From a virus, in the IMG/VR virus record IMGVR_UViG_3300007734_000758: a DNA stretch of 64,000 nt; one strand, written 5' to 3'. The notes below the pieces were generated by a model. That model ran no database searches. It was not told where the DNA came from and was given only the letters and a program-made list of their open reading frames with translations. Below are positions 1-64,000 of this stretch, piece by piece. The position numbers and the translations under genes are program-made. Position 1 is the stretch's first letter, and each line of letters starts with the position of its first letter.

Positions 1-846
1 TAAAATATCATACGGGACTTTGTTAAATTTGCAGTTATATGTATTTCCTATCTTTCTATTTCTTGCTATAGCAGAAATACATCCTCCAGCCGCGCATGTT
101 TTATTGTTAGGTACACCTAACCTACCAACAAGTTTACATCCACATATCTCACAAGTATAATCATACCTAGGCAACTTATTTACAGGTGCGTGGGTTCTAG
201 CATATTCACCTAACTGCTTGGCAGATTTAGCACCACCCTTCTTACCCCCGTTACTAGAATTAATTAAAAACTGCGGTGAATTTCTATATTGGACCATAGC
301 AGGTGATTTGTTCCACTCATGTGCATTTTTCTGATGAAATTCTCTATGTTCGAAAAATGTCATTGATCCATCTAAATTATCTGGATTGTTATTCCTAGAA
401 TTATAATCTTTATGGTGTATAACTTTACCGTCTTCTTTAATATTATAGTGATCAGCAACCAATCTATGTACTAAAGTATACTTCTCGGTGCTTGGATTAT
501 ATACTGTAGTATAGTGTTTTTTGTATCCACCATTTCCTAAATACAACGGCATTAGAGCTTGACCAGTATTCAAATCTTGAGCCTCTATCCATTCACCGTT
601 TCTAGTTAAAAACTTATGGTCTGGCGTACATTCGATATATTTCCCGTTATCCAAATTAACGCGTACTATCTGAGTATTTAACCTAGTATAACCTGCCCAC
701 TCAATTTCGCCGGGCACGATACTATTTGTATCTGTATCTAATGAATATACATAATTTTGTTTACCCGCATTAAATTCATCAATTAAATCCGAAACGGTTA
801 ATACTCTCCCGTCAATCAACGGAATCATAGTTAGCGGACTGATACA
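1..846 (-). mobile_element. Intein with HNH homing endonuclease in portal gene (partial)
   Basis: After ...QGK the frame reads CISPLTMIPLIDGR (block A), IECTPDHKFLT (block B TxxH), HRLVADHY...IHHKDYNSRNNNPDNL (HNH) and CEICG (Zn ribbon). C-terminal splice site lies beyond the window. Confidence 0.85.
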
Positions 847-1950
847 TTTACCTTGGATGCCCTCATCATACCCTAAGAATGCTTTGGGTATCTTCAGCGC
901 AGCCATCATCTTGTTCCTTAAATATTCTATATCCTCTATCTGACCGTCGCTTGATAATCCAGGCAACGTTTCAATTGAAGTACCACTTTCCGATCCTCGT
1001 ACAGGTAAATAGAAATCCTCTAACATGTTTTGCATGTTGAATTTCAAATTATACTCCCCGGTTTGCGGATCCATATATGGAACTTTCTTTACCTTAGTAA
1101 TAATATTCTGGATATGAGAATCTACCTCAATCGGTGGGATATTACCTACATCTATCTTAAATATACGACGTTCCGGCGCACGCATAATACGTTGCAGTAA
1201 CATCGCATCTTCCATCAGTACTAACTGCTTAAATAATTTACGAGCACCTTCGATCATTGATTTTCCGTACGGTAAGAAATTCGTATCGGATAGCATTCTA
1301 AAGTGTGCTATTTCATAATATTCAAAATGTGTATTCTTTTCATTGGAACTATACACAGAGTTTTTACCGATAAATGTGAAACGTACACTGTACGGATTTT
1401 CAGGATCGTATCCCTCTTGTCTTTCTAATTCATAGGCTGATATGGGCATTACGTTAACAACACCCAATTCTTCATTAATATCTAAATACAGATAAAAATC
1501 TCCGTATTTACACATATTACGAACCCACGGCCATAAATTATACTCGACATTCAATACATCATAAAATAAGTTATGAAGTATCTTTTGAATACGTGCATCC
1601 TCAGTCTTAATCTCTAATACAATATTGTTTTCTGAATATGTAGTAGATTCATCTGCATAAATATCAAGCGCAGATGAAATGATCGGATCTAAGTCCATTG
1701 CTTCATAATCAGTATACAATTGAGTCTTTACCGCATGGAAACTGTAAGCGTTACCAATACCAGTAACTCCCATAGTACGATTTGTATGCAGACCAGCAAA
1801 ACGATCTACGTATGTACTTCCATATGGGTTACCTCCCGCTTGGAGTTTACTCGTATCAGTTACTTTAATCTTATTGGCGCCTACCTTCCGTACTATAACT
1901 TGAGTACTGAATAAACGCCTTAACCTAGCACGTATTGATGTATCTATCAT
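1..1950 (-). CDS. Portal protein (T4 gp20-like), interrupted by an intein; 3' end outside the window
   Basis: Not in the ORF track. Manual translation from ATG at 1948-1950: MIDTSIRARLRRLFSTQVIV...DYEAMDLDPIISSALDIYADEST...ALKIPKAFLGYDEGIQGK. No stop seen in the stretches translated (start, intein junction, last codons). Follows terminase. Confidence 0.9.
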   Translation of the reverse strand, partial: MIDTSIRARLRRLFSTQVIVRKVGANKIKVTDTSKLQAGGNPYGSTYVDRFAGLHTNRTMGVTGIGNAYSFHAVKTQLYTDYEAMDLDPIISSALDIYADESTTYSENNIVLEIKTEDARIQKILHNLFYDVLNVEYNLWPWVRNMCKYGDFYLYLDINEELGVVNVMPISAYELERQEGYDPENPYSVRFTFIGKNSVYSSNEKNTHFEYYEIAHFRMLSDTNFLPYGKSMIEGARKLFKQLVLMEDAMLLQRIMRAPERRIFKIDVGNIPPIEVDSHIQNIITKVKKVPYMDPQTGEYNLKFNMQNMLEDFYLPVRGSESGTSIETLPGLSSDGQIEDIEYLRNKMMAALKIPKAFLGYDEGIQGKCISPLTMIPLIDGRVLTVSDLIDEFNAGKQNYVYSLDTDTNSIVPGEIEWAGYTRLNTQIVRVNLDNGKYIECTPDHKFLTRNGEWIEAQDLNTGQALMPLYLGNGGYKKHYTTVYNPSTEKYTLVHRLVADHYNIKEDGKVIHHKDYNSRNNNPDNLDGSMTFFEHREFHQKNAHEWNKSPAMVQYRNSPQFLINSSNGGKKGGAKSAKQLGEYARTHAPVNKLPRYDYTCEICGCKLVGRLGVPNNKTCAAGGCISAIARNRKIGNTYNCKFNKVPYDIL

Positions 1951-1970
1951 ACCTTATTTATTAATAAATA

Positions 1971-3968
1971 TTACAATAACCATTTTAATGATTCAGAAGA
2001 ACCATCTGGTAGTTTACTTGTCCAGGGAGAATTACTTGGATCATTGACTGTATATATACCGGAATGCTTTCCTATATGTGTTACAGCCTTTAATGTTAGA
2101 TCTAAACCCTGTTGTTTCAATTTTAATGCAGTATCACGTATCCACAATGCAATACATAATGACATAATTAAGTCATCATTATAGCCATGCTGCGCTTCTG
2201 CTCGGTTACCAATCCAAATAAATACTAGCAATTCATCAATTAACCGTTTACTATGTATGATTGGTGCCTTTTCACGGAAATAGGTTTCTAATTTCGCAAT
2301 CATTAGTGGTCTGGTCTTGGATGAGGTAGTGAAGCCAGGAACCATTGCACTCTTATCTTTAAGATCATATCCTTTAGACAAATGAATATTCTCATCCAAA
2401 TAACCATCCTGTCGGTAGCTGTAATAAAGATTTGGGTATCCTTTATCTATTGCTACCTGTATAACTGCCCAACCAATATTAGCATTTTCAATCGCCAATA
2501 TTGCATTGTTATATTCCGTAGCCATTGATACTAACATGTGACCGTATTCAGTCGTTCCTATCTTTCCTCTAAATTCAGCTACCTGTCGTAAACTCTTTAA
2601 TTCAATAATATGGAATGCTGAATAGTCCCCGCCATCACCGCGGGCAACGTCGGCCGCTACTATATAATCTTTTGTATAATCCGGGTACTCCCATAGCCAC
2701 AATTCACCACCCATTCCACGTTTTTCTATAGGTTCCTGTGTATAGGTTTCTCGATACCATTCTATCAATTCACCTGCAACTACGGTGTGTCCGGATGAAA
2801 TGAAGTCGGTGTCGCAGTTGTGACTTAATAACCCGTTAGTAAAATATACATTGCCATTAGCAACATCAACCAAATCAAATAAGTCGATCGGTTCCGTTAT
2901 TGTTTCAATTTCCAATATGCACAACTTACCATGCGTTGATTCAATTGCATCTCCTACATGTAAAGTATCTGCATATACCTCAGAACCTTCGATAATAAAT
3001 CTATGATTTTTGGAGCATTCTAAGTCTATTCCGCCTTCAAGTAAAATACGCAACCTGTCGGATTTCTGTACTCGGCGGATGCCGGTAAAAAATTGATAAC
3101 CGTTTGGAGTTAAAACACTATATTTGGTATTTTTATTCTCTTCTGCAAGTCGTTCATATAATTCGTTTATAGTAATTTCTTCCTCGTCACCAGTTATATT
3201 ATTTACTATATTCACCAAACTATTGCCGGAAACACACTCCTGTGCCGCCAATCTTTCACCTAATAATTCAGTTTGAAGCTGACGCCAACTCTCATCCCTT
3301 TCCGGATGCAGTGACCAATGTAAACGTATTGGATGGAACTGTCCGCCGGATTCGGCATCTACCCATGTCCTATGGAAGAAGTTACCAGTACCGTTCGGTG
3401 TACTCAGTACAATTGCACCACCACCCGTCGCTAATGTTTGTTGTGCTGCTGCCCATATCTCATCAATCTTTGTGATAAAGGCAGCCTCATCGATTATAAG
3501 AAGTGAGAGTGCTTCAGAACGACCCGAATGACCTGCACTAGAAACGGCCTTTATTTGTGAGCCGTTCTTAAACTTAAGCGATAATTTGTTATCTTCAATA
3601 GTAATACCACGTAACCAGGTAGGTAGGTTTTCGTGCATTACTCTCACTTTAGTTACTAAGTTTTTTGCTACCTCTTGTGTAGTGGCGATTACTAATACGT
3701 TGAAATCATTCTTGAATAACATGCACCAAAGTGAATATCCAGCAACTAGGGTAGAGATACCCATTTGCCTTGATTTCAGAATGACATTGTAACGATTATC
3801 TGCTAATTCTTGTAGTGTGTTCTCTTGGAAGTTATATAACTGGAAGAATACCTTTCCTTTGGTAGGGTGTTGGATAATACAATACTTTTTCATGAAATAT
3901 ACCGGATTAACGGCACACTTCATGTATTCTTCAGCAATAATTTGTTTTAGCGATTTGTTCTCAGCCAT
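1971..3968 (-). CDS. terL: Terminase large subunit (T4 gp17-like) with mini-intein
   Basis: KSRQMGIST Walker A, IIDEAAF Walker B, STPNG coupling motif, ADVARG and HGYNDD nuclease motifs. Confidence 0.95.
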   Translation of the reverse strand: MAENKSLKQIIAEEYMKCAVNPVYFMKKYCIIQHPTKGKVFFQLYNFQENTLQELADNRYNVILKSRQMGISTLVAGYSLWCMLFKNDFNVLVIATTQEVAKNLVTKVRVMHENLPTWLRGITIEDNKLSLKFKNGSQIKAVSSAGHSGRSEALSLLIIDEAAFITKIDEIWAAAQQTLATGGGAIVLSTPNGTGNFFHRTWVDAESGGQFHPIRLHWSLHPERDESWRQLQTELLGERLAAQECVSGNSLVNIVNNITGDEEEITINELYERLAEENKNTKYSVLTPNGYQFFTGIRRVQKSDRLRILLEGGIDLECSKNHRFIIEGSEVYADTLHVGDAIESTHGKLCILEIETITEPIDLFDLVDVANGNVYFTNGLLSHNCDTDFISSGHTVVAGELIEWYRETYTQEPIEKRGMGGELWLWEYPDYTKDYIVAADVARGDGGDYSAFHIIELKSLRQVAEFRGKIGTTEYGHMLVSMATEYNNAILAIENANIGWAVIQVAIDKGYPNLYYSYRQDGYLDENIHLSKGYDLKDKSAMVPGFTTSSKTRPLMIAKLETYFREKAPIIHSKRLIDELLVFIWIGNRAEAQHGYNDDLIMSLCIALWIRDTALKLKQQGLDLTLKAVTHIGKHSGIYTVNDPSNSPWTSKLPDGSSESLKWLL
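2817..3236 (-). mobile_element. Mini-intein (140 aa, no endonuclease) in TerL
   Basis: AQE/CVSGNSLV ... ECSKNHRF ... YFTNGLLSHN/CDTDF. Removal restores AQECDTDF. Confidence 0.92.
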
Positions 3969-3989
3969 ATAACCATTCGCAATATAAGA

Positions 3990-4373
3990 TTAATCTTCCA
4001 TACTTCCAAGAAGCTGCTTCTCTAATCTATCGCGATGTTTTTGCAATTTCATACGGTCTGCTACATATTCTTCTTTATTGATAGTACCCGCTTTGAATTT
4101 CTTAAATAACATATCCATACCACGCTGAACTTTCAATAATTGATCATTCAATTTGTTATATGAAGTATCAAAGCCACCCTCTTGATCCCAGTCTAATGAA
4201 TCGTCTTCATCGGTAGCTTCTTCTACCTTTTTACTGACAACATCGCGACGGTTTTTGAGATATTCGTCTGATGCATCAACATCGCCATCATTGTCGATGT
4301 CTGCGTCTTCTTTTCCTACTGGATCTAAAGCTTCTAAAACTTTTAGACCTAACATTGATTTTAACTTAATCAT
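3990..4373 (-). CDS. Hypothetical virion protein with a DxDxDG Ca-binding-like loop
   Basis: DADIDNDGDVDASD; start MIKLKS lies 5 nt after the late-promoter motif. Confidence 0.6.
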   Translation of the reverse strand: MIKLKSMLGLKVLEALDPVGKEDADIDNDGDVDASDEYLKNRRDVVSKKVEEATDEDDSLDWDQEGGFDTSYNKLNDQLLKVQRGMDMLFKKFKAGTINKEEYVADRMKLQKHRDRLEKQLLGSMED

Positions 4374-4385
4374 ATACAATAAATA

Positions 4386-5033
4386 TTAGGCAGTTTCATT
4401 TTCCTGAATGCCATAATATTGTAATATACGATTCCTGAAGTCTGCATAATCAGCACGGAGTTGTGCCTCTTGTTCCTCTACATTAGATCCTAAGTCCCAC
4501 TTTTCAAGTGTACCGTCTGCATTGACATATGAAGGATCTTTTTTAATGTTAGCAATCATGTCTTCAAATTCCTGGTCAGTATCACGTATCCAGGCCTTAA
4601 CATTCTCTTGCATCTTTTGCATTTGAAAATCGCCGAATTTGCCTTCATACATGAGTTTCGTATCACGCTTAGCAACACAGTCAATACACATCTTATACAA
4701 TGACCACATCCTAGTGTCTGCAACCCCACTCATGTTTTTATCACAGTGTGGACAGTGGCTTGGCATCTGCATATCTGAAAACAATTCCGGACTCTCGTGC
4801 CGTATTGCTTCCATTACACCGATTTTACGCTTGAATCCCTTTTCTTGTTTCCAATGCGTTTCTTCACCGGTCACCGGATCTGTTTCAGTCCAGACATCTC
4901 CCGTTTTTCTAGAAATTACGTTTGGGTCGTTTTCCGATTTTGTATCGGACATGAAAAAACTCTTCTTAGTTTGAGTTCTATGCGTGCCATCTAGCATCTG
5001 ACGCAACGCTTCAGTATTACGTAACCTTGTCAT
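4386..5033 (-). CDS. Hypothetical protein with Zn-finger (CPHC...CIDC)
   Basis: 215-aa ORF, tightly packed, two CxxC pairs. Confidence 0.6.
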   Translation of the reverse strand: MTRLRNTEALRQMLDGTHRTQTKKSFFMSDTKSENDPNVISRKTGDVWTETDPVTGEETHWKQEKGFKRKIGVMEAIRHESPELFSDMQMPSHCPHCDKNMSGVADTRMWSLYKMCIDCVAKRDTKLMYEGKFGDFQMQKMQENVKAWIRDTDQEFEDMIANIKKDPSYVNADGTLEKWDLGSNVEEQEAQLRADYADFRNRILQYYGIQENETA

Positions 5034-5039
5034 ATTATT

Positions 5040-5360
5040 TTATTGATTTCTTAATTTTTCGCGTAATTTGTAGATTAATTCGCGAGTCACTAATTTCGAT
5101 TTAACATCGCCAGTCTTTTCATCCATAATATCAATCATTGTCATAATGATATCAGCCATATCTTTAGCGGGCCTTGAAGGTAAACGGCGAACTAATTGTT
5201 TAATCTGTGACAGTGAACCAATCTTTTCAACCTGCTTTTCTACAGGAGATTTAGCTTTCATAGGTTCACCTGGAGTGAGATCACCACGGACAGGCAATGC
5301 TTCCTGCAATGCTGCTTCAATCTCTTCTCTAATTATTTGTTCTAAGTCTGATCGTTTCAT
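5040..5360 (-). CDS. Hypothetical (putative head-internal) protein
   Basis: LEQIIREEIEAALQE N-terminus; late motif at 5377-5384. Confidence 0.55.
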   Translation of the reverse strand: MKRSDLEQIIREEIEAALQEALPVRGDLTPGEPMKAKSPVEKQVEKIGSLSQIKQLVRRLPSRPAKDMADIIMTMIDIMDEKTGDVKSKLVTRELIYKLREKLRNQ

Positions 5361-5383
5361 TCTATTATTCTTTTATATAAATA

Positions 5384-7177
5384 TTACCTAATATACTTTA
5401 ACATACCTAAAATTTGATTTGCAGGAGCAAATGCGCCTGTCAATTTATATGTATCGCCTTTATATGTAAATACTATTCCCTCTAACGGAACTAATTTATC
5501 TAAACCACCTAACTTATTGATACGTTTCAATTGGTCACGTAATTTATCTAAGATAGCGATATCCCCTGATGCTTGTATCTGCTTTATAGTATCTGCTATA
5601 CCTTTACGCATTTCTTTTACCGCATCATTAGGTACGGCTGAAAGCACATCAGATATATTACTCAATACCTCAGCACCCAACTCTAAAAATATATCTTCAA
5701 ATTGACCCACATTACGTTTCATCTGATTTTCTGCAAATTCTTTATCTACCTGCTTCATATCATTCAACTCATCTGTATCAGAAGTAATATTTTTGTCTAA
5801 TCTGAATGACCTGTCTCCACGTGACCAACGGGAAATTAATGCTTCTTTACTTTCCTGGGAAATATCTGGGTAATTTTTATCGATATAATCGTCCCACCAT
5901 CTATCGCTCCACTCAATAACCTCATCATTATCAGTCAATCCATATACCTTTTGTAACTTGTCTATCTTATTTAAGTAATAGGGTAAACGTTTATCGAAAG
6001 ATTTGGATTTTTCTATCTGTACTACTTTGGGAGGAATTATCTTAAACTGCTTTTGTGTGTCTGCATTTACCTTTGCAATCATACGCTGTAACTTCTTTCC
6101 GTATTCTGGATAGGTATCGACTACTTTTCCCGTTTCATCATACTCAACCAATCCGTGAAACTGTAAATATGCATCTGTACCATAATTGATAATATTCTTA
6201 GTTTCAGGAAAAATGATTTCTAAATTCATGAACCGTTTTCCGTTCTGGAATATCTCATCCAATTCCCTTTTCGGCAAACGATTTAATGCAGATTCTAAAT
6301 CATCCATTGCAAATCCAAAAGCACGTTCAATTGAACCACGTCCTGCAAATTTCATCTTTATATCATCAGCACTTATTGGATCTTTTATTTGTGTTTTGTT
6401 TCTTGCTGCTAGTACCTGACCGTCCTTAAATGTAATCTGCAGGTTCTGTCCATCAGTCTTTTCAACTACATCCTTCTCAATATTCAATTCACCTGCCAAG
6501 GCTCTACGTATCATCTCCTTCATATCACCGAAGGTTAAGTCGTTCTTATCAAACGGGTGATTGAGATGGCCGGCGGCGCCACCCTCCATTATGGATTCAC
6601 GGACAGAGAACTTATCGGCTAACATATTCGCTATACCCGAATCATACCATCCCATTATTTGTTTGAATTGCTTAGGAGAAGCAGTCGCTAATACATTACG
6701 CAACTCAGTACCACTCATCTCTCCATATCCTGGTATAGCAATACTAACGTGTGGAAGTACATATAGATACCCATGTTCCTGATAACCTTTAAGATTATTC
6801 TCATTTCCCTTTAACGGTTGAAAATAACTCGATTTACCGGATTTCAACATTCCGGTACGGAATCTAGGATCTTCACGCATATCCTTATCACCGACTGCAA
6901 ATACCACTGAAGTATCTTCAGGAAATGTAGCAGTTAATTCTTCTGCTTTATACGGATTCTTTACCTGGATAAATCGATTTGAGGGGATACCGTGTGCTAC
7001 GGCTACTTTACGTTTCTCTGCAAATGTTAATGGAGAACGTCCCGGTTCAACTTTACCGGAAGTTACAACATATACGTTATTTTTACCAAACTGATCGACT
7101 AAATCAAGATATGAGTTATAATGATGTCGACCCATTGGCTGGAATCGACCTGGGTATATTGCTACTATTCGGGGCAT
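5384..7177 (-). CDS. Cytidyltransferase-like (HIGH-superfamily) domain fused to a second phage domain (DUF6267-like)
   Basis: N-terminal YPGRFQPMGRHH and MSGTELR; second domain begins EGGAAGHLNHPFD and contains EKTDGQN and EGIVF. Confidence 0.7.
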   Translation of the reverse strand: MPRIVAIYPGRFQPMGRHHYNSYLDLVDQFGKNNVYVVTSGKVEPGRSPLTFAEKRKVAVAHGIPSNRFIQVKNPYKAEELTATFPEDTSVVFAVGDKDMREDPRFRTGMLKSGKSSYFQPLKGNENNLKGYQEHGYLYVLPHVSIAIPGYGEMSGTELRNVLATASPKQFKQIMGWYDSGIANMLADKFSVRESIMEGGAAGHLNHPFDKNDLTFGDMKEMIRRALAGELNIEKDVVEKTDGQNLQITFKDGQVLAARNKTQIKDPISADDIKMKFAGRGSIERAFGFAMDDLESALNRLPKRELDEIFQNGKRFMNLEIIFPETKNIINYGTDAYLQFHGLVEYDETGKVVDTYPEYGKKLQRMIAKVNADTQKQFKIIPPKVVQIEKSKSFDKRLPYYLNKIDKLQKVYGLTDNDEVIEWSDRWWDDYIDKNYPDISQESKEALISRWSRGDRSFRLDKNITSDTDELNDMKQVDKEFAENQMKRNVGQFEDIFLELGAEVLSNISDVLSAVPNDAVKEMRKGIADTIKQIQASGDIAILDKLRDQLKRINKLGGLDKLVPLEGIVFTYKGDTYKLTGAFAPANQILGMLKYIR

Positions 7178-7182
7178 ATACT

Positions 7183-7190
7183 ATAAATAT
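7183..7190 (-). promoter_or_regulatory. Putative late promoter ATA(T/A)TTAT (representative copy)
   Basis: 8-mer starting (+ coordinates) at 1964, 4379, 5377, 7183, 7760, 12883, 13563, 15482, 18415, 18522, 23325, 31442, 36281 (variant), 37412, 40263, 41642, 47392, 48476, 53176 and 55309, each just upstream of a start codon. Confidence 0.8.
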
Positions 7191-7519
7191 TACGTGATTT
7201 CTAAATACGATAATAAGGTATCGAATGAAGCCGAGAATGTAGTAGAAATCTTTATAGAATCGCCAGTCTGTAATACTAGGGTATCTGAGATAGGTTGGAA
7301 GGTTGATTGTAATGGTATAGATGCACTTTCAATTAAGAAGTAGTCCGTAGGGGAACCGCTTTTGTTTATCACTACATCCGTATATACCATACTACTAGTG
7401 GTCACGTTTGAAATATATAAGCTCTTAAGTAATGTAGTAGTACTTATCGGTGCCGTATATAGTGTAGTCGCTCCTACACTAATAATTTTATTTGCTGATA
7501 ATTTATATGTATTTGGCAT
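7190..7519 (-). CDS. Small tail-fibre-associated beta protein
   Basis: S/T-rich beta pattern (TTLYTAP...LVLQTGDSI), adjacent to fibre genes. Confidence 0.55.
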   Translation of the reverse strand: MPNTYKLSANKIISVGATTLYTAPISTTTLLKSLYISNVTTSSMVYTDVVINKSGSPTDYFLIESASIPLQSTFQPISDTLVLQTGDSIKISTTFSASFDTLLSYLEIT

Positions 7520-7523
7520 ATTG

Positions 7524-7754
7524 TTAACCTTCTATAGTTTCGGTGTAGTTGTTAGGATTCGGATCTGGCAATGGGATATTGAAAAATATACGGGCTTCCT
7601 CTTCGGAATCAAACCAATACCAGCCGTCTACTGGATATGTATAGGTGTTACGTTCTTCCCTAAATAATCTAAAAGCATCGTATGCTCCGTAAACAAAGTT
7701 ATGTCCACAGAACAATTCATCATTTATATATTTATAAAAACCTGCTGTATTCAT
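7524..7754 (-). CDS. Small tail-fibre accessory protein
   Basis: YTYPVDGWYWFDSEEEAR; directly follows the fibre gene; own late motif. Confidence 0.55.
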   Translation of the reverse strand: MNTAGFYKYINDELFCGHNFVYGAYDAFRLFREERNTYTYPVDGWYWFDSEEEARIFFNIPLPDPNPNNYTETIEG

Positions 7755-7766
7755 ATACTATAAATA

Positions 7767-10685
7767 TTATCCCGATACATTCCATCCTTTGCCCGTAGCA
7801 ATAGCAGGATTGTCATTGGCAGTACCCCAGTTACCTGTCACTGTAATAATAGGTGATCCCGTAACGGTAGCTAAATTTGTATATATTTCATTTAATTGAT
7901 CTGGACCTAATGAAAGGTTAGCGTATGAAATCGCAGCTGCAGTTCCCGTTATACGTGAACGTTTAAGGGAAGATACCGTAAAAAACATATTTGTAAATGT
8001 AGTACCCGCAGATACATTCAACGCAGGAATCTCTGATATCGACCGACAGCCATTAAACATAAGAGAAAAATTCGTACCAGCAGCTGTATTAAATGCCGGT
8101 ATATACGTCAACGACGAACAACCACTAAACATAGAACTAAACAACGTGCATTTCGCGGTATTAAATTTTGGAACATACGCCAATGATGTACAATTAAGAA
8201 ACATTTGGTCTACGGTCGTAGCATTACCTAAATCTAACATAGGTGTTGTTTGCAGTGAAGAACACCCACTAAACATCGATGAAAAGTTAGTTCCCTGTGA
8301 GGTATTAAATGGTGGAATTGATTGTAATCCACTGCAGGTATTGAACATAGAACTAAAGTTAGTCCCCGCGGATGTATCAAATAATTCTAATGTTTTCAAT
8401 GAACTGCACCCACTAAACATTGAAGTAAAGTTAGTAACTTTAGGTGTTCTTAGTGCCGGAACACGTATCAATGATTGACAATTTATGAATGCTGATGCGA
8501 GTGATGTGGCACTGCTAAAATTAAATGCAGGTATTGTCCGCAACGAATGCATAGTAGAAAACGTCGTAGTAAACGTCGTACCTCGAGAAGTATCAAATTT
8601 TGGTAAGGATTTTATCGAAACGGCAGAACTAAACGCATTTGACCAATCAGTAACTGCAGATGTATCAAATAACGGTATCTGTCTTAAACTATAACAGTTC
8701 TGAAACGTATTACTCAAGGATGTAACCCTAAATGAATTAGTGAGTAAAGGTAGTTTTTCTATAGAATAACATGAACCAAACGCAGATCCCAATGTTGTGC
8801 ATGATGATAAATCCAGCGTTTCAGGCAAATCGACTAGGGAATAACAATTGCTGAATGTAGCACTAAACGAAGTAACTAACGATGTGTTACCCACAAATCG
8901 AATCGATTTTAGCTGGGTACATGAGCCAAACGCGGAAGCTAACGTAGTACACCTACTAACATCGATAGGCGGTAAATCAATTAAAGACCGACAACTACTA
9001 AACATGGTGCTACCATCAACCGGTCGTATTTGAGCACGTACACTGCGCAGATTGAAACAATTACCAAATGCAGCCTGCCAGGTACTTACATTATTAGAAT
9101 TAAGCAGTGTTACCGTTTCTAAGTCATTACACCCACTAAACATACTCGTTACGTTAGTAACATTAGTACAATCTAATGCAGGTACGCGTCGTAAGTTAGT
9201 ACAGTTTTGGAACGTTCCAGAAAACGATGTTGCGGAAGTAGTTGGTAGCTGTACTACTTCTATTAAATTAGATGCCCCGCGGAATCTACTAACATAAGAA
9301 CTAACTGCGTTCGTACCTACAAACTCAAAACGCTTTAACATAAATGAATTGTATCCGCTGGTAGCGCTATCACAAACACTCAACGTACTAATATTCGAAC
9401 CGGCCATGCGAATATCAATCCATCCATTAGTTAGTGTGTTTACTAACGGTAATGAACCGGTCGGTAGGGTCGGCCTTGCGGTATTGAAGGTTACTGATGT
9501 AAGATTTACTCCAGATCCAGAAGGTGTAACTGTAATTAGCACTGGTTTATATCCTTCCGGCGTGACTGAACTAGATAATGCATTAAAGGATGAAGTGGTG
9601 TATTGCCTTTGTGCCACTGCGTTGGATGCGTGATTACTCACAGTACCGTCGCCCCAATCAACAGTAAATGCTCCTTGTACCTGAATGGTGGCAAAATTCG
9701 AATTGTTATTGTATACAGCATACCACCCAACTATCTTTTGATCTCCCGGATTGACCGGTGGTAAATCTGGCAATCCTGCTATCGTTACATCCGGTGCAGT
9801 AGAATATCTCGTAGATCCAGAATTAATAACACTTATTGAGCCTACCTGAGTACCCACTAACGAAGCAGTAACCGATGCATCGTAATATAATCCATCAACC
9901 GTAATATCTGGAGGTCTCGTGTATCCGCTTCCCGAATTCGTTATTGTTATTGAACTTAATCCTGCTGCTATTGAGGCTGATATTATCGATCCGGATCCAC
10001 CACCTCCCGTTACGGCGATAGTAGGCGCGCTAATATATCCATATCCAGATTCAAGTATAGGAATAGCTAGTGCAGTAATTACCGGATTTCCTCCGGTAAA
10101 TGTGATGGTGGGGTAGTTACTACCACCTCTGTAATTACTACCCGTATTATGAATAGTTATTCCGGTAACTTGTCCTCCCGCTATTGATGCAGAACCGATC
10201 GCAGTAACGCCGGTAACGCCGTTTGCGGTTATGGGGGCAGAAAAAGACACGGAAGGTACAGTCTGATATCCAAATCCTGGATGTGATATATATGTTGACT
10301 TAATATAGTAGAGTGGTTCTACAGATATGACCGATTGAGCAGTAATAGATGATACATACCCGTTAGCGCCGGTGCCACCACCTCCCGAAAAACTTAAAGT
10401 AGGCGCCGTTGTATAACCGCCACCACCTGAATATAAAATTAATGATACTACACTACCATTTGACAACGCAGCAGTTGCAAGAGATCCTGAACCGTTTCCT
10501 GAAGAGCCGGTAGCTGGTAGATTGGGTGTTACTGGTGCTGGTGTACTTACAAAATTATTCGGCTGTGCATATATATCATCTTTATTGTATGCACGTATTA
10601 GGCTATGTTGTTGTAATCCTATCACTCCGTTGGTATCATCCCAACGATTTTTACCTATATATCCATTATTTTGACGTCTTGCCAT
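7767..10685 (-). CDS. Tail fibre/adhesin with GxGY repeats and C-terminal BspA/DUF285-like leucine-rich repeats
   Basis: Repeated G(S/G)GYTxxPT units, then many ~23-aa xFxTSxxTxFSSMFxxCxSL repeats. Confidence 0.75.
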   Translation of the reverse strand: MARRQNNGYIGKNRWDDTNGVIGLQQHSLIRAYNKDDIYAQPNNFVSTPAPVTPNLPATGSSGNGSGSLATAALSNGSVVSLILYSGGGGYTTAPTLSFSGGGGTGANGYVSSITAQSVISVEPLYYIKSTYISHPGFGYQTVPSVSFSAPITANGVTGVTAIGSASIAGGQVTGITIHNTGSNYRGGSNYPTITFTGGNPVITALAIPILESGYGYISAPTIAVTGGGGSGSIISASIAAGLSSITITNSGSGYTRPPDITVDGLYYDASVTASLVGTQVGSISVINSGSTRYSTAPDVTIAGLPDLPPVNPGDQKIVGWYAVYNNNSNFATIQVQGAFTVDWGDGTVSNHASNAVAQRQYTTSSFNALSSSVTPEGYKPVLITVTPSGSGVNLTSVTFNTARPTLPTGSLPLVNTLTNGWIDIRMAGSNISTLSVCDSATSGYNSFMLKRFEFVGTNAVSSYVSRFRGASNLIEVVQLPTTSATSFSGTFQNCTNLRRVPALDCTNVTNVTSMFSGCNDLETVTLLNSNNVSTWQAAFGNCFNLRSVRAQIRPVDGSTMFSSCRSLIDLPPIDVSRCTTLASAFGSCTQLKSIRFVGNTSLVTSFSATFSNCYSLVDLPETLDLSSCTTLGSAFGSCYSIEKLPLLTNSFRVTSLSNTFQNCYSLRQIPLFDTSAVTDWSNAFSSAVSIKSLPKFDTSRGTTFTTTFSTMHSLRTIPAFNFSSATSLASAFINCQSLIRVPALRTPKVTNFTSMFSGCSSLKTLELFDTSAGTNFSSMFNTCSGLQSIPPFNTSQGTNFSSMFSGCSSLQTTPMLDLGNATTVDQMFLNCTSLAYVPKFNTAKCTLFSSMFSGCSSLTYIPAFNTAAGTNFSLMFNGCRSISEIPALNVSAGTTFTNMFFTVSSLKRSRITGTAAAISYANLSLGPDQLNEIYTNLATVTGSPIITVTGNWGTANDNPAIATGKGWNVSG

Positions 10686-10698
10686 ATAACAAAATTTC

Positions 10699-12495
10699 CT
10701 ATATTAAGAACCAAGTATAAGCTTCCACTACTGTCGTGTCTGCAGTTGCAGTTATTCCCGTTAAACCGGAACCATTTCCAAAGAATGAACCGCTAAATGA
10801 CCCGGAGTATCCTCCCGTAGCACTAATGGATCCGGTCACAATTAAACTACCAGATATAATTGCACTTCCGGTGTACGGAAATGCAGTACCAGTACCTCCC
10901 GTAGAATTTATAGTAACGGCACCAACGCCACTAACTGGCGATATTGAAATATTAGTACCGGGTATTATTTGTGTTACTCCGCCATTCAATGCATATGAGG
11001 CCGTGGTTGCAAACGATGCCGATAACACCTGCATACTCGAAGTCTGGGACGTTAGAACATATGAAGAGGTGGCAGCATTCAATGCTATAATTGACGATTC
11101 AACTGTCGTGATTCTGTTACTGAATCCACCACTCACTGAAGTAAAGGCGCCGCTAATATCAGTTGCTATCTGGGCTGAACTACTTAATAGGGTTGGTTGA
11201 TTAGCAATGTTTGAATACAGCACATATGATGCGCTCGTTGCATTAGTAACATTATTTACGGTAATCGGAAACGTACTGTTATTTCCTTTCGTAAATGTTA
11301 TAGTTGCATTTGATACTGATGCGGTAATCAATAAACTTCCAGTGTCTACCGTAGCAGTCGATGCATTTAACGCATAACTCGCAGTCAATGCAAATGAACT
11401 ACTAACTGCATTTAATATATACGAGGCAGTAGTTGCGAATGACGCCGACAACACTCGCATACTACCGGTTTGTGATGCTAAAATATATGATGCAGTGGCG
11501 GCATTCAATGTTACAATCGACGCTTCAACAGATGTAATCCTAGAACTTAAACTGCTACTCGTTGCATTTATTGCCCCGCTTATATCAGTTGCTATTTGGG
11601 CTGAACTACTGATTAGTGTCGGTTTGTTGCTAACATTTGAATATAAAATATAGGATGCGGTCGTTGCCAGTGAAGCTGATAATACGGACATGCTCGATGT
11701 CTGTGATGCTAAAATATATGATGCCGTGGCAGCAGTTATCGATACTAACGATCCTTCTGTCACGGTTATACGTGAACTTAAACTACCGCTAACACTAGAA
11801 AATGCACCAGTTATATCGGTTGCAATCTGCGCAGAACTGCTTAGTAGGGTAGGTCGATTGGCAATATTCGCATATTGTATATATGAAGCTGATACTGCAT
11901 TACTTGACCAACTCGATGTTCCCTGCAGACTTCCGGTAAACCCGTTAGTACCAACAACACTACCACTAAATATAGCAAGACCAATATTAGTAAATGTATT
12001 AGAACTGCTTACAATCAGCGAACCCGTAATTATTACGGTTTGATTTAATGGGTTGACATATGAAGCAGTCAATGCAGACGATGCGGCATCGGCATTGGTT
12101 GAATAAGATGCGCTTACCGCATTCAATACATAACTAGCAGTCTGTGCTAAAGTTATATAAGAAGCGGTCACTGAATAATTCGACCAACTGCTAGTCCCAA
12201 ATAAACTACTAGTAACACCGCCGGTGACATTTAATGTCCCGGATATTATTTGGTTACCGATAAAAGTATTAGATCCAGTAATTGCAAACGACCCGGTATC
12301 AACACTAACACCATCCTGTCCACGTTCCCCACGCGGACCCTGCGGACCAATAGTAGAAACAGTAACTACGGATACTTCCGGCTGCACTACTGTAACATCA
12401 CGTTGTTCGGGAGTTCCAGTAATAATAACCTGACGGTCTGTATTCTGTAACTGTACCGTATTGGAAGTTTGGTTTACGTTAACGTAATTAGACAT
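10699..12495 (-). CDS. Tail fibre protein with internal repeats
   Basis: Short collagen stretch GPQGPRGERGQDG; three ~80-aa repeats containing PTLxSSSAQIATDIxGA. Confidence 0.7.
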   Translation of the reverse strand: MSNYVNVNQTSNTVQLQNTDRQVIITGTPEQRDVTVVQPEVSVVTVSTIGPQGPRGERGQDGVSVDTGSFAITGSNTFIGNQIISGTLNVTGGVTSSLFGTSSWSNYSVTASYITLAQTASYVLNAVSASYSTNADAASSALTASYVNPLNQTVIITGSLIVSSSNTFTNIGLAIFSGSVVGTNGFTGSLQGTSSWSSNAVSASYIQYANIANRPTLLSSSAQIATDITGAFSSVSGSLSSRITVTEGSLVSITAATASYILASQTSSMSVLSASLATTASYILYSNVSNKPTLISSSAQIATDISGAINATSSSLSSRITSVEASIVTLNAATASYILASQTGSMRVLSASFATTASYILNAVSSSFALTASYALNASTATVDTGSLLITASVSNATITFTKGNNSTFPITVNNVTNATSASYVLYSNIANQPTLLSSSAQIATDISGAFTSVSGGFSNRITTVESSIIALNAATSSYVLTSQTSSMQVLSASFATTASYALNGGVTQIIPGTNISISPVSGVGAVTINSTGGTGTAFPYTGSAIISGSLIVTGSISATGGYSGSFSGSFFGNGSGLTGITATADTTVVEAYTWFLI

Positions 12496-12496
12496 T

Positions 12497-12877
12497 TTAT
12501 CTAGTTACCTCTTTGCTGAGTTTTACTTTTCCCTCAATTAACCTGGTTACTGTACTACCCGAAACTAACTCTAAATCATATACACCTTCATTGAATGTAA
12601 ACAGTGATGAAGTGGTGGCAGAAATATATACTCCAATTGAACCGGATGATAATGGTTTAGTTCCAGAAGAACCACTCAAGTTTAATCCGGTCCCATCTGC
12701 AGTTAAGGTTGAAGTCAATGATGCAATTGTTGTAGTAGAATCTACACTAGAACGGATCTGCATCCTCGCAGTATATCCAGTCAAATCAATTGGAGTACCT
12801 GCAGAATCTTTATACTGCAACTCAAAACTTAAAGTCGCACCCTGCTCAATTAAAAAAGAGTATTTTCCCGCTGCCAT
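12497..12877 (-). CDS. Tail-fibre attachment / Ig-like beta-sandwich protein
   Basis: IEQGAT...DLTGYTARMQIR...GVYDLEL...RLIEG pattern typical of phage fibre-anchoring domains. Confidence 0.6.
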   Translation of the reverse strand: MAAGKYSFLIEQGATLSFELQYKDSAGTPIDLTGYTARMQIRSSVDSTTTIASLTSTLTADGTGLNLSGSSGTKPLSSGSIGVYISATTSSLFTFNEGVYDLELVSGSTVTRLIEGKVKLSKEVTR

Positions 12878-12896
12878 TTACTATAAATATTTGTAA

Positions 12897-13556
12897 TTAA
12901 TATTTATTGCTCAACAGCCTGAATATATCATCCAATGCAGGATGCCTGTGATTGTCTTTTAGAATGATTTCCGAACAATACTCGCTACTTCGCAATTTCG
13001 GTATTTCGTGAATTGCAGAATCATTATCGTATTTCAAATCAATCTGTTCTAGGTCACCGCAGAAAATCATCATACTTCCTTTACCTAACCTCGATACTGC
13101 CATTGCGAATTGTTGCTTTGTTAAGTTCTGAAACTCATCAATAATACAAACAGCATTCTCGAAAGTACGACCTCGGAAGTGTGTAAGTGAAACCAGCTCG
13201 ATTGATTGTTCCGTTTCCATCTTTTCCAATATTGGAGGCACATTATATACCTTACGCATATTGTCTCGTATCGGAACTAGCCATGGTTCCATTTTCTCTT
13301 TCTCAGTACCTGGCAAAAATCCGTTATCTTCGGTAGCAACAGTTGGTCTAGTAATTACAATTTTATTGATTTCCCGTTTAAAGAAAAGATCCAATGCGAT
13401 GGCACACGCTAAAAGCGTCTTACCACTACCTGCCTTCCCCAATACGAAGCTGATAGGATGCCTTAATATAATTTCCTTCGCAACTTTTTGCTCTTCGCTC
13501 AAGGTAACTGAGAGCTTCACAGGACCCTTAGGGATCCGTTTCTCCTTATTCTCCAT
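12897..13556 (-). CDS. phoH: PhoH-family ATPase
   Basis: GKAGSGKT, ITRP, GFLPG, RGRTF, DEFQN, RLG, GDxxQxD. Confidence 0.93.
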   Translation of the reverse strand: MENKEKRIPKGPVKLSVTLSEEQKVAKEIILRHPISFVLGKAGSGKTLLACAIALDLFFKREINKIVITRPTVATEDNGFLPGTEKEKMEPWLVPIRDNMRKVYNVPPILEKMETEQSIELVSLTHFRGRTFENAVCIIDEFQNLTKQQFAMAVSRLGKGSMMIFCGDLEQIDLKYDNDSAIHEIPKLRSSEYCSEIILKDNHRHPALDDIFRLLSNKY

Positions 13557-13615
13557 ACATCAATAAATATCTAATAATACGGAGTTTTCTTGATATACTT
13601 GAAGTATAGGGTATG

Positions 13616-13645
13616 AAAAAAGGGAGTATTTCTACTCCCCTTTTT
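13616..13645 (-). terminator. Intrinsic terminator after tail sheath
   Basis: GGGAGTA-GAAA-TACTCCC followed by TTTTTT on the - strand. Confidence 0.85.
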
Positions 13646-13661
13646 ATGTTTCTATAGGTAA

Positions 13662-15458
13662 TTATTCGCCTGGGAAGGTTGCACCAGTCGGTTGAACTAT
13701 GAAGTCCACAATGATGAATTCAGCGGTCTTGGCAGGCTGTAAATAAATCGCTCCACGCAATTCATTACGGTCAACTACATCCGGAGTATTATTGGTTTCA
13801 TCCATAATAACTTTGAATGCATATAAACCCTGACGCTGCTGAACGCTCTCGAAATAAGGATTCACAATAGAAAGGAACCTATTACGAGTTGCAGCAGTAT
13901 TGTTCTCGAATACCAGGAAGCGACTTGTACTTGCAACAAATTTCTTAGCCGCAATCAGCAACCTACGAACATTAATCCTGTCTAATGCAGATGATTTCTT
14001 CTGCAAGGTCTTCTGACCATACACTACAACACCTGAACCAGGGAAAGTAGCAATTGGATTCACATTTGCATCATATAATGTGTCACGGTTGTTTTGAGTC
14101 AATTTCCTCTCGGCCTGGATGGCGATATCAATACCGCCACGATTTAAACCTGCAGGAGCAAACCATTCAGCGGACACTCGGTCATTGAATGCATAGATAC
14201 CAGGAATCAGAGTTGAAGCCGGCACCCAAACGTTCCTTCCTAAATCAGGATCAGGTATTTGGATCCATGGCCAATACATAGCAGCATAGCTAGTATCACG
14301 GTCATCTGCTTCTTGTGTTGCTGAGGTAATCGTGCTTCCGTATTGAACCGGATCAATTACATAAAATGCATCACCGCGGTTTTGAACCATATTCAATGCT
14401 GTGGTAATTTGTGTTGCATGTGCAGTGATATCATCTAATAAACCCGGAGTAACTAACAGGTTAATATCATATTCATCCTGGTTAGCTAACAGGTTAACTG
14501 CGTCTGCATATACGGTAGCAGCAACACCCTGAGTGTTTGTACTGTCTATCGTTTCAAAATATTTAGCCGGATGGCTCAATGCACCATCAGCACCAAACGC
14601 AAACGTTCCAGAAACTGCTGCAGGTAATGAAGCTAAATAGGTAGCATCAGATACATTACCGTTATTATCTAAGAAGTTATACGTGGTTTTATTTACTGCA
14701 ACGCGAACATATGCACTCTTATTGGGATATGAACCACTTAATTGCAGATAAGGTTGATCTGTTCCTACATCTGCTAAAGTGTATACTTGGTCACCAATTC
14801 TACGTGCAATGTATGAGGGTGAATTAGGATCTAATGAAAGATTTGACCACGTTTCTAAAATAGTTTTGCTAGTATTAGTATCATCTCCACGACGAATAAC
14901 TAAGGTAAATGTACCTTTAGCTTCATTCACATTGGAAATTTCCCAACGTAAATTATCGGTAGAACCTGAAACTAAAATACCATTGGTACTTTGATCGGCA
15001 CCTGAACCGGTACCACGCGTGGATGCACCCTGTTGTCCAGAATTTAAAATAGTGCCATCTGCTAGGGTATACAATGTAAACGAAGCACCATCTGAAGCTG
15101 AACCATATGTTGCCGGATTTGTAACAGATCCGGATGAAGCAACATTACTATATGCTTTTGCATATCCTGCTCCCATTACGCGCACTACCGTTACACTAGT
15201 AGCATTCTTTAAATACTGTTCAACTGCATAACTAGTAAGGTACTTGTATGAACGCTTAGTAGCGCCAGAACCACTAGTAAACACATTACCGAATTTCTGT
15301 ATATATTCGGAATAAGAACCTACAACTGTAGGTACAAATGCAGGACCTTTTACGGTAGGGCCGATGATTGCGGCACCGATATTAGCAACACCTGCAGGTA
15401 AAAACGACTGGTCGATCTCATTGGTAAACACACCAGGCGATACAATTTTTTCTGCCAT
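13662..15458 (-). CDS. Contractile tail sheath protein
   Basis: SPGVFTNEID N-terminus, WFAPAGLNRG, YGQKTLQ, DRINVRRL, PAKTAEFI. Confidence 0.95.
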   Translation of the reverse strand: MAEKIVSPGVFTNEIDQSFLPAGVANIGAAIIGPTVKGPAFVPTVVGSYSEYIQKFGNVFTSGSGATKRSYKYLTSYAVEQYLKNATSVTVVRVMGAGYAKAYSNVASSGSVTNPATYGSASDGASFTLYTLADGTILNSGQQGASTRGTGSGADQSTNGILVSGSTDNLRWEISNVNEAKGTFTLVIRRGDDTNTSKTILETWSNLSLDPNSPSYIARRIGDQVYTLADVGTDQPYLQLSGSYPNKSAYVRVAVNKTTYNFLDNNGNVSDATYLASLPAAVSGTFAFGADGALSHPAKYFETIDSTNTQGVAATVYADAVNLLANQDEYDINLLVTPGLLDDITAHATQITTALNMVQNRGDAFYVIDPVQYGSTITSATQEADDRDTSYAAMYWPWIQIPDPDLGRNVWVPASTLIPGIYAFNDRVSAEWFAPAGLNRGGIDIAIQAERKLTQNNRDTLYDANVNPIATFPGSGVVVYGQKTLQKKSSALDRINVRRLLIAAKKFVASTSRFLVFENNTAATRNRFLSIVNPYFESVQQRQGLYAFKVIMDETNNTPDVVDRNELRGAIYLQPAKTAEFIIVDFIVQPTGATFPGE

Positions 15459-15507
15459 TACGATTTATCCTTTTTTTTCTTATAAATATGTAGGATAATC
15501 ACCAAAA

Positions 15508-15783
15508 TTATTTAGTTGGTGTAACTGTTCCAGAACCAATATCAATTGAAACTGGGCCGTACTTTTCGAATAATTCGGTATTGTATTTAGTTTCATTATC
15601 TAAGATTGCATCATATCTCGCATCTAATTTTGCAATCTCATCCATAACTAAACGTAAACGTTTTTCTAAATCAATCCTTTGAATTTGAAGTTGACCGGCA
15701 GTGAATACTAATTCATCACTCTGTCTGCGCAAATCTTCCAAGCGCTGTAATTCTTCTGTAGTTAATTTTACTGGTTCTGACAT
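15508..15783 (-). CDS. Small coiled-coil hypothetical protein
   Basis: 91 aa; ends EKYGPVSIDIGSG; has its own host-type promoter. Confidence 0.55.
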   Translation of the reverse strand: MSEPVKLTTEELQRLEDLRRQSDELVFTAGQLQIQRIDLEKRLRLVMDEIAKLDARYDAILDNETKYNTELFEKYGPVSIDIGSGTVTPTK

Positions 15784-15822
15784 AACATCCTTTTATTTGT
15801 TTGTAATATAACAAATTTTGAT

Positions 15823-16707
15823 CTATTGATCAAATCTTCTGTGAATTTTTTTAAAGTTATCTCCGGTATTATTCGGATAACCTCCCGGGGGCGGATAATC
15901 TACTTGAGAGTTATCTGTCTCGAATTCATTTCCAAACACTACTCGTTTAACAGAGAATGATTTTTGTAAGTTAGAAACTCTATACTCGTATGGTATTAAT
16001 ATCTGTCCCTTAACTTCCAACGCGGAGGTAGCGCGCACTATCCTATCTTCAGCGGCCGTATTCGTCACTTCATAGGAGAAATCTCGTATATGAGTAATAA
16101 ATTTCCAAGTATCGCCCCAAGCATATCCACCTGCAGGTATTAGCATCTCTACAATATTATTCAATTGTTCGGTGTATTCTGCCCATATGTATATCTCGTA
16201 TGATACTAATACATATTCAGGAATTGCTAATGTATAGAATTCTTTCGTGGGTTTTACATTATTTAATATTGAGAAACGATCGTATGTATTATTCTTAGTG
16301 TATTTAGACTGTAAGAACATTACATTCATGTTTTGTTCTTTTCGGAACTGAGGAAGGTTAACATCTAATTTACGCAAGTCATCGCGTTCAGCCATACCCG
16401 TTCTACGTATAGTAATAAGTGGAGTAATCTGCTTTCCCTCCTTATCACGCAAGTATCCATGTTTTTGTACTTGAGCCCAGGTTTCTCCGTTACTGAATAT
16501 TACCGGAACCTCAACAATATTTCCGTTATCAACTATATAGGGACGGATACGTTCACGGATAAACCAATAGATTGCATAATCTATATCATACAATCCAACT
16601 TTAGGCGTTTTTATAGTATCCGTATCTCTACGTATCTCAGTAGCCCTACTAATCTTAGGATCTAAGGATGTACTTGAAAGGGTTCTATTTAATAACGGTT
16701 TTGACAT
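15823..16707 (-). CDS. Tail completion/terminator protein (gp15-like)
   Basis: Position after neck genes; VPVIF...PLITIRR...YEIYIW...EQLNNIVE pattern. Confidence 0.55.
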   Translation of the reverse strand: MSKPLLNRTLSSTSLDPKISRATEIRRDTDTIKTPKVGLYDIDYAIYWFIRERIRPYIVDNGNIVEVPVIFSNGETWAQVQKHGYLRDKEGKQITPLITIRRTGMAERDDLRKLDVNLPQFRKEQNMNVMFLQSKYTKNNTYDRFSILNNVKPTKEFYTLAIPEYVLVSYEIYIWAEYTEQLNNIVEMLIPAGGYAWGDTWKFITHIRDFSYEVTNTAAEDRIVRATSALEVKGQILIPYEYRVSNLQKSFSVKRVVFGNEFETDNSQVDYPPPGGYPNNTGDNFKKIHRRFDQ

Positions 16708-17243
16708 TATAAGTTTTTAGGAACATACCTGTTAATATTATTCCCGGTTCTAAATTCTTGTATATTGAGTTTACTTAATCGTGTCTTATGTGCCTGAACC
16801 AGAACTGATGTATTATAACCAAATTCAGGCGTTTCTGCATAAATAGTACCTAAATGTGTATCTGGATTCTTTCCGGCCCAATATTGGTTATTCTCAACCT
16901 GATCGATTTCAAAGTATTCCATGTTCCAACGAATTATATCTCCCGGGGACATGTATACATTAATTTCAACCAATGAATCACGTAAAAATGAGAACAATGC
17001 AGTCCTGTTATAATCCACACCCAAATCATCAGCACTCGTTACCTTCTCATCTCTCTGTACTAAACAGGATAGCCGTACAGGTCTAAAAAATACTTTCTCA
17101 GAACTTTCCCCGTATAAATTTTCATTGGTATTTTCTAAGGACAGTTTAAAGTATTCAACCTCAGTATCTACATACCGGTTGATCAACTCCTTTGAGAGAC
17201 TTCTAATTAAACTCGCATCGCGGCCCGATCCAAATAATGCCAT
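16707..17243 (-). CDS. Neck/head-closure protein (gp14-like)
   Basis: NLYGE, PGDII, YFEI motifs; synteny. Confidence 0.65.
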   Translation of the reverse strand: MALFGSGRDASLIRSLSKELINRYVDTEVEYFKLSLENTNENLYGESSEKVFFRPVRLSCLVQRDEKVTSADDLGVDYNRTALFSFLRDSLVEINVYMSPGDIIRWNMEYFEIDQVENNQYWAGKNPDTHLGTIYAETPEFGYNTSVLVQAHKTRLSKLNIQEFRTGNNINRYVPKNL

Positions 17244-17246
17244 ATA

Positions 17247-18404
17247 TTATCCTGTATAGATGAATAGCGGCATCTTCACCATTTGATTTTGTAATGCTTC
17301 CGCTTCTGCCTGTTTCCTTTCTAACTGTGCCTGCTTTGACATTGAATCTAACGTTTCACGCAATTCAGTAATCAATGCTTCCTTTTCAGTAGCGCCTTGA
17401 GATACTAAATCAGCACCGTTCAAAGTTATTTCTGAATTAGGAATTGGTAACGATGAATACTTGCCGCGAATCAAACCTAACACTTCTTTGCAGAGTGCCA
17501 ATGTATATTTACGTATCCATTGTTTACCGATATCATTTATCAATGTATACTTTAAGTTGCCGTACGGGATATTACTTGCATCTGATACTAATCCAGGTCC
17601 TCTACGAAGTACATTTCGTTTTTCTGATTTCAGATAATAGTTGAAATATACAGTGAAGTCATATGTAGGAACCGGGAATATCCTAAATCTAGTATTCGAT
17701 AATTGGAATCCATAAGCACTCTTACGGATCATATCATTAAACTCAATACCTTGCAGTCGAAGTACGTCAGCATATAACGGCATCAAGAGATAAGATACAC
17801 CGGGAGAATAATTACCCCAACCAAAGGTATCTAATAACTGCTGTGAACCTAAACCGGTACCTACGAATGGATCGAAATACTTAACAATCGCAGGAGGATT
17901 TTGGTGGAATATCTCACGAATTTCAAATACGTCTGCAGCTACTGAGCCGGTTTCTAAAGTTACAATTGAACTATCAGTTAAATCATATACCTGTTTTCCT
18001 TCAGTAATTGTAATCGATCCGGTATATAACGTTAATGTACCCTCAGCTTCGGCTTCAGTGCCATATGTAGATGCTATATGAAATATACCTTCGAATGAAT
18101 TATCTAATAACCTACCGGTAAAGGATGAACCGGTACTCAATCCTAATACATTAATTAAATTATCACGTGCATTAAATGTATTAATCTGATTTCCGTACTC
18201 GGTGATTGCTTCCTCAAAGCAGGTATAGATATTATCTGCCTGTAATTCGACATCATTAATAGGATAACCAAGCCTAGTAGCTACGAAATCTACTACCTTA
18301 TCGGCATCCTCTTGGAATTTGATTTCATAATCATAAAATCCAAAGGGAGTATCCCCCGGAAAGAATGATGATGAGCCTGGATATATTGGGACGTATACTG
18401 ACAT
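17247..18404 (-). CDS. Neck protein (gp13-like)
   Basis: RLGYPINDVEL, WIRKYTLALCKEVLGLIRGKY, ITLNG. Confidence 0.75.
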   Translation of the reverse strand: MSVYVPIYPGSSSFFPGDTPFGFYDYEIKFQEDADKVVDFVATRLGYPINDVELQADNIYTCFEEAITEYGNQINTFNARDNLINVLGLSTGSSFTGRLLDNSFEGIFHIASTYGTEAEAEGTLTLYTGSITITEGKQVYDLTDSSIVTLETGSVAADVFEIREIFHQNPPAIVKYFDPFVGTGLGSQQLLDTFGWGNYSPGVSYLLMPLYADVLRLQGIEFNDMIRKSAYGFQLSNTRFRIFPVPTYDFTVYFNYYLKSEKRNVLRRGPGLVSDASNIPYGNLKYTLINDIGKQWIRKYTLALCKEVLGLIRGKYSSLPIPNSEITLNGADLVSQGATEKEALITELRETLDSMSKQAQLERKQAEAEALQNQMVKMPLFIYTG

Positions 18405-18453
18405 ACTATTTTATATAAATATCGGTATATGCAGTATTATCAACAATATCCAA

Positions 18454-18516
18454 TTAAACCTCTTCACTCGGTGGAGGTAGTAATTCACCTGGGTATATCG
18501 CTACTATTCGAGGCAT
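18454..18516 (-). pseudogene. 20-codon remnant starting with a copy of the first 10 codons of the 5384-7177 gene
   Basis: MPRIVAIYPGELLPPPSEEV*; 18487-18529 matches 7148-7190 at 41/43 nt. Confidence 0.7.
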
Positions 18517-18538
18517 ATACTATAAATATATTTAACAT

Positions 18539-18745
18539 TTAATTATACAAATTATATATAAGGTCGTTTAAGTTAGTGTATGAACTCCCACCGTCTATCG
18601 TTACAGACAGGTCTAACCAAATAAATCCTCGGTCCGTAGGTATCGATACTTGTGAGTCCGATATAATCTCATATGAATTACCATCGAAATAATATTCTAA
18701 ACCACGCATCAAAAATCCGCCATCGATCTTTTCTATGTTAAGCAT
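18539..18745 (-). CDS. Small tail-fibre accessory protein
   Basis: 68 aa, overlaps the stop of the large fibre gene. Confidence 0.5.
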   Translation of the reverse strand: MLNIEKIDGGFLMRGLEYYFDGNSYEIISDSQVSIPTDRGFIWLDLSVTIDGGSSYTNLNDLIYNLYN

Positions 18746-21700
18746 ATTCCGTTATCCTCACTTTATATACACATGATATATCTAGAGCACTAGCATTTTG
18801 TGCAGAAAATAGAAAATATAAATCTGAAGAATCATCAACCGTAACCGTCGTATTGGGATTGACACCACCCAGGACATTATAATCTGACGTAAGTGTCGTC
18901 GTGGTGCTCGCAATTAGACCGACAGTGCCCATCTTTTGCATATCACGAGCTAGTTTGAGAGAGCCTTGGCCGGCAGTCAATGACTGTATTCCTAATTGTG
19001 TTGCTCCGGTCAATGAATCGGTTGTATTTATGTGTGCTCTATACGCTATAGAACCGCTGGTACCCGCAACCCGTAATGCTGACCATACAATCTCGATGGT
19101 TGAATTTGTGCGTAGAGTATTTGCTGGTACTAATATTGAAACACTACTAGTAGCGGCCGTTCCGCCGGTCACATTTGATCCGGTACCCGGAAACGCGCCT
19201 ATAAGTCTAGGGCCTGGAAAGTTGGATGCATAACTTGCAGTTCCTACTAGAGCACCGACGAAATACGAAGCCGTTAACGCATTCTGTGTTGGATTATACT
19301 GCAATCCAGTATCTATGCCTAACGGTCGTGATCCAGATCCGGCAGATAGCACTACGTAGAATTGGTTGGGGCTAGACTCTTGCGATCCAATCTCCGATTC
19401 TTTTGCAAGATTTGCATATGATGCAGTCACTGCAAAGTCTGCGGTTCCTACCAAATCTCCCTTAAAATATGAAGCAGTCACTGCATTCTGTGTAGCATTG
19501 TACCTCAATCCGGAATCTACATATAATGGCCTAGAACCAGCACCATCTACAAATACAGGAAGGTATGGACCATTGCCGGTATTCTGTGATGTTATCAACG
19601 ACTCTGCTGACATTATTGCATATGATGAGGTAACAGCGAAACTTGAAGTTCCTAATAATGATCCGGTTACTCCTCCCGTTATTCCTAACGAGCCGGTTAT
19701 TTGGTAATTCCCGGTTAATATCTTTTTATTGACCCATTTACCGGACGCATTATCATAAATAAGAAGATCACCATCAAGTATAGAAGCGACTGCTACATCG
19801 GTTAGTGCTGATAGTGTGGTTGAAGTACCTCCGGTACCGCCTCCGCCAACACCAGTCGCTGCTCGGAATAGAGGCGCCTGTACTATCTTATTATTACCAG
19901 TATCTAATAAGTCTGTTGTGTTCCCACGAACTAGTAAGTACGCCGAAAGAACATAAGCATTTTTAGTTGATACATCCTCCGTAAATGGATCTGATGCTAA
20001 ACCAGAAATAGCTTCATTTAATGTACTATATACAGACTGCCCGTAGTATACGTGAGCTCTTCCCGATATCGGATTTACAGTAACTCGTTGTATACTCCAG
20101 TTATTATTTCCTACAGTCTGTAAAATACCAGAACCGTTATCATAATTGACCGGGTCGATTTCTGTGTAATATGCGCCGGCGTTATTATCAAATTTATATC
20201 CAGAACCACTACGGTATATCCTAATAATACTTGCAGTGGGGAACGATGAGTTTTGCGTATAAGTACTCGGAAAATCAGGCGTATATTGGTAGTATCCACC
20301 CATATTAAACGCTTCACCGTTAGATACGTTTAATCTTAAAGTACCCGTCTGACCCGAAATCTCAAATCCTGAAATCTTTAATGGGCCCAGTGCCCTAATT
20401 AAGACATTCTGCTGAGCATCTATATCATAATTTGTAGTTATGTTAGCGGAAACACCATTAATAGTAGAGCTGTTATAATGCGATACGCGACCTAACGGAA
20501 TATAATTATGATACTCTTCCGGCGTAAAGAATGTAGATTGCTGATTAATACTGCCATTGCTACCTACATATACATACGTATTTTGTGTCGTGGCAATATT
20601 CGTTACGGGCACGGTTTGTGTGGGCCATGTTACATATATAACCGTCGGGCCTATTTCAGAACCACTAGTAGCATTATGATTTACGATTAAGCCGGATCCA
20701 GATGAAACTGAGAATTGGTTTGTGGATCCACTGTATGATAATACACCACCATATAATATGCCCGTGTTTAACATTCCCTCAAACCATTTCCATTTGACTA
20801 GATTTCCATCCTGTCGTATATATAGGTCCCGTCCCAATGATGTATTAGAAGAACTAACAAATAGGAAAGTATTTTGTGCATCTAAACCATTCGGGTCTGG
20901 ATCTTGTGTGGGTTTAAAATCTATAGCACCACTAATGATAACTGTCTGATGCAATGGATTTACATAGGATGCAGTCAATGCGTATGAAGCGGATACCGCT
21001 ATTAACGACCAATGTAAATGACCAGTACCGTCATTCTGCAAGAAAGTACCCCAAATACCGGAACCGGATGGTAAATATATGTTATCTGAAACTCCGTTCG
21101 GTTCCCGATATATTGAGGTAGTACCAGATCCAGAAGTAATTCGTATTACGCCCGGCTCTATTTTAGTATATGTATCAGCTAAACTACCAGAGAGCTCAAT
21201 AGTACCAGGACCTAATTTTAGAGGTCCTTCAGTATCATTCCTAATTTCTATTAAACCGGGAGTTATATCTACTACACCACCACCAGTCAACTCTGCCGGA
21301 TTTCCCACATCATCACGTATCGTGATTCCGGTGCCGGTAGTCTTACCGAGAAGTTTGGTGTTACCACCAGAAAAATTAGGTCCGTATACTATGGTCTCTA
21401 ACGCTGCCTGGTTGGATTGATAATCGAAATATTGAAACTTAAAAATCTGTTCTGTATTATCGTATATCGGATCTATCTTAGTCAGTAATCTAGCATAATT
21501 AGGTGAAAACCCGTTTTCTACCGGAACTATTATTTGAATTCGATTGAACGCCCAGCGACCTGAACGTATTACAAATACCGGTCGTATTTGTCCGTTACCT
21601 AGTGCCTTAAAATCAAAAATCGCATCATCAAACTTCGCATCCGTTCCTTCCAAACTACCGACATATACACCATACTGAGAAGTTAAATTCTCCGTATCGA

Positions 21701-23318
21701 GTATTCCGGTTCGATATTTGCTAGGCCCAAGTAAAATATTTTTACTTCCACTTAAGAAAACATCAACCCTAGGCGTCGGATATCTTGAAGAAACCATATC
21801 GGCACTAGCTTCAGCATATGCACCAAAACGCAAACTATATTGTGTATCTCGATAGATTGTGGGAGTGTATTCTACTTTAGGAGCAAATTCGACATATGAA
21901 TTGTTATAGTATGCAAATCCTAATCCACCCGTGCCACCAATACGAATCCCGTCAATTATATTATCGTCTACTGCCCTAACTCGAACGGTGAACGTACCAT
22001 CTACGTTATAATAACTGCTTGAAAAATATGTATCGATACTTCCAGTGTATATATTAGATAGTTCAACCTCTTGAATACCTGAAGCGATACTGGCAGTAAT
22101 TCTGTTTTTGTCGCGTAGAATATTATACGGGACTAAAACAGTTTCTCCATTATCAATAAAATCACCGAAAAGACCCGTGGGCTTATAATAAGTTCGTATC
22201 TTATAGATTGAACCACCTCCAGGAGCTAAATCAGTAAATTCACAATCCACAAATGATGCGGTGTAACTACTTGCAGTGGCGTTGGTGCGCAACTTAATAT
22301 AACTAGCAGTAATGTTGGTACTCGCTTCAAATGAATTGATAGTTGTGGTCTTCGTTGTACCATCAGTTGCTACGTATGAAAACGTGTACTTAAATGGATT
22401 ATCTACATTTATGGTAGATGAATTCACTACATCTATAATTGATGCAGAGTATACAATTGTAGCCGGATCATGTAATGCAGGATTTGCAATATCGCCCGGT
22501 AAATATTTTGTTACCTTTGCGTTTCTAACAATAACCTTTCCGCCCACCATATCTTTAGTGAAAGTGAATCCAGAAGATTTTATAGAATTGCTTCCCAAAC
22601 CACTAACGGTAATATACTCGCCACTAGTAGCCAATGCACCAGCAACGGTAGGTCGTGCCTGTATATTACGTTTATATGTAGTATCTAACTGTGCCTCAAT
22701 AAACTCGTTAGAACGACGATTACCAGACAATACATTTTCTGAACGTATGTATGATTGTAATTGAAATGTAGCCGTTCCAGATCCGGTTACAGTAGCGTCA
22801 ATTGAACTTCCAGATGCAGGCACAACATACGGTACGGTTCTTTCACGAATTGTAACCGTAGGGCGCTGGGTAAATATGATTTCGGTACTGTTCTTTGTAA
22901 CGGGAGAAACTTCCAAATCTGCGTACCAGACCACATTTAATTCGTTGCTCTGAGGACTCAAGATCTCCCCGTTAAGCCCTTCGCGTGCAACTGAAGCCAG
23001 GTATATACGGGCCGGGCCCGGAGCTGAATCTGGGTAAATATGGATAGAAATCGAGCGTGATTTATCACTGCCTACATAATTGAGTACTTCGTGATATATC
23101 GTGTTCCCGGCAGCATCAATTAGCTCAACTAGAACGGGCGCACCTGTCACCAACGTTCCTGATTTGGGAGCTAGCTTTAACAGATTTTTACCGGAGGTTA
23201 ACAGCTTCGGCAACGAGACGATGTTGAAATACTTTGGTGATAAATCACTAGTATCAACTACATCTGCGGTTTGGATTAGATTAGATAGATATAACGGATT
23301 AAGTTGCTGTTTAACCAT
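18738..23318 (-). CDS. Large baseplate/tail-fibre protein (1526 aa)
   Basis: S/T/G-rich beta composition; LSALTDV...DGDLLIYDNASGKWVN fibre motif; duplicated ~60-aa segment near the C-terminus. Confidence 0.7.
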   Translation of the reverse strand: MVKQQLNPLYLSNLIQTADVVDTSDLSPKYFNIVSLPKLLTSGKNLLKLAPKSGTLVTGAPVLVELIDAAGNTIYHEVLNYVGSDKSRSISIHIYPDSAPGPARIYLASVAREGLNGEILSPQSNELNVVWYADLEVSPVTKNSTEIIFTQRPTVTIRERTVPYVVPASGSSIDATVTGSGTATFQLQSYIRSENVLSGNRRSNEFIEAQLDTTYKRNIQARPTVAGALATSGEYITVSGLGSNSIKSSGFTFTKDMVGGKVIVRNAKVTKYLPGDIANPALHDPATIVYSASIIDVVNSSTINVDNPFKYTFSYVATDGTTKTTTINSFEASTNITASYIKLRTNATASSYTASFVDCEFTDLAPGGGSIYKIRTYYKPTGLFGDFIDNGETVLVPYNILRDKNRITASIASGIQEVELSNIYTGSIDTYFSSSYYNVDGTFTVRVRAVDDNIIDGIRIGGTGGLGFAYYNNSYVEFAPKVEYTPTIYRDTQYSLRFGAYAEASADMVSSRYPTPRVDVFLSGSKNILLGPSKYRTGILDTENLTSQYGVYVGSLEGTDAKFDDAIFDFKALGNGQIRPVFVIRSGRWAFNRIQIIVPVENGFSPNYARLLTKIDPIYDNTEQIFKFQYFDYQSNQAALETIVYGPNFSGGNTKLLGKTTGTGITIRDDVGNPAELTGGGVVDITPGLIEIRNDTEGPLKLGPGTIELSGSLADTYTKIEPGVIRITSGSGTTSIYREPNGVSDNIYLPSGSGIWGTFLQNDGTGHLHWSLIAVSASYALTASYVNPLHQTVIISGAIDFKPTQDPDPNGLDAQNTFLFVSSSNTSLGRDLYIRQDGNLVKWKWFEGMLNTGILYGGVLSYSGSTNQFSVSSGSGLIVNHNATSGSEIGPTVIYVTWPTQTVPVTNIATTQNTYVYVGSNGSINQQSTFFTPEEYHNYIPLGRVSHYNSSTINGVSANITTNYDIDAQQNVLIRALGPLKISGFEISGQTGTLRLNVSNGEAFNMGGYYQYTPDFPSTYTQNSSFPTASIIRIYRSGSGYKFDNNAGAYYTEIDPVNYDNGSGILQTVGNNNWSIQRVTVNPISGRAHVYYGQSVYSTLNEAISGLASDPFTEDVSTKNAYVLSAYLLVRGNTTDLLDTGNNKIVQAPLFRAATGVGGGGTGGTSTTLSALTDVAVASILDGDLLIYDNASGKWVNKKILTGNYQITGSLGITGGVTGSLLGTSSFAVTSSYAIMSAESLITSQNTGNGPYLPVFVDGAGSRPLYVDSGLRYNATQNAVTASYFKGDLVGTADFAVTASYANLAKESEIGSQESSPNQFYVVLSAGSGSRPLGIDTGLQYNPTQNALTASYFVGALVGTASYASNFPGPRLIGAFPGTGSNVTGGTAATSSVSILVPANTLRTNSTIEIVWSALRVAGTSGSIAYRAHINTTDSLTGATQLGIQSLTAGQGSLKLARDMQKMGTVGLIASTTTTLTSDYNVLGGVNPNTTVTVDDSSDLYFLFSAQNASALDISCVYKVRITEYA

Positions 23319-23328
23319 ATATCTATAA

Positions 23329-26300
23329 TTATGGTTCGAACATCAATTTAGAGTATCCATTTTCTTTATGTAATTCGATGTGCTTATCTGCCATGTCTCT
23401 AGATGAATCTATGTGAGAAATCATCATTATAAACTGAAATTGTGTCTTTAAATATTCGAACATTATTCCGATTGTAGTTAACATCGTACTATCTAAATTA
23501 CCTAAACCTTCATCAATCACTAAGAAGTTGGTTCTGGGTAATGCGGATATGTTTATTAGTGAGGTTCGTATTGCAAGAGATGAAATAAACCGTTCCATAC
23601 CGGAAACCAATTCTATCGGCCATACATTATCATCATCATAAACAATATACCCGTTGATATTCTTTCCATCCGTATTGAGAAGGATATTGAAATCTACTAT
23701 CTCACTTAAAATGTTATTGATTTCAAATTCTAATTTAGGTAATGCCTTCTCAATCAACTGATATGGAATACCATCCCTACTCACACATTCTAAATAGTAT
23801 TGATATGCAGTGTGCAGGATTTCTAAACGTTGCAGTTCCTCCATACCTGCATTGGCAGCTGCTAATTCTTTCTCAGTGACTGCCATCTGTATACCAAGAC
23901 GATTAACTGCTTCATTTAATAAATCATAATCAGTCTGTGCTTTATTACGTTCATCACGCAATTCTACCAATTGACGGTTTATATCATCGTTCCAGACTAT
24001 TGAAGATTCCTGCTGAATAGATTTTTGTAAGCGTTCGTTTAAAACGTTCAATTGGATATTTTCTTTTTCACGGTCAGAATTTAAATGTTTAATTTCTGAC
24101 TCCTTTTTATGTATCGAGAATTCTAATGAACGAATGGTATTCTCTAACTCAGTAACCAATTTACGTTTCTCTGCCACTCTTGAACTAGAAACCACATCAC
24201 GTAAAGTAACCAATTCATCCTCAATCCGTCGTAAATCATTTGATAAATCAGGTAATTGATTTTTAGCATCATTTGCCTGTTGCACAAACGTATTTCGAAT
24301 ACAATACTCGCATTCAGGATCATATTCATGATTCTTAAGAGTATCGATTAAATCATTACAATGTTTTATTTTAGAGGATAATTGCAACGATTGTTTCTCT
24401 AAACGATTTATCTCCGTTTTGGCGCTATTTAATTGATTTTCTTCTGTCACCAACGCATCAAAATTTATTGATCCGATCTTTTCCTTTAAGGAATCATAAT
24501 CCGTTTGAAATCCAGAAAGTACTACATTAGCCGTTTCTATATCTGAGTTGATTGCTTCAATCTTTGAAACTATTGCAGCAATCTCATTACGTATCAATTC
24601 CGGCTTTTTTAGTGTGTTGTCAATTGATTTTAGTTTAGACGTAGTGTCTAACAATAAATCATTCAATTCATTTAATAACGACTCAGCATCAGAACGTTCT
24701 TCACGCTTATCATCCAATGCTGCAGAATATTGACGTATTAATACTTCTAAGTCTTTGATCTTAGATGAATAATTTTGTAGGTTTGCCTGTTTTAAAAGAG
24801 TCGCCGTATCTTTTATCTCTTCATTCGCAACAGAATAGAGATTTTCAAATATATTGATATCAAGGAAAGAAGCCAATAATTCTTTACGTTCACGTTGACT
24901 CTTATCAATAAATCCGGAGTTATTATTTTGTACTGAGTATGCCGTAATCACAAAATCTTCATACTCACCGATATATTGACGTATTATCTTATTGGTCTCA
25001 TCACGTTCCGAACCATTTAATATCTTTAAATCACCGTTATCTTCTACCTGATAGAAGTTAACCATTACCGGAACTTTACCCTGTGCATTACGTTTTCCCC
25101 TACGCTCGATTATATAATCGATCCCATCTATCTCAAACGATAATTGACATGTAAACCAATTCTTTTTATTGTTTAATACATGAATAGATTTAGATGTTCT
25201 CGAACATTTATCAAAACAACAGAATGATAGTGCATCTAATAATGAACTCTTGCCGCTTGCATTGGCGGCAAACAATCCATACATACCAGACATATTTTGA
25301 AAGTCTATATAATTGTCTTCTCCATATGAAAACATATTACTAAATTCAAATCGTTTCGGTATCCATACAATATTCCTTGATATCTGTAAATCAGTCAATT
25401 TAGAATTAGTCACTCGGTTGATGTGACGGATACCGTCTAATATTTCACTACCTAAAACGTATTTATCGCTCAAGTACGAAGTGATAAGTTTATTCTGAAC
25501 CTCGACATCGCGGATATTTATTGCATCGTTTTTATTGATATTCGAAGCGTCATTCGAAACACGAATCTTCTGTATGGATATCTCTTCTACTTTACGTTTT
25601 GTTTTTATTTCAGCGATGATAGAGGAAAGTACAGATGCGTCTGTATTTGTTACCCGTACACGAAGTCTGGGACGTTTAGGAATTGTATCTGACCAATTGG
25701 TCAATACACCATCCACAACATCCAGAGTATAATAACCATAATCATTTTTTATATCAACTGACAGTTGTGAATGTTTCTCTAAGTCCCACACCATCAATCC
25801 ATGCGCATCCAGCGTTTCCCCATGTGACTGTTGAATTAATGATCCACAATATGCAATAGAAGGCGCTTTGGGAGTTTCAGAGTATAATTGAAGGAACTGC
25901 CTTTTGTGTATATCTCCTAAAAGTACTAAATCGTGTCCATCAAATAATTCTTTAGTTACATTTAGATTAGACAATTCAATACCCAGATCTGTTTGGGCTT
26001 GATGTAATGCCCCGTGATGTAATGCAATTTTATACTCCGCATCAAACTTATCTGCCAGAATAAAATCTTTCGGAGAATCAAAAACAGACATCACATTAAA
26101 TGCTATCCCACCCATTCGGTATATACCAGTATCAATCCAATAATATAAATTCGGTAATTGTAAGGCATTAATTATAGGAGTGAGTGCATCTAATCGATTT
26201 GTATTATTTAGATTACAATCGTGGTTTCCTGGTATAACAATTGTAGGCGCGATTGCTGCGAGTGATCTAAAGAATTCAGACACCACCGATACTAATTCTG

Positions 26301-26505
26301 GGGAAATATCTGTCTTAGAATGCACGATGTCTCCCGCTACATAGATAACGGACGAATCTGTCTTTTTCTTTTGGATATATGTGTATAAACGATTGAATAC
26401 CTGTTCATACTCTTTGTGGCGTTTTAGATTTCTAACATGGATATCACCAATATGGAATATATGCGAAATCTTTTCTATACCACACTCTATCGTAATGTCT
26501 TTCAT
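23329..26505 (-). CDS. Mre11/SbcD nuclease-Rad50/SbcC ATPase fusion (gp47-gp46-like)
   Basis: GDIH, GD, GNHD, LGDIH phosphoesterase motifs; ANASGKS Walker A; CEYC zinc hook in a coiled coil; VSGMER signature; LVIDE Walker B; ISH. Confidence 0.92.
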   Translation of the reverse strand: MKDITIECGIEKISHIFHIGDIHVRNLKRHKEYEQVFNRLYTYIQKKKTDSSVIYVAGDIVHSKTDISPELVSVVSEFFRSLAAIAPTIVIPGNHDCNLNNTNRLDALTPIINALQLPNLYYWIDTGIYRMGGIAFNVMSVFDSPKDFILADKFDAEYKIALHHGALHQAQTDLGIELSNLNVTKELFDGHDLVLLGDIHKRQFLQLYSETPKAPSIAYCGSLIQQSHGETLDAHGLMVWDLEKHSQLSVDIKNDYGYYTLDVVDGVLTNWSDTIPKRPRLRVRVTNTDASVLSSIIAEIKTKRKVEEISIQKIRVSNDASNINKNDAINIRDVEVQNKLITSYLSDKYVLGSEILDGIRHINRVTNSKLTDLQISRNIVWIPKRFEFSNMFSYGEDNYIDFQNMSGMYGLFAANASGKSSLLDALSFCCFDKCSRTSKSIHVLNNKKNWFTCQLSFEIDGIDYIIERRGKRNAQGKVPVMVNFYQVEDNGDLKILNGSERDETNKIIRQYIGEYEDFVITAYSVQNNNSGFIDKSQRERKELLASFLDINIFENLYSVANEEIKDTATLLKQANLQNYSSKIKDLEVLIRQYSAALDDKREERSDAESLLNELNDLLLDTTSKLKSIDNTLKKPELIRNEIAAIVSKIEAINSDIETANVVLSGFQTDYDSLKEKIGSINFDALVTEENQLNSAKTEINRLEKQSLQLSSKIKHCNDLIDTLKNHEYDPECEYCIRNTFVQQANDAKNQLPDLSNDLRRIEDELVTLRDVVSSSRVAEKRKLVTELENTIRSLEFSIHKKESEIKHLNSDREKENIQLNVLNERLQKSIQQESSIVWNDDINRQLVELRDERNKAQTDYDLLNEAVNRLGIQMAVTEKELAAANAGMEELQRLEILHTAYQYYLECVSRDGIPYQLIEKALPKLEFEINNILSEIVDFNILLNTDGKNINGYIVYDDDNVWPIELVSGMERFISSLAIRTSLINISALPRTNFLVIDEGLGNLDSTMLTTIGIMFEYLKTQFQFIMMISHIDSSRDMADKHIELHKENGYSKLMFEP

Positions 26506-27437
26506 GAATTAAACATTTCTAAAATTTGTTTACTAAATAGGTCGCTACGGTCCATTATTTTAGCGTCCCTAATATATTTTACCATGCCCTCAAATCCTAT
26601 CTCAGACGGGTCCTTTTGATGCAAATCAACAAAATAAACATTCTTTCCCATAGCCATAAATTCTTCAGCGAATTCCAACGCATCTGCTCTCGCATCTAAA
26701 TCAAGGCAAATATAGATTTCATTTACATCCTCTTCTAGGATCTTAAACCGAAGTGCATCGGGTACTGTTTTACCGAATAACGGAATTGCATTCCTTCGAA
26801 CTGCAATCGCATCAAATGCTCCCTCAACCAAAACTATCGGGAGTGACCAATTTATGAATGATTCGAACCCGATAATATCCTTACTTATTTTAGGATTTTT
26901 ATGTTTGTGTTTATCATCTTTATAAAAGGCCCTGGATACAAAGAAATTCAGTCTACCGCGTGAATCATAACTCGGAATAATAATTTTTCCTGAATACGGG
27001 CCTTCTGTGCAGTATCCTATTCTATACCTAACAATCTCTTCGGGAGTTATTCCTCGATTCAACATGTAATGTACTGCATTCCTATAATGCGGTGATGCCA
27101 TATTCGGAACCCACAATGGTTCATATTCATATGGAAGAATTGCAGTTTCTTTAGTATCATCTGCTGCCTCTACATAGACACCATTACTGAGTATTTTTGT
27201 TAACTCCTTACGTATTTCTTTCGGAGCCTTTGCTTTAGACAGTAATGTATATAAACTTTTACCGGAAGTATTACATACCCAACAGCGCCAATGCTGTAAT
27301 TGGATATGCACTTGCAACTTCTTTTTATGGTGAGTGCAGAACGGACAATAGAAACTAACATCCGTTTTACTTACAGTTGAAGCATCTCCTAGAACTCGTT
27401 CGAGTAACGATACAATCTCTTGGGTATTATCCAACAT
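26502..27437 (-). CDS. DNA primase (DnaG-like)
   Basis: CPFCTH...CWVC Zn finger; VEGAFD and LDLD TOPRIM motifs. Confidence 0.88.
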   Translation of the reverse strand: MLDNTQEIVSLLERVLGDASTVSKTDVSFYCPFCTHHKKKLQVHIQLQHWRCWVCNTSGKSLYTLLSKAKAPKEIRKELTKILSNGVYVEAADDTKETAILPYEYEPLWVPNMASPHYRNAVHYMLNRGITPEEIVRYRIGYCTEGPYSGKIIIPSYDSRGRLNFFVSRAFYKDDKHKHKNPKISKDIIGFESFINWSLPIVLVEGAFDAIAVRRNAIPLFGKTVPDALRFKILEEDVNEIYICLDLDARADALEFAEEFMAMGKNVYFVDLHQKDPSEIGFEGMVKYIRDAKIMDRSDLFSKQILEMFNS

Positions 27438-27473
27438 ATATGAAGTATAATAAAAACACTTGTAACATCAAAA

Positions 27474-27887
27474 TTATTTTAACCACTCTTTGGGTATTTC
27501 TTTCTCAGCCCAAACAATTCCATGCTTATCGCAGAACTGCCCATATGTGGTCTTACTATTTTTTGATATCCGTGTTTTTGCAGAAACGAAAACAATTCTA
27601 ATATCCAATTCAGGATGCTGTTCTTTAATGAGTAGGTGTTTCTTCCTGTCCTCTGCTTCCCAACGTCCCTTACTTTCAATAAGAATTCCGTTCGGTAAAG
27701 TAAAATCAACTCTATAATTGTGTTTACTTTCCGGAACAATATAAGGAATTGTTGTTATTTCATAAATTTCAGAAGCAGGAATTTTATGCTCAACTAATTG
27801 TTTTGCTATTTTAGATTCAAAACCACTCTTAAAGCCTTCCCGTATTGCTTTTTTTCTTACTTTGGATCGAGAATTCCATCCGCCCAT
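27474..27887 (-). CDS. T7 endonuclease I-like Holliday junction resolvase
   Basis: FKSGFE, YRVDFTLPNGILIESKGRW, DRKKHLLIKEQHPELDIRIVF. Confidence 0.88.
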   Translation of the reverse strand: MGGWNSRSKVRKKAIREGFKSGFESKIAKQLVEHKIPASEIYEITTIPYIVPESKHNYRVDFTLPNGILIESKGRWEAEDRKKHLLIKEQHPELDIRIVFVSAKTRISKNSKTTYGQFCDKHGIVWAEKEIPKEWLK

Positions 27888-27904
27888 ATAACCTTCTTTT
27901 GTTT

Positions 27905-29551
27905 TTATGTATCAAATCTGACGATAAAGTTTAAATCAATATCATCACGTTTTTGTATCGGTTGTGCCATTTTCGCAACGGCTACCATTTCATTCTTATC
28001 ATTATATAATCCAATTGTACTTATATATGGTTTCAATGACCCGGTCCTAAAATCGCCAGAAATCAAATCAGAATCTGGTGACTGCAATACTGTAGGATTA
28101 AATGATAAATTAAATGTATCTTTAGGCACGCGTACTAAGATTTCATGTTCATAAATACGCTGGGATCCATTATAGTTTAAGGTCCATGTATTATTTAAAA
28201 CATCTGTATTTGAATATTTCGCATGCGGGCTAGAAATAACTATATTTCCTGAACGGTAGAAAACATTTCCTACAACGTTAGTTTGAAATAACGATCCAGA
28301 CAGGTAATGTGCATTGGCTAATGAACTAACTTGGTCCGTGGTTAGTGCGGTATTGTACATCCTAATTTCTGCCATCGATCCACTAAATCCGTTAGAACCG
28401 CTTATATTTAATGCGCCGAATATTATATCGGAATTGTTATATGTTTGGTGCACAGTAGAATCAGTTATTGTCTTATCTAAAGCACCGTTTACGTACAACT
28501 CAATATTACTTCCGGTTTTCTGTACTACGTAATGCCTATAGGTATTGTCATCTACAAACATTGATGAAGAAATAGCCACTGTATTCGAACCATCTGACCT
28601 TTCTACTAATAAGCGTTTACTGGTACTATTACTCATACCAATAAAGAACGGGTATCTATTTCTAAAGATATTTTTCTTAGAAGTCTTAATAATATCTCGT
28701 TTTAATCCCAATTCAGTTACTGTTTCCGTGCCCTGCTTGGAAACCATATACATTCGATTTGGAATTGAATCATTGGATATTTTAGCCCAAAATGATATTG
28801 CCCAGTTTTTATCTTTTGCCCACTTAAAATTATCATTATTATCTGTTGCAATATAACTAGTAGAACCGTTAAAGTTTGCAACCAATCCGTGATACGATCC
28901 GGTAGTCCCACTTGAAGTCAATCCAGTAGTATATATAATATCCTTTACTGTCGCTGGCACTAACGGATCAAATACATTACTTTGATACTCTAAAGTATTT
29001 TTTACGGGAGTACCGGTTACTGTCTTTATATAACGGTATTCGTTATTGAATGACCAATATCCCAATAAATTACTACTCGGAGCAAAATTAGTGATACTGA
29101 TTGCGGAATCTTCGAGGTTACCGTATTTATCATCTTGTAGATAGAACTGCGTACCTGCACTAGTAGATCCGGTTATCACAACGCTCTCACTCTTTATCTT
29201 TTCACCCATCAACAGGTATGGTACAGATATTAAACTAGCGGAGTAGAATAATGTTTTCGTAGTGCGGCTCGGAACATAATGCTCCATAGTTCCATATGGT
29301 TCATACGGCAATTCATAGTATAGTTGATTGATTGAATTCCAAATTAATGGTTGAAAAGTACCATCAGAATTGGTTAAATAGTTAGATGAACTGATTTCCG
29401 GTGCAGCATAGTTGAATACTGCTTTGTATACAGAATAACCACTCGAAGTCGTTGCACTGATATTAGTTGCAACAAAGGATGGGTGGGCAGTACGGGCTCG
29501 TCTCTGATAATCTCCTCCACGTATAGGTCGAAATGTTAACAATCCCGGCAT
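27905..29551 (-). CDS. Baseplate/tail protein with LamG (concanavalin A-like) domain
   Basis: AISFWAK, RHYVV, LYVNG, FSGSMAEIRMYNTALT; C-terminal IGLYND...VAVAK. Confidence 0.7.
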   Translation of the reverse strand: MPGLLTFRPIRGGDYQRRARTAHPSFVATNISATTSSGYSVYKAVFNYAAPEISSSNYLTNSDGTFQPLIWNSINQLYYELPYEPYGTMEHYVPSRTTKTLFYSASLISVPYLLMGEKIKSESVVITGSTSAGTQFYLQDDKYGNLEDSAISITNFAPSSNLLGYWSFNNEYRYIKTVTGTPVKNTLEYQSNVFDPLVPATVKDIIYTTGLTSSGTTGSYHGLVANFNGSTSYIATDNNDNFKWAKDKNWAISFWAKISNDSIPNRMYMVSKQGTETVTELGLKRDIIKTSKKNIFRNRYPFFIGMSNSTSKRLLVERSDGSNTVAISSSMFVDDNTYRHYVVQKTGSNIELYVNGALDKTITDSTVHQTYNNSDIIFGALNISGSNGFSGSMAEIRMYNTALTTDQVSSLANAHYLSGSLFQTNVVGNVFYRSGNIVISSPHAKYSNTDVLNNTWTLNYNGSQRIYEHEILVRVPKDTFNLSFNPTVLQSPDSDLISGDFRTGSLKPYISTIGLYNDKNEMVAVAKMAQPIQKRDDIDLNFIVRFDT

Positions 29552-29567
29552 TCATTTATTTTTTATT

Positions 29568-30743
29568 TTAGAAATCTAATTTAACCTTAATATTAGCTTC
29601 ACGTGTAAACGACTTCATCAACGGTTTACTTAATTTCGCTACTGCTAATAATTCCTGACGGTCATTATATAGACCTACACTAGTAATATATACTTTAGGA
29701 TCAGTGACAAATGTTGCTTGTGCTAATTCACCTTCAGATCCAGTTACATAACTAGGATTATTTGAGTAGTTATACTCTAAGTTCTTTACCCTAACAAAAT
29801 AGTATGTAGACTTAACCTGCTCAGCAGAACGTGCCTTAAATCCTAATGAGAAATTCGAAGCTGCTCCAGATATTGAAGTGAAAATCCTAAATGCATTATC
29901 ACCCGCAGTATTTGAACTTACATTCGTACTAAATGAAGCACTCAAGTTTAATGTATCTGCATTTAATACTGCAATACCGTGCTGCGGATAAAATAAACCA
30001 TAGTAGTGCGGTGCAGATGAATTATACACACCGTCTGCTATCGTTCCCGAAACTAGATTATAAACTTTACCTGCAGAATTTACAGTAGCCGTATTCAATG
30101 TACTATCATCAATCAACTTGATTGGCGTGCTGGAAGCACTCACAACCGGATTGGTAGAGCCGGTTAATGCTGCCAATGAAAGTTCAAAGTTACCCTCATC
30201 AATACGTTCACGCATCCTAGCACGATTAATATTAATTACATATATATGATTCGAATCGGTACCATTAAATGTAAACTTAGAATCATTAGGTTCAAGTAAT
30301 AACTGACGATACTGTGAATAGATTGCTTTGGTCGGATAGTCACTGTAACTAGTACCAGACTCTGCAGAACCTGAACCATTAATATGGCCATAGGCAACAG
30401 AGAATTGGGGGGCTGCGGTTTCTGTGGTACTTGCACTTTGAAATACTTCGTAATAATATGTTTTTTGTGTTGCCGTTTCGGTAGAAGAGGTAAAGAATGT
30501 AGTCAATGTACCAACATTGTTTGACCATAACCCTTTAGTAACCTCTTCCTGCTGATTGGCGATTACATCACCATCAACGAAAGGAGTATATAAGCCAGTA
30601 AATGAAGCTGCATTTCTAATTGCAGCACCCACTCCGGCACGGCCTACATTATTTGCGAATATACCATTCGCTAACGGCCTATTTGTAGTCAATCCGCCGG
30701 TTCCTGCTACGGTGGTTGTAGTTGCTATTCCTGGTAACGCCAT
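29568..30743 (-). CDS. Baseplate/tail structural protein
   Basis: C-terminal YITSVGLYNDRQELLAVAKLSKP is paralogous to the neighbouring gene. Confidence 0.65.
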   Translation of the reverse strand: MALPGIATTTTVAGTGGLTTNRPLANGIFANNVGRAGVGAAIRNAASFTGLYTPFVDGDVIANQQEEVTKGLWSNNVGTLTTFFTSSTETATQKTYYYEVFQSASTTETAAPQFSVAYGHINGSGSAESGTSYSDYPTKAIYSQYRQLLLEPNDSKFTFNGTDSNHIYVININRARMRERIDEGNFELSLAALTGSTNPVVSASSTPIKLIDDSTLNTATVNSAGKVYNLVSGTIADGVYNSSAPHYYGLFYPQHGIAVLNADTLNLSASFSTNVSSNTAGDNAFRIFTSISGAASNFSLGFKARSAEQVKSTYYFVRVKNLEYNYSNNPSYVTGSEGELAQATFVTDPKVYITSVGLYNDRQELLAVAKLSKPLMKSFTREANIKVKLDF

Positions 30744-30754
30744 ATTTTTTTATC

Positions 30755-31423
30755 TTATAAAGTTAATCCTACTCCTGAAGTAGTAGCTAAAGTTTGTTTC
30801 TGTACTGTTAAATTAATTGTTACAAATCCACCGGTTTCATTTCCTACGATTGTAATTGTAGCCGTTTTAGTGGATATTGGTTGTGATTTAGCAGTAATTC
30901 TAAATTCTAAACCAGTAACAGCAACACTCTGTGCGGCTTCATTATCTCCAATAAATGCAGGTATTGATGCTGCGGCTGCTTGCGGGGCTACGGTAACAAC
31001 TTCAATAGTCGCTACACTTGAATCTGAAAGAATTGCAGTGTATCCGAAGTTAGAATTACCATTAGTTAAATTAGCCGTATACGGAGTAATCGTAGAATTA
31101 CCACCCGTTGTCAATGTAATTGAAGTTTGGCCAACCTTTACTACCGGTATACGAACCGTGTTCTTAGGTAATGAAACCAACTTATATTTAAGCATTTGTG
31201 TTTCATCCGGCAACGCCTCAATTAACGGTAGATTTTCGATTGCAATACCATAATACGCAGAACCTAACGGATGGTTAGGATTCCATAATGAATAATCAAT
31301 CTCATCATCTGCAAGTGCAAACTGCGTAATATTGAATTCATTCTGCCCGCGGGCTAATAATTCACGGCCCTTTTTGGTTAATATTGCATCAACCGTTATA
31401 CTAGAATTGTTTAAATATCCCAT
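30755..31423 (-). CDS. Baseplate/tail-collar-like protein
   Basis: ILTKKGRELLA...ITQFALADDE; late motif upstream. Confidence 0.6.
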   Translation of the reverse strand: MGYLNNSSITVDAILTKKGRELLARGQNEFNITQFALADDEIDYSLWNPNHPLGSAYYGIAIENLPLIEALPDETQMLKYKLVSLPKNTVRIPVVKVGQTSITLTTGGNSTITPYTANLTNGNSNFGYTAILSDSSVATIEVVTVAPQAAAASIPAFIGDNEAAQSVAVTGLEFRITAKSQPISTKTATITIVGNETGGFVTINLTVQKQTLATTSGVGLTL

Positions 31424-31463
31424 GATACCTTATATTTTATTATAAATATATCGTTAGAGAAAA

Positions 31464-34400
31464 TTAAAGTACACTCAACGTGGAGTTACCTGAATCCTCG
31501 GCTGAACGCAACGCTAACGATGAAACTTCAAAATATTCCACTACAGGTCCATTATCGGGAGTTGCTGTCGTAGGTACATTGAAATCCGGACCGGTCAATC
31601 TACAACCATCATAATATAGATTAGTAATATCTGTAGGGTTATCATCTCTATATGAAGTTTCAACTAGAGACCTGGAATAATAGAGTCCGCGTGATTGACT
31701 CACTGCAATATCATATCCAATCAAGTATGGAGTCGTTGCCCAAGAAGCAAAACTACGGTAATGATATTCAACTGCTTTATACACTGTTGATGTGCGGTAA
31801 CCATCTATATATGATCCGGTAGGGGAGGCTTCTAATGGATGAGTCGACGCTGTTATATAACCTGAACCTGAGAATATAACTCCAGTATAGGAATATTTAG
31901 CGCCTTCAAACCTATCATCCTTAACATTAAGACTTGCAGAGTAATCTGTTAATTCCGCTTCAAGTGATAACTCTGTATCAAGTTTATAATTCGCTTCGTA
32001 ATTGTCCTGGGTGAATGATGGTTCTTTATATGACACTGCCTTTGAACGTTCTAGAACGCTCGGTTCGATCAATAACCCGGATACTAGATTAGCCCTAGCA
32101 GGTACTAACTGTTTTAACGATTCGAAGAACGCGAAATCAAATAGGGTAAAGATTCGTATATATGTATTTATGTCATTCTTCTGAGTATACTTTTTCCAAT
32201 ATTCATTCGTGAATTTATGTAATGTTTCATACGAATCTTTATACTGTTCTGCAGGTAATCCGAAATAATCGTCTAAACTAACATATCCTACATGATTATA
32301 AATGTCTTTGTTTATATAATCTGTGGGAGAAAATGCAATTACCAATTTATTGGAATCTGCCGGTGCATTGTCGAATCTACTTACCTCAGCTCGAGTGGTA
32401 GGATCTAATCTACCATATAGGTCACTCGATTCCAAACGTATTTTTACTGAACGTGGACTTGATCCAAATGTATCCGGAGTATATGTATAGAAGGTTTCAA
32501 TATTATCATCGTAATTGTAACCGCTTGTTGGATTTGGGAATGATTCTGCCAATCCATACGTTCCAGTACCTAGTGATGAAAAATCAGTGCCATATCTAGG
32601 ATGTGATGATGTTATTGAAGTGTTCGTAGAATGGTTGTATCGAAGCCCATCGACACCAAACGGATAATATCTAACTAATTGAGTATATGAACCGGTAGGG
32701 TTATTTGCTCGATATGCTGCCGGGTTTAGAGTATGATAATCAAATATTTCTTGAGTTATCTCCTCCATGTATTCTTTATATGCTTGAATATTTCCTTCGA
32801 ATTTACCGGATCCGGAAACACCTGCCGTTATATTTTTATATCCCCCGATTAATATACATGCATCAGTACCGGGCCAAGTTGACTTAGGTATACACCAGAA
32901 ATTTACGTCCGTGTCTGAATTAAATGTATAATTTAATGTGGCACTGCCCGAATGAATTATTTTTCCTGTTATATAATCGCTGGCTTTCTGTACACGTACT
33001 GTAATATTAGCTGAATATGGATATGTGCTAGAAGTAATAACTGTATCGGTAGATAACATTACATTCCACCAATCATTATCATATATCGGTAAATAGGGAG
33101 TATATGCGTTTATCTGTTTATTTAACGATCCAGTACACATACTAAAACGTATTCTTGCATACTGTCCTGAACCACTAAAACTTCCTGTAGATTCTAAAAT
33201 TAAACCCCAAAATCCCGAAGTACCTGTCGGTACGGCTGAGTGCAATAACATGCTCAACGAACCGGATACGGTAGGCGTAGGTTTAAAACGGAACATTATT
33301 GTTTTTGGCGGCGTATCTATTATATCCGCCGATAGATTTATATTCAATGTTACTCTGTCATAACGAACATTAGATTCGGTATCAAATGCAAGTGCATAGT
33401 TAAACCTATCATCAACCAATGCTGCGTCTCGGGAACTTACCGGAGGACCACCATACTCTCTAATAGGTACTAATGTTTGAGGAATACCATAAGCATTCAT
33501 TAAAGCATTTACAGACCTACCGGTACCTTTTGTTTTTAGTACATATGGCAAATTGTTTATAATCCTACGCCATATTTCACTCGTATCGTCTTCATATGCT
33601 TTTGTGAATATTGAGCCGGTTGATTGGTATGAACCAGAAACAGATGTTCCTAATTTATAACTCCATAAGTCTTTTGATTCTTTACCATTAATCAACTCCC
33701 ATCCCATCGAGTTTGCTATTCTAGGAAGTAATTCTTTTGGTATTCCTAATTTAGGATGTTGCTCGGTTGAATAACGTTTATTCATCGCATCTACATATGA
33801 CCAAACGATATCATAATAGTGACCAATCATATTCACGAATAGAACATACTGATCATTTAACGCATCTTCACGTATATGTAGTGGTATTGTATTTACTAAT
33901 GAGTTCGGATTCTGCTCGTCATACAGTGAACCGGTAGCAGACAATCCATTATACCAACTTAAACCTAAACTACTTGTGGTATGATGTAATACATATGAAC
34001 CGCTACTTAAATATTTCGGATATGGAGTAATGGTATAACCGTCTGCGCCAATAAAAGATCCGATAGCACCATGTGTAAACAGGCTCGATGTGGCTGAATT
34101 GTACAGCCATTTCTCGAAATCATCAAATGAACCTAGAACTGAATATTTACGTTCACGGTTGATTTCAATATTCCCTGCTTTACCTATAGCATCGCTACCC
34201 GAAGCGCCGGACAACAATGCTATCTGTGAATCATAGTATTCTACTAATTGTAATTTATAATAAAAGGTGTCAATACGTTCTTTAGCGGAACCGTAAAATA
34301 CAAAATTATCAAACCCAGTATAGTCTAAGTTTAGGTCGATTCCCTGTATTGATCCGGAAAATATTGAATTGATTACTTTATTCTTAACATCTGTCGTTGC

Positions 34401-35348
34401 TGCTAATAAATCATTCCACGTCTTAAAACCAGTTTCACGGCTTCTATTATTTTGTACGTCAATATCAAAATTAGGACCACGTATTTGGTTGTAAGAAGGA
34501 ACAAATGGTACCTGCAGGAATTTTGCATAACTAACGAACGAATCCGTTAATTCATCGACGATCCATAATGGTGAAAGAACATCTACGTTAAAATCTAACG
34601 GCCTACTTAGCTTAAAATACATTAATGTATCTTCTGAAACGGTCACGGAAGAAAGATTAATTGTATCTATGTAGGTATTGATTATTTTGTAAATATTATT
34701 GTTTCCGAAGTTCAGTGCATAGGAATCAAAATATTCGCTGTTATTCTGTGTTCTAGGATCATACTTAACAGTATCTAACCTAGTGACTTCATTAAGATTT
34801 TTAGAATCATTAAATGTTAATGAAACGTTCACTAACGGATTCAATTTCTTTTGAGTATCGCTACCCTCGTTAAGGTAGAAACTCTTAATATCATTAATTA
34901 GTGCAGCAATGGTTTCTGGATCTAAATTAGGATTAATCCTAACAGACACCTCAGTACGATCCGGAGAAACTTCATTAATGATTAACCCGTTTAAACTGTA
35001 GTTTCCAATCTTATTTTGATGTACATTAAGTATAAAACCTGAGGTACCTGCTGACCTACCAAATAAACCAAATGCTTGGTTCAAGTTAATCGATAAATCA
35101 TTGCCATATATAGCAGTTTCAACTGCACTCTGTATATCGTATGCCGAATCAATAACATCGCCGTTATTATTGGATGCTAATAGGTGCATTTCTAAAGAAA
35201 CACCTGAAAGCATGTCGCTAGGATCCTGTATTGAATACTCAATCCTATTAGGCACTGCATTTAGAAAAGCGTTTGAATATTCTGTACCATACTGCTCCGT
35301 GGCCGGAATCAATAGATTATTTATATTTGCAAAACGCTGTAATGACAT
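31464..35348 (-). CDS. Large baseplate wedge protein (gp7-like)
   Basis: NLPYVLKTKGTGRSVNALMNAYG wedge motif; position in the baseplate cluster. Confidence 0.6.
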   Translation of the reverse strand: MSLQRFANINNLLIPATEQYGTEYSNAFLNAVPNRIEYSIQDPSDMLSGVSLEMHLLASNNNGDVIDSAYDIQSAVETAIYGNDLSINLNQAFGLFGRSAGTSGFILNVHQNKIGNYSLNGLIINEVSPDRTEVSVRINPNLDPETIAALINDIKSFYLNEGSDTQKKLNPLVNVSLTFNDSKNLNEVTRLDTVKYDPRTQNNSEYFDSYALNFGNNNIYKIINTYIDTINLSSVTVSEDTLMYFKLSRPLDFNVDVLSPLWIVDELTDSFVSYAKFLQVPFVPSYNQIRGPNFDIDVQNNRSRETGFKTWNDLLAATTDVKNKVINSIFSGSIQGIDLNLDYTGFDNFVFYGSAKERIDTFYYKLQLVEYYDSQIALLSGASGSDAIGKAGNIEINRERKYSVLGSFDDFEKWLYNSATSSLFTHGAIGSFIGADGYTITPYPKYLSSGSYVLHHTTSSLGLSWYNGLSATGSLYDEQNPNSLVNTIPLHIREDALNDQYVLFVNMIGHYYDIVWSYVDAMNKRYSTEQHPKLGIPKELLPRIANSMGWELINGKESKDLWSYKLGTSVSGSYQSTGSIFTKAYEDDTSEIWRRIINNLPYVLKTKGTGRSVNALMNAYGIPQTLVPIREYGGPPVSSRDAALVDDRFNYALAFDTESNVRYDRVTLNINLSADIIDTPPKTIMFRFKPTPTVSGSLSMLLHSAVPTGTSGFWGLILESTGSFSGSGQYARIRFSMCTGSLNKQINAYTPYLPIYDNDWWNVMLSTDTVITSSTYPYSANITVRVQKASDYITGKIIHSGSATLNYTFNSDTDVNFWCIPKSTWPGTDACILIGGYKNITAGVSGSGKFEGNIQAYKEYMEEITQEIFDYHTLNPAAYRANNPTGSYTQLVRYYPFGVDGLRYNHSTNTSITSSHPRYGTDFSSLGTGTYGLAESFPNPTSGYNYDDNIETFYTYTPDTFGSSPRSVKIRLESSDLYGRLDPTTRAEVSRFDNAPADSNKLVIAFSPTDYINKDIYNHVGYVSLDDYFGLPAEQYKDSYETLHKFTNEYWKKYTQKNDINTYIRIFTLFDFAFFESLKQLVPARANLVSGLLIEPSVLERSKAVSYKEPSFTQDNYEANYKLDTELSLEAELTDYSASLNVKDDRFEGAKYSYTGVIFSGSGYITASTHPLEASPTGSYIDGYRTSTVYKAVEYHYRSFASWATTPYLIGYDIAVSQSRGLYYSRSLVETSYRDDNPTDITNLYYDGCRLTGPDFNVPTTATPDNGPVVEYFEVSSLALRSAEDSGNSTLSVL

Positions 35349-35356
35349 GTTATTCT

Positions 35357-36274
35357 TTATTTTTTATAATAAAAGACAGTATTAAATTCATCAATTTTGG
35401 ATTCAGCAATGATAATATCGGCAGTAGTACCTGCAGCGGAAATAAAGGCCGTTATTTCCGGTAATGTATCTCCTGTTATAAAATCCCGTATAGAGTCAGA
35501 GAATGTTATACCATTATCAACCAAATACGTATCATTCACAATATAAGTGGGCGATGCCGGTATATCATTCGTGGAGTCTGAATCGACAGCGAAAATAATA
35601 AATTGATTATTGCTTACTCTGAATTTATAAAGCGAACTAAACGCTATACCCGTTGCTTTTCTTATAAAGTCCCGCTCTTCTAAATAGTCGCCTTCTTTTC
35701 CACCGCCTCCATAGTTCGCTTTTTTAACATTGGTGTTCGTTAAAAAATCATCAACTTCAATTAAATTATCAAACACTTTAACGTACATATTAATACCGGG
35801 TTCCGTGGGTATAACATATAAATCAATAGGGCGATTTATGTCAGTAATCTGTATCGCATAATATGAATATTTCCTAAAATTGTCATCTTTAGTATTACTA
35901 TTAGTAGCGTTTGCGTATCCAATATCCGAAACCAACGTAACGGTAGGAATGATATTGACAACCTCTTCTACCGGAAGTTGTTCTATCTCTCTAGTAACAA
36001 CAAAATAATTAAAAGCAGAATCGCGGATTTTATTTATCGAATTCAAATTATAGATTGCAGTACGCTGACCAGGAAATAAAACGTAACTATCCGGCTTCGC
36101 CAAATCAATCTCATAATATCCTTGAACGTTACTTTCAACAAAATTAGGCAACACATCCAAACTAGCATTTGCTTCTAAAGTAGATGCTTCGTTCAATTCC
36201 CGACCCACGTAAGAAATATAATCTTTAGGATCGAAAGGGGTATATGTTTTTGTATGTTTAATATCTAATGCCAT
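35357..36274 (-). CDS. Hypothetical baseplate-cluster protein
   Basis: 305-aa ORF within the cluster. Confidence 0.5.
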   Translation of the reverse strand: MALDIKHTKTYTPFDPKDYISYVGRELNEASTLEANASLDVLPNFVESNVQGYYEIDLAKPDSYVLFPGQRTAIYNLNSINKIRDSAFNYFVVTREIEQLPVEEVVNIIPTVTLVSDIGYANATNSNTKDDNFRKYSYYAIQITDINRPIDLYVIPTEPGINMYVKVFDNLIEVDDFLTNTNVKKANYGGGGKEGDYLEERDFIRKATGIAFSSLYKFRVSNNQFIIFAVDSDSTNDIPASPTYIVNDTYLVDNGITFSDSIRDFITGDTLPEITAFISAAGTTADIIIAESKIDEFNTVFYYKK

Positions 36275-36293
36275 ATATCAATAAATAACAGTA

Positions 36294-37406
36294 TTATCTA
36301 GTTACTTTAAAGTAAAATCCATTATCATGAATAACTGTTTGGTCGGTATGAACTGCTTTGATCAATATTTTATAGAATCGTTCCGGAAGGAATTCATTCA
36401 ACCATAAATCAAAATAATTGCCGTTCGTATCACAACTTAATTTAGTATAGTTATCATCAAAATCTATTAGATACTCTTCCGTCGCTGCATCCTTGACTGC
36501 ATACGATGCAGATAACGGTAATCTATACTGTGTCAAATAATTTGATGATGTGGCATAAGTCAATACAGGAAATTCTGGACGGACACCAACCCTAAACCTA
36601 ATTTTACTAGCTTCTTTATATGAATCACGAATATTCTTTAGATAGACTACATAACGATCATCAGCAATCTGCGAGAATGAACCCGTTCCACTTAAATCAC
36701 TATCACTCCATACTGCTTCTAATCTAGGAACGTATATTGTATGAGTATCTCTTCCGAAAAACTTCAACTGTCCAAAAATGTCTGAAGAACTCTCATCTGC
36801 CGTTGAACGCTTAACAATAAAGCCATTATTTGTTACTGTACCACTTAACCATTTGTTGACAATATCAGTAACATCCATCCGAACATCAGGTGATTCATAT
36901 GAAAATGATTGTGATGCTTCATAACCGGACCCAAAATACCAAGTTGTGCCGCCGGGATTAGTATACCAACTTGCGGTTGTATTTGCGTTATATGAACCCG
37001 TTGCCCAACGGTCTGCTAAGTCATAACTAGTCTTGTAATTCCAACTTACGCCGTTTCTAATCTCCGGCGAATCATTAAAATTACCATTACCATTCTGCCA
37101 TGACTGACTTACTGGATAGGCGTATAATGTATAATCAATAGGCAAATCAGTAGAATCGATTGCCGATAATTTCAAATAAAATCTAGGATTAGTAATTGTA
37201 CCCGCTACAATTGAAGAGGATATATCAGCTAACGGAAATTTTATCAATACCCTAGAGTTGTAATTAGAAGTGAAAATATCTCCGTTCGGAGCTTTACTGT
37301 TTGCAGTATACTTCGTTATTTCAAGTATGGGATCGATACCGGTATTTCGGTTAGGAAAATACTCGTATATAGTTGCATCTATATTTGGGTATACAGAATA
37401 GATCAT
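36294..37406 (-). CDS. Virion protein with DNRLRE-like domain
   Basis: DATIYE, SRVLIKF, YPVSQSW, DVTDIVNKW, NNGFIVK, PRLE. Confidence 0.6.
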   Translation of the reverse strand: MIYSVYPNIDATIYEYFPNRNTGIDPILEITKYTANSKAPNGDIFTSNYNSRVLIKFPLADISSSIVAGTITNPRFYLKLSAIDSTDLPIDYTLYAYPVSQSWQNGNGNFNDSPEIRNGVSWNYKTSYDLADRWATGSYNANTTASWYTNPGGTTWYFGSGYEASQSFSYESPDVRMDVTDIVNKWLSGTVTNNGFIVKRSTADESSSDIFGQLKFFGRDTHTIYVPRLEAVWSDSDLSGTGSFSQIADDRYVVYLKNIRDSYKEASKIRFRVGVRPEFPVLTYATSSNYLTQYRLPLSASYAVKDAATEEYLIDFDDNYTKLSCDTNGNYFDLWLNEFLPERFYKILIKAVHTDQTVIHDNGFYFKVTR

Positions 37407-37419
37407 TTACTATAATTAT

Positions 37420-39288
37420 TTAGTAAGTTACTATTCTTCCCTTAATATCACTGTTAGGATACTTTACCTCGAAAATGCTAGGATCGAGAGACGGATAAAT
37501 GATTCCATTCTTCGTTGCACCATCTATATCATATAGGTTTCCGGAATATCCAAGAATAGTATCATACAGGTTGGTTATTTTAAACGATGATACGGTTTGA
37601 ACTCCCTCAATCCTATCTAATTCAGATACAAATTGATTCACTATGATAGGCATATTGATACCCATCTTATCATTATCAAAGCTACGTTTTAATGATTCAA
37701 TACAACGTAATACTACCTCATTACCATTGAAGCCGGGCCTTGCAATTATCTCAAATTCAATACCGATATTAATGATATATGGTGTCTTAATATTGATTGC
37801 ATCAGTAAGCATCCTATACTGAGAAAGGTAATTTCTTAAATTTTCATTTACCGCATTGGATAGTGGAGTAAAATTCTTATTTGAATCGTATCCCAAAGCA
37901 TATAAATTCAACGCTAACGGATTCGGAATTCTATCGCCATCGGTAGACATTTGATCGTCCTGAATAATAAAGGCCTTAGCAATCGAACCGAATTTTGCTG
38001 GCATTGCATAACAACGTACAATATAATCTTCACGTGTTACTGCTCGGTTTTGTGCTGCAAAATTCGCAATAGCATCCTGGCGTATAGATTCTAAATCACG
38101 TAATGCTTGGCCGCCACGAGCAGGCTCGGGGTTATTCACTGCAACTGAATTTTTTACAAATGTAATTACTGCAGAGTCTAACGAAGCATTAAATGAATTA
38201 TATGTTATTGAATTTATTGTAGAGATAGTATTAATTCCTACGTTATCAGAAACCCCACCACCAATAGTATAACGTACAGTCAATGTAGTGCTACTTGGTG
38301 CCTGACCATATGTCTGCGTATATAGGAAGTTCGAAGGATCAATACTTAAATCTGCAGTTCTTTTGAAATACGGTAATCCAAACCCTACTGCGGTTGGGTT
38401 AGGTATTAAGTCTTCATCCGCCTCACTACTAACACCAGCACCGAATTGTATTTCGGTTCTATTATCTCCACGTAACCTGGTTACAAATCGTTTCGCTGTC
38501 TTTTTATATTTCAGGATAAATGGAGCGGAACTTCTATTTGCTGATAGGGTAGGATCATTAAACGGAATATTTTGTATCGATAATGGAACCGTATCCTGTG
38601 CTAAATAAGGCACTTCATACCAAGTATTTCCATCGGAATCTACGATATCTATAATTTCTAATACGTTATTTTCTGGTAACGTTATTTTGTCATATATCTT
38701 TGCATTACCGAAAGTAAATGTACTGGTTTTAATCTCACCGGATACAGCATTTACCTGCTTCTTTAAAAGGTAATAGGTAACTTGGCCGGTATTATCAATT
38801 TCATATACTGTAACCTCAGTAGGATCGAAACTACTACTGAAAGAAAAATCTACATAATCTAATGTTCTAAACTTTACAGTGCTAGTTGAACTCAATAATG
38901 CATTGGGCTGAACAGTCAGTGCATATCTCCAATCCGGCGATGTATTTGCTCCAGAACCGACTGCAGGTAATAGTTGGAATATATCCAATTTAACGTATGC
39001 AGGGGTATTTGTTTTTGCTTTATATGAAAGTGAATTGGCTAAATTGTATAGATTAGAACGTTCACGTGCCTCGGCTAAAAATCCTTCACGTAATTGTGTA
39101 TCTGCATAAAAGGATAATACATCTCCCACATACGCAGACATTTCAATGAACATCATACCGGGAGATGATTCATTAAAATCGTTATATGTATTCGGGAAGT
39201 AATTCTTCGCAAACGAGATTAGATTCGAACGAAACTGTCCGAAATCTTTATTTAGATATTTTACTTCCTTTTTAACTAACTCTGCCAT
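37420..39288 (-). CDS. Baseplate wedge subunit (gp6/J-like)
   Basis: YLNKDF, DFNESSPGMMFIEMSAYVGDVLSFY, QFGAG, QNRAVTREDY. Confidence 0.9.
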   Translation of the reverse strand: MAELVKKEVKYLNKDFGQFRSNLISFAKNYFPNTYNDFNESSPGMMFIEMSAYVGDVLSFYADTQLREGFLAEARERSNLYNLANSLSYKAKTNTPAYVKLDIFQLLPAVGSGANTSPDWRYALTVQPNALLSSTSTVKFRTLDYVDFSFSSSFDPTEVTVYEIDNTGQVTYYLLKKQVNAVSGEIKTSTFTFGNAKIYDKITLPENNVLEIIDIVDSDGNTWYEVPYLAQDTVPLSIQNIPFNDPTLSANRSSAPFILKYKKTAKRFVTRLRGDNRTEIQFGAGVSSEADEDLIPNPTAVGFGLPYFKRTADLSIDPSNFLYTQTYGQAPSSTTLTVRYTIGGGVSDNVGINTISTINSITYNSFNASLDSAVITFVKNSVAVNNPEPARGGQALRDLESIRQDAIANFAAQNRAVTREDYIVRCYAMPAKFGSIAKAFIIQDDQMSTDGDRIPNPLALNLYALGYDSNKNFTPLSNAVNENLRNYLSQYRMLTDAINIKTPYIINIGIEFEIIARPGFNGNEVVLRCIESLKRSFDNDKMGINMPIIVNQFVSELDRIEGVQTVSSFKITNLYDTILGYSGNLYDIDGATKNGIIYPSLDPSIFEVKYPNSDIKGRIVTY

Positions 39289-39289
39289 A

Positions 39290-39793
39290 TTATCCTATTA
39301 GATTCAAACTATTAACATCAAACTGTATTTCTATCTGCCTATTCGCACCATTCTGACCCACCCTAAAACGTATAAATATATTAACTCCGTTCGTCACATC
39401 ACTAATATTCCTATACGGCAATACATTCGCTGTTAATTCTAATATAGTTATGTACGGTAACCAGAAATTAATATCTGAACGTAAAGAATCTTCAACCCGT
39501 GTTGTGAATTCCTCATCATCATTAATATTCTCAAACAATATATTCTGTAAATCCGTACCAAAGGTAGGATGATATACTCGTTCTCCCTTACGGGTCAATA
39601 GAAGATTTTTAAAATTAGAAACTGCCTGTTCTTCTGTAGTATATGATAATGGGAATATCGATCCTCCATTAGTTACTGATGTATAGGAAGTATTATATCC
39701 CTTACCGGCAGCGGCTGCATTGAATGGTAAACGGATACCAATAGCCTTATCCGGTTCTAAATCTAATGGATTATATCTATATTCAATAGGCAA
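39290..39793 (-). CDS. Baseplate wedge gp25-like protein
   Basis: NLLLTRKGERVYHPTFGTDL, WLPYI. Confidence 0.88.
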   Translation of the reverse strand: MPIEYRYNPLDLEPDKAIGIRLPFNAAAAGKGYNTSYTSVTNGGSIFPLSYTTEEQAVSNFKNLLLTRKGERVYHPTFGTDLQNILFENINDDEEFTTRVEDSLRSDINFWLPYITILELTANVLPYRNISDVTNGVNIFIRFRVGQNGANRQIEIQFDVNSLNLIG

Positions 39794-40243
39794 TTACGAA
39801 CCTTTCTTCTTATTAATGGCTTTCATTAATGCACTATAATCTCGAGTCAATGCACCAACTACAGATTCCATTTCTGGTTTATTCATATCAACTCGTTTAC
39901 CATCCAGGTCAACGGCGGGTATGGTCACTGGCATATCCGGAACTCTTGCAGACATTCCAAATGCACCATCCATTGCTACTCTAGAACTATCAAATGTCAT
40001 CGTAGGCCATTCATCTACCTCTGCACTCTGTACTGTTTCATTAAGAATGTCATTTAACATAGCATTCTTTGTATACTGCTTCGTTGTGGTATTCGTTGGC
40101 GGTCGTTTTTTATGCAATTTAGGTTGTACCTTAGGTTCAGATACTTCCCTAGATTCTGCAATTGTACCCTTTGCCAATTCCTCACGAACAACTCTACGAA
40201 CAACACGTTCGATAATCATTTCTAGTTTTGAAATTGAACTCAT
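39794..40243 (-). CDS. Hypothetical virion protein
   Basis: VVRRVVREEL, LNDILNET, LTRDYSALMK; late motif upstream. Confidence 0.55.
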   Translation of the reverse strand: MSSISKLEMIIERVVRRVVREELAKGTIAESREVSEPKVQPKLHKKRPPTNTTTKQYTKNAMLNDILNETVQSAEVDEWPTMTFDSSRVAMDGAFGMSARVPDMPVTIPAVDLDGKRVDMNKPEMESVVGALTRDYSALMKAINKKKGS

Positions 40244-40273
40244 AGTTTTAGTTTTATTTATTATAAATATTAG

Positions 40274-41269
40274 TTAGGTTTGTTTCATGGTTTGTAATTG
40301 CGCCGTTATCGTTCCTAATTGTACGGTAATCGGAGCCAATGCTGCTCCTACGGGTGGTAGTGCCGTTGATATAGCCGAAACTAATGTTGTAACCTGAATT
40401 ACCAACGCATCTAATTGTGTAAACATCGTATCCATATCAGCCGCCCAATTGGGTGTAGAAATAGAAACAGTTTTGCTTGCATTTAAAATAATACTGTCGG
40501 TAGAAGAATTGAGAACAATCCTTTCAGAACCTAATATTATTTGATTTTTATTGAATGTTTGTAATGGCAATACACCCAAAGCTAATCTACGTTGTGCTCC
40601 GGCAAATGTAGTGAATTTCTGATCCGATGATAGGAATAGAGTACTAATATTTGAATTAGGATCTTCTACGCTGCCACCATTACTCAATATTGTTATGGGA
40701 GAACCACTTCCCTTACCTGACCAAGTGGGTCGTGCATTGTATCTCTCAGTAGTAGTAGCACCGAAAGTACCTCCCATCCGGATGGTATTTCCGAAACGGC
40801 CCTCTATAATGGTATCACCCTCATACGGAGGAAGATACGATGTATTTGTAGATTTGAAATCCTTACCCGGCTCCGGTACTTTTGTATCTGAAACGCCTGT
40901 TACTTTAGGATTACCTACTGAAAAACGATAATCGGCGGTTTTAGTTCCTGAAGATTCAACCGTCTTAATATAGGTTAACGGTTTAGAATTTAGATTAGGA
41001 CTATCATTAATATTGATAACATCAGAGTAGTAATAGGATGAATTATCGCGTACTAGTGTTGAGAGGTATGATGGTGCCTGAAACACATTAATAAATTCAC
41101 CCACCAACGGAATACGTTTAATGCTACCTGCTGGCTTTGCATATATCTCTAAAAATATATTGATTGGTGAATTTCCCGGTACCAGTACTGCACGTACAGT
41201 CCCTACTGGATATGAAATATCATCTACTGTGGTACCGTTGTAAAAAACCTCAACTACTTCTGCAAGCAT
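40274..41269 (-). CDS. Baseplate hub/spike-like protein
   Basis: IPLVGEF, YEGDTIIEGRFGNTIR, QIILGSERIVLNS beta-strand repeats. Confidence 0.55.
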   Translation of the reverse strand: MLAEVVEVFYNGTTVDDISYPVGTVRAVLVPGNSPINIFLEIYAKPAGSIKRIPLVGEFINVFQAPSYLSTLVRDNSSYYYSDVININDSPNLNSKPLTYIKTVESSGTKTADYRFSVGNPKVTGVSDTKVPEPGKDFKSTNTSYLPPYEGDTIIEGRFGNTIRMGGTFGATTTERYNARPTWSGKGSGSPITILSNGGSVEDPNSNISTLFLSSDQKFTTFAGAQRRLALGVLPLQTFNKNQIILGSERIVLNSSTDSIILNASKTVSISTPNWAADMDTMFTQLDALVIQVTTLVSAISTALPPVGAALAPITVQLGTITAQLQTMKQT

Positions 41270-41637
41270 TAGCTAACCGTCCCTTCCTTAATTTCTTTTA
41301 AGGCGTTCTGGGCTTCACGTATAAGGGCTTGTTTTTCTTCCTCAGAAAATCCAAATTCCCCACCACTATTGGAATTAGAAATATTTGTTTGCATAGATAA
41401 TAGACGTTGAACAATAGTAGCCAATTTAATTAATTGTTCATCGTTCTTTACGCTTACATCCAGAAATTCTTTAATGATGGGTACTAGTAATGCAGCATCT
41501 GCCGCATTGGAAATTAAGGGAGAAATAGTTTTGATTAAATCATTGATTTGTTTATCTTTCTTTTTTGAATTCTTGTAGATGTCTTCCATCAATGATGTTA
41601 ACGTTGTACCAGAAAACAATTCAACCTGTGGTATCAT
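41269..41637 (-). CDS. Helical hypothetical protein (possible terminase small subunit)
   Basis: 122 aa, all-helical pattern; function is inferred only. Confidence 0.35.
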   Translation of the reverse strand: MIPQVELFSGTTLTSLMEDIYKNSKKKDKQINDLIKTISPLISNAADAALLVPIIKEFLDVSVKNDEQLIKLATIVQRLLSMQTNISNSNSGGEFGFSEEEKQALIREAQNALKEIKEGTVS

Positions 41638-41645
41638 ATCTATAA

Positions 41646-42353
41646 TTATAGAGTACGGTCGAATTCTGATATAAACCTACCAGTAGCTATATACTCAGTG
41701 TACTTCCGTTTAAAGTCATCACGCATAAAGTTCACTATCTTTGTAATGTGGTTGGTCTTGTATCCGCAACGTTCACGGATAAGAATGTAGAGTGCTTTCT
41801 TATTAAACAATTCTATATTTTCTCGAATCTTAAAGATTTCAATCACACTGTCCGCAACCTGTATGTCTGCGGGTGTAGAGAATATACGATTTAGATTCGT
41901 ATCATAGTGTGCAATGAATTGTTCAACAAAATCGTGCAACGTATCTTTGAAATCTGCACGGTGTACTTCATTAGTTAAATTACGGCGTTCATCAATAATC
42001 TCTAACTCCTCCTTATTTTTGGACTTCTTAAAGTTATTATTGTTATGAACGATGAGATAATTCTTCGCTACTATAGAAAAATAAGAAAATGCCTTTCCCT
42101 TGCCTGCTGTAAACTTCGACATCTTCTCATTGAGGAAAGCAATCACTTCATGTTTTACATCTTCATAGGGAACATCGAAGTGATAAAATTTAAAGGTATG
42201 TATCATATTCTCTACCAACTTATCGAAAGCCGGTCGAATATGTGCATCATAAATACGGTTCCTTTCTATTAAGTCAGTACTAGCATTATACCGTATTATT
42301 GCTTGCTCTGTTTCTTCTGTGAAGTAGTATTTTCCGGTTCTTGGTTTAGCCAT
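41646..42353 (-). CDS. Phage RNA polymerase sigma factor (gp55-like, late)
   Basis: YYFTEE N-terminus, sigma region-2-like segment, KAFSYFSIVAKNYLI resembling the gp55 AYFT motif. Confidence 0.7.
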   Translation of the reverse strand: MAKPRTGKYYFTEETEQAIIRYNASTDLIERNRIYDAHIRPAFDKLVENMIHTFKFYHFDVPYEDVKHEVIAFLNEKMSKFTAGKGKAFSYFSIVAKNYLIVHNNNNFKKSKNKEELEIIDERRNLTNEVHRADFKDTLHDFVEQFIAHYDTNLNRIFSTPADIQVADSVIEIFKIRENIELFNKKALYILIRERCGYKTNHITKIVNFMRDDFKRKYTEYIATGRFISEFDRTL

Positions 42354-42637
42354 TCAAAGTCTCCATTTAAATCAGTAATCATCGATTTCAAGTTTTCGAA
42401 AACAATACCTGTCTCATCGTCAGATTCAAAAGCACCTATACGATCCAATTCTGTAATGCGGTTATAGCTTTCTATAACTTTTCTACGCAATTTAACAACG
42501 AATAAGTCGTAACGGTATAATGATTCCTTATAAACCGAATTATTTTCCTCTTCAACCTCAAGTTTAAGAAGTAAATTTCGAATCACGAACAGTGATGCGG
42601 TGAATCCGATAAATAATATTACTGATACAAATATCAT
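42296..42637 (-). CDS. Membrane-anchored coiled-coil protein
   Basis: N-terminal TM helix; GAFESDDETG. Confidence 0.55.
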   Translation of the reverse strand: MIFVSVILFIGFTASLFVIRNLLLKLEVEEENNSVYKESLYRYDLFVVKLRRKVIESYNRITELDRIGAFESDDETGIVFENLKSMITDLNGDFEWLNQEPENTTSQKKQSKQ

Positions 42638-43377
42638 GCGAATAAGTCATTTAATGCAGCCGATAAATCAGTCACTTGCTTTGCAGGAGTAACTGTCTTT
42701 TGCTTCGGTGCTTCTTTAATTTTTGTTTCTGTACTATTTTTCCAGTTTTGATACTCAATCGTAGCTGCCATATGATCCGCGTGGTGCAGGATTAATGGCA
42801 TTGGATTTCGCATCTTTGAATCCTCACTGCGTGAAATGAAATAAGGACGATTAGCTTCATCATACAAACCATCATGTATACGAATTCCTAAGTATTCATT
42901 CCAACTTACTGGAATATTATAGTATTGTAATAAATACAATGAGAGGTCAGGAACCATAGTAAATGGATTCCTAGGGTTGTGGGTATAAATTTTACCCTGG
43001 TTCTTGCGATGCCATTCACTCTCATTAATAATGTATACTTCATTTCCTTCACCAGGAAATCCTACCTTTCCTAAATCATGATGAAATGCAGCAAACATCA
43101 ATTCTTCGTATGTGAATCCGGATAAATCAGCACCGGCATGTTTCCACATATCATATTGATATTTAGCACAATTCGCTACATTTAGGATATGTGCAACATA
43201 CCCTCCCGGAAAAGCATTATGATAATACTCAACTCCAGAAGCAGGCATCATACTGATACGTTCTTCTAATTCAGTATAAAGCTTATCTAATGCTTCATAC
43301 CTAGTAGGAAATTCCTCTTGCAGTTTGCGCTTAAACTGTTCCCAATTACTAACTATTTCTTTATCTGTTAATCTCAT
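42634..43377 (-). CDS. HD-domain phosphohydrolase (YhaM-like)
   Basis: HNAFPGGYVAH, HHDLGK, HDG, HHAD. Confidence 0.85.
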   Translation of the reverse strand: MRLTDKEIVSNWEQFKRKLQEEFPTRYEALDKLYTELEERISMMPASGVEYYHNAFPGGYVAHILNVANCAKYQYDMWKHAGADLSGFTYEELMFAAFHHDLGKVGFPGEGNEVYIINESEWHRKNQGKIYTHNPRNPFTMVPDLSLYLLQYYNIPVSWNEYLGIRIHDGLYDEANRPYFISRSEDSKMRNPMPLILHHADHMAATIEYQNWKNSTETKIKEAPKQKTVTPAKQVTDLSAALNDLFA

Positions 43378-43793
43378 ATAACTTGTTTTTTCGTCGGTGT
43401 TTTAATTACATGTACGTTTTCAGGTACAAACTTTTCTCCCGGAAACAATTCGATAAATTTGTTAACCGTCTCATCTGCAACTGTATAACGGTATCGCAGA
43501 ACCAATTGCACTCCCGTTTCAACTATTTCTTTGAGATATGTAATACTAGGCTCCAATAGTTTCGGGTCCATAGTATCATTGACCAGGAAGATTGCAATTG
43601 ATTCGTTTGATTGGTTAGTCAGTATTCGTATCTGTTGGATGAATCTTGCTAATCCATTAATGGAATCATAATAACAAATACGATCGTTCAAATCAATATT
43701 GTACTGTAATACCAGCATAATTGATTCTGAATCAGAATACTTACCAGCCGATGAATAGTTTACTTTTGAAGCGTATTCGTTATATAAATCCAT
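43374..43793 (-). CDS. Hypothetical protein
   Basis: 139-aa ORF with a host-type promoter upstream. Confidence 0.5.
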   Translation of the reverse strand: MDLYNEYASKVNYSSAGKYSDSESIMLVLQYNIDLNDRICYYDSINGLARFIQQIRILTNQSNESIAIFLVNDTMDPKLLEPSITYLKEIVETGVQLVLRYRYTVADETVNKFIELFPGEKFVPENVHVIKTPTKKQVI

Positions 43794-43810
43794 AACTAAA
43801 TATAAGAAAT

Positions 43811-44329
43811 TTATTTCAAACTATCTAATTCTTTTTCAATTTCTAAGCGTCGTTTATCCAACTTCATCTGTACAGCAAAGTCAATCTCTTCTCCAGATGC
43901 CAATCGATTCCTGATATCGTGCAGTTCACACAGCAATGCGTTTCGAAGAGTGCTCTTCTGTTTTTTACGCAACTTAACCTTTTTAGATTTTGCCGGCTTA
44001 GGTGCGATTACTGTAGGATTCTTTGTTCCCTTCAATTCTGGTTGGAGGACTCCGCGGAAATAGACATTGCCTTCCGGATCCACATACTCTTTCATCTTTA
44101 CCCAACCCTTAGGTTTAGTAACGGCGGGTTTCTTTCTAGAGGCTGCTTCGGGCCATTCAGCAATTAATGCTGTACAGCGTTTACATAACTTGGCAATTAC
44201 GTTTGGGTTACCTGATATATCGACCCATACGTTGCAAATCTCACCACGTGAATACTTGCTTTCTAGAATTGAATTCTGACACCGTATATACGGTTTACCA
44301 CCAAAAGTAGTTTTGTCGTATACATGCAT
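43811..44329 (-). CDS. Basic hypothetical protein with Cys cluster
   Basis: C...C...CKRC; KPKGW...YVDPEGNVY. Confidence 0.55.
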   Translation of the reverse strand: MHVYDKTTFGGKPYIRCQNSILESKYSRGEICNVWVDISGNPNVIAKLCKRCTALIAEWPEAASRKKPAVTKPKGWVKMKEYVDPEGNVYFRGVLQPELKGTKNPTVIAPKPAKSKKVKLRKKQKSTLRNALLCELHDIRNRLASGEEIDFAVQMKLDKRRLEIEKELDSLK

Positions 44330-44338
44330 ATCTTAGAA

Positions 44339-44512
44339 TTAATTCATTGAAACGTATTCCATTGCCTTAGTCAGTTTCTCTTCGAGAATCTTAAGTTTAA
44401 ACATGGCTTCCTTATCAGTGATAGCCCTGGATTCAATTTGACGAATGAGGATTTCGAGGATGTTCTTTGATTCATCCAGTAACCTGTCTGTTTGTTCTTT
44501 GTATCGCATCAT
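44339..44512 (-). CDS. Small helical hypothetical protein (57 aa; not in ORF track)
   Basis: MMRYKEQTDRLLDESKNILEILIRQIESRAITDKEAMFKLKILEEKLTKAMEYVSMN*; fills the gap between neighbours. Confidence 0.65.
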   Translation of the reverse strand: MMRYKEQTDRLLDESKNILEILIRQIESRAITDKEAMFKLKILEEKLTKAMEYVSMN

Positions 44513-44620
44513 ATATTTATTGTTTTATATATTATTATATTATTACTTATTTATTATATTAATATTATTATATTATTTATTATTAATATTATTATAAAAT
44601 AATAATTATATTAAATTTTT
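44513..44620. repeat. Almost pure A/T low-complexity tract
   Basis: Only two G/C bases (44522, 44546) in about 108 nt; TAT/ATT reiterations. Confidence 0.85.
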
Positions 44621-44641
44621 CCCGCATTTCCAAATTTATTT

Positions 44642-45604
44642 TTACACGATATGTAACTTTCTTTCAGGATGCAATTCTAAATATCGAAGAAGTGCTAAAT
44701 CCTTCGCCTTAGCTTCAAGCATCACATCTACCTGTAAACCATACGTATTAATAGGTTTATATACATAGTCTGCATGAGCCTGCTCTTTAATTTTACTGGC
44801 TTCTGCTAAGAATTTATACTCTTCCTTTCTACTCTCAGAATAGTGTACTACAGGAACAATATCTTTTGGCCAGGTACTTACAGCGAGTCGAAGCGCTTCC
44901 TCTTCAGTCAATCCACCAGTACAAAATGTATGGTGCCAATAATCAAATGTAATTGGAATTCCAATTTCTAAATGAAACAATTCGTACAATTCTTTAACTG
45001 AATACATACTTGCTTTGTCATCATTTTCGATAGTCAATCGAGCTCTACAGTTTTCGGAAAGACGATAGTAATTCTCTATCCATCGTTTAGCAATTACTTC
45101 TTTGCCATCTGCCTTAGTACCGATATGAATATTAATCTTATTCTGATAACTAGGAGTGAACCCCATTAGATCAAACATTTCTGAATGTCGTTCTAATCCT
45201 ATAATAGTATTATCTACTACATTAGATTTAACCGTACCCAGAATATGAAACGGTCCCGGATGTGTTGTTAGCCGATGATTATGCTTCCTAGCAAATTCAC
45301 CAGCTTCAAACAAAGCGTTTGCGATTTCTTTGTACTGTGGCAATTCAGTCAATTCATACTTATCATGCCACGGTATCAATTCAGAACTCACACGGAAAAA
45401 ACGTATTCCTTGTTTTTCATTCCATTCCAAAATTCGCTTCAGGTCCTTCGCATTTTCTAATGCTAGTTGACCTAAGTAAACCAGGCCTTCACGTTGCCAG
45501 GTCGCTTTTCGTGCTGTACGATTTGTAGTGATTTTAGGTAATCCAGATCCTTTCGGAGGATTACCTAATGTCAAACAAATACAGGCATATCCAATTCGAT
45601 TCAT
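44642..45604 (-). CDS. uvsE: UV-damage endonuclease (UvsE/UVDE)
   Basis: RIGYACI, FFRVSS, RLTTHPG, NIHIG, IENDD, FDYWHH, VHYSE, AHADY, MLEAKAKD. Confidence 0.92.
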   Translation of the reverse strand: MNRIGYACICLTLGNPPKGSGLPKITTNRTARKATWQREGLVYLGQLALENAKDLKRILEWNEKQGIRFFRVSSELIPWHDKYELTELPQYKEIANALFEAGEFARKHNHRLTTHPGPFHILGTVKSNVVDNTIIGLERHSEMFDLMGFTPSYQNKINIHIGTKADGKEVIAKRWIENYYRLSENCRARLTIENDDKASMYSVKELYELFHLEIGIPITFDYWHHTFCTGGLTEEEALRLAVSTWPKDIVPVVHYSESRKEEYKFLAEASKIKEQAHADYVYKPINTYGLQVDVMLEAKAKDLALLRYLELHPERKLHIV

Positions 45605-45670
45605 TTAATAAAAGTAAATAAAGTAAATGTAGATAACAAATTAATATGTAAAAGAATATACTGCTAGATT

Positions 45671-45773
45671 ATAGCCTAAGAACCCCGATATTAAATCCTT
45701 AAGGTTTCACGGTATAAGATATTCCGTCTTAAAAATCTAATGATATCGGGGTTCTTATAAAGAACTAGGCTAT
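45671..45773. repeat. Hairpin element A (AGAACCCCGATA...TATCGGGGTTCT family)
   Basis: 15-bp perfect inverted repeat 45677-45691/45743-45757, plus outer ATAGCCTA/TAGGCTAT. Confidence 0.8.
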
Positions 45774-45787
45774 GTTAAAAAAGGGTC

Positions 45788-47377
45788 TTACGACCCTTTA
45801 AATAAACGTTTAACTAATTTCTTAATATAACGTATTCCGGCTACTGGTTTATCCGTTTCCGTATCCCCAGTATCTGTATTTGTATCTACATTATCGGTAG
45901 GTACATCTGTTGAATCGGTAGGTGTTTCTACCTCTTCTTCCGGTTCTTCCGGTTCTTCGGGAGTTGTCCTAGGCACATATGATAATTGCATAATGATTGT
46001 ACCGTACGAATTGGGAGGTAATGTTACCGTTTTCGTTGTCGGATCCAATTGCAATTCAGTGTAATTACTTATTTCATATGTAGGAGTCTGAGACTTGTTC
46101 ATATGACCGATATACCCACAAGAAGAATAGAGATATTTACCTGCTACGTATAAAACTCGATAGCCGGATACCTCGTAATTTATATAGTCATTGATGAACA
46201 ATTCAGATAAGGTAATCGTTTTAGGTTCAGCAGAAAGATTATACACTGATGCATCGATTTTGGTAAATCCATCATTCACATACGGTTGTAGTGCAAAAAA
46301 CATTGAATACCAACCGATACGTTTTGTCATCGTTTCACGAATAGCATCCTGTTTTTGATTCAGTGTAATTACACCGTAAATATCCGGCGCAATTCCGTTA
46401 TGTAAACAGATAGAATCAACAGTTACGGGTGAAACTACATCAGATAACTGCTTCATAATCCAGGCGCCATTTACCAGGAAATTACCGAAACTATTAGATG
46501 GTTTAGAATTAAATTCCGTGATAAGTAACGGTTTTCTATAAAAATCAGCCGCGTCTGTGATTTCTTGGAAGAATCTAGTACCCTCGAATATCTCAGAAAC
46601 ATATGCTTTCGAAGCATCTTCCAATGACTGATTACCTTTGGTATAATCAATAGCGATTTTGGTTTTAGGTAACTTGCTGTACGGAGTCGGATATTCGGCC
46701 TGTACTATATAGAAGTGAATTGTAACAAATTCATACTCGGAAATCTTCAACTCACGGCGTAGTGTTTCATTCCACATTGCGTGGTCCTTACGACCCCTAA
46801 AGTTACCGCTAACGATACTAAATTTAACATCCGGATACTGAGCATGAACAGCAGTACGCAGTGCTAAATAATCGCGGATATATGCAGCCGGGTCGAAGTT
46901 ATACTTACCATATACCTCATTTCCTAATTCTACTGCATGTAGATTAATGTTATTGTCAATTAACCATTTAATGGTATTGAACTGCTCATCAATGCTACTA
47001 TTAATGATGTTAGAAACCCAAATTACATTCAGTTTACCACCTAAAGAAGCAACTTCTGCTTGTAATTCTTTCAGTGAATCTAAATAACTGTAATTCGGTT
47101 GTTCACTAACCTTACGCAGCCATTTATCACGACCACCTTCCGGATCATCCTCATCCGGTTGCAGATTTTCATATTGATCAAAAAACCTATTGACAAATGC
47201 CTCTGTCATGCCCCATCCCTTACGAACGGAATAAGGCTCAGTAAACCTACTTATAGAACCACCAGGAACTCGTAGAGTAATCTCCGTACCAGGTTTAATC
47301 AGTTCTAAAAAGTGTTTTTTGGAATCAGAATCGTAATTTTCAAAAAATCCTGATCCATTAAATCCTAAATGTACCAT
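45788..47377 (-). CDS. Clan-A-like glycoside hydrolase (TIM barrel)
   Basis: LRVPGG, ELGNEVY (acid/base), TIHFY, ITEFN (nucleophile); acidic P/E/T/D tail; late motif at 47392-47399. Confidence 0.7.
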   Translation of the reverse strand: MVHLGFNGSGFFENYDSDSKKHFLELIKPGTEITLRVPGGSISRFTEPYSVRKGWGMTEAFVNRFFDQYENLQPDEDDPEGGRDKWLRKVSEQPNYSYLDSLKELQAEVASLGGKLNVIWVSNIINSSIDEQFNTIKWLIDNNINLHAVELGNEVYGKYNFDPAAYIRDYLALRTAVHAQYPDVKFSIVSGNFRGRKDHAMWNETLRRELKISEYEFVTIHFYIVQAEYPTPYSKLPKTKIAIDYTKGNQSLEDASKAYVSEIFEGTRFFQEITDAADFYRKPLLITEFNSKPSNSFGNFLVNGAWIMKQLSDVVSPVTVDSICLHNGIAPDIYGVITLNQKQDAIRETMTKRIGWYSMFFALQPYVNDGFTKIDASVYNLSAEPKTITLSELFINDYINYEVSGYRVLYVAGKYLYSSCGYIGHMNKSQTPTYEISNYTELQLDPTTKTVTLPPNSYGTIIMQLSYVPRTTPEEPEEPEEEVETPTDSTDVPTDNVDTNTDTGDTETDKPVAGIRYIKKLVKRLFKGS

Positions 47378-47403
47378 AAACTCCTTTTTTTATAAATATG
47401 TTC

Positions 47404-48006
47404 TTATCTATAAGATAGTTGTACCTTATCAAATTTTTCCTTTAAATTCTCTTTATCGACAATAGCACGTAACTTATTCACGTAGCCAGAATCCTCAGCA
47501 TAACTTGAGGAGAGATAGGAATAATACTGTTCTTCGGAGCGGATACTATTTAGATACCTAGATTGGTAGAGAGCATAATCCATAATAGATTCTCTCCATG
47601 TATCAAACATAGCGTGGTTGTACTGTTCTCCCTTGTTTGTAGTGGCGCGACTGGTTGCACACTTCATACCAAACAGGTTATTGTTTTCGCGAAAAACTTT
47701 ACTCTTAAAATTACCCGTCTCTAACATTGCCTGGGCATATACAATATAAGGAAATTTAACATTCAATTCCTTAAGGTAATGAATAAACTTTTCTTCAGAA
47801 AATTCATCACTGGAACTAAGAATTATCAATCTTTCTTCAGGTGAAAGTGACTGTACATACCTTTCAGCATTTACATTTTTTGCTAGGTTATATGTTACTA
47901 GGTTAGAACCTATTAACAAGCCGGCAATTCCTACAATAACATACTTAGTGATGTTGTTAAATCGCAACTTCCTAGTACAGTAGTTGTACAAATAAAATTT
48001 TCGCAT
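47404..48006 (-). CDS. GH73 glucosaminidase (FlgJ-like) with N-terminal TM; putative endolysin
   Basis: AQAMLETG, NNLFGMK, YAEDSGY; hydrophobic N-terminal helix. Confidence 0.8.
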   Translation of the reverse strand: MRKFYLYNYCTRKLRFNNITKYVIVGIAGLLIGSNLVTYNLAKNVNAERYVQSLSPEERLIILSSSDEFSEEKFIHYLKELNVKFPYIVYAQAMLETGNFKSKVFRENNNLFGMKCATSRATTNKGEQYNHAMFDTWRESIMDYALYQSRYLNSIRSEEQYYSYLSSSYAEDSGYVNKLRAIVDKENLKEKFDKVQLSYR

Positions 48007-48017
48007 GTTTAAAGTTT

Positions 48018-48470
48018 TTAATTATAAGAAATAAATGGACCTAATCCTACTAATTCAAACGTCTTATTATAACGTAATCCGTTAAATTTATAACGGTATT
48101 TTGTGCCATTGTACTTAAGCAATATATGTCCCTGTTCAACCAAAAACTTCACACACAGGTTAATTATTTTACGTCTATCGGAGGAGATATGTAAAATGTT
48201 ATTTTTAAACAATACGGTGTGAGCCGCTCCATACTCTATATCAACAAATGTTGTCGAGAGTAATGGAGTTCCGGCATCAACATCCTCTTGGTTAAATTCA
48301 TTAGCATAATACACATCCAATGCATCCTCCATTCCTAAATTTAAAACATCATATACAAATGATATTTTATCTTTTTTGGACCGTATTCCGAGGTAGGTTT
48401 CATATACCTCTTCCTCAATATTAATAGGAGATTCTAAAGACTCGTTTTCCATATTATCAAAGTCTTGCAT
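48018..48470 (-). CDS. Hypothetical protein
   Basis: 150 aa; late motif 5 nt upstream. Confidence 0.5.
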   Translation of the reverse strand: MQDFDNMENESLESPINIEEEVYETYLGIRSKKDKISFVYDVLNLGMEDALDVYYANEFNQEDVDAGTPLLSTTFVDIEYGAAHTVLFKNNILHISSDRRKIINLCVKFLVEQGHILLKYNGTKYRYKFNGLRYNKTFELVGLGPFISYN

Positions 48471-48499
48471 TACTAATAAATATCTTGAAAGTATTACTT

Positions 48500-48757
48500 T
48501 TACTTAGTAATACCTAACCGCATACGCGTACTCAAATTATCCTGCGCATCGGCACATGTCTCGATAATTCGACCTAATTCTGAATACGTAACTGGAAATC
48601 TAGAATTTCCGATAATAAAGTGACCGATAACTACTCCCTTGTAGTTTTCTTTAAAGGCCTCTTGATTATAGTCAGTGTACTCAAAATCGATTGAATTCCA
48701 AAAACGGCCCAATGAAGGTTTAGTTTTGGTAATTGCGTTCCTTGCATTAATACTCAT
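48500..48757 (-). CDS. Hypothetical protein
   Basis: 85 aa, operon packing. Confidence 0.5.
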   Translation of the reverse strand: MSINARNAITKTKPSLGRFWNSIDFEYTDYNQEAFKENYKGVVIGHFIIGNSRFPVTYSELGRIIETCADAQDNLSTRMRLGITK

Positions 48758-48763
48758 AATCGT

Positions 48764-49393
48764 TTACTTTTTAAGAATTACTAAATTTATTATAGAGTCA
48801 TTAAATGACTTATCCAAAATATAAGAAAAATTATTCGCTTCACAAAACTCTATAACATCTTTTACACTATAATTAATGTAGCCTTCCTCCTCAATCAGAA
48901 GCAATCCGATACATACACCATAGTTAACAAACCGCATCATGTTTTCTATCGTTTCTGCCAGCCGTTCAATGGGTGTGAGTTCGATTCCCGGTTCGTAGTT
49001 AGCTGTAATTGAGAATGCGTTAATGCCCCAATCGTGTTTACCGATAAATACAGCATCTTTCCAATTGGATAGACGTAAATCGATTCCTGGATATTTAAGT
49101 TTACCTGCAGAAATCATCACCGGATTCATCTCGATACCGGTATACTTATCAGCACCACGGCCTTGGGTTGTCAGCCAACCATATAAATCTCCGCGGCCTG
49201 CACCAAAATCAATAATTGATTCTCCTGGCATCGTATAACGCATCATGAAATTATACATCTCATACTGAGTTTCAACATCAGGAAACCCGACAAATAACGG
49301 ATCATCAATCATATACTGATTTTCACTTGTGAGTTGTACCGGGTCTTCCTCTTGTTTTTCCTTCTTTCGTTTTCGGAATAGATTAAATTTCAT
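48764..49393 (-). CDS. Class I SAM-dependent methyltransferase
   Basis: IIDFGAGRGD motif I, YTGIE motif II. Confidence 0.8.
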   Translation of the reverse strand: MKFNLFRKRKKEKQEEDPVQLTSENQYMIDDPLFVGFPDVETQYEMYNFMMRYTMPGESIIDFGAGRGDLYGWLTTQGRGADKYTGIEMNPVMISAGKLKYPGIDLRLSNWKDAVFIGKHDWGINAFSITANYEPGIELTPIERLAETIENMMRFVNYGVCIGLLLIEEEGYINYSVKDVIEFCEANNFSYILDKSFNDSIINLVILKK

Positions 49394-49688
49394 CTTTTCG
49401 TATTTTTCGTTGTTTCTTTTGCATCCTTACCATTCTTGATTCTAAGTCTTCCAATTGCATACGTTCAGGATGTGTACGATTAAAGTGCTGCGTTATTTTT
49501 AAACTATCAGCCGCATACTTCCAAGCGGTTTCCACACTTTCAGTTAATGGAAATAAATACTCTTCTGCAGGTCGATAATTTTCACCCATTTCAGGAATGA
49601 CTATGAACGCATTGTTTTCGTCATCGAACTCACAATATGCATTCGGATATTTAGATTGTACTGACTTTTGAAATTTGGATAAGCTCAT
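49383..49688 (-). CDS. Hypothetical protein
   Basis: 101 aa, overlapping neighbours. Confidence 0.5.
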   Translation of the reverse strand: MSLSKFQKSVQSKYPNAYCEFDDENNAFIVIPEMGENYRPAEEYLFPLTESVETAWKYAADSLKITQHFNRTHPERMQLEDLESRMVRMQKKQRKIRKDEI

Positions 49689-49962
49689 CTGAAAGGTTTG
49701 CGCCTAAATTAATTGTAAGATTAGTTTTAATCGAGTTTGCAATTTTATTGCTAGCATATGTATCAATACAAAGCCTACGATTGAAATCATCACTCGGGAC
49801 TGATATATACGCCTTACCATCTTCGCCACGGATATCATACTCTTTGGCTTTTTTACGGAAACGCCAAACATTCTCTACAATACCCAAACGTTTTGTCCGG
49901 TCAGCAGCAGTATCACCTGTCTGTATACTGTAAATAATCTTTTGTCCTACTTGAAAACTCAT
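49651..49962 (-). CDS. Hypothetical protein (SH3/KOW-like N-terminus)
   Basis: MSFQVGQKI...LGIVENV; start coupled to the upstream stop. Confidence 0.5.
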   Translation of the reverse strand: MSFQVGQKIIYSIQTGDTAADRTKRLGIVENVWRFRKKAKEYDIRGEDGKAYISVPSDDFNRRLCIDTYASNKIANSIKTNLTINLGANLSDELIQISKVSTI

Positions 49963-50156
49963 AGTACTTTGCAAATTTTGCTGTGAGCTACTGCAGTGAT
50001 TTCATACTCTAAACCTGGCGTCTCTTCAGAGATTTCTGATGCCGTAATCTGCTCTGCTTCAGTTACAGACGTAGCACTCACCAAATACAATTCTGAGTTC
50101 CATTTGACACCCTTCGGAGTATCTGTTGCAATCTTTACCTTTACTGTGAAATACAT
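49959..50156 (-). CDS. DUF4494-like small protein
   Basis: ELYLVSATSVTEAE resembles the Bacteroidota DUF4494 motif. Confidence 0.6.
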   Translation of the reverse strand: MYFTVKVKIATDTPKGVKWNSELYLVSATSVTEAEQITASEISEETPGLEYEITAVAHSKICKVL

Positions 50157-50237
50157 AACAATTTGTTTTAATGATTAACTAATAATACTAAGATATATAA
50201 TATATTTGTAACATACAAATGTTACTTGTAATTATTC

Positions 50238-51848
<1,611 letters not shown>

Positions 51849-51914
51849 TTATTTATAACATTTAATAACAATAAGATATATACTATATCTGGAGAATACA
51901 AATACTATTTGTAA

Positions 51915-52325
51915 TTATTTCTGTTTGGGGATAACGAAATTTCTACGACCGCCCTTTACACGAATCGCTTCTAATTCATCTGCAGCATCTAATTCTGCTT
52001 CTATCATTCTAAATATAACACCGCTTTTTGGATCTAACAAATTCCTAAGGTTTTGATACATTTTATATGCAGCAGGCCCTTCTGTATTCGCGGCCGTTTT
52101 TGCAGCACGTACTAAACCTTCTAAACGATTAACAATTCCCATACGTAATGCAGAACGTGTCCACGTACCAAATCCAGAAACAATAATCTCCGGATCATCC
52201 GGATCAAAGTTCTTAGGATCTTTTAACATGCCAACGGCTTCTTTAAGTTCGTGCTGTTCTGCGGATTCAACAATCCGTTCAACATCCTTTTTAAAGGCCT
52301 CAATAATACGTTCGTTTCGATTCAT
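51915..52325 (-). CDS. Hypothetical protein
   Basis: 136 aa. Confidence 0.5.
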   Translation of the reverse strand: MNRNERIIEAFKKDVERIVESAEQHELKEAVGMLKDPKNFDPDDPEIIVSGFGTWTRSALRMGIVNRLEGLVRAAKTAANTEGPAAYKMYQNLRNLLDPKSGVIFRMIEAELDAADELEAIRVKGGRRNFVIPKQK

Positions 52326-52948
52326 TGGTATCGTTTTATTATCGTCTTTAATTTAGGTACATATTCAATATCTAAATTAACTAGTGTTTCTTTACTATAA
52401 GTATCTGCGGAACAATTTTCAAATGAAACATAATAAAGATTTTTAGGCGTCATATGTAAACAGTATATTATGCTCGTCTTTACAAAATCTGTTTCATAAA
52501 TATCTTTTAAAAGACCCGGAGCCTCATCTGCAGTGACAAATTTGTATTTGCCCTCCATAATCATGGTCTTTAACATAGAATAATACCTGGTATCTACTGG
52601 AATTTTATCATAGCGTTTTGCTATTTCTAAATCCTCTTCAATTGATTCTGTAATACCATAAATCAATTGTGCATAATAAGGTTCACCCGGTTTAGGTTCA
52701 CCTCCACTATTGGAACCTCGAAAGAGAAGTACACGTTCTACCTCTGTATCACGTATACTCTCTTTGAGGATATTGATAACTAGCTCGGTATCACCGAAAC
52801 TTTGTATATACTTGTTCCGAACTCGAAGTTCGCGTTTCTTATAAAAACGGTCTACGTATTCACGGCCAAATGCGCCTAATACTACAACGGTCACCGGTAT
52901 CACAACTGCTTCAACAATATTGGCATTCAACCAAGCTAGTATGTCCAT
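52322..52948 (-). CDS. TM plus GAF-like protein; possible T4 T-type holin
   Basis: N-terminal TM then ERVLLFRGSNSG; TM+GAF is the T4 holin architecture (inference). Confidence 0.4.
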   Translation of the reverse strand: MDILAWLNANIVEAVVIPVTVVVLGAFGREYVDRFYKKRELRVRNKYIQSFGDTELVINILKESIRDTEVERVLLFRGSNSGGEPKPGEPYYAQLIYGITESIEEDLEIAKRYDKIPVDTRYYSMLKTMIMEGKYKFVTADEAPGLLKDIYETDFVKTSIIYCLHMTPKNLYYVSFENCSADTYSKETLVNLDIEYVPKLKTIIKRYQ

Positions 52949-52963
52949 TCAAGTTCCTGCTAT

Positions 52964-53161
52964 TTACAATTCTTTTACTTCTGTAACAGATTGTTTACGA
53001 TATGCAGTAACCGATTTTTTTAATTCGCCCAATGATTTGCGTGCACGTGATGCAGCAGATTTGTTTCCTTTAGATTCGAAAGCTAAATGGTTCTCTTCGA
53101 ATGCGGTCCACGCGGCTTTCATTTCGTCGAATAACTCTTTTGTTGTTTTTACTTCTGACAT
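52964..53161 (-). CDS. Histone H1-like (Hc1-family) small protein
   Basis: KGNKSAASRARKSLGELKK...YRKQSV. Confidence 0.75.
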   Translation of the reverse strand: MSEVKTTKELFDEMKAAWTAFEENHLAFESKGNKSAASRARKSLGELKKSVTAYRKQSVTEVKEL

Positions 53162-53209
53162 AATAATCCTTTTTGATAAATATTAAAAAATTTAATTTAG
53201 TGTTTTGCT

Positions 53210-53470
53210 TTAAGATAGAAATATCTTTAAACGGAGAACACCCGACCCCTTTATTAGGCGATGCCATTCACCCTTTGGAATGAATATAGGTAAATCCATT
53301 GAAACTGGCAAATCGTTATCCAATTGAATTTTCCAATCCGTTTCGGCGAGGGAAACGATTTTACGATCTTCACGGTCTCGGTGCCACATAAGCTCAACCG
53401 GATCTACGGTATCATCGAATTCCCTGATGATGTACTCATCGGTTATTTCTATATCGTTGTATGGTTTCAT
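53210..53470 (-). CDS. Cupin-fold protein
   Basis: WHRDRE...IPKGEWHRLIKG. Confidence 0.7.
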   Translation of the reverse strand: MKPYNDIEITDEYIIREFDDTVDPVELMWHRDREDRKIVSLAETDWKIQLDNDLPVSMDLPIFIPKGEWHRLIKGSGVLRLKIFLS

Positions 53471-53771
53471 TGATTTCTTTACGTATAAGTTTACGTATAA
53501 TACTTTCAGCCTTAACTAAACCAATTTCATTCTTAATCTTGACATCTGCTTTGTATTTTCTAGCAACGTCTTTTAATTTGATTGCAACTGCAACTCCGCC
53601 GTCGCCATTCACATCGATAACCAACGTGTCCTTCTTTACACTCGGTTTAAATGTTATTTTGACTCCTTTAGACTCAGACTTAAATTTTGCAGTCTTCATG
53701 AAATCATCCAATGCCGTTTTTATTTCAGACATCTTATCTTCACTACTAATTAATACCCTTCTAAACGCCAT
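53436..53771 (-). CDS. Hypothetical protein
   Basis: 111 aa; C-terminal IIRKLIRKEINE. Confidence 0.5.
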   Translation of the reverse strand: MAFRRVLISSEDKMSEIKTALDDFMKTAKFKSESKGVKITFKPSVKKDTLVIDVNGDGGVAVAIKLKDVARKYKADVKIKNEIGLVKAESIIRKLIRKEINETIQRYRNNR

Positions 53772-53786
53772 TCTATTATCCTATAT

Positions 53787-54326
53787 TTAAATGTTTTTAA
53801 GAGCCGATGCAATATCTCCGGCTGCGATTTGTATGTCTTTACCCTTAAGTACTGCCTTTAGTGTACTAACACCACCCTCAAGACCCTCAGCATGTTTTAA
53901 GTGTTCTAACGCCTGCATACCTGCCTTATATCCTAATACAAGTAGCAGTAAAACAAAAATACCATTTGCGGTAATACGTTTCGTCTTGGGGTCGTTCGTA
54001 AATAATCCAATCCAGCCCTCAATCGATTTTTTCATCGATTCCTCGAACTTATGCGTATTGTGTTCGATCCATTTAGCACCAGCTTCGCCCCTGGGTATAT
54101 TGTATTTTTTAAATACTTTTCCTGCCCAACCACTTATAAGATTTAGTAGTGTGGTCGATGCTAAAATATAACTTAGTATCGATAGTGGGTCAACCGCTTC
54201 TTCAGTAGGAAAATCGATTTTTTCAGAAGCGTTTTCTAAATCACTGATAACATCTTCGAAATCATCTTTTAATGCTTCGATTTTGTTGTTTTCAATTTCA
54301 AATAATATGTCTCGTAATTTTTTCAT
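53787..54326 (-). CDS. Hypothetical virion protein with hydrophobic helices
   Basis: MKKLRDILFE start; two hydrophobic segments. Confidence 0.5.
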   Translation of the reverse strand: MKKLRDILFEIENNKIEALKDDFEDVISDLENASEKIDFPTEEAVDPLSILSYILASTTLLNLISGWAGKVFKKYNIPRGEAGAKWIEHNTHKFEESMKKSIEGWIGLFTNDPKTKRITANGIFVLLLLVLGYKAGMQALEHLKHAEGLEGGVSTLKAVLKGKDIQIAAGDIASALKNI

Positions 54327-54940
54327 TACCAATATCCCGGATAATTTTTACCAAATCCTAGCAGTTTACCATAACGAGTCAAACGACAGGCCCAATATCC
54401 GGCCTTAGTGCGATCTTTCTTTTTATCACACTGGTGTCGTGCTGCAAACGCTGCACGGGCTTTCGGGTCACTAATCTTTGCCTTAAGTCCGGTAGTGTCA
54501 CCAAAGGTTACCTTCTTTACATTACCAGAATCGGATTTTACATATACATAATACTTTTTTGGACCACCGCGTTTCGGTTTCCCTAACGGTACTTCTTTGC
54601 CCTGATATTCAGCTTCTACCATCGGAAAGTCTAACATTACTTCCTTTCCTTCGTACATGCCGAATTTTCCTAAATCTGTGGTTTCGAACAGTTCTTTGTC
54701 CATACCAGCAACATTTAGAATACCGGCTTCCCACAATTCACGACCTTCGCGAATTAGATGTGCATGTGCTGAACTTCCTGCACGGAAGTAATTATCGTAT
54801 AATGAAATTCCATTCTCAATATGAAATTTCATATTCTTGGATAATGAGTTGGATTCTTTAACTAGAGACGGGCCTACAATTGGTGTATTATTACAGCTAC
54901 ACTCTGATATGATATCGTGCGCAAATGGTAGTAACTTCAT
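54326..54940 (-). CDS. DUF6321-like phage protein
   Basis: KVTFGD...ARAAFAARHQC...AGYWAC. Confidence 0.6.
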   Translation of the reverse strand: MKLLPFAHDIISECSCNNTPIVGPSLVKESNSLSKNMKFHIENGISLYDNYFRAGSSAHAHLIREGRELWEAGILNVAGMDKELFETTDLGKFGMYEGKEVMLDFPMVEAEYQGKEVPLGKPKRGGPKKYYVYVKSDSGNVKKVTFGDTTGLKAKISDPKARAAFAARHQCDKKKDRTKAGYWACRLTRYGKLLGFGKNYPGYW

Positions 54941-54941
54941 A

Positions 54942-55292
54942 TTACATTCTAGTCTTATTCAGTTTAGCAATCCTGGCCTTTATATAAGCATTTTTGGCCT
55001 TTAAGGCGTCCAGTTCTTCTTTATCGGCTTTCTTCTTAGCTGCTATGGTGTCGACTTCATCTAATTCACCGCGCATTTCAGCCATTATCGCACGAACCTC
55101 ATTGCGAATCATTTCACGCACCTTTTCTGGGAGTTCTTTGTGCTTAGTCTGTGCTAATTTCTTTACTGATTTCGGGGTCATTTCCTTAGCGACTTTTGCC
55201 GCTTCTGGAGAGTACGATTTGGGAACATCTCCCTTCTGAATTCCACGTACAATACCGAAAAAACGTTGTTGTGCTGCTGACTGTGCTGGCAT
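54942..55292 (-). CDS. DUF3008-like protein
   Basis: MPAQSAAQQRFFG...AQTKHKELPEKV. Confidence 0.6.
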   Translation of the reverse strand: MPAQSAAQQRFFGIVRGIQKGDVPKSYSPEAAKVAKEMTPKSVKKLAQTKHKELPEKVREMIRNEVRAIMAEMRGELDEVDTIAAKKKADKEELDALKAKNAYIKARIAKLNKTRM

Positions 55293-55335
55293 ATATTTAT
55301 CTTTTTATATAAATATATACCCGATAAACTTTACA

Positions 55336-55758
55336 TTATAGAACGTAATGTATTAACACGAGTGCGCCGGCAGTAGTAAGAGTCACTGTAAATCCAATAC
55401 CATAAAAACGCTTCCAGTTGTTTGATTTACGTAAGTCGTTTTTAGTATTAGCGATTTCAATGTCTTTTAATGTGATTGTTTTCTCCAACATACTCGTACG
55501 TGATGCATATGTCTTATTCATCTCGGTAAGTATATCTATACTTTCGTTTTGAATAGATACGATTGATTGAAGATCGTATATGGTAGAATCCTGAATTTCC
55601 GAGATTTCTTTACACTCATCATATCGTACTAAATCCTGTGCAATCTGTCTCGCAATAGTAGGTTTAATACAAACTAACGAGTCACTCGTAACGGTTTGAG
55701 AAAAAGTCAACGAGTTCGTTATCAGGAATAAAATTAATAGAGTTAATAGTTTTTTCAT
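55336..55758 (-). CDS. Secreted coiled-coil protein, putative spanin subunit
   Basis: Signal peptide, Cys pair, coiled coil, C-terminal hydrophobic segment; overlaps the upstream gene. Confidence 0.45.
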   Translation of the reverse strand: MKKLLTLLILFLITNSLTFSQTVTSDSLVCIKPTIARQIAQDLVRYDECKEISEIQDSTIYDLQSIVSIQNESIDILTEMNKTYASRTSMLEKTITLKDIEIANTKNDLRKSNNWKRFYGIGFTVTLTTAGALVLIHYVL

Positions 55759-55999
55759 AACGCTTCTTTATTTTTGTTATTTCAATTTGTCTGTTATCCA
55801 CTACATTTTCTAGTGAATCAATTTGGTCGATACGAATCGATAATTCGCGTTTCAAAGAATCAATTCGTGTACTATCTTCATAAATAATAACGGTATTTTC
55901 ATACTGCGGGCACTTCTTAGTGCTTCTACCGATAAGACCGGCTGTGAAAAGTACTGCAATCGCGCCTGCGATTATTATTTGATTTTGGTATTTAAACAT
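55682..55999 (-). CDS. TM coiled-coil protein, putative spanin subunit
   Basis: MFKYQNQIIIAGAIAVLFTAGLIG followed by a coiled coil. Confidence 0.45.
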   Translation of the reverse strand: MFKYQNQIIIAGAIAVLFTAGLIGRSTKKCPQYENTVIIYEDSTRIDSLKRELSIRIDQIDSLENVVDNRQIEITKIKKRYEKTINSINFIPDNELVDFFSNRYE

Positions 56000-56000
56000 T

Positions 56001-56237
56001 TTAGTCATTTTTATTTGCATAATATTCACAGGCAACATTAAAGGCGACTGTGAGTAATTGTAATTGTTGTTGGATTATCATCGATAACATTGGTTCCGGA
56101 ATCTGATTTACGGGCAAATTACGTAACAGATTAATCATCGGTCGATAACCCTTACGTTCATAAATATATTCCGAAATTAAAAACTCCATTTCTTCTTGGG
56201 AAACGTTTGTTTTCGTTGCTATTTCTTGAATGTTCAT
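56001..56237 (-). CDS. Hypothetical protein
   Basis: 78 aa. Confidence 0.5.
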   Translation of the reverse strand: MNIQEIATKTNVSQEEMEFLISEYIYERKGYRPMINLLRNLPVNQIPEPMLSMIIQQQLQLLTVAFNVACEYYANKND

Positions 56238-56250
56238 ATTGATAGTAATG

Positions 56251-56278
56251 AAAAGAACCCGCTGGGGTGCGGGTTCTT
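56251..56278 (-). terminator. Intrinsic terminator-like hairpin
   Basis: 10-bp stem AAGAACCCGC/GCGGGTTCTT, 6-nt loop, short U-run. Confidence 0.65.
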
Positions 56279-56294
56279 GGAAGCGCTTAATGAA

Positions 56295-56573
56295 TTAAGC
56301 TAAATTGAACTGATAATCGCTCTTACGACGAGTAACCGCACGGCGCGCTTCTGAGAGAATAGTACTGTTTGTGCCACGCTCGCCATTTAATACACGCCAA
56401 ACGTATGAAGCAGAATAGCCAGTATTCTCTGCTACTTTCGCGTAATCACCACGCTTGTACTTGTTGTGGAACTCATTAATTCGAACCCAGTTGTTATAAC
56501 CAGGCACACCGGATACATACACCGGAAAATCATTACGATAATTTGTCGTAGATTTGCTTTTTGTTTTTTGCAT
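56295..56573 (-). CDS. Helix-turn-helix DNA-binding protein
   Basis: YAKVAENTGYSASYVWRVLNG. Confidence 0.75.
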   Translation of the reverse strand: MQKTKSKSTTNYRNDFPVYVSGVPGYNNWVRINEFHNKYKRGDYAKVAENTGYSASYVWRVLNGERGTNSTILSEARRAVTRRKSDYQFNLA

Positions 56574-56664
56574 AACACTTTTTGTTTAAAATTGATTAAC
56601 TAATAACTACTTAATATAAGTAAGCAGTATAATTTATACAAAGCCAAATCGAAAAAAGTTACAA

Positions 56665-56820
56665 TTAATTGTATACTTCTCGATGCTTCTGTTTTCTGGA
56701 ATATTTCGATTTATCTTTGAAGGCTTGAGTTGTTTTGTGTTCATGCCGTTCCGGCTTAAATTCGTTGAGAACCCGTTTTGCTTCACGTATACGTTTACGT
56801 ATTCTATTTTTCAGTTTCAT
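56665..56820 (-). CDS. Small basic protein with ArfA-like tail
   Basis: MKLKNRIRKR...FKDKSKYSRKQKHREVYN (51 aa). Confidence 0.5.
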   Translation of the reverse strand: MKLKNRIRKRIREAKRVLNEFKPERHEHKTTQAFKDKSKYSRKQKHREVYN

Positions 56821-56899
56821 CTTCAGGTAATCCTTTAACGTACCACCACATAACACCTAATATAATAGCACCAGCTACGATTATGAAATCTATAATCAT
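56804..56899 (-). CDS. Single-TM micropeptide (31 aa; not in track)
   Basis: MIIDFIIVAGAIILGVMWWYVKGLPEDETEK*; start overlaps the upstream stop. Confidence 0.5.
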   Translation of the reverse strand: MIIDFIIVAGAIILGVMWWYVKGLPEDETEK

Positions 56900-57117
56900 T
56901 GTAATTCCTCTTTTGATTTCCTTGCACGTTCCCACTCTTTCAATGTCATTATGTCATTCAAATCAGAAACATGAAATACGTGTCTTGAAAGGTGAACTTC
57001 TACGTTTTCGTTGTGTACGATCGTATTATTTAGTCGGCCGAAATATGTGTCACCATCTACGGTTTGTATTGCGACCATTTGCCCGAGCAATGCGTTGATT
57101 TCCTGTATCGTCTTCAT
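56896..57117 (-). CDS. Small Sm-like hypothetical protein
   Basis: LLGQMVAIQTVDGDTYFGRL. Confidence 0.5.
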   Translation of the reverse strand: MKTIQEINALLGQMVAIQTVDGDTYFGRLNNTIVHNENVEVHLSRHVFHVSDLNDIMTLKEWERARKSKEELQ

Positions 57118-57218
57118 GATCGCACATAAAATTTGGATTGATTGTTAACTGAATAACCTACAATAATAAATATAAAAGGTAATAAAAAAGGTAGGTTCTT
57201 TGACGGTTATTTTAAATA

Positions 57219-57560
57219 TTATTTTGAAGTTTTCTTCGTCTTCACATTTGCATTCTGCGCATCTATTAATTTATCGATGCGATGGTCGATATACGAGTTG
57301 AGATTGTCGACACGGTTATGTATATCATCGAAATCGCTAGAAACGCTTCGGTCAACGGTATCGATTCGTTCATGTACCTCAGCAATGGAAGATTCTAAAT
57401 CTGTACGTACTGCATCTAATTCAAACTCTTCTACTAATAAATCATGGCTATCAACTGTTTTTGAAATTTTCATAATCTTAAGCACACCCCAAACAATTGT
57501 ACTTAGCATTGCCAGGAAAATAATCGAGAGCACACCTAAAACAAAAAAGTAAATATTCAT
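57219..57560 (-). CDS. TM coiled-coil protein enclosed by a 16-bp inverted repeat
   Basis: N-terminal TM; SYIDHRIDKL. Confidence 0.6.
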   Translation of the reverse strand: MNIYFFVLGVLSIIFLAMLSTIVWGVLKIMKISKTVDSHDLLVEEFELDAVRTDLESSIAEVHERIDTVDRSVSSDFDDIHNRVDNLNSYIDHRIDKLIDAQNANVKTKKTSK

Positions 57561-57601
57561 ATATTTGTCTCCTATAAGTTTATGTCAAAGAACCTACCTA
57601 G

Positions 57602-57687
57602 TACCTCGGGCCGGAGTCGAGCCGGCACGGACATCAATGTCCACAGGATTTTAAGTCCGGCGTGTCTACCAATTCCACCACCGAGGC
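57602..57687 (-). tRNA. tRNA-Leu (anticodon UAA), CCA not encoded
   Basis: GCCTCGG/CCGAGGT acceptor, A73, GGAATTGGTAGAC D-loop, CT-TAA-AA loop, long variable arm. Atypical features: C at position 54 and one anticodon-stem mismatch. Confidence 0.85.
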
Positions 57688-57763
57688 ATTATACTAATAT
57701 AGCGAAAACAGTTGAAACTTACAACTATTTTACGGCCTCTTCAAAATAAAATAACCATATTTG

Positions 57764-57865
57764 TAGTCAGGACAGGATTCGAACCTGTAGTGTTTAGGCT
57801 AACATAATACTTCGCAGAGGCCCTTCATACGATATTATTGCGTCTTCCGTTTCCGCCACCTGACT
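57764..57865 (-). ncRNA. tRNA-like shell element 1 (51-nt cargo)
   Basis: AGTCAGGTGGCGGAAACGGAAGACGC-[57789-57839]-ACAGGTTCGAATCCTGTCCTGACTA. Confidence 0.8.
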
Positions 57866-57944
57866 ATATTAAGAACTTTTTTCTTTCTAACTAAGGAATC
57901 CGGTAACTTTTTTTACATGCCCTAGAATCCTTGATTGATCGTAC

Positions 57945-57996
57945 TATAACTTATTGAGAATCAATGCGTTATAACTTATTGAGAATCAATGGGTTA
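57945..57996. promoter_or_regulatory. Tandem 25-bp-period repeat with IHF-consensus sites
   Basis: TATAACTTATTGAGAATCAATG(C/G)GTTA twice; contains WATCAANNNNTTR. Confidence 0.6.
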
Positions 57997-58007
57997 ACTA
58001 CGCCTAT

Positions 58008-58086
58008 AGAACCCCGATAAGCCCTTATTCTGGACTACCGAATATCAAAACCCGCGGACTCTAAACGGCTTTGATATCGGGGTTCT
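58008..58086. repeat. Hairpin element B (same arms as 45677-45757)
   Basis: AGAACCCCGATA at 58008-58019 and TATCGGGGTTCT at 58075-58086; unrelated 55-nt interior. Confidence 0.8.
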
Positions 58087-58093
58087 TTGATAC

Positions 58094-58270
58094 CTACCGG
58101 TTTATGTTATGATATAGTGCCCAACCAAATCCTAAGGACCAAACCATACTCAGAAACACGGGAAGGAACTTCACTCCTTCAAATATAGTAACCAAGCCAA
58201 CCAGTACAATAACAGATCCTAAAATCCAACAAGCAATTGCAAAACGTATCAATGCCATTTCTTTATACAT
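58094..58270 (-). CDS. Two-TM small protein (58 aa; not in track)
   Basis: MYKEMALIRFAIACWILGSVIVLVGLVTIFEGVKFLPVFLSMVWSLGFGWALYHNINR*. Confidence 0.55.
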   Translation of the reverse strand: MYKEMALIRFAIACWILGSVIVLVGLVTIFEGVKFLPVFLSMVWSLGFGWALYHNINR

Positions 58271-58277
58271 TTACAGG

Positions 58278-58514
58278 TTAAAATCGAGAAGCAACTGTAC
58301 GGATAATATCCTCTTCAGATACAGTTAAGCGATCACGGCGGTTTAACCGGGCCAACACTTCGCCCCATTCCGTATCAACATTATCACGTGCAGGAAAAAC
58401 AAAACCCATAGCGGTCAGTAATTCGACCAACTCAGTTATCTCCTCCATGTCACATTCTCCTACGAATTCGGCCGGAGAAATTTCTAAATCAATGTCTGGA
58501 TAAAAACGTGCCAT
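58278..58514 (-). CDS. Hypothetical early protein
   Basis: 78 aa; host-type promoter at 58538-58569. Confidence 0.6.
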   Translation of the reverse strand: MARFYPDIDLEISPAEFVGECDMEEITELVELLTAMGFVFPARDNVDTEWGEVLARLNRRDRLTVSEEDIIRTVASRF

Positions 58515-58580
58515 AATATTATATCAATTGGTTTATTTAAAGATAAGTAAATAATTAGTGACTAACAAAGGCAAATGCAA

Positions 58581-58673
58581 CTAAATTCTAGTACTTAATA
58601 TATGTACTAATACCGTTAAGTAACAAACGACGATTACCGTACCGATAATGATATAGATCGTATTCCGTTTCAT
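58581..58673 (-). CDS. Single-TM micropeptide (30 aa)
   Basis: MKRNTIYIIIGTVIVVCYLTVLVHILSTRI*; start coupled to the upstream stop. Confidence 0.4.
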   Translation of the reverse strand: MKRNTIYIIIGTVIVVCYLTVLVHILSTRI

Positions 58674-58978
58674 ACTAAAATTATTTGATAAATTAATGTA
58701 TACACCGAATTCTCGGTATGAAATATGTATTTGTTCTGTTCCGGGAAATGTTCTATTTGAGTAATAACGGTAGTAAGCCATGTAAATTCAAATCGATGCG
58801 GGTCTACTATAATAGAGTGGCCTATAGAAGGAAGGGGATGTAAGTCCATTTCTCCACCGCTCTCATCCCACTCTACAAAGCCAATACGACCTGTATGAGA
58901 CAAGCCGTCCCGTTCTCTTGTCAGTGTTCCGTGCAACCGTTGTGTTACGGATATTTTAGGTTGTGTTCCTGGTATCAT
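58670..58978 (-). CDS. Hypothetical early protein
   Basis: WLTTVITQI...FHTENSVY pattern seen in small phage proteins. Confidence 0.6.
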   Translation of the reverse strand: MIPGTQPKISVTQRLHGTLTRERDGLSHTGRIGFVEWDESGGEMDLHPLPSIGHSIIVDPHRFEFTWLTTVITQIEHFPEQNKYIFHTENSVYTLIYQIILV

Positions 58979-58981
58979 GCT

Positions 58982-59167
58982 TTATATATGCCCCCTCTTT
59001 TTGCCATCCGGACTGCCTTCTACCGATGCATACCGCTCTATAAGGAACTTCTCCTTAGCAATATATCGAAACCCACGATAGCTTTCCATAAGGCGAAACG
59101 CAGCCGCAACCCGATCAAGGTTCTCATTAAGGTATTCATCGAATCGTATCTTAGCTTGTTTTGGCAT
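58982..59167 (-). CDS. Hypothetical early protein
   Basis: 61 aa; host-type promoter at 59191-59222. Confidence 0.55.
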   Translation of the reverse strand: MPKQAKIRFDEYLNENLDRVAAAFRLMESYRGFRYIAKEKFLIERYASVEGSPDGKKRGHI

Positions 59168-59261
59168 ATCTTTTATCTCTTTATTATACTTAAATCTAGG
59201 TATTAATCACACAATAAACAAATCGATTTGTAACTATTTTCATCTTTATTATACTGTTCTT

Positions 59262-59551
59262 TGGTGGTATTGGGTGGTATTGGTATTGGGTAGTGTTGGT
59301 ATTGGGTGGTATTATTCTAGAGTGGTATTGTACTTGGGTAGTATTGGGTAGTATTGGTATTAACAATATTGGGAGGTACCGGTTCTATAGAAGAAAGTTG
59401 ATGTTTCATATACAGACTCATATAGCCACCCTCCCAAGCCCTACCTGGGTATAGGTACCCTAAAAGGGGTATACTCCCCCTAAGGGGGTGTTTTGGGTAG
59501 TTTTGGGGTAGTATACGGGGGTATACGGGGGCATGTGCCTATATAGGTAGG
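59262..59551. repeat. Strand-asymmetric G/T-rich non-coding repeat with G-tracts
   Basis: About 10-12 GTATTG(G)-like units at 59262-59375; five G3-G5 runs at 59484-59531. Confidence 0.8.
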
Positions 59552-61582
59552 TTACACCCATTCCACTATTTGGTCCACCATTTGGTTTTCATTGATAGTC
59601 CTAACCAAATGTCCCATGTCGGAGGGTTGGATCAGATGGGCACTGTCACCATACATCCTTTCGAAGCCGTGGTGCATCTCATCACGGTCCGCGATATAGT
59701 AACTCAGTACACTTATACCACTACTCTTTAAAGCACGTACTGTCTGAGCAGTATGACGCCATGCAGATTCATCACCATAGTGAGGGAAGCCTTGTACACT
59801 ATAACAGGGTTCTCCATCCGAGAAGTTAATGAAGAGTGACTTACGTCCCCGGGCACGTTTCTGTATCCAATTACTCAGTGCATTAAAGCATAATCCTTCT
59901 GGTGTACTTGAATTAGGTTCGAATGCTGAGAACATTGTACGGAAATGGTTTAGAGTATGACGCTTGCTATCGTACATGATAATCACTGCTGGGTATTTAC
60001 CGGCATCGATACGTACATCGATAGTGAGATGTATATTCTTTGCTAGTGCACATCCCTTTGCTAATGCTGAGGTGAATCGTAGTGTCTCTCTCCATTTTGT
60101 TCCATCCATTGATCCGGATGCATCTAGTGATATATGAATATAGGAGTCGGGGTATCGTTCGATACGGGTACGGTAAAAGATATCTTCTACTGTACTGGCG
60201 TACGCTATCCGGCGTGGATCAATCTTTCCCCGATTCAATCGGTTATACTCTAGGGTACGTTCTTCGGCTCGGGTACGTAACTGTTTGCTTATGCGGCTAC
60301 CATATCCGAATCCACTATCGATGATCTCAGTGTAGAGATCCGTTCTCCAATTGTTGTCTCGGTGGAATGCGAAGAAACCACGAAGGCCGTCCGGGAGTCC
60401 ATTCAATTGACGCTTACCACTTTCATCCCATAATTTGCTAGGGGTGAGGTTTTCCAGTAGCAGTACTGTTACTCCCTTAAAGGTTCCTCCCGCATCTGTT
60501 GTCGACAGTATGTCTACGTTCTCAGTCATTGCCTGCATGGCCCTACTCTCACCCTTAGATAATTTCGACTTCTTTATATCACCCTGTAGGGCGGTCATCA
60601 TCTCCCTTACTGCTTTGTCGATACGTTTTTCCATGGAAGGACTGAACTGTTCACCCTCAGAAAGCGACTCGCCGGATTCGGTTTCCTCTCCTTCAGATCC
60701 ATCACCGGTATCGGAAGGTTCACCCTCACCCGTACCAGCTTCTGACGCTTGCTCTTTACCATCCGCTTCCTTCTCGAAGACCGGTTCCTGTACAGGTAGA
60801 TTAGCTACAATCTCTCCCCATACCTGTATTGCTAATACTGCTACATCTGTGCTACTCTTCAAGCGATCGATATTCTGTAGATCGATCATACTAAAGATAC
60901 GTTCTAGTCCCGGTAATGCCTTTGGATCACTGTCCGGATTAACCATACTGAGTATATGGAAGAGGTAGTTTTCCGCCTTTACTCCACGATATCGCACATC
61001 GCGGATAGCCTTCGTGGTAGTGGCATTGATAAAGTACTCCTCATATAATGCATCGTAATAACCACAATAACCAGGTGCAGTGTTACGTACATATCGATCG
61101 ATGCGACGGTCTTCAATGATATTGATTAGGTTCTTGATATTGCATGCTGTACCATATGGGTCATTTTCCGGCTTAGCTTCCCCGGGCAATAGATTGTATG
61201 CCTCACGGATAGCAGGATAGGGATCTGTAGTTCCATTATACGTATTGTGTATGCTCATGATATAGGGCAATACCTTAAAGTCCGTCAGCACAATATGGGA
61301 TGCTTCGTGTAATGCTAACCCTACGTTAATATCAAACTTGCCCGCGTCACGGTTAGCAGATATCACGATCCGTTCACCATCAGTATATGAATCACCTGAG
61401 GTAGCAAACTGTACAGTTATCTGTTTACCTGTTAATATGTTCACGAAGTTCGATATCACATTACGGTACTTGATAAGACCGATGATATCCTGTCCGGACT
61501 CTTCCATACGGTCGACATCATACTCGAACTGATCGATATCGAGCCAATAGGATGAGTGCAATTGCTTGAAATTCTTTGCCAT
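59552..61582 (-). CDS. CobT-like protein: HExxH domain, acidic linker and VWA domain
   Basis: LHEASH, NIIEDRRID, GKID, DASGSM MIDAS, STPE, FSDGEP. Confidence 0.85.
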   Translation of the reverse strand: MAKNFKQLHSSYWLDIDQFEYDVDRMEESGQDIIGLIKYRNVISNFVNILTGKQITVQFATSGDSYTDGERIVISANRDAGKFDINVGLALHEASHIVLTDFKVLPYIMSIHNTYNGTTDPYPAIREAYNLLPGEAKPENDPYGTACNIKNLINIIEDRRIDRYVRNTAPGYCGYYDALYEEYFINATTTKAIRDVRYRGVKAENYLFHILSMVNPDSDPKALPGLERIFSMIDLQNIDRLKSSTDVAVLAIQVWGEIVANLPVQEPVFEKEADGKEQASEAGTGEGEPSDTGDGSEGEETESGESLSEGEQFSPSMEKRIDKAVREMMTALQGDIKKSKLSKGESRAMQAMTENVDILSTTDAGGTFKGVTVLLLENLTPSKLWDESGKRQLNGLPDGLRGFFAFHRDNNWRTDLYTEIIDSGFGYGSRISKQLRTRAEERTLEYNRLNRGKIDPRRIAYASTVEDIFYRTRIERYPDSYIHISLDASGSMDGTKWRETLRFTSALAKGCALAKNIHLTIDVRIDAGKYPAVIIMYDSKRHTLNHFRTMFSAFEPNSSTPEGLCFNALSNWIQKRARGRKSLFINFSDGEPCYSVQGFPHYGDESAWRHTAQTVRALKSSGISVLSYYIADRDEMHHGFERMYGDSAHLIQPSDMGHLVRTINENQMVDQIVEWV

Positions 61583-61593
61583 GTTTGGTTGGT

Positions 61594-61815
61594 TTATTCG
61601 GTTACTATTAGGGTACTGACTTCACACTGCAATGCTCGGTAGGTGTCCGGCTTAAGCCATTCACTGATACGATAGGCCGGGGTATATTCGATACCATCCG
61701 ACAGGATTACATTATGGGGACATGCAGCAATCATCAGGACTGCTCCCATTCCCATATTCGGCCGACGTATCAGCCAATCGCATACCTCTTGTGTGGGCAT
61801 TAATGATTCTTTCAT
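61594..61815 (-). CDS. Hypothetical protein
   Basis: 73 aa. Confidence 0.45.
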   Translation of the reverse strand: MKESLMPTQEVCDWLIRRPNMGMGAVLMIAACPHNVILSDGIEYTPAYRISEWLKPDTYRALQCEVSTLIVTE

Positions 61816-61825
61816 TCGATCTAGG

Positions 61826-62254
61826 TTAGGCTTTTACCAATTTATACTTTACACCATCGATTTCTACTATCTTATTTTCACAATACTTTGATCGGTTGTC
61901 TTCAATGTAACCATAGGAATTTTCAAAATAGATTTCATTTCCATTGGAATCATATTCTCTCTTCCACCAGTAACCATTGGAATATTCAAAATAGATTTCA
62001 TTTCCATTGGAATCATATTCACTCTTCCACCAATAACCATTGGAATTTTCAAAATAGATTTCATTTCCATTGGAATCGAATTTTTTCTTTTTCCAGTAAC
62101 CATTGGAATCTTCACGATAAATTTGATTTCCATTGGAATCGTATTCCCACTTTCCCCAATAACCATTGGAATTTTCAAAATAGATTTTATTTCCATTCTT
62201 ATCTTTGATTTCAAACGGAAAGTCTTTGATTTTAAGTTGCTGTGCGATTGTCAT
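61826..62254 (-). CDS. Repeat protein (about 5 x 21-aa YWxKxEYDSNGNEIYFENSNG; DUF2963/YD-like)
   Basis: 63-bp tandem repeats at about 61910-62200. Confidence 0.75.
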   Translation of the reverse strand: MTIAQQLKIKDFPFEIKDKNGNKIYFENSNGYWGKWEYDSNGNQIYREDSNGYWKKKKFDSNGNEIYFENSNGYWWKSEYDSNGNEIYFEYSNGYWWKREYDSNGNEIYFENSYGYIEDNRSKYCENKIVEIDGVKYKLVKA

Positions 62255-62255
62255 A

Positions 62256-62498
62256 TTATCCTAATATACGTTTTGCAATAGTGAATGAATACTCAAGATC
62301 GATCGGTTTCAAACCGCGGCCTTTTGAATAATGCTGGGTGGATTGGTGGTACACTTCACCATTATGGACCATGAACACGAAGCTACCGGTTACATGCCTC
62401 CCGGCTTTTACATCGATCATTACTAATGAATCTGAGACGATCTCTGCCTTATAGGACACGGTCTCTGACATCTGGTTGGCTCCGGTTAATTTCCTCAT
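62256..62498 (-). CDS. Hypothetical early protein
   Basis: 80 aa; host-type promoter at 62520-62551. Confidence 0.5.
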   Translation of the reverse strand: MRKLTGANQMSETVSYKAEIVSDSLVMIDVKAGRHVTGSFVFMVHNGEVYHQSTQHYSKGRGLKPIDLEYSFTIAKRILG

Positions 62499-62587
62499 CT
62501 TTTATCTTTTTATTATACTTAAATCTAGTAAATAAGATTGATACTTACAAGGAAATCGGTAACTTTTTTTCAGGAGATTTGTAAGGT

Positions 62588-62631
62588 ATTGATTCTCAAT
62601 AAGTTATAACTTATTAAGTTTCAAGCCGTTA
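62588..62631. promoter_or_regulatory. Inverted plus degenerate direct copy of the 57945 repeat (IHF-like)
   Basis: ATTGATTCTCAATAAGTTATA is the exact 21-nt reverse complement; forms the palindrome AATAAGTTATAACTTATT. Confidence 0.6.
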
Positions 62632-62717
62632 TATAACGTATTCCTTGAGTCCTAGGGCTTAAAGGAGTAAAGGGTGATACACTATTGTACCACCCTATAT
62701 ATAGGGGTCCGACCCTA

Positions 62718-62975
62718 TTAGGCTTCAACCAGCTCAGGCGCTTCGGCCACGACTGCTGGGGCAGCTTTGCTCAACTGAGCATCGATCTTATCCATCGCAA
62801 AACGACGCTGCTTGCCTGTACTTACAGTATAACGTACATACTGTTTGGATTGGAGTGCGAGACGCAATTGTACCGGGCGAATCTTATCGGTCATCTCGGT
62901 GCCGGTTTCTACATCAAAACCACGGAGTTCACCATTGGTAAATTCGGGACGTACAAAGATTTCATTCTTACTCAT
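62718..62975 (-). CDS. Hypothetical early protein
   Basis: 85 aa; host-type promoter at 63014-63045. Confidence 0.6.
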   Translation of the reverse strand: MSKNEIFVRPEFTNGELRGFDVETGTEMTDKIRPVQLRLALQSKQYVRYTVSTGKQRRFAMDKIDAQLSKAAPAVVAEAPELVEA

Positions 62976-63013
62976 AACTGTTAATTGTTTAATTGTTTAA
63001 TTAATATAATACT

Positions 63014-63045
63014 TAAAGCTAAGGAATAGATTTGAAACTACCAAA
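63014..63045 (-). promoter_or_regulatory. Bacteroidota-type early promoter (representative copy)
   Basis: TTTG-N20-TAGCTTTA. Same 20-nt spacing at 3979-4010, 15803-15834, 43797-43828, 44603-44634, 50188-50219, 51871-51902, 56611-56642, 57694-57725, 58538-58569, 59191-59222 and 62520-62551. Confidence 0.8.
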
Positions 63046-63066
63046 TCGATCTGTAACTTTTTTTTG

Positions 63067-63216
63067 TAGTCAGGACAGGATTCGAACCTGTATTAGTATT
63101 ATAGAGACTCTTCACTAACCTGGCTTAACTAAGGGTAGAATAACGAAACATGCGGTTTACATTCTTTGCCTTGCTATCTCTGCGCCCAGTGCGTCTACCA
63201 ATTCCGCCACCTGACT
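63067..63216 (-). ncRNA. tRNA-like shell element 2 (99-nt cargo)
   Basis: AGTCAGGTGGCGGAATTGGTAGACGC-[63092-63190]-ACAGGTTCGAATCCTGTCCTGACTA. Confidence 0.82.
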
Positions 63217-63297
63217 AAGTAGTGGAGCGTCACTTATTACTAAGTTATCCACTTCGGTTACATTATCTTATGATAAGAGGTTTTACCGAGCCCAAGG

Positions 63298-63411
63298 TAG
63301 TCAAGACAGGATTCGAACCTGTAATGCATATTATCTAACTCCCAAGGACTACTCGCCCATGGTAAGTAATGCACTTATAGTCTCAGCGTCTACCAATTCC
63401 GCCACCTGACT
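63298..63411 (-). ncRNA. tRNA-like shell element 3 (63-nt cargo)
   Basis: Same shell with one C-to-T change giving a G-U pair in the acceptor stem; cargo 63323-63385. Confidence 0.82.
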
Positions 63412-63550
63412 ATATTTTATTTTTAAAATATTTTATTAAGCCTAAACATTTAATAACATAATATTCTACAATAATCCATCTTTTAAGTTTAACCCACCAA
63501 GGGTCTTTCTTCATATCATCTAATATTCTTTGAAAAACTTTACTTCTCAT
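63410..63550 (-). CDS. Small basic protein (46 aa; not in track) between shell elements 4 and 3
   Basis: MRSKVFQRILDDMKKDPWWVKLKRWIIVEYYVIKCLGLIKYFKNKI*; A-rich leader; TAG stop overlaps the first 2 nt of element 3. Confidence 0.6.
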   Translation of the reverse strand: MRSKVFQRILDDMKKDPWWVKLKRWIIVEYYVIKCLGLIKYFKNKI

Positions 63551-63565
63551 AACTTTTATTTTTAG

Positions 63566-63726
63566 TAGTCAGGACAGGATTCGAACCTGTATGGTGGACA
63601 TTTTTCTTTATTACAGAAGGTCTCATGTTAACTAAACCCCATTGCGTGGAACTGTCCCATCTCGGCCATCGATGTTTTAACCTTAAAACCAACAAGTATG
63701 CGTCTAACCAATTCCGCCACCTGACT
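63566..63726 (-). ncRNA. tRNA-like shell element 4 (109-nt cargo)
   Basis: Same shell with one extra T in the D-loop; cargo 63591-63699. Confidence 0.82.
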
Positions 63727-63736
63727 ATTTGTTTGT

Positions 63737-63940
63737 TTAACTATGAAAAGCTTGCTCAGATATGTACATGTAAATGTAGTCTTCTTCCTCATTTTCATCT
63801 AAAGAAGACTCATACTCGTTCTCTAGACATTCTGCCATTGCACTTAGAGCAGATTCTTCAGTTGCGTAGATTCCATAAATTTCTCCAGATTCTGGCGTCC
63901 CTTGATTCGTGTGGTGTACCACGTATACTTTTGCTTCCAT
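63737..63940 (-). CDS. Small acidic hypothetical protein
   Basis: KVYVV...IYGIYATEESA; ends 10 nt before element 4. Confidence 0.6.
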   Translation of the reverse strand: MEAKVYVVHHTNQGTPESGEIYGIYATEESALSAMAECLENEYESSLDENEEEDYIYMYISEQAFHS

Positions 63941-64000
63941 ATTATTTTGTTTATTGTTTAGTACTATTACGTTAACGTACGTACATCGTTAAATACTGAG

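What the first reader, a model, noticed from the sequence alone, without database searches (positions are those of the whole stretch)
57764..63726. Family of tRNA-shell RNAs: fixed tRNA-Leu-like acceptor, D and T arms carrying variable structured cargo in place of an anticodon arm
Seen: four - strand elements (57764-57865, 63067-63216, 63298-63411, 63566-63726) share 5' AGTCAGG-TG-GCGGAATTGGTAGACGC and 3' ACAGG-TTCGAAT-CCTGT-CCTGACT-A. That gives a 7-bp acceptor stem, a Leu-type D-arm, a perfect T-arm and A73, followed by C but never CCA. The middles are 51, 99, 63 and 109 nt, unrelated in sequence, and I see no 7-nt anticodon loop on a 5-bp stem in any of them. Each can still fold by eye (element 1 ATAATAT/GTATTAT; element 2 CTGG/CCAG, AGAATG/TATTCT, GTTAGT/ACTAAT; element 3 AGTGCAT/ATGCATT or GACTA/TAGTC; element 4 GTTTTA/TAAAAC, GGACA/TGTCC). 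Shell differences preserve structure (D-loop changes, one G-C to G-U), which points to selection at the RNA level. Established: RNase P, 3'-processing nucleases and the CCA-adding enzyme read the acceptor/T-arm/elbow; bacterial LeuRS uses A73 and tertiary shape rather than the anticodon; engineered tRNA scaffolds stabilise foreign RNA inserted at this position. Inference: a natural tRNA-scaffold system producing stable, possibly leucylated, non-decoding RNAs. They could be decoys for anticodon nucleases or tRNA-sensing defences, or carriers of diverse antisense, guide or aptamer cargo. I know of no named family matching this, but could not search.
Basis: partly seen in the sequence, partly recalled or inferred. 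Interest (0 to 1): 0.92.

Follow-up and report, generated by a model that had tools for sequence, protein, structure and literature searches.

The report
Phage tRNA shells punctuating RNA cassettes
A large aquatic phage carries four genes that keep the top half of a leucine tRNA but cannot read codons; in hundreds of uncultured phage sequences these constant shells both wrap and separate small swappable folded RNAs and mini-genes, an apparently uncatalogued modular RNA library whose job is unknown.

Summary
Observation confirmed. The four elements are exactly as described and belong to a large phage family: at least 659 distinct copies from capped searches, 1-17 per genome, no Rfam family beyond weak tRNA hits. 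The scan reported this family before on other DNA (e1-5376318, e1-5405920, e1-5468763).

Shells are selected as RNA (G-U 194 vs A-C 13) and share the end signals of the phages' real tRNAs. Only 8/323 have an anticodon arm, and they are not introns. Middles form about 390 families with conserved folds and move between phages.

New here: (1) the 81-nt gap between elements 3 and 2 is itself a covarying RNA, bounded interchangeably by shells, real tRNAs or a promoter; (2) one cargo occurs inside shells (10 copies) and free (3); (3) shell-to-shell gaps mostly hold one mini-gene or one folded RNA. So the shell is scaffold, processing mark and probably recombination handle of a cassette array.

Leucylation is plausible (full identity set in all four, 52% of family) but probably dispensable. 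No antisense targets or dedicated partner protein found. Transcription, processing and cargo function are not shown. Closest precedent: T4 RNAC.

The parts
63737..63940 (-). 67-aa ORF that stops 10 nt before element 4; upstream cassette
   Evidence: weak DUF7336 hit below cut-off
63566..63726 (-). Element 4: tRNA-Leu shell with 109-nt multibranch cargo
   Evidence: homolog L313:174-333 with three compensatory pair changes and a palindromic loop kept palindromic
63410..63550 (-). 46-aa ORF cassette; ATG 15 nt after element 4, and its TAG stop is U-1/A1/G2 of element 3
   Evidence: homologs follow unrelated shells in L042 and L046; pattern general
63298..63411 (-). Element 3: shell (one G-U in the acceptor stem) with 63-nt cargo
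   Evidence: no cargo homolog in the sample
63217..63297 (-). 81-nt conserved two-hairpin RNA cassette that fills the gap exactly from C74 of element 3 to position -1 of element 2
   Evidence: 18 copies; 5 pairs with double changes, 100% of cells paired, 0/500 shuffles for cells paired
63067..63216 (-). Element 2: shell with 99-nt cargo
   Evidence: missed by both Rfam and ARAGORN
63008..63065 (-). Repeated phage promoter (A-run GTTAC box ... TAnnTTTA AGTAT) starting right after element 2; Bacteroidota-type -7 box
   Evidence: three copies in the window; same box in Flavobacterium phage immuto; -7 consensus from own knowledge
57866..57914 (-). Upstream promoter box fused to element 1, apparently truncated before its -7 element
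   Evidence: truncation is inference
57764..57865 (-). Element 1: shell with variant D loop and 51-nt cargo (long irregular anticodon-position stem plus short variable arm)
57602..57687 (-). Genuine tRNA-Leu(UAA), also ending A73-C without CCA; its anticodon arm matches the middle of shell L329

Best explanation
The elements are the constant parts of a modular cassette array of small RNAs and mini-genes in large phages of aquatic Bacteroidota. Step 1 (inferred): the array is co-transcribed with the tRNA cluster. Step 2 (inferred from conserved signals): host RNase P cuts at +1 of each shell and host 3' nucleases trim to C74 before CCA completion, as for the phage's real tRNAs. This frees two products: shell-wrapped cargo RNAs, and the cassettes lying between shells. 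Step 3 (plausible, not required): about half the shells can be leucylated, which would protect the 3' end; they cannot decode. Step 4 (movement shown, mechanism inferred): the near-identical 25-nt shell halves are handles for ordinary phage recombination, so cargos and spacers are swapped between phages, real tRNA middles get captured, and the shell sequence is homogenised. Step 5 (most likely, unshown): the cargos are autonomous folded RNAs that act by shape, binding host proteins such as defence or translation factors during takeover, and their diversity tracks a phage-host arms race.
For: RNA-strand selection on shell stems, G-U 194 vs A-C 13; Levitt pair A15-U48 355 and G15-C48 19. Same end signals as genuine tRNAs: U-1 82% vs 69%, C74 97% vs 93%. 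All 786 shell/tRNA pairs within 2 kb lie on the same strand. Non-decoding: canonical arm in 8/323 vs 373/453. Cargo folds conserved: 53/61 double changes keep pairing vs 32.0+-3.7 expected; pseudoknots 31 vs 18.1+-2.3, one with covariation. Shuffling: same cargo shares a flank in only 33-36 of 311 pairs. Cargo autonomy: cargo K lies inside 10 shells, free with its own closing stem in 3, and behind a half shell in 1. Punctuation: the window's 81-nt spacer is bounded by shells, tRNA-Ser, tRNA-Arg or a promoter; 56/196 spacers are single ORFs (5.3 expected) and the non-ORF spacers fold at mean z -1.23. RecA-like genes in 11/16 genomes, integrase 1/16 (broken), reverse transcriptase 0/16.
Against: No direct evidence of transcription, cleavage, CCA addition or charging. 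No target or partner for any cargo. Three of the window's four cargos have no homolog in my sample, 298/392 cargo families are singletons and the mean folding signal is modest (z -0.77), so some cargos may be neutral. Loci were picked by exact shell patterns and pairing filters, which inflates apparent shell constancy. A promoter directly follows element 2 and another precedes the tRNA-Leu, so some shells punctuate nothing. Cutting at +1 would split the stop codon of 36/601 upstream ORFs, which is awkward for efficient processing.
Confidence: 0.55

Rival explanations
1. The shell is the active part: a leucylated or uncharged tRNA decoy that titrates host acceptor-end toxins, tRNA-sensing defences, LeuRS or EF-Tu. 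The middle is filler that only has to fold out of the way.
For: Full E. coli-type LeuRS identity set in 222/423 shells and all four here, vs 84/100 real tRNA-Leu and 5/566 other tRNAs. LeuRS charges variants lacking the anticodon and variable arms (PMC9976931). Copy number reaches 17. Second commonest discriminator is G73.
Against: Cargos keep sequence and fold across phages and one persists without any shell. Discriminators vary within 23/82 cargo families. The same cargo occurs with other acceptor stems. Some family members have lost the Leu-type D arm.
Confidence: 0.17
2. Shells are only processing marks and recombination handles (PeSL-like). The useful products are the spacer ORFs and RNAs, and most middles are hitch-hiking or selfish RNA modules with no host target.
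For: Exact bounding of spacer cassettes; interchange with real tRNAs; module shuffling; precedent of recombination between repeated regulatory cassettes in T4-type phages (PMC2839356).
Against: A minimal shell of about 70 nt would suffice, yet most carry conserved, covarying, sometimes pseudoknotted cargo. Several genomes hold one or two isolated shells.
Confidence: 0.15
3. Shells carry antisense or guide RNAs that pair with phage or host transcripts, like the RNase P-processed C4 RNA of P1/P7 and CI RNA of P4.
For: Precedent of RNase P-processed phage RNAs (PMC5499578); hypervariable middles.
Against: Longest antisense matches to the 64-kb window are 10-12 nt, no better than shuffles, and no convincing hit in other loci; almost none between middles and spacers. 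Conservation is by internal pairing.
Confidence: 0.07
4. The middles contain introns that are spliced out to give ordinary tRNAs, as proposed for Lak megaphage tRNAs.
For: Devoto et al. 2019 report introns in phage tRNAs (PMC6784885); a few shells are canonical tRNAs.
Against: An excision giving a canonical arm is possible in 2/214 long members vs 1.8+-1.1 in shuffles, and in 0/4 here. No intron family in Rfam scans. Many members are too short to hold an intron.
Confidence: 0.03
5. Decaying tRNA-Leu pseudogenes multiplied by recombination, with no function.
For: Derived from real tRNAs; half-shell and degenerate copies exist.
Against: Stem changes are pairing-preserving and strand-specific; cargo covariation; maintained across many diverged phages.
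Confidence: 0.03

Closest known systems
Phage T4 RNAC (species 1) and RNAD (species 2)
   Same: Phage RNAs in the tRNA cluster, function unknown (PMC9697503, PMC3014915). RNAC has paired ends, a perfect 5-bp/7-nt T arm and long hairpins in place of the tRNA middle.
   Different: Single copy, no Leu-type D arm, imperfect acceptor stem, and no family of interchangeable middles or cassette array that I could find described.
Bacterial class II tRNA-Leu (Rfam RF00005)
   Same: 7/5 acceptor-T branch, D arm with G13-A22, A15-U48, A20a, A73; same end signals. Some members are true Leu-UAA, Ile or Lys tRNAs in the same shell.
   Different: No anticodon arm in 315/323 families; middles of about 15-150 nt, unrelated to each other.
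PeSL regulatory cassettes of T4-type phages (PMC2839356)
   Same: Repeated short elements between small non-essential genes that mediate modular shuffling by recombination.
   Different: PeSLs are promoters plus stem-loops; these are tRNA-shaped RNAs that also enclose variable cargo. Recombination at the shells is inferred from mosaic patterns, not shown.
Engineered tRNA scaffolds and polycistronic tRNA-guide RNA arrays (own knowledge; papers not held)
   Same: Works like both: foreign RNA held at the anticodon position, and RNAs released from between tRNAs by host nucleases.
   Different: Natural, phage-encoded, hundreds of cargos; function untested.
C4 RNA of P1/P7 and CI RNA of P4
   Same: Phage small RNAs matured by host RNase P (PMC5499578).
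   Different: Those lack a T loop and act by antisense pairing; no antisense target and no Rfam C4 hit here.
Allo-tRNAs and polycistrons of irregular tRNAs (PMC5389517)
   Same: Arrays of irregular tRNAs, some charged but not used in translation, near toxin-antitoxin genes.
   Different: Those have 8/4 or 9/3 branches and anticodons; these are 7/5 without an anticodon.
Lak megaphage tRNA 'enigmatic introns' (PMC6784885)
   Same: Over-long phage tRNA genes with inserts; might be related misread cases (not tested).
   Different: No excision restores a tRNA here.
Integron attC cassette arrays (own knowledge)
   Same: Conserved inverted ends, variable middle, single-ORF cassettes in between.
   Different: No RYYYAAC/GTTRRRY cores, no intact integrase, tRNA tertiary elements conserved.

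Membership tests
Decoding tRNA (RF00005) | 7-bp acceptor, 5-bp T stem, D arm, tertiary core | tested here: met
Decoding tRNA (RF00005) | 5-bp anticodon stem with 7-nt loop, U33, R37 | tested here: not met
   0/4 here; 8/323 families vs 373/453 genuine tRNAs
LeuRS substrate | A73, U8-A14, A15-U48, G18G19, A20a | tested here: met
   4/4 here, 222/423 family; determinants from PMC9976931, defined in E. coli, not Bacteroidota
LeuRS substrate | Actual aminoacylation | not testable with these tools
   needs a charging assay
Intron-containing tRNA | Excision restores a canonical anticodon arm | tested here: not met
   2/214 vs 1.8 in shuffles; 0/4 here
tmRNA | G3-U70 alanine identity, stemless D loop, tag reading frame | tested here: not met
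   pair 3-70 is U-A in 512/529; D stem present; ARAGORN finds no tmRNA
Allo-tRNA / tRNA-Sec / tRNA-His | 8-bp or 9-bp acceptor stem | tested here: not met
   branch is 7/5; -1/73 is C-A or A-A in 73/541, and U-1 is also usual in real tRNAs
Bacterial Y RNA (YrlA) | Ends form the Ro-binding stem; neighbouring TROVE gene | tested here: not met
   ends form the acceptor stem; TROVE in 2/16 genomes; no Rfam hit; topology from own knowledge
C4/CI antisense RNAs | Complementary target in the phage | tested here: inconclusive
   none above chance in 64 kb; rest of genome and host not held
Integron attC array | Core sites and a cognate tyrosine recombinase | tested here: not met
   cores absent by inspection; PF00589 in 1/16, with stops
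Theta ribozymes (for the 81-nt spacer) | HDV-like nested double pseudoknot right after a tRNA 3' end | tested here: inconclusive
   position fits; covarying fold is two hairpins, not HDV-like; no Rfam hit; self-cleavage untested
T4 RNAC/RNAD | Sequence homology | tested here: not met
   no phage record in the INPHARED collection covers 80% of element 2; RNAC shares only the T-arm architecture
T4 RNAC/RNAD | Stable processed RNA in infected cells | not testable with these tools
   only assembled contigs were available

The most novel reading that the evidence does not exclude
These phages run a natural RNA display library: a constant tRNA-Leu top half recruits host enzymes to cut out, cap and stabilise hundreds of different folded RNAs, serves as the recombination handle that shuffles them, and the cargos are aptamer-like inhibitors of host defence or translation proteins, an RNA counterpart of anti-defence gene islands.
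Probability: 0.25. Interest if true: 0.93.

Novelty: new variant of a known kind. Interest (0 to 1): 0.74.

Why it matters
T4 RNAC and RNAD are still described as RNAs of unknown function. This family turns that single oddity into hundreds of precisely delimited natural variants that can be synthesised and screened. It suggests that phage tRNA clusters are also cassette arrays for small RNAs and mini-genes, read out by host tRNA-processing enzymes, which is what engineers built as tRNA scaffolds and tRNA-spaced guide arrays. The shells mark exact boundaries of many unannotated structured RNAs, a quick route to new RNA families. They also cause false tRNA calls: ARAGORN gave 99 calls on shells, most with arbitrary anticodons, including pyrrolysine, which can distort phage codon and recoding analyses.

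Tried and rejected
No whole genome is held for the window. Expression: only Logan contigs were offered; one true metatranscriptome holds relatives' shells and the 81-nt spacer, but on contigs up to 8 kb that may be DNA, with summed depths and no read ends, so it is no evidence either way. The literature searches run found no description of the family; subscription journals are not covered. A degenerate search for more homologs of element 4's cargo found none. Rfam scans of over 40 array loci gave only tRNA and one freshwater-1 hit. Partner proteins: Leu/Phe transferase 0/16, CCA enzyme 1/16, TROVE 2/16, integrase 1/16 (broken), reverse transcriptase 0/16; nothing RNA-related among the window proteins scanned. 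An 8-bp acceptor or TA-flanked mini-transposon reading was rejected because -1/73 pairing is not conserved and U-1 is generic. My idea that the acceptor carries Ile identity was not supported by the phages' own tRNA-Ile genes. CRISPR-like spacer capture from genes was not seen. The 20 hits in bacterial genomes are all MAG contigs, about half Bacteroidota; whether they are misbinned phage DNA was not resolved. The sigma-70 promoter scan was at chance level and does not suit this host type. The nearest cultured relative, Flavobacterium phage immuto, lacks this shell.
Full report
1. Observation. The four elements are present as described and are far beyond chance: 4 copies against 0 in 50 shuffles. 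ARAGORN sees only the real tRNA-Leu(UAA) at 57601-57687. Rfam gives three weak tRNA hits with the anticodon arm unaligned, and nothing else. The window is part of a large myovirus (tail sheath, baseplate, terminase, GroEL, SbcCD-like). Its tail sheath is closest to Flavobacterium phage immuto among cultured phages (53% identity), and it shares that phage's promoter box. A Bacteroidota host is therefore likely (inference).

2. Family. No cultured phage record matches a whole element. Only 20 stretches match among 185,579 prokaryotic genomes, all on MAG contigs.

3. The shell is selected as RNA and looks processed like a tRNA. Deviations in acceptor and T stems are G-U 194 times and A-C 13 times, an asymmetry expected only on the transcribed strand. 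The 15-48 tertiary pair switches from A-U (355) to G-C (19). U-1 and C74 occur in 82% and 97% of shells and in 69% and 93% of real tRNAs from the same loci; CCA is rare in both. All 786 shell/tRNA pairs within 2 kb are co-oriented. Caveat: loci were chosen by shell sequence and filtered for pairing. Even so, 36 non-canonical tRNA-like elements with other acceptors turned up.

4. Not decoders, not introns. A canonical anticodon arm is present in 8 of 323 families against 373 of 453 real tRNAs. An excision that would restore one exists in 2 of 214 long members, as in shuffles (1.8), and in none of the four here. The canonical exceptions include real tRNA middles captured in the shell: the Ile-UAU, Ile-GAU and Leu-UAA arms match those of ordinary phage tRNAs, including this window's own tRNA-Leu.

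5. Leucine identity. By the E. coli rules (PMC9976931) all four elements and 222/423 family members carry the full set, against 84/100 real tRNA-Leu and 5/566 others. But 23/82 cargo families mix discriminators and some cargos appear with other acceptor stems. Charging is plausible and probably accessory.

6. Cargo. The 558 middles fall into 392 families, 298 of them singletons. Members of one family share a flank in only about 11% of pairs, so they move between positions and phages. Where homologs exist, 53 of 61 double changes keep pairing against 32 expected (events counted once per family, relatedness not modelled). Pseudoknots are enriched and one covaries. Element 4 and its homolog differ by three compensatory pairs. 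No middle has antisense matches above chance. One cargo, K, lies inside 10 shells, free with its own closing helix in three phages, and behind an orphan 5' half shell in one. That cargo is therefore an autonomous RNA, and the shell is one of two ways to deliver it.

7. Punctuation. The 81 nt between elements 3 and 2 is a conserved two-hairpin RNA with five covarying pairs. Its 18 copies (some from near-identical phages) start at C74 of an upstream shell or tRNA-Arg, or after a promoter, and end at -1 of a shell or tRNA-Ser, while the neighbouring cargos differ between unrelated phages. Of 196 shell-to-shell gaps, 56 are single ORFs (5.3 expected) and the non-ORF ones fold better than shuffles. 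An ATG lies 8-25 nt after the shell in 151/599 cases, and upstream stops cluster 7-15 nt before it or overlap its first bases. The window's 46-aa ORF is such a cassette. The 17-copy genome shows the alternation plainly.

8. Mechanism. Shown: anatomy, RNA-level selection, absence of decoding capacity, modular exchange, autonomy of one cargo. Inferred from established tRNA processing: RNase P and 3' nucleases release both product types. Inferred: general recombination at the 25-nt halves does the shuffling, since RecA-like genes occur in 11/16 genomes while integrase and reverse transcriptase are essentially absent, as for PeSL cassettes (PMC2839356). No dedicated partner protein was found, so partners are probably host factors. 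Cargo acting by shape on host defence or translation proteins is my best guess for purpose and has no direct support; I put that step alone at about one in three.

9. Comparison and novelty. It works like an engineered tRNA scaffold and a tRNA-spaced RNA array at once. It fails defining tests for decoding tRNA, intron-containing tRNA, tmRNA, allo-tRNA, Y RNA and attC. The nearest natural kind is T4 RNAC, a tRNA-ended phage RNA of unknown function, so I rate it a new variant of a known kind. The cassette-array logic may be a category of its own if processing and cargo function are shown. No description was found in the searchable literature.

10. Verdict. Real, widespread, uncatalogued, with a well-supported architecture and an open function. 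Interest 0.74.

Noticed in passing
L252:3550-3660, L483 array and 118 distinct copies in viral contigs: A second fixed RNA scaffold with variable insert (24-107 nt): closing stem, a hairpin with loop TTGAGA, and a 3' hairpin with complementary loop TTCTCA (likely loop-loop kiss). Often sits directly before a tRNA shell. Its first hairpin resembles a stretch of T4 RNAD. No Rfam hit in the loci scanned.
   Followed up: partly
L326:1253-1315: Rfam freshwater-1 RNA (RF02979) lies inside a shell array, which gives that orphan motif a genomic context.
   Followed up: no
upstream of at least 19 shells, e.g. L038, L065, L030; inside shell L176: Recurrent hairpin TGACAGCTCGGAAAGACGAGC just before shells and tRNAs; once found within a cargo.
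   Followed up: partly
L361:766-852 (MW353175.1 20246-20331): The annotated 'tRNA-Cys' of cultured Flavobacterium phage immuto is a non-canonical tRNA-like RNA with possible G-1/C73 pairing; the gaps between its tRNAs look non-coding, and one upstream spacer has a weak match in L005. A lab-accessible model.
   Followed up: partly
window 63566-63726 and L313:174-333: A 6-nt palindromic loop stays palindromic by a double change (GTTAAC to GTGCAC), hinting at kissing-loop dimerisation.
   Followed up: no
14 of 392 cargo families, e.g. L177:2100, L024:484: An extra T-loop motif inside the middle or D arm (14 vs 0.45 expected); some D loops hold 20-40 nt inserts, a second cargo site.
   Followed up: no
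window 63410-63412 and 36 of 601 shells: The stop codon of the upstream ORF is U-1/A1/G2 of the shell, so RNase P cleavage would leave a non-stop mRNA.
   Followed up: partly
window 59552-61582 (-): 676-aa protein weakly similar to CobT-like (vWA) subunits, between elements 1 and 2.
   Followed up: no
window 59240-59520: Strongly skewed non-coding stretch with short tandem repeats (purine-poor on the minus strand) and G/C-run hairpins; possible origin or terminal region.
   Followed up: no
window 61826-62254 (-): 142-aa ORF built of near-identical internal repeats (YFENSNG-type).
   Followed up: no
window 57925-58060: Duplicated ATTGATTCTCAATAAGTTATA motif and inverted repeats upstream of element 1, with a similar motif near 62600; replaced by other sequence in a related phage.
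   Followed up: no
G012:153725-156090: A TROVE (Ro60-like) gene lies about 1.6 kb from a shell in one genome.
   Followed up: no
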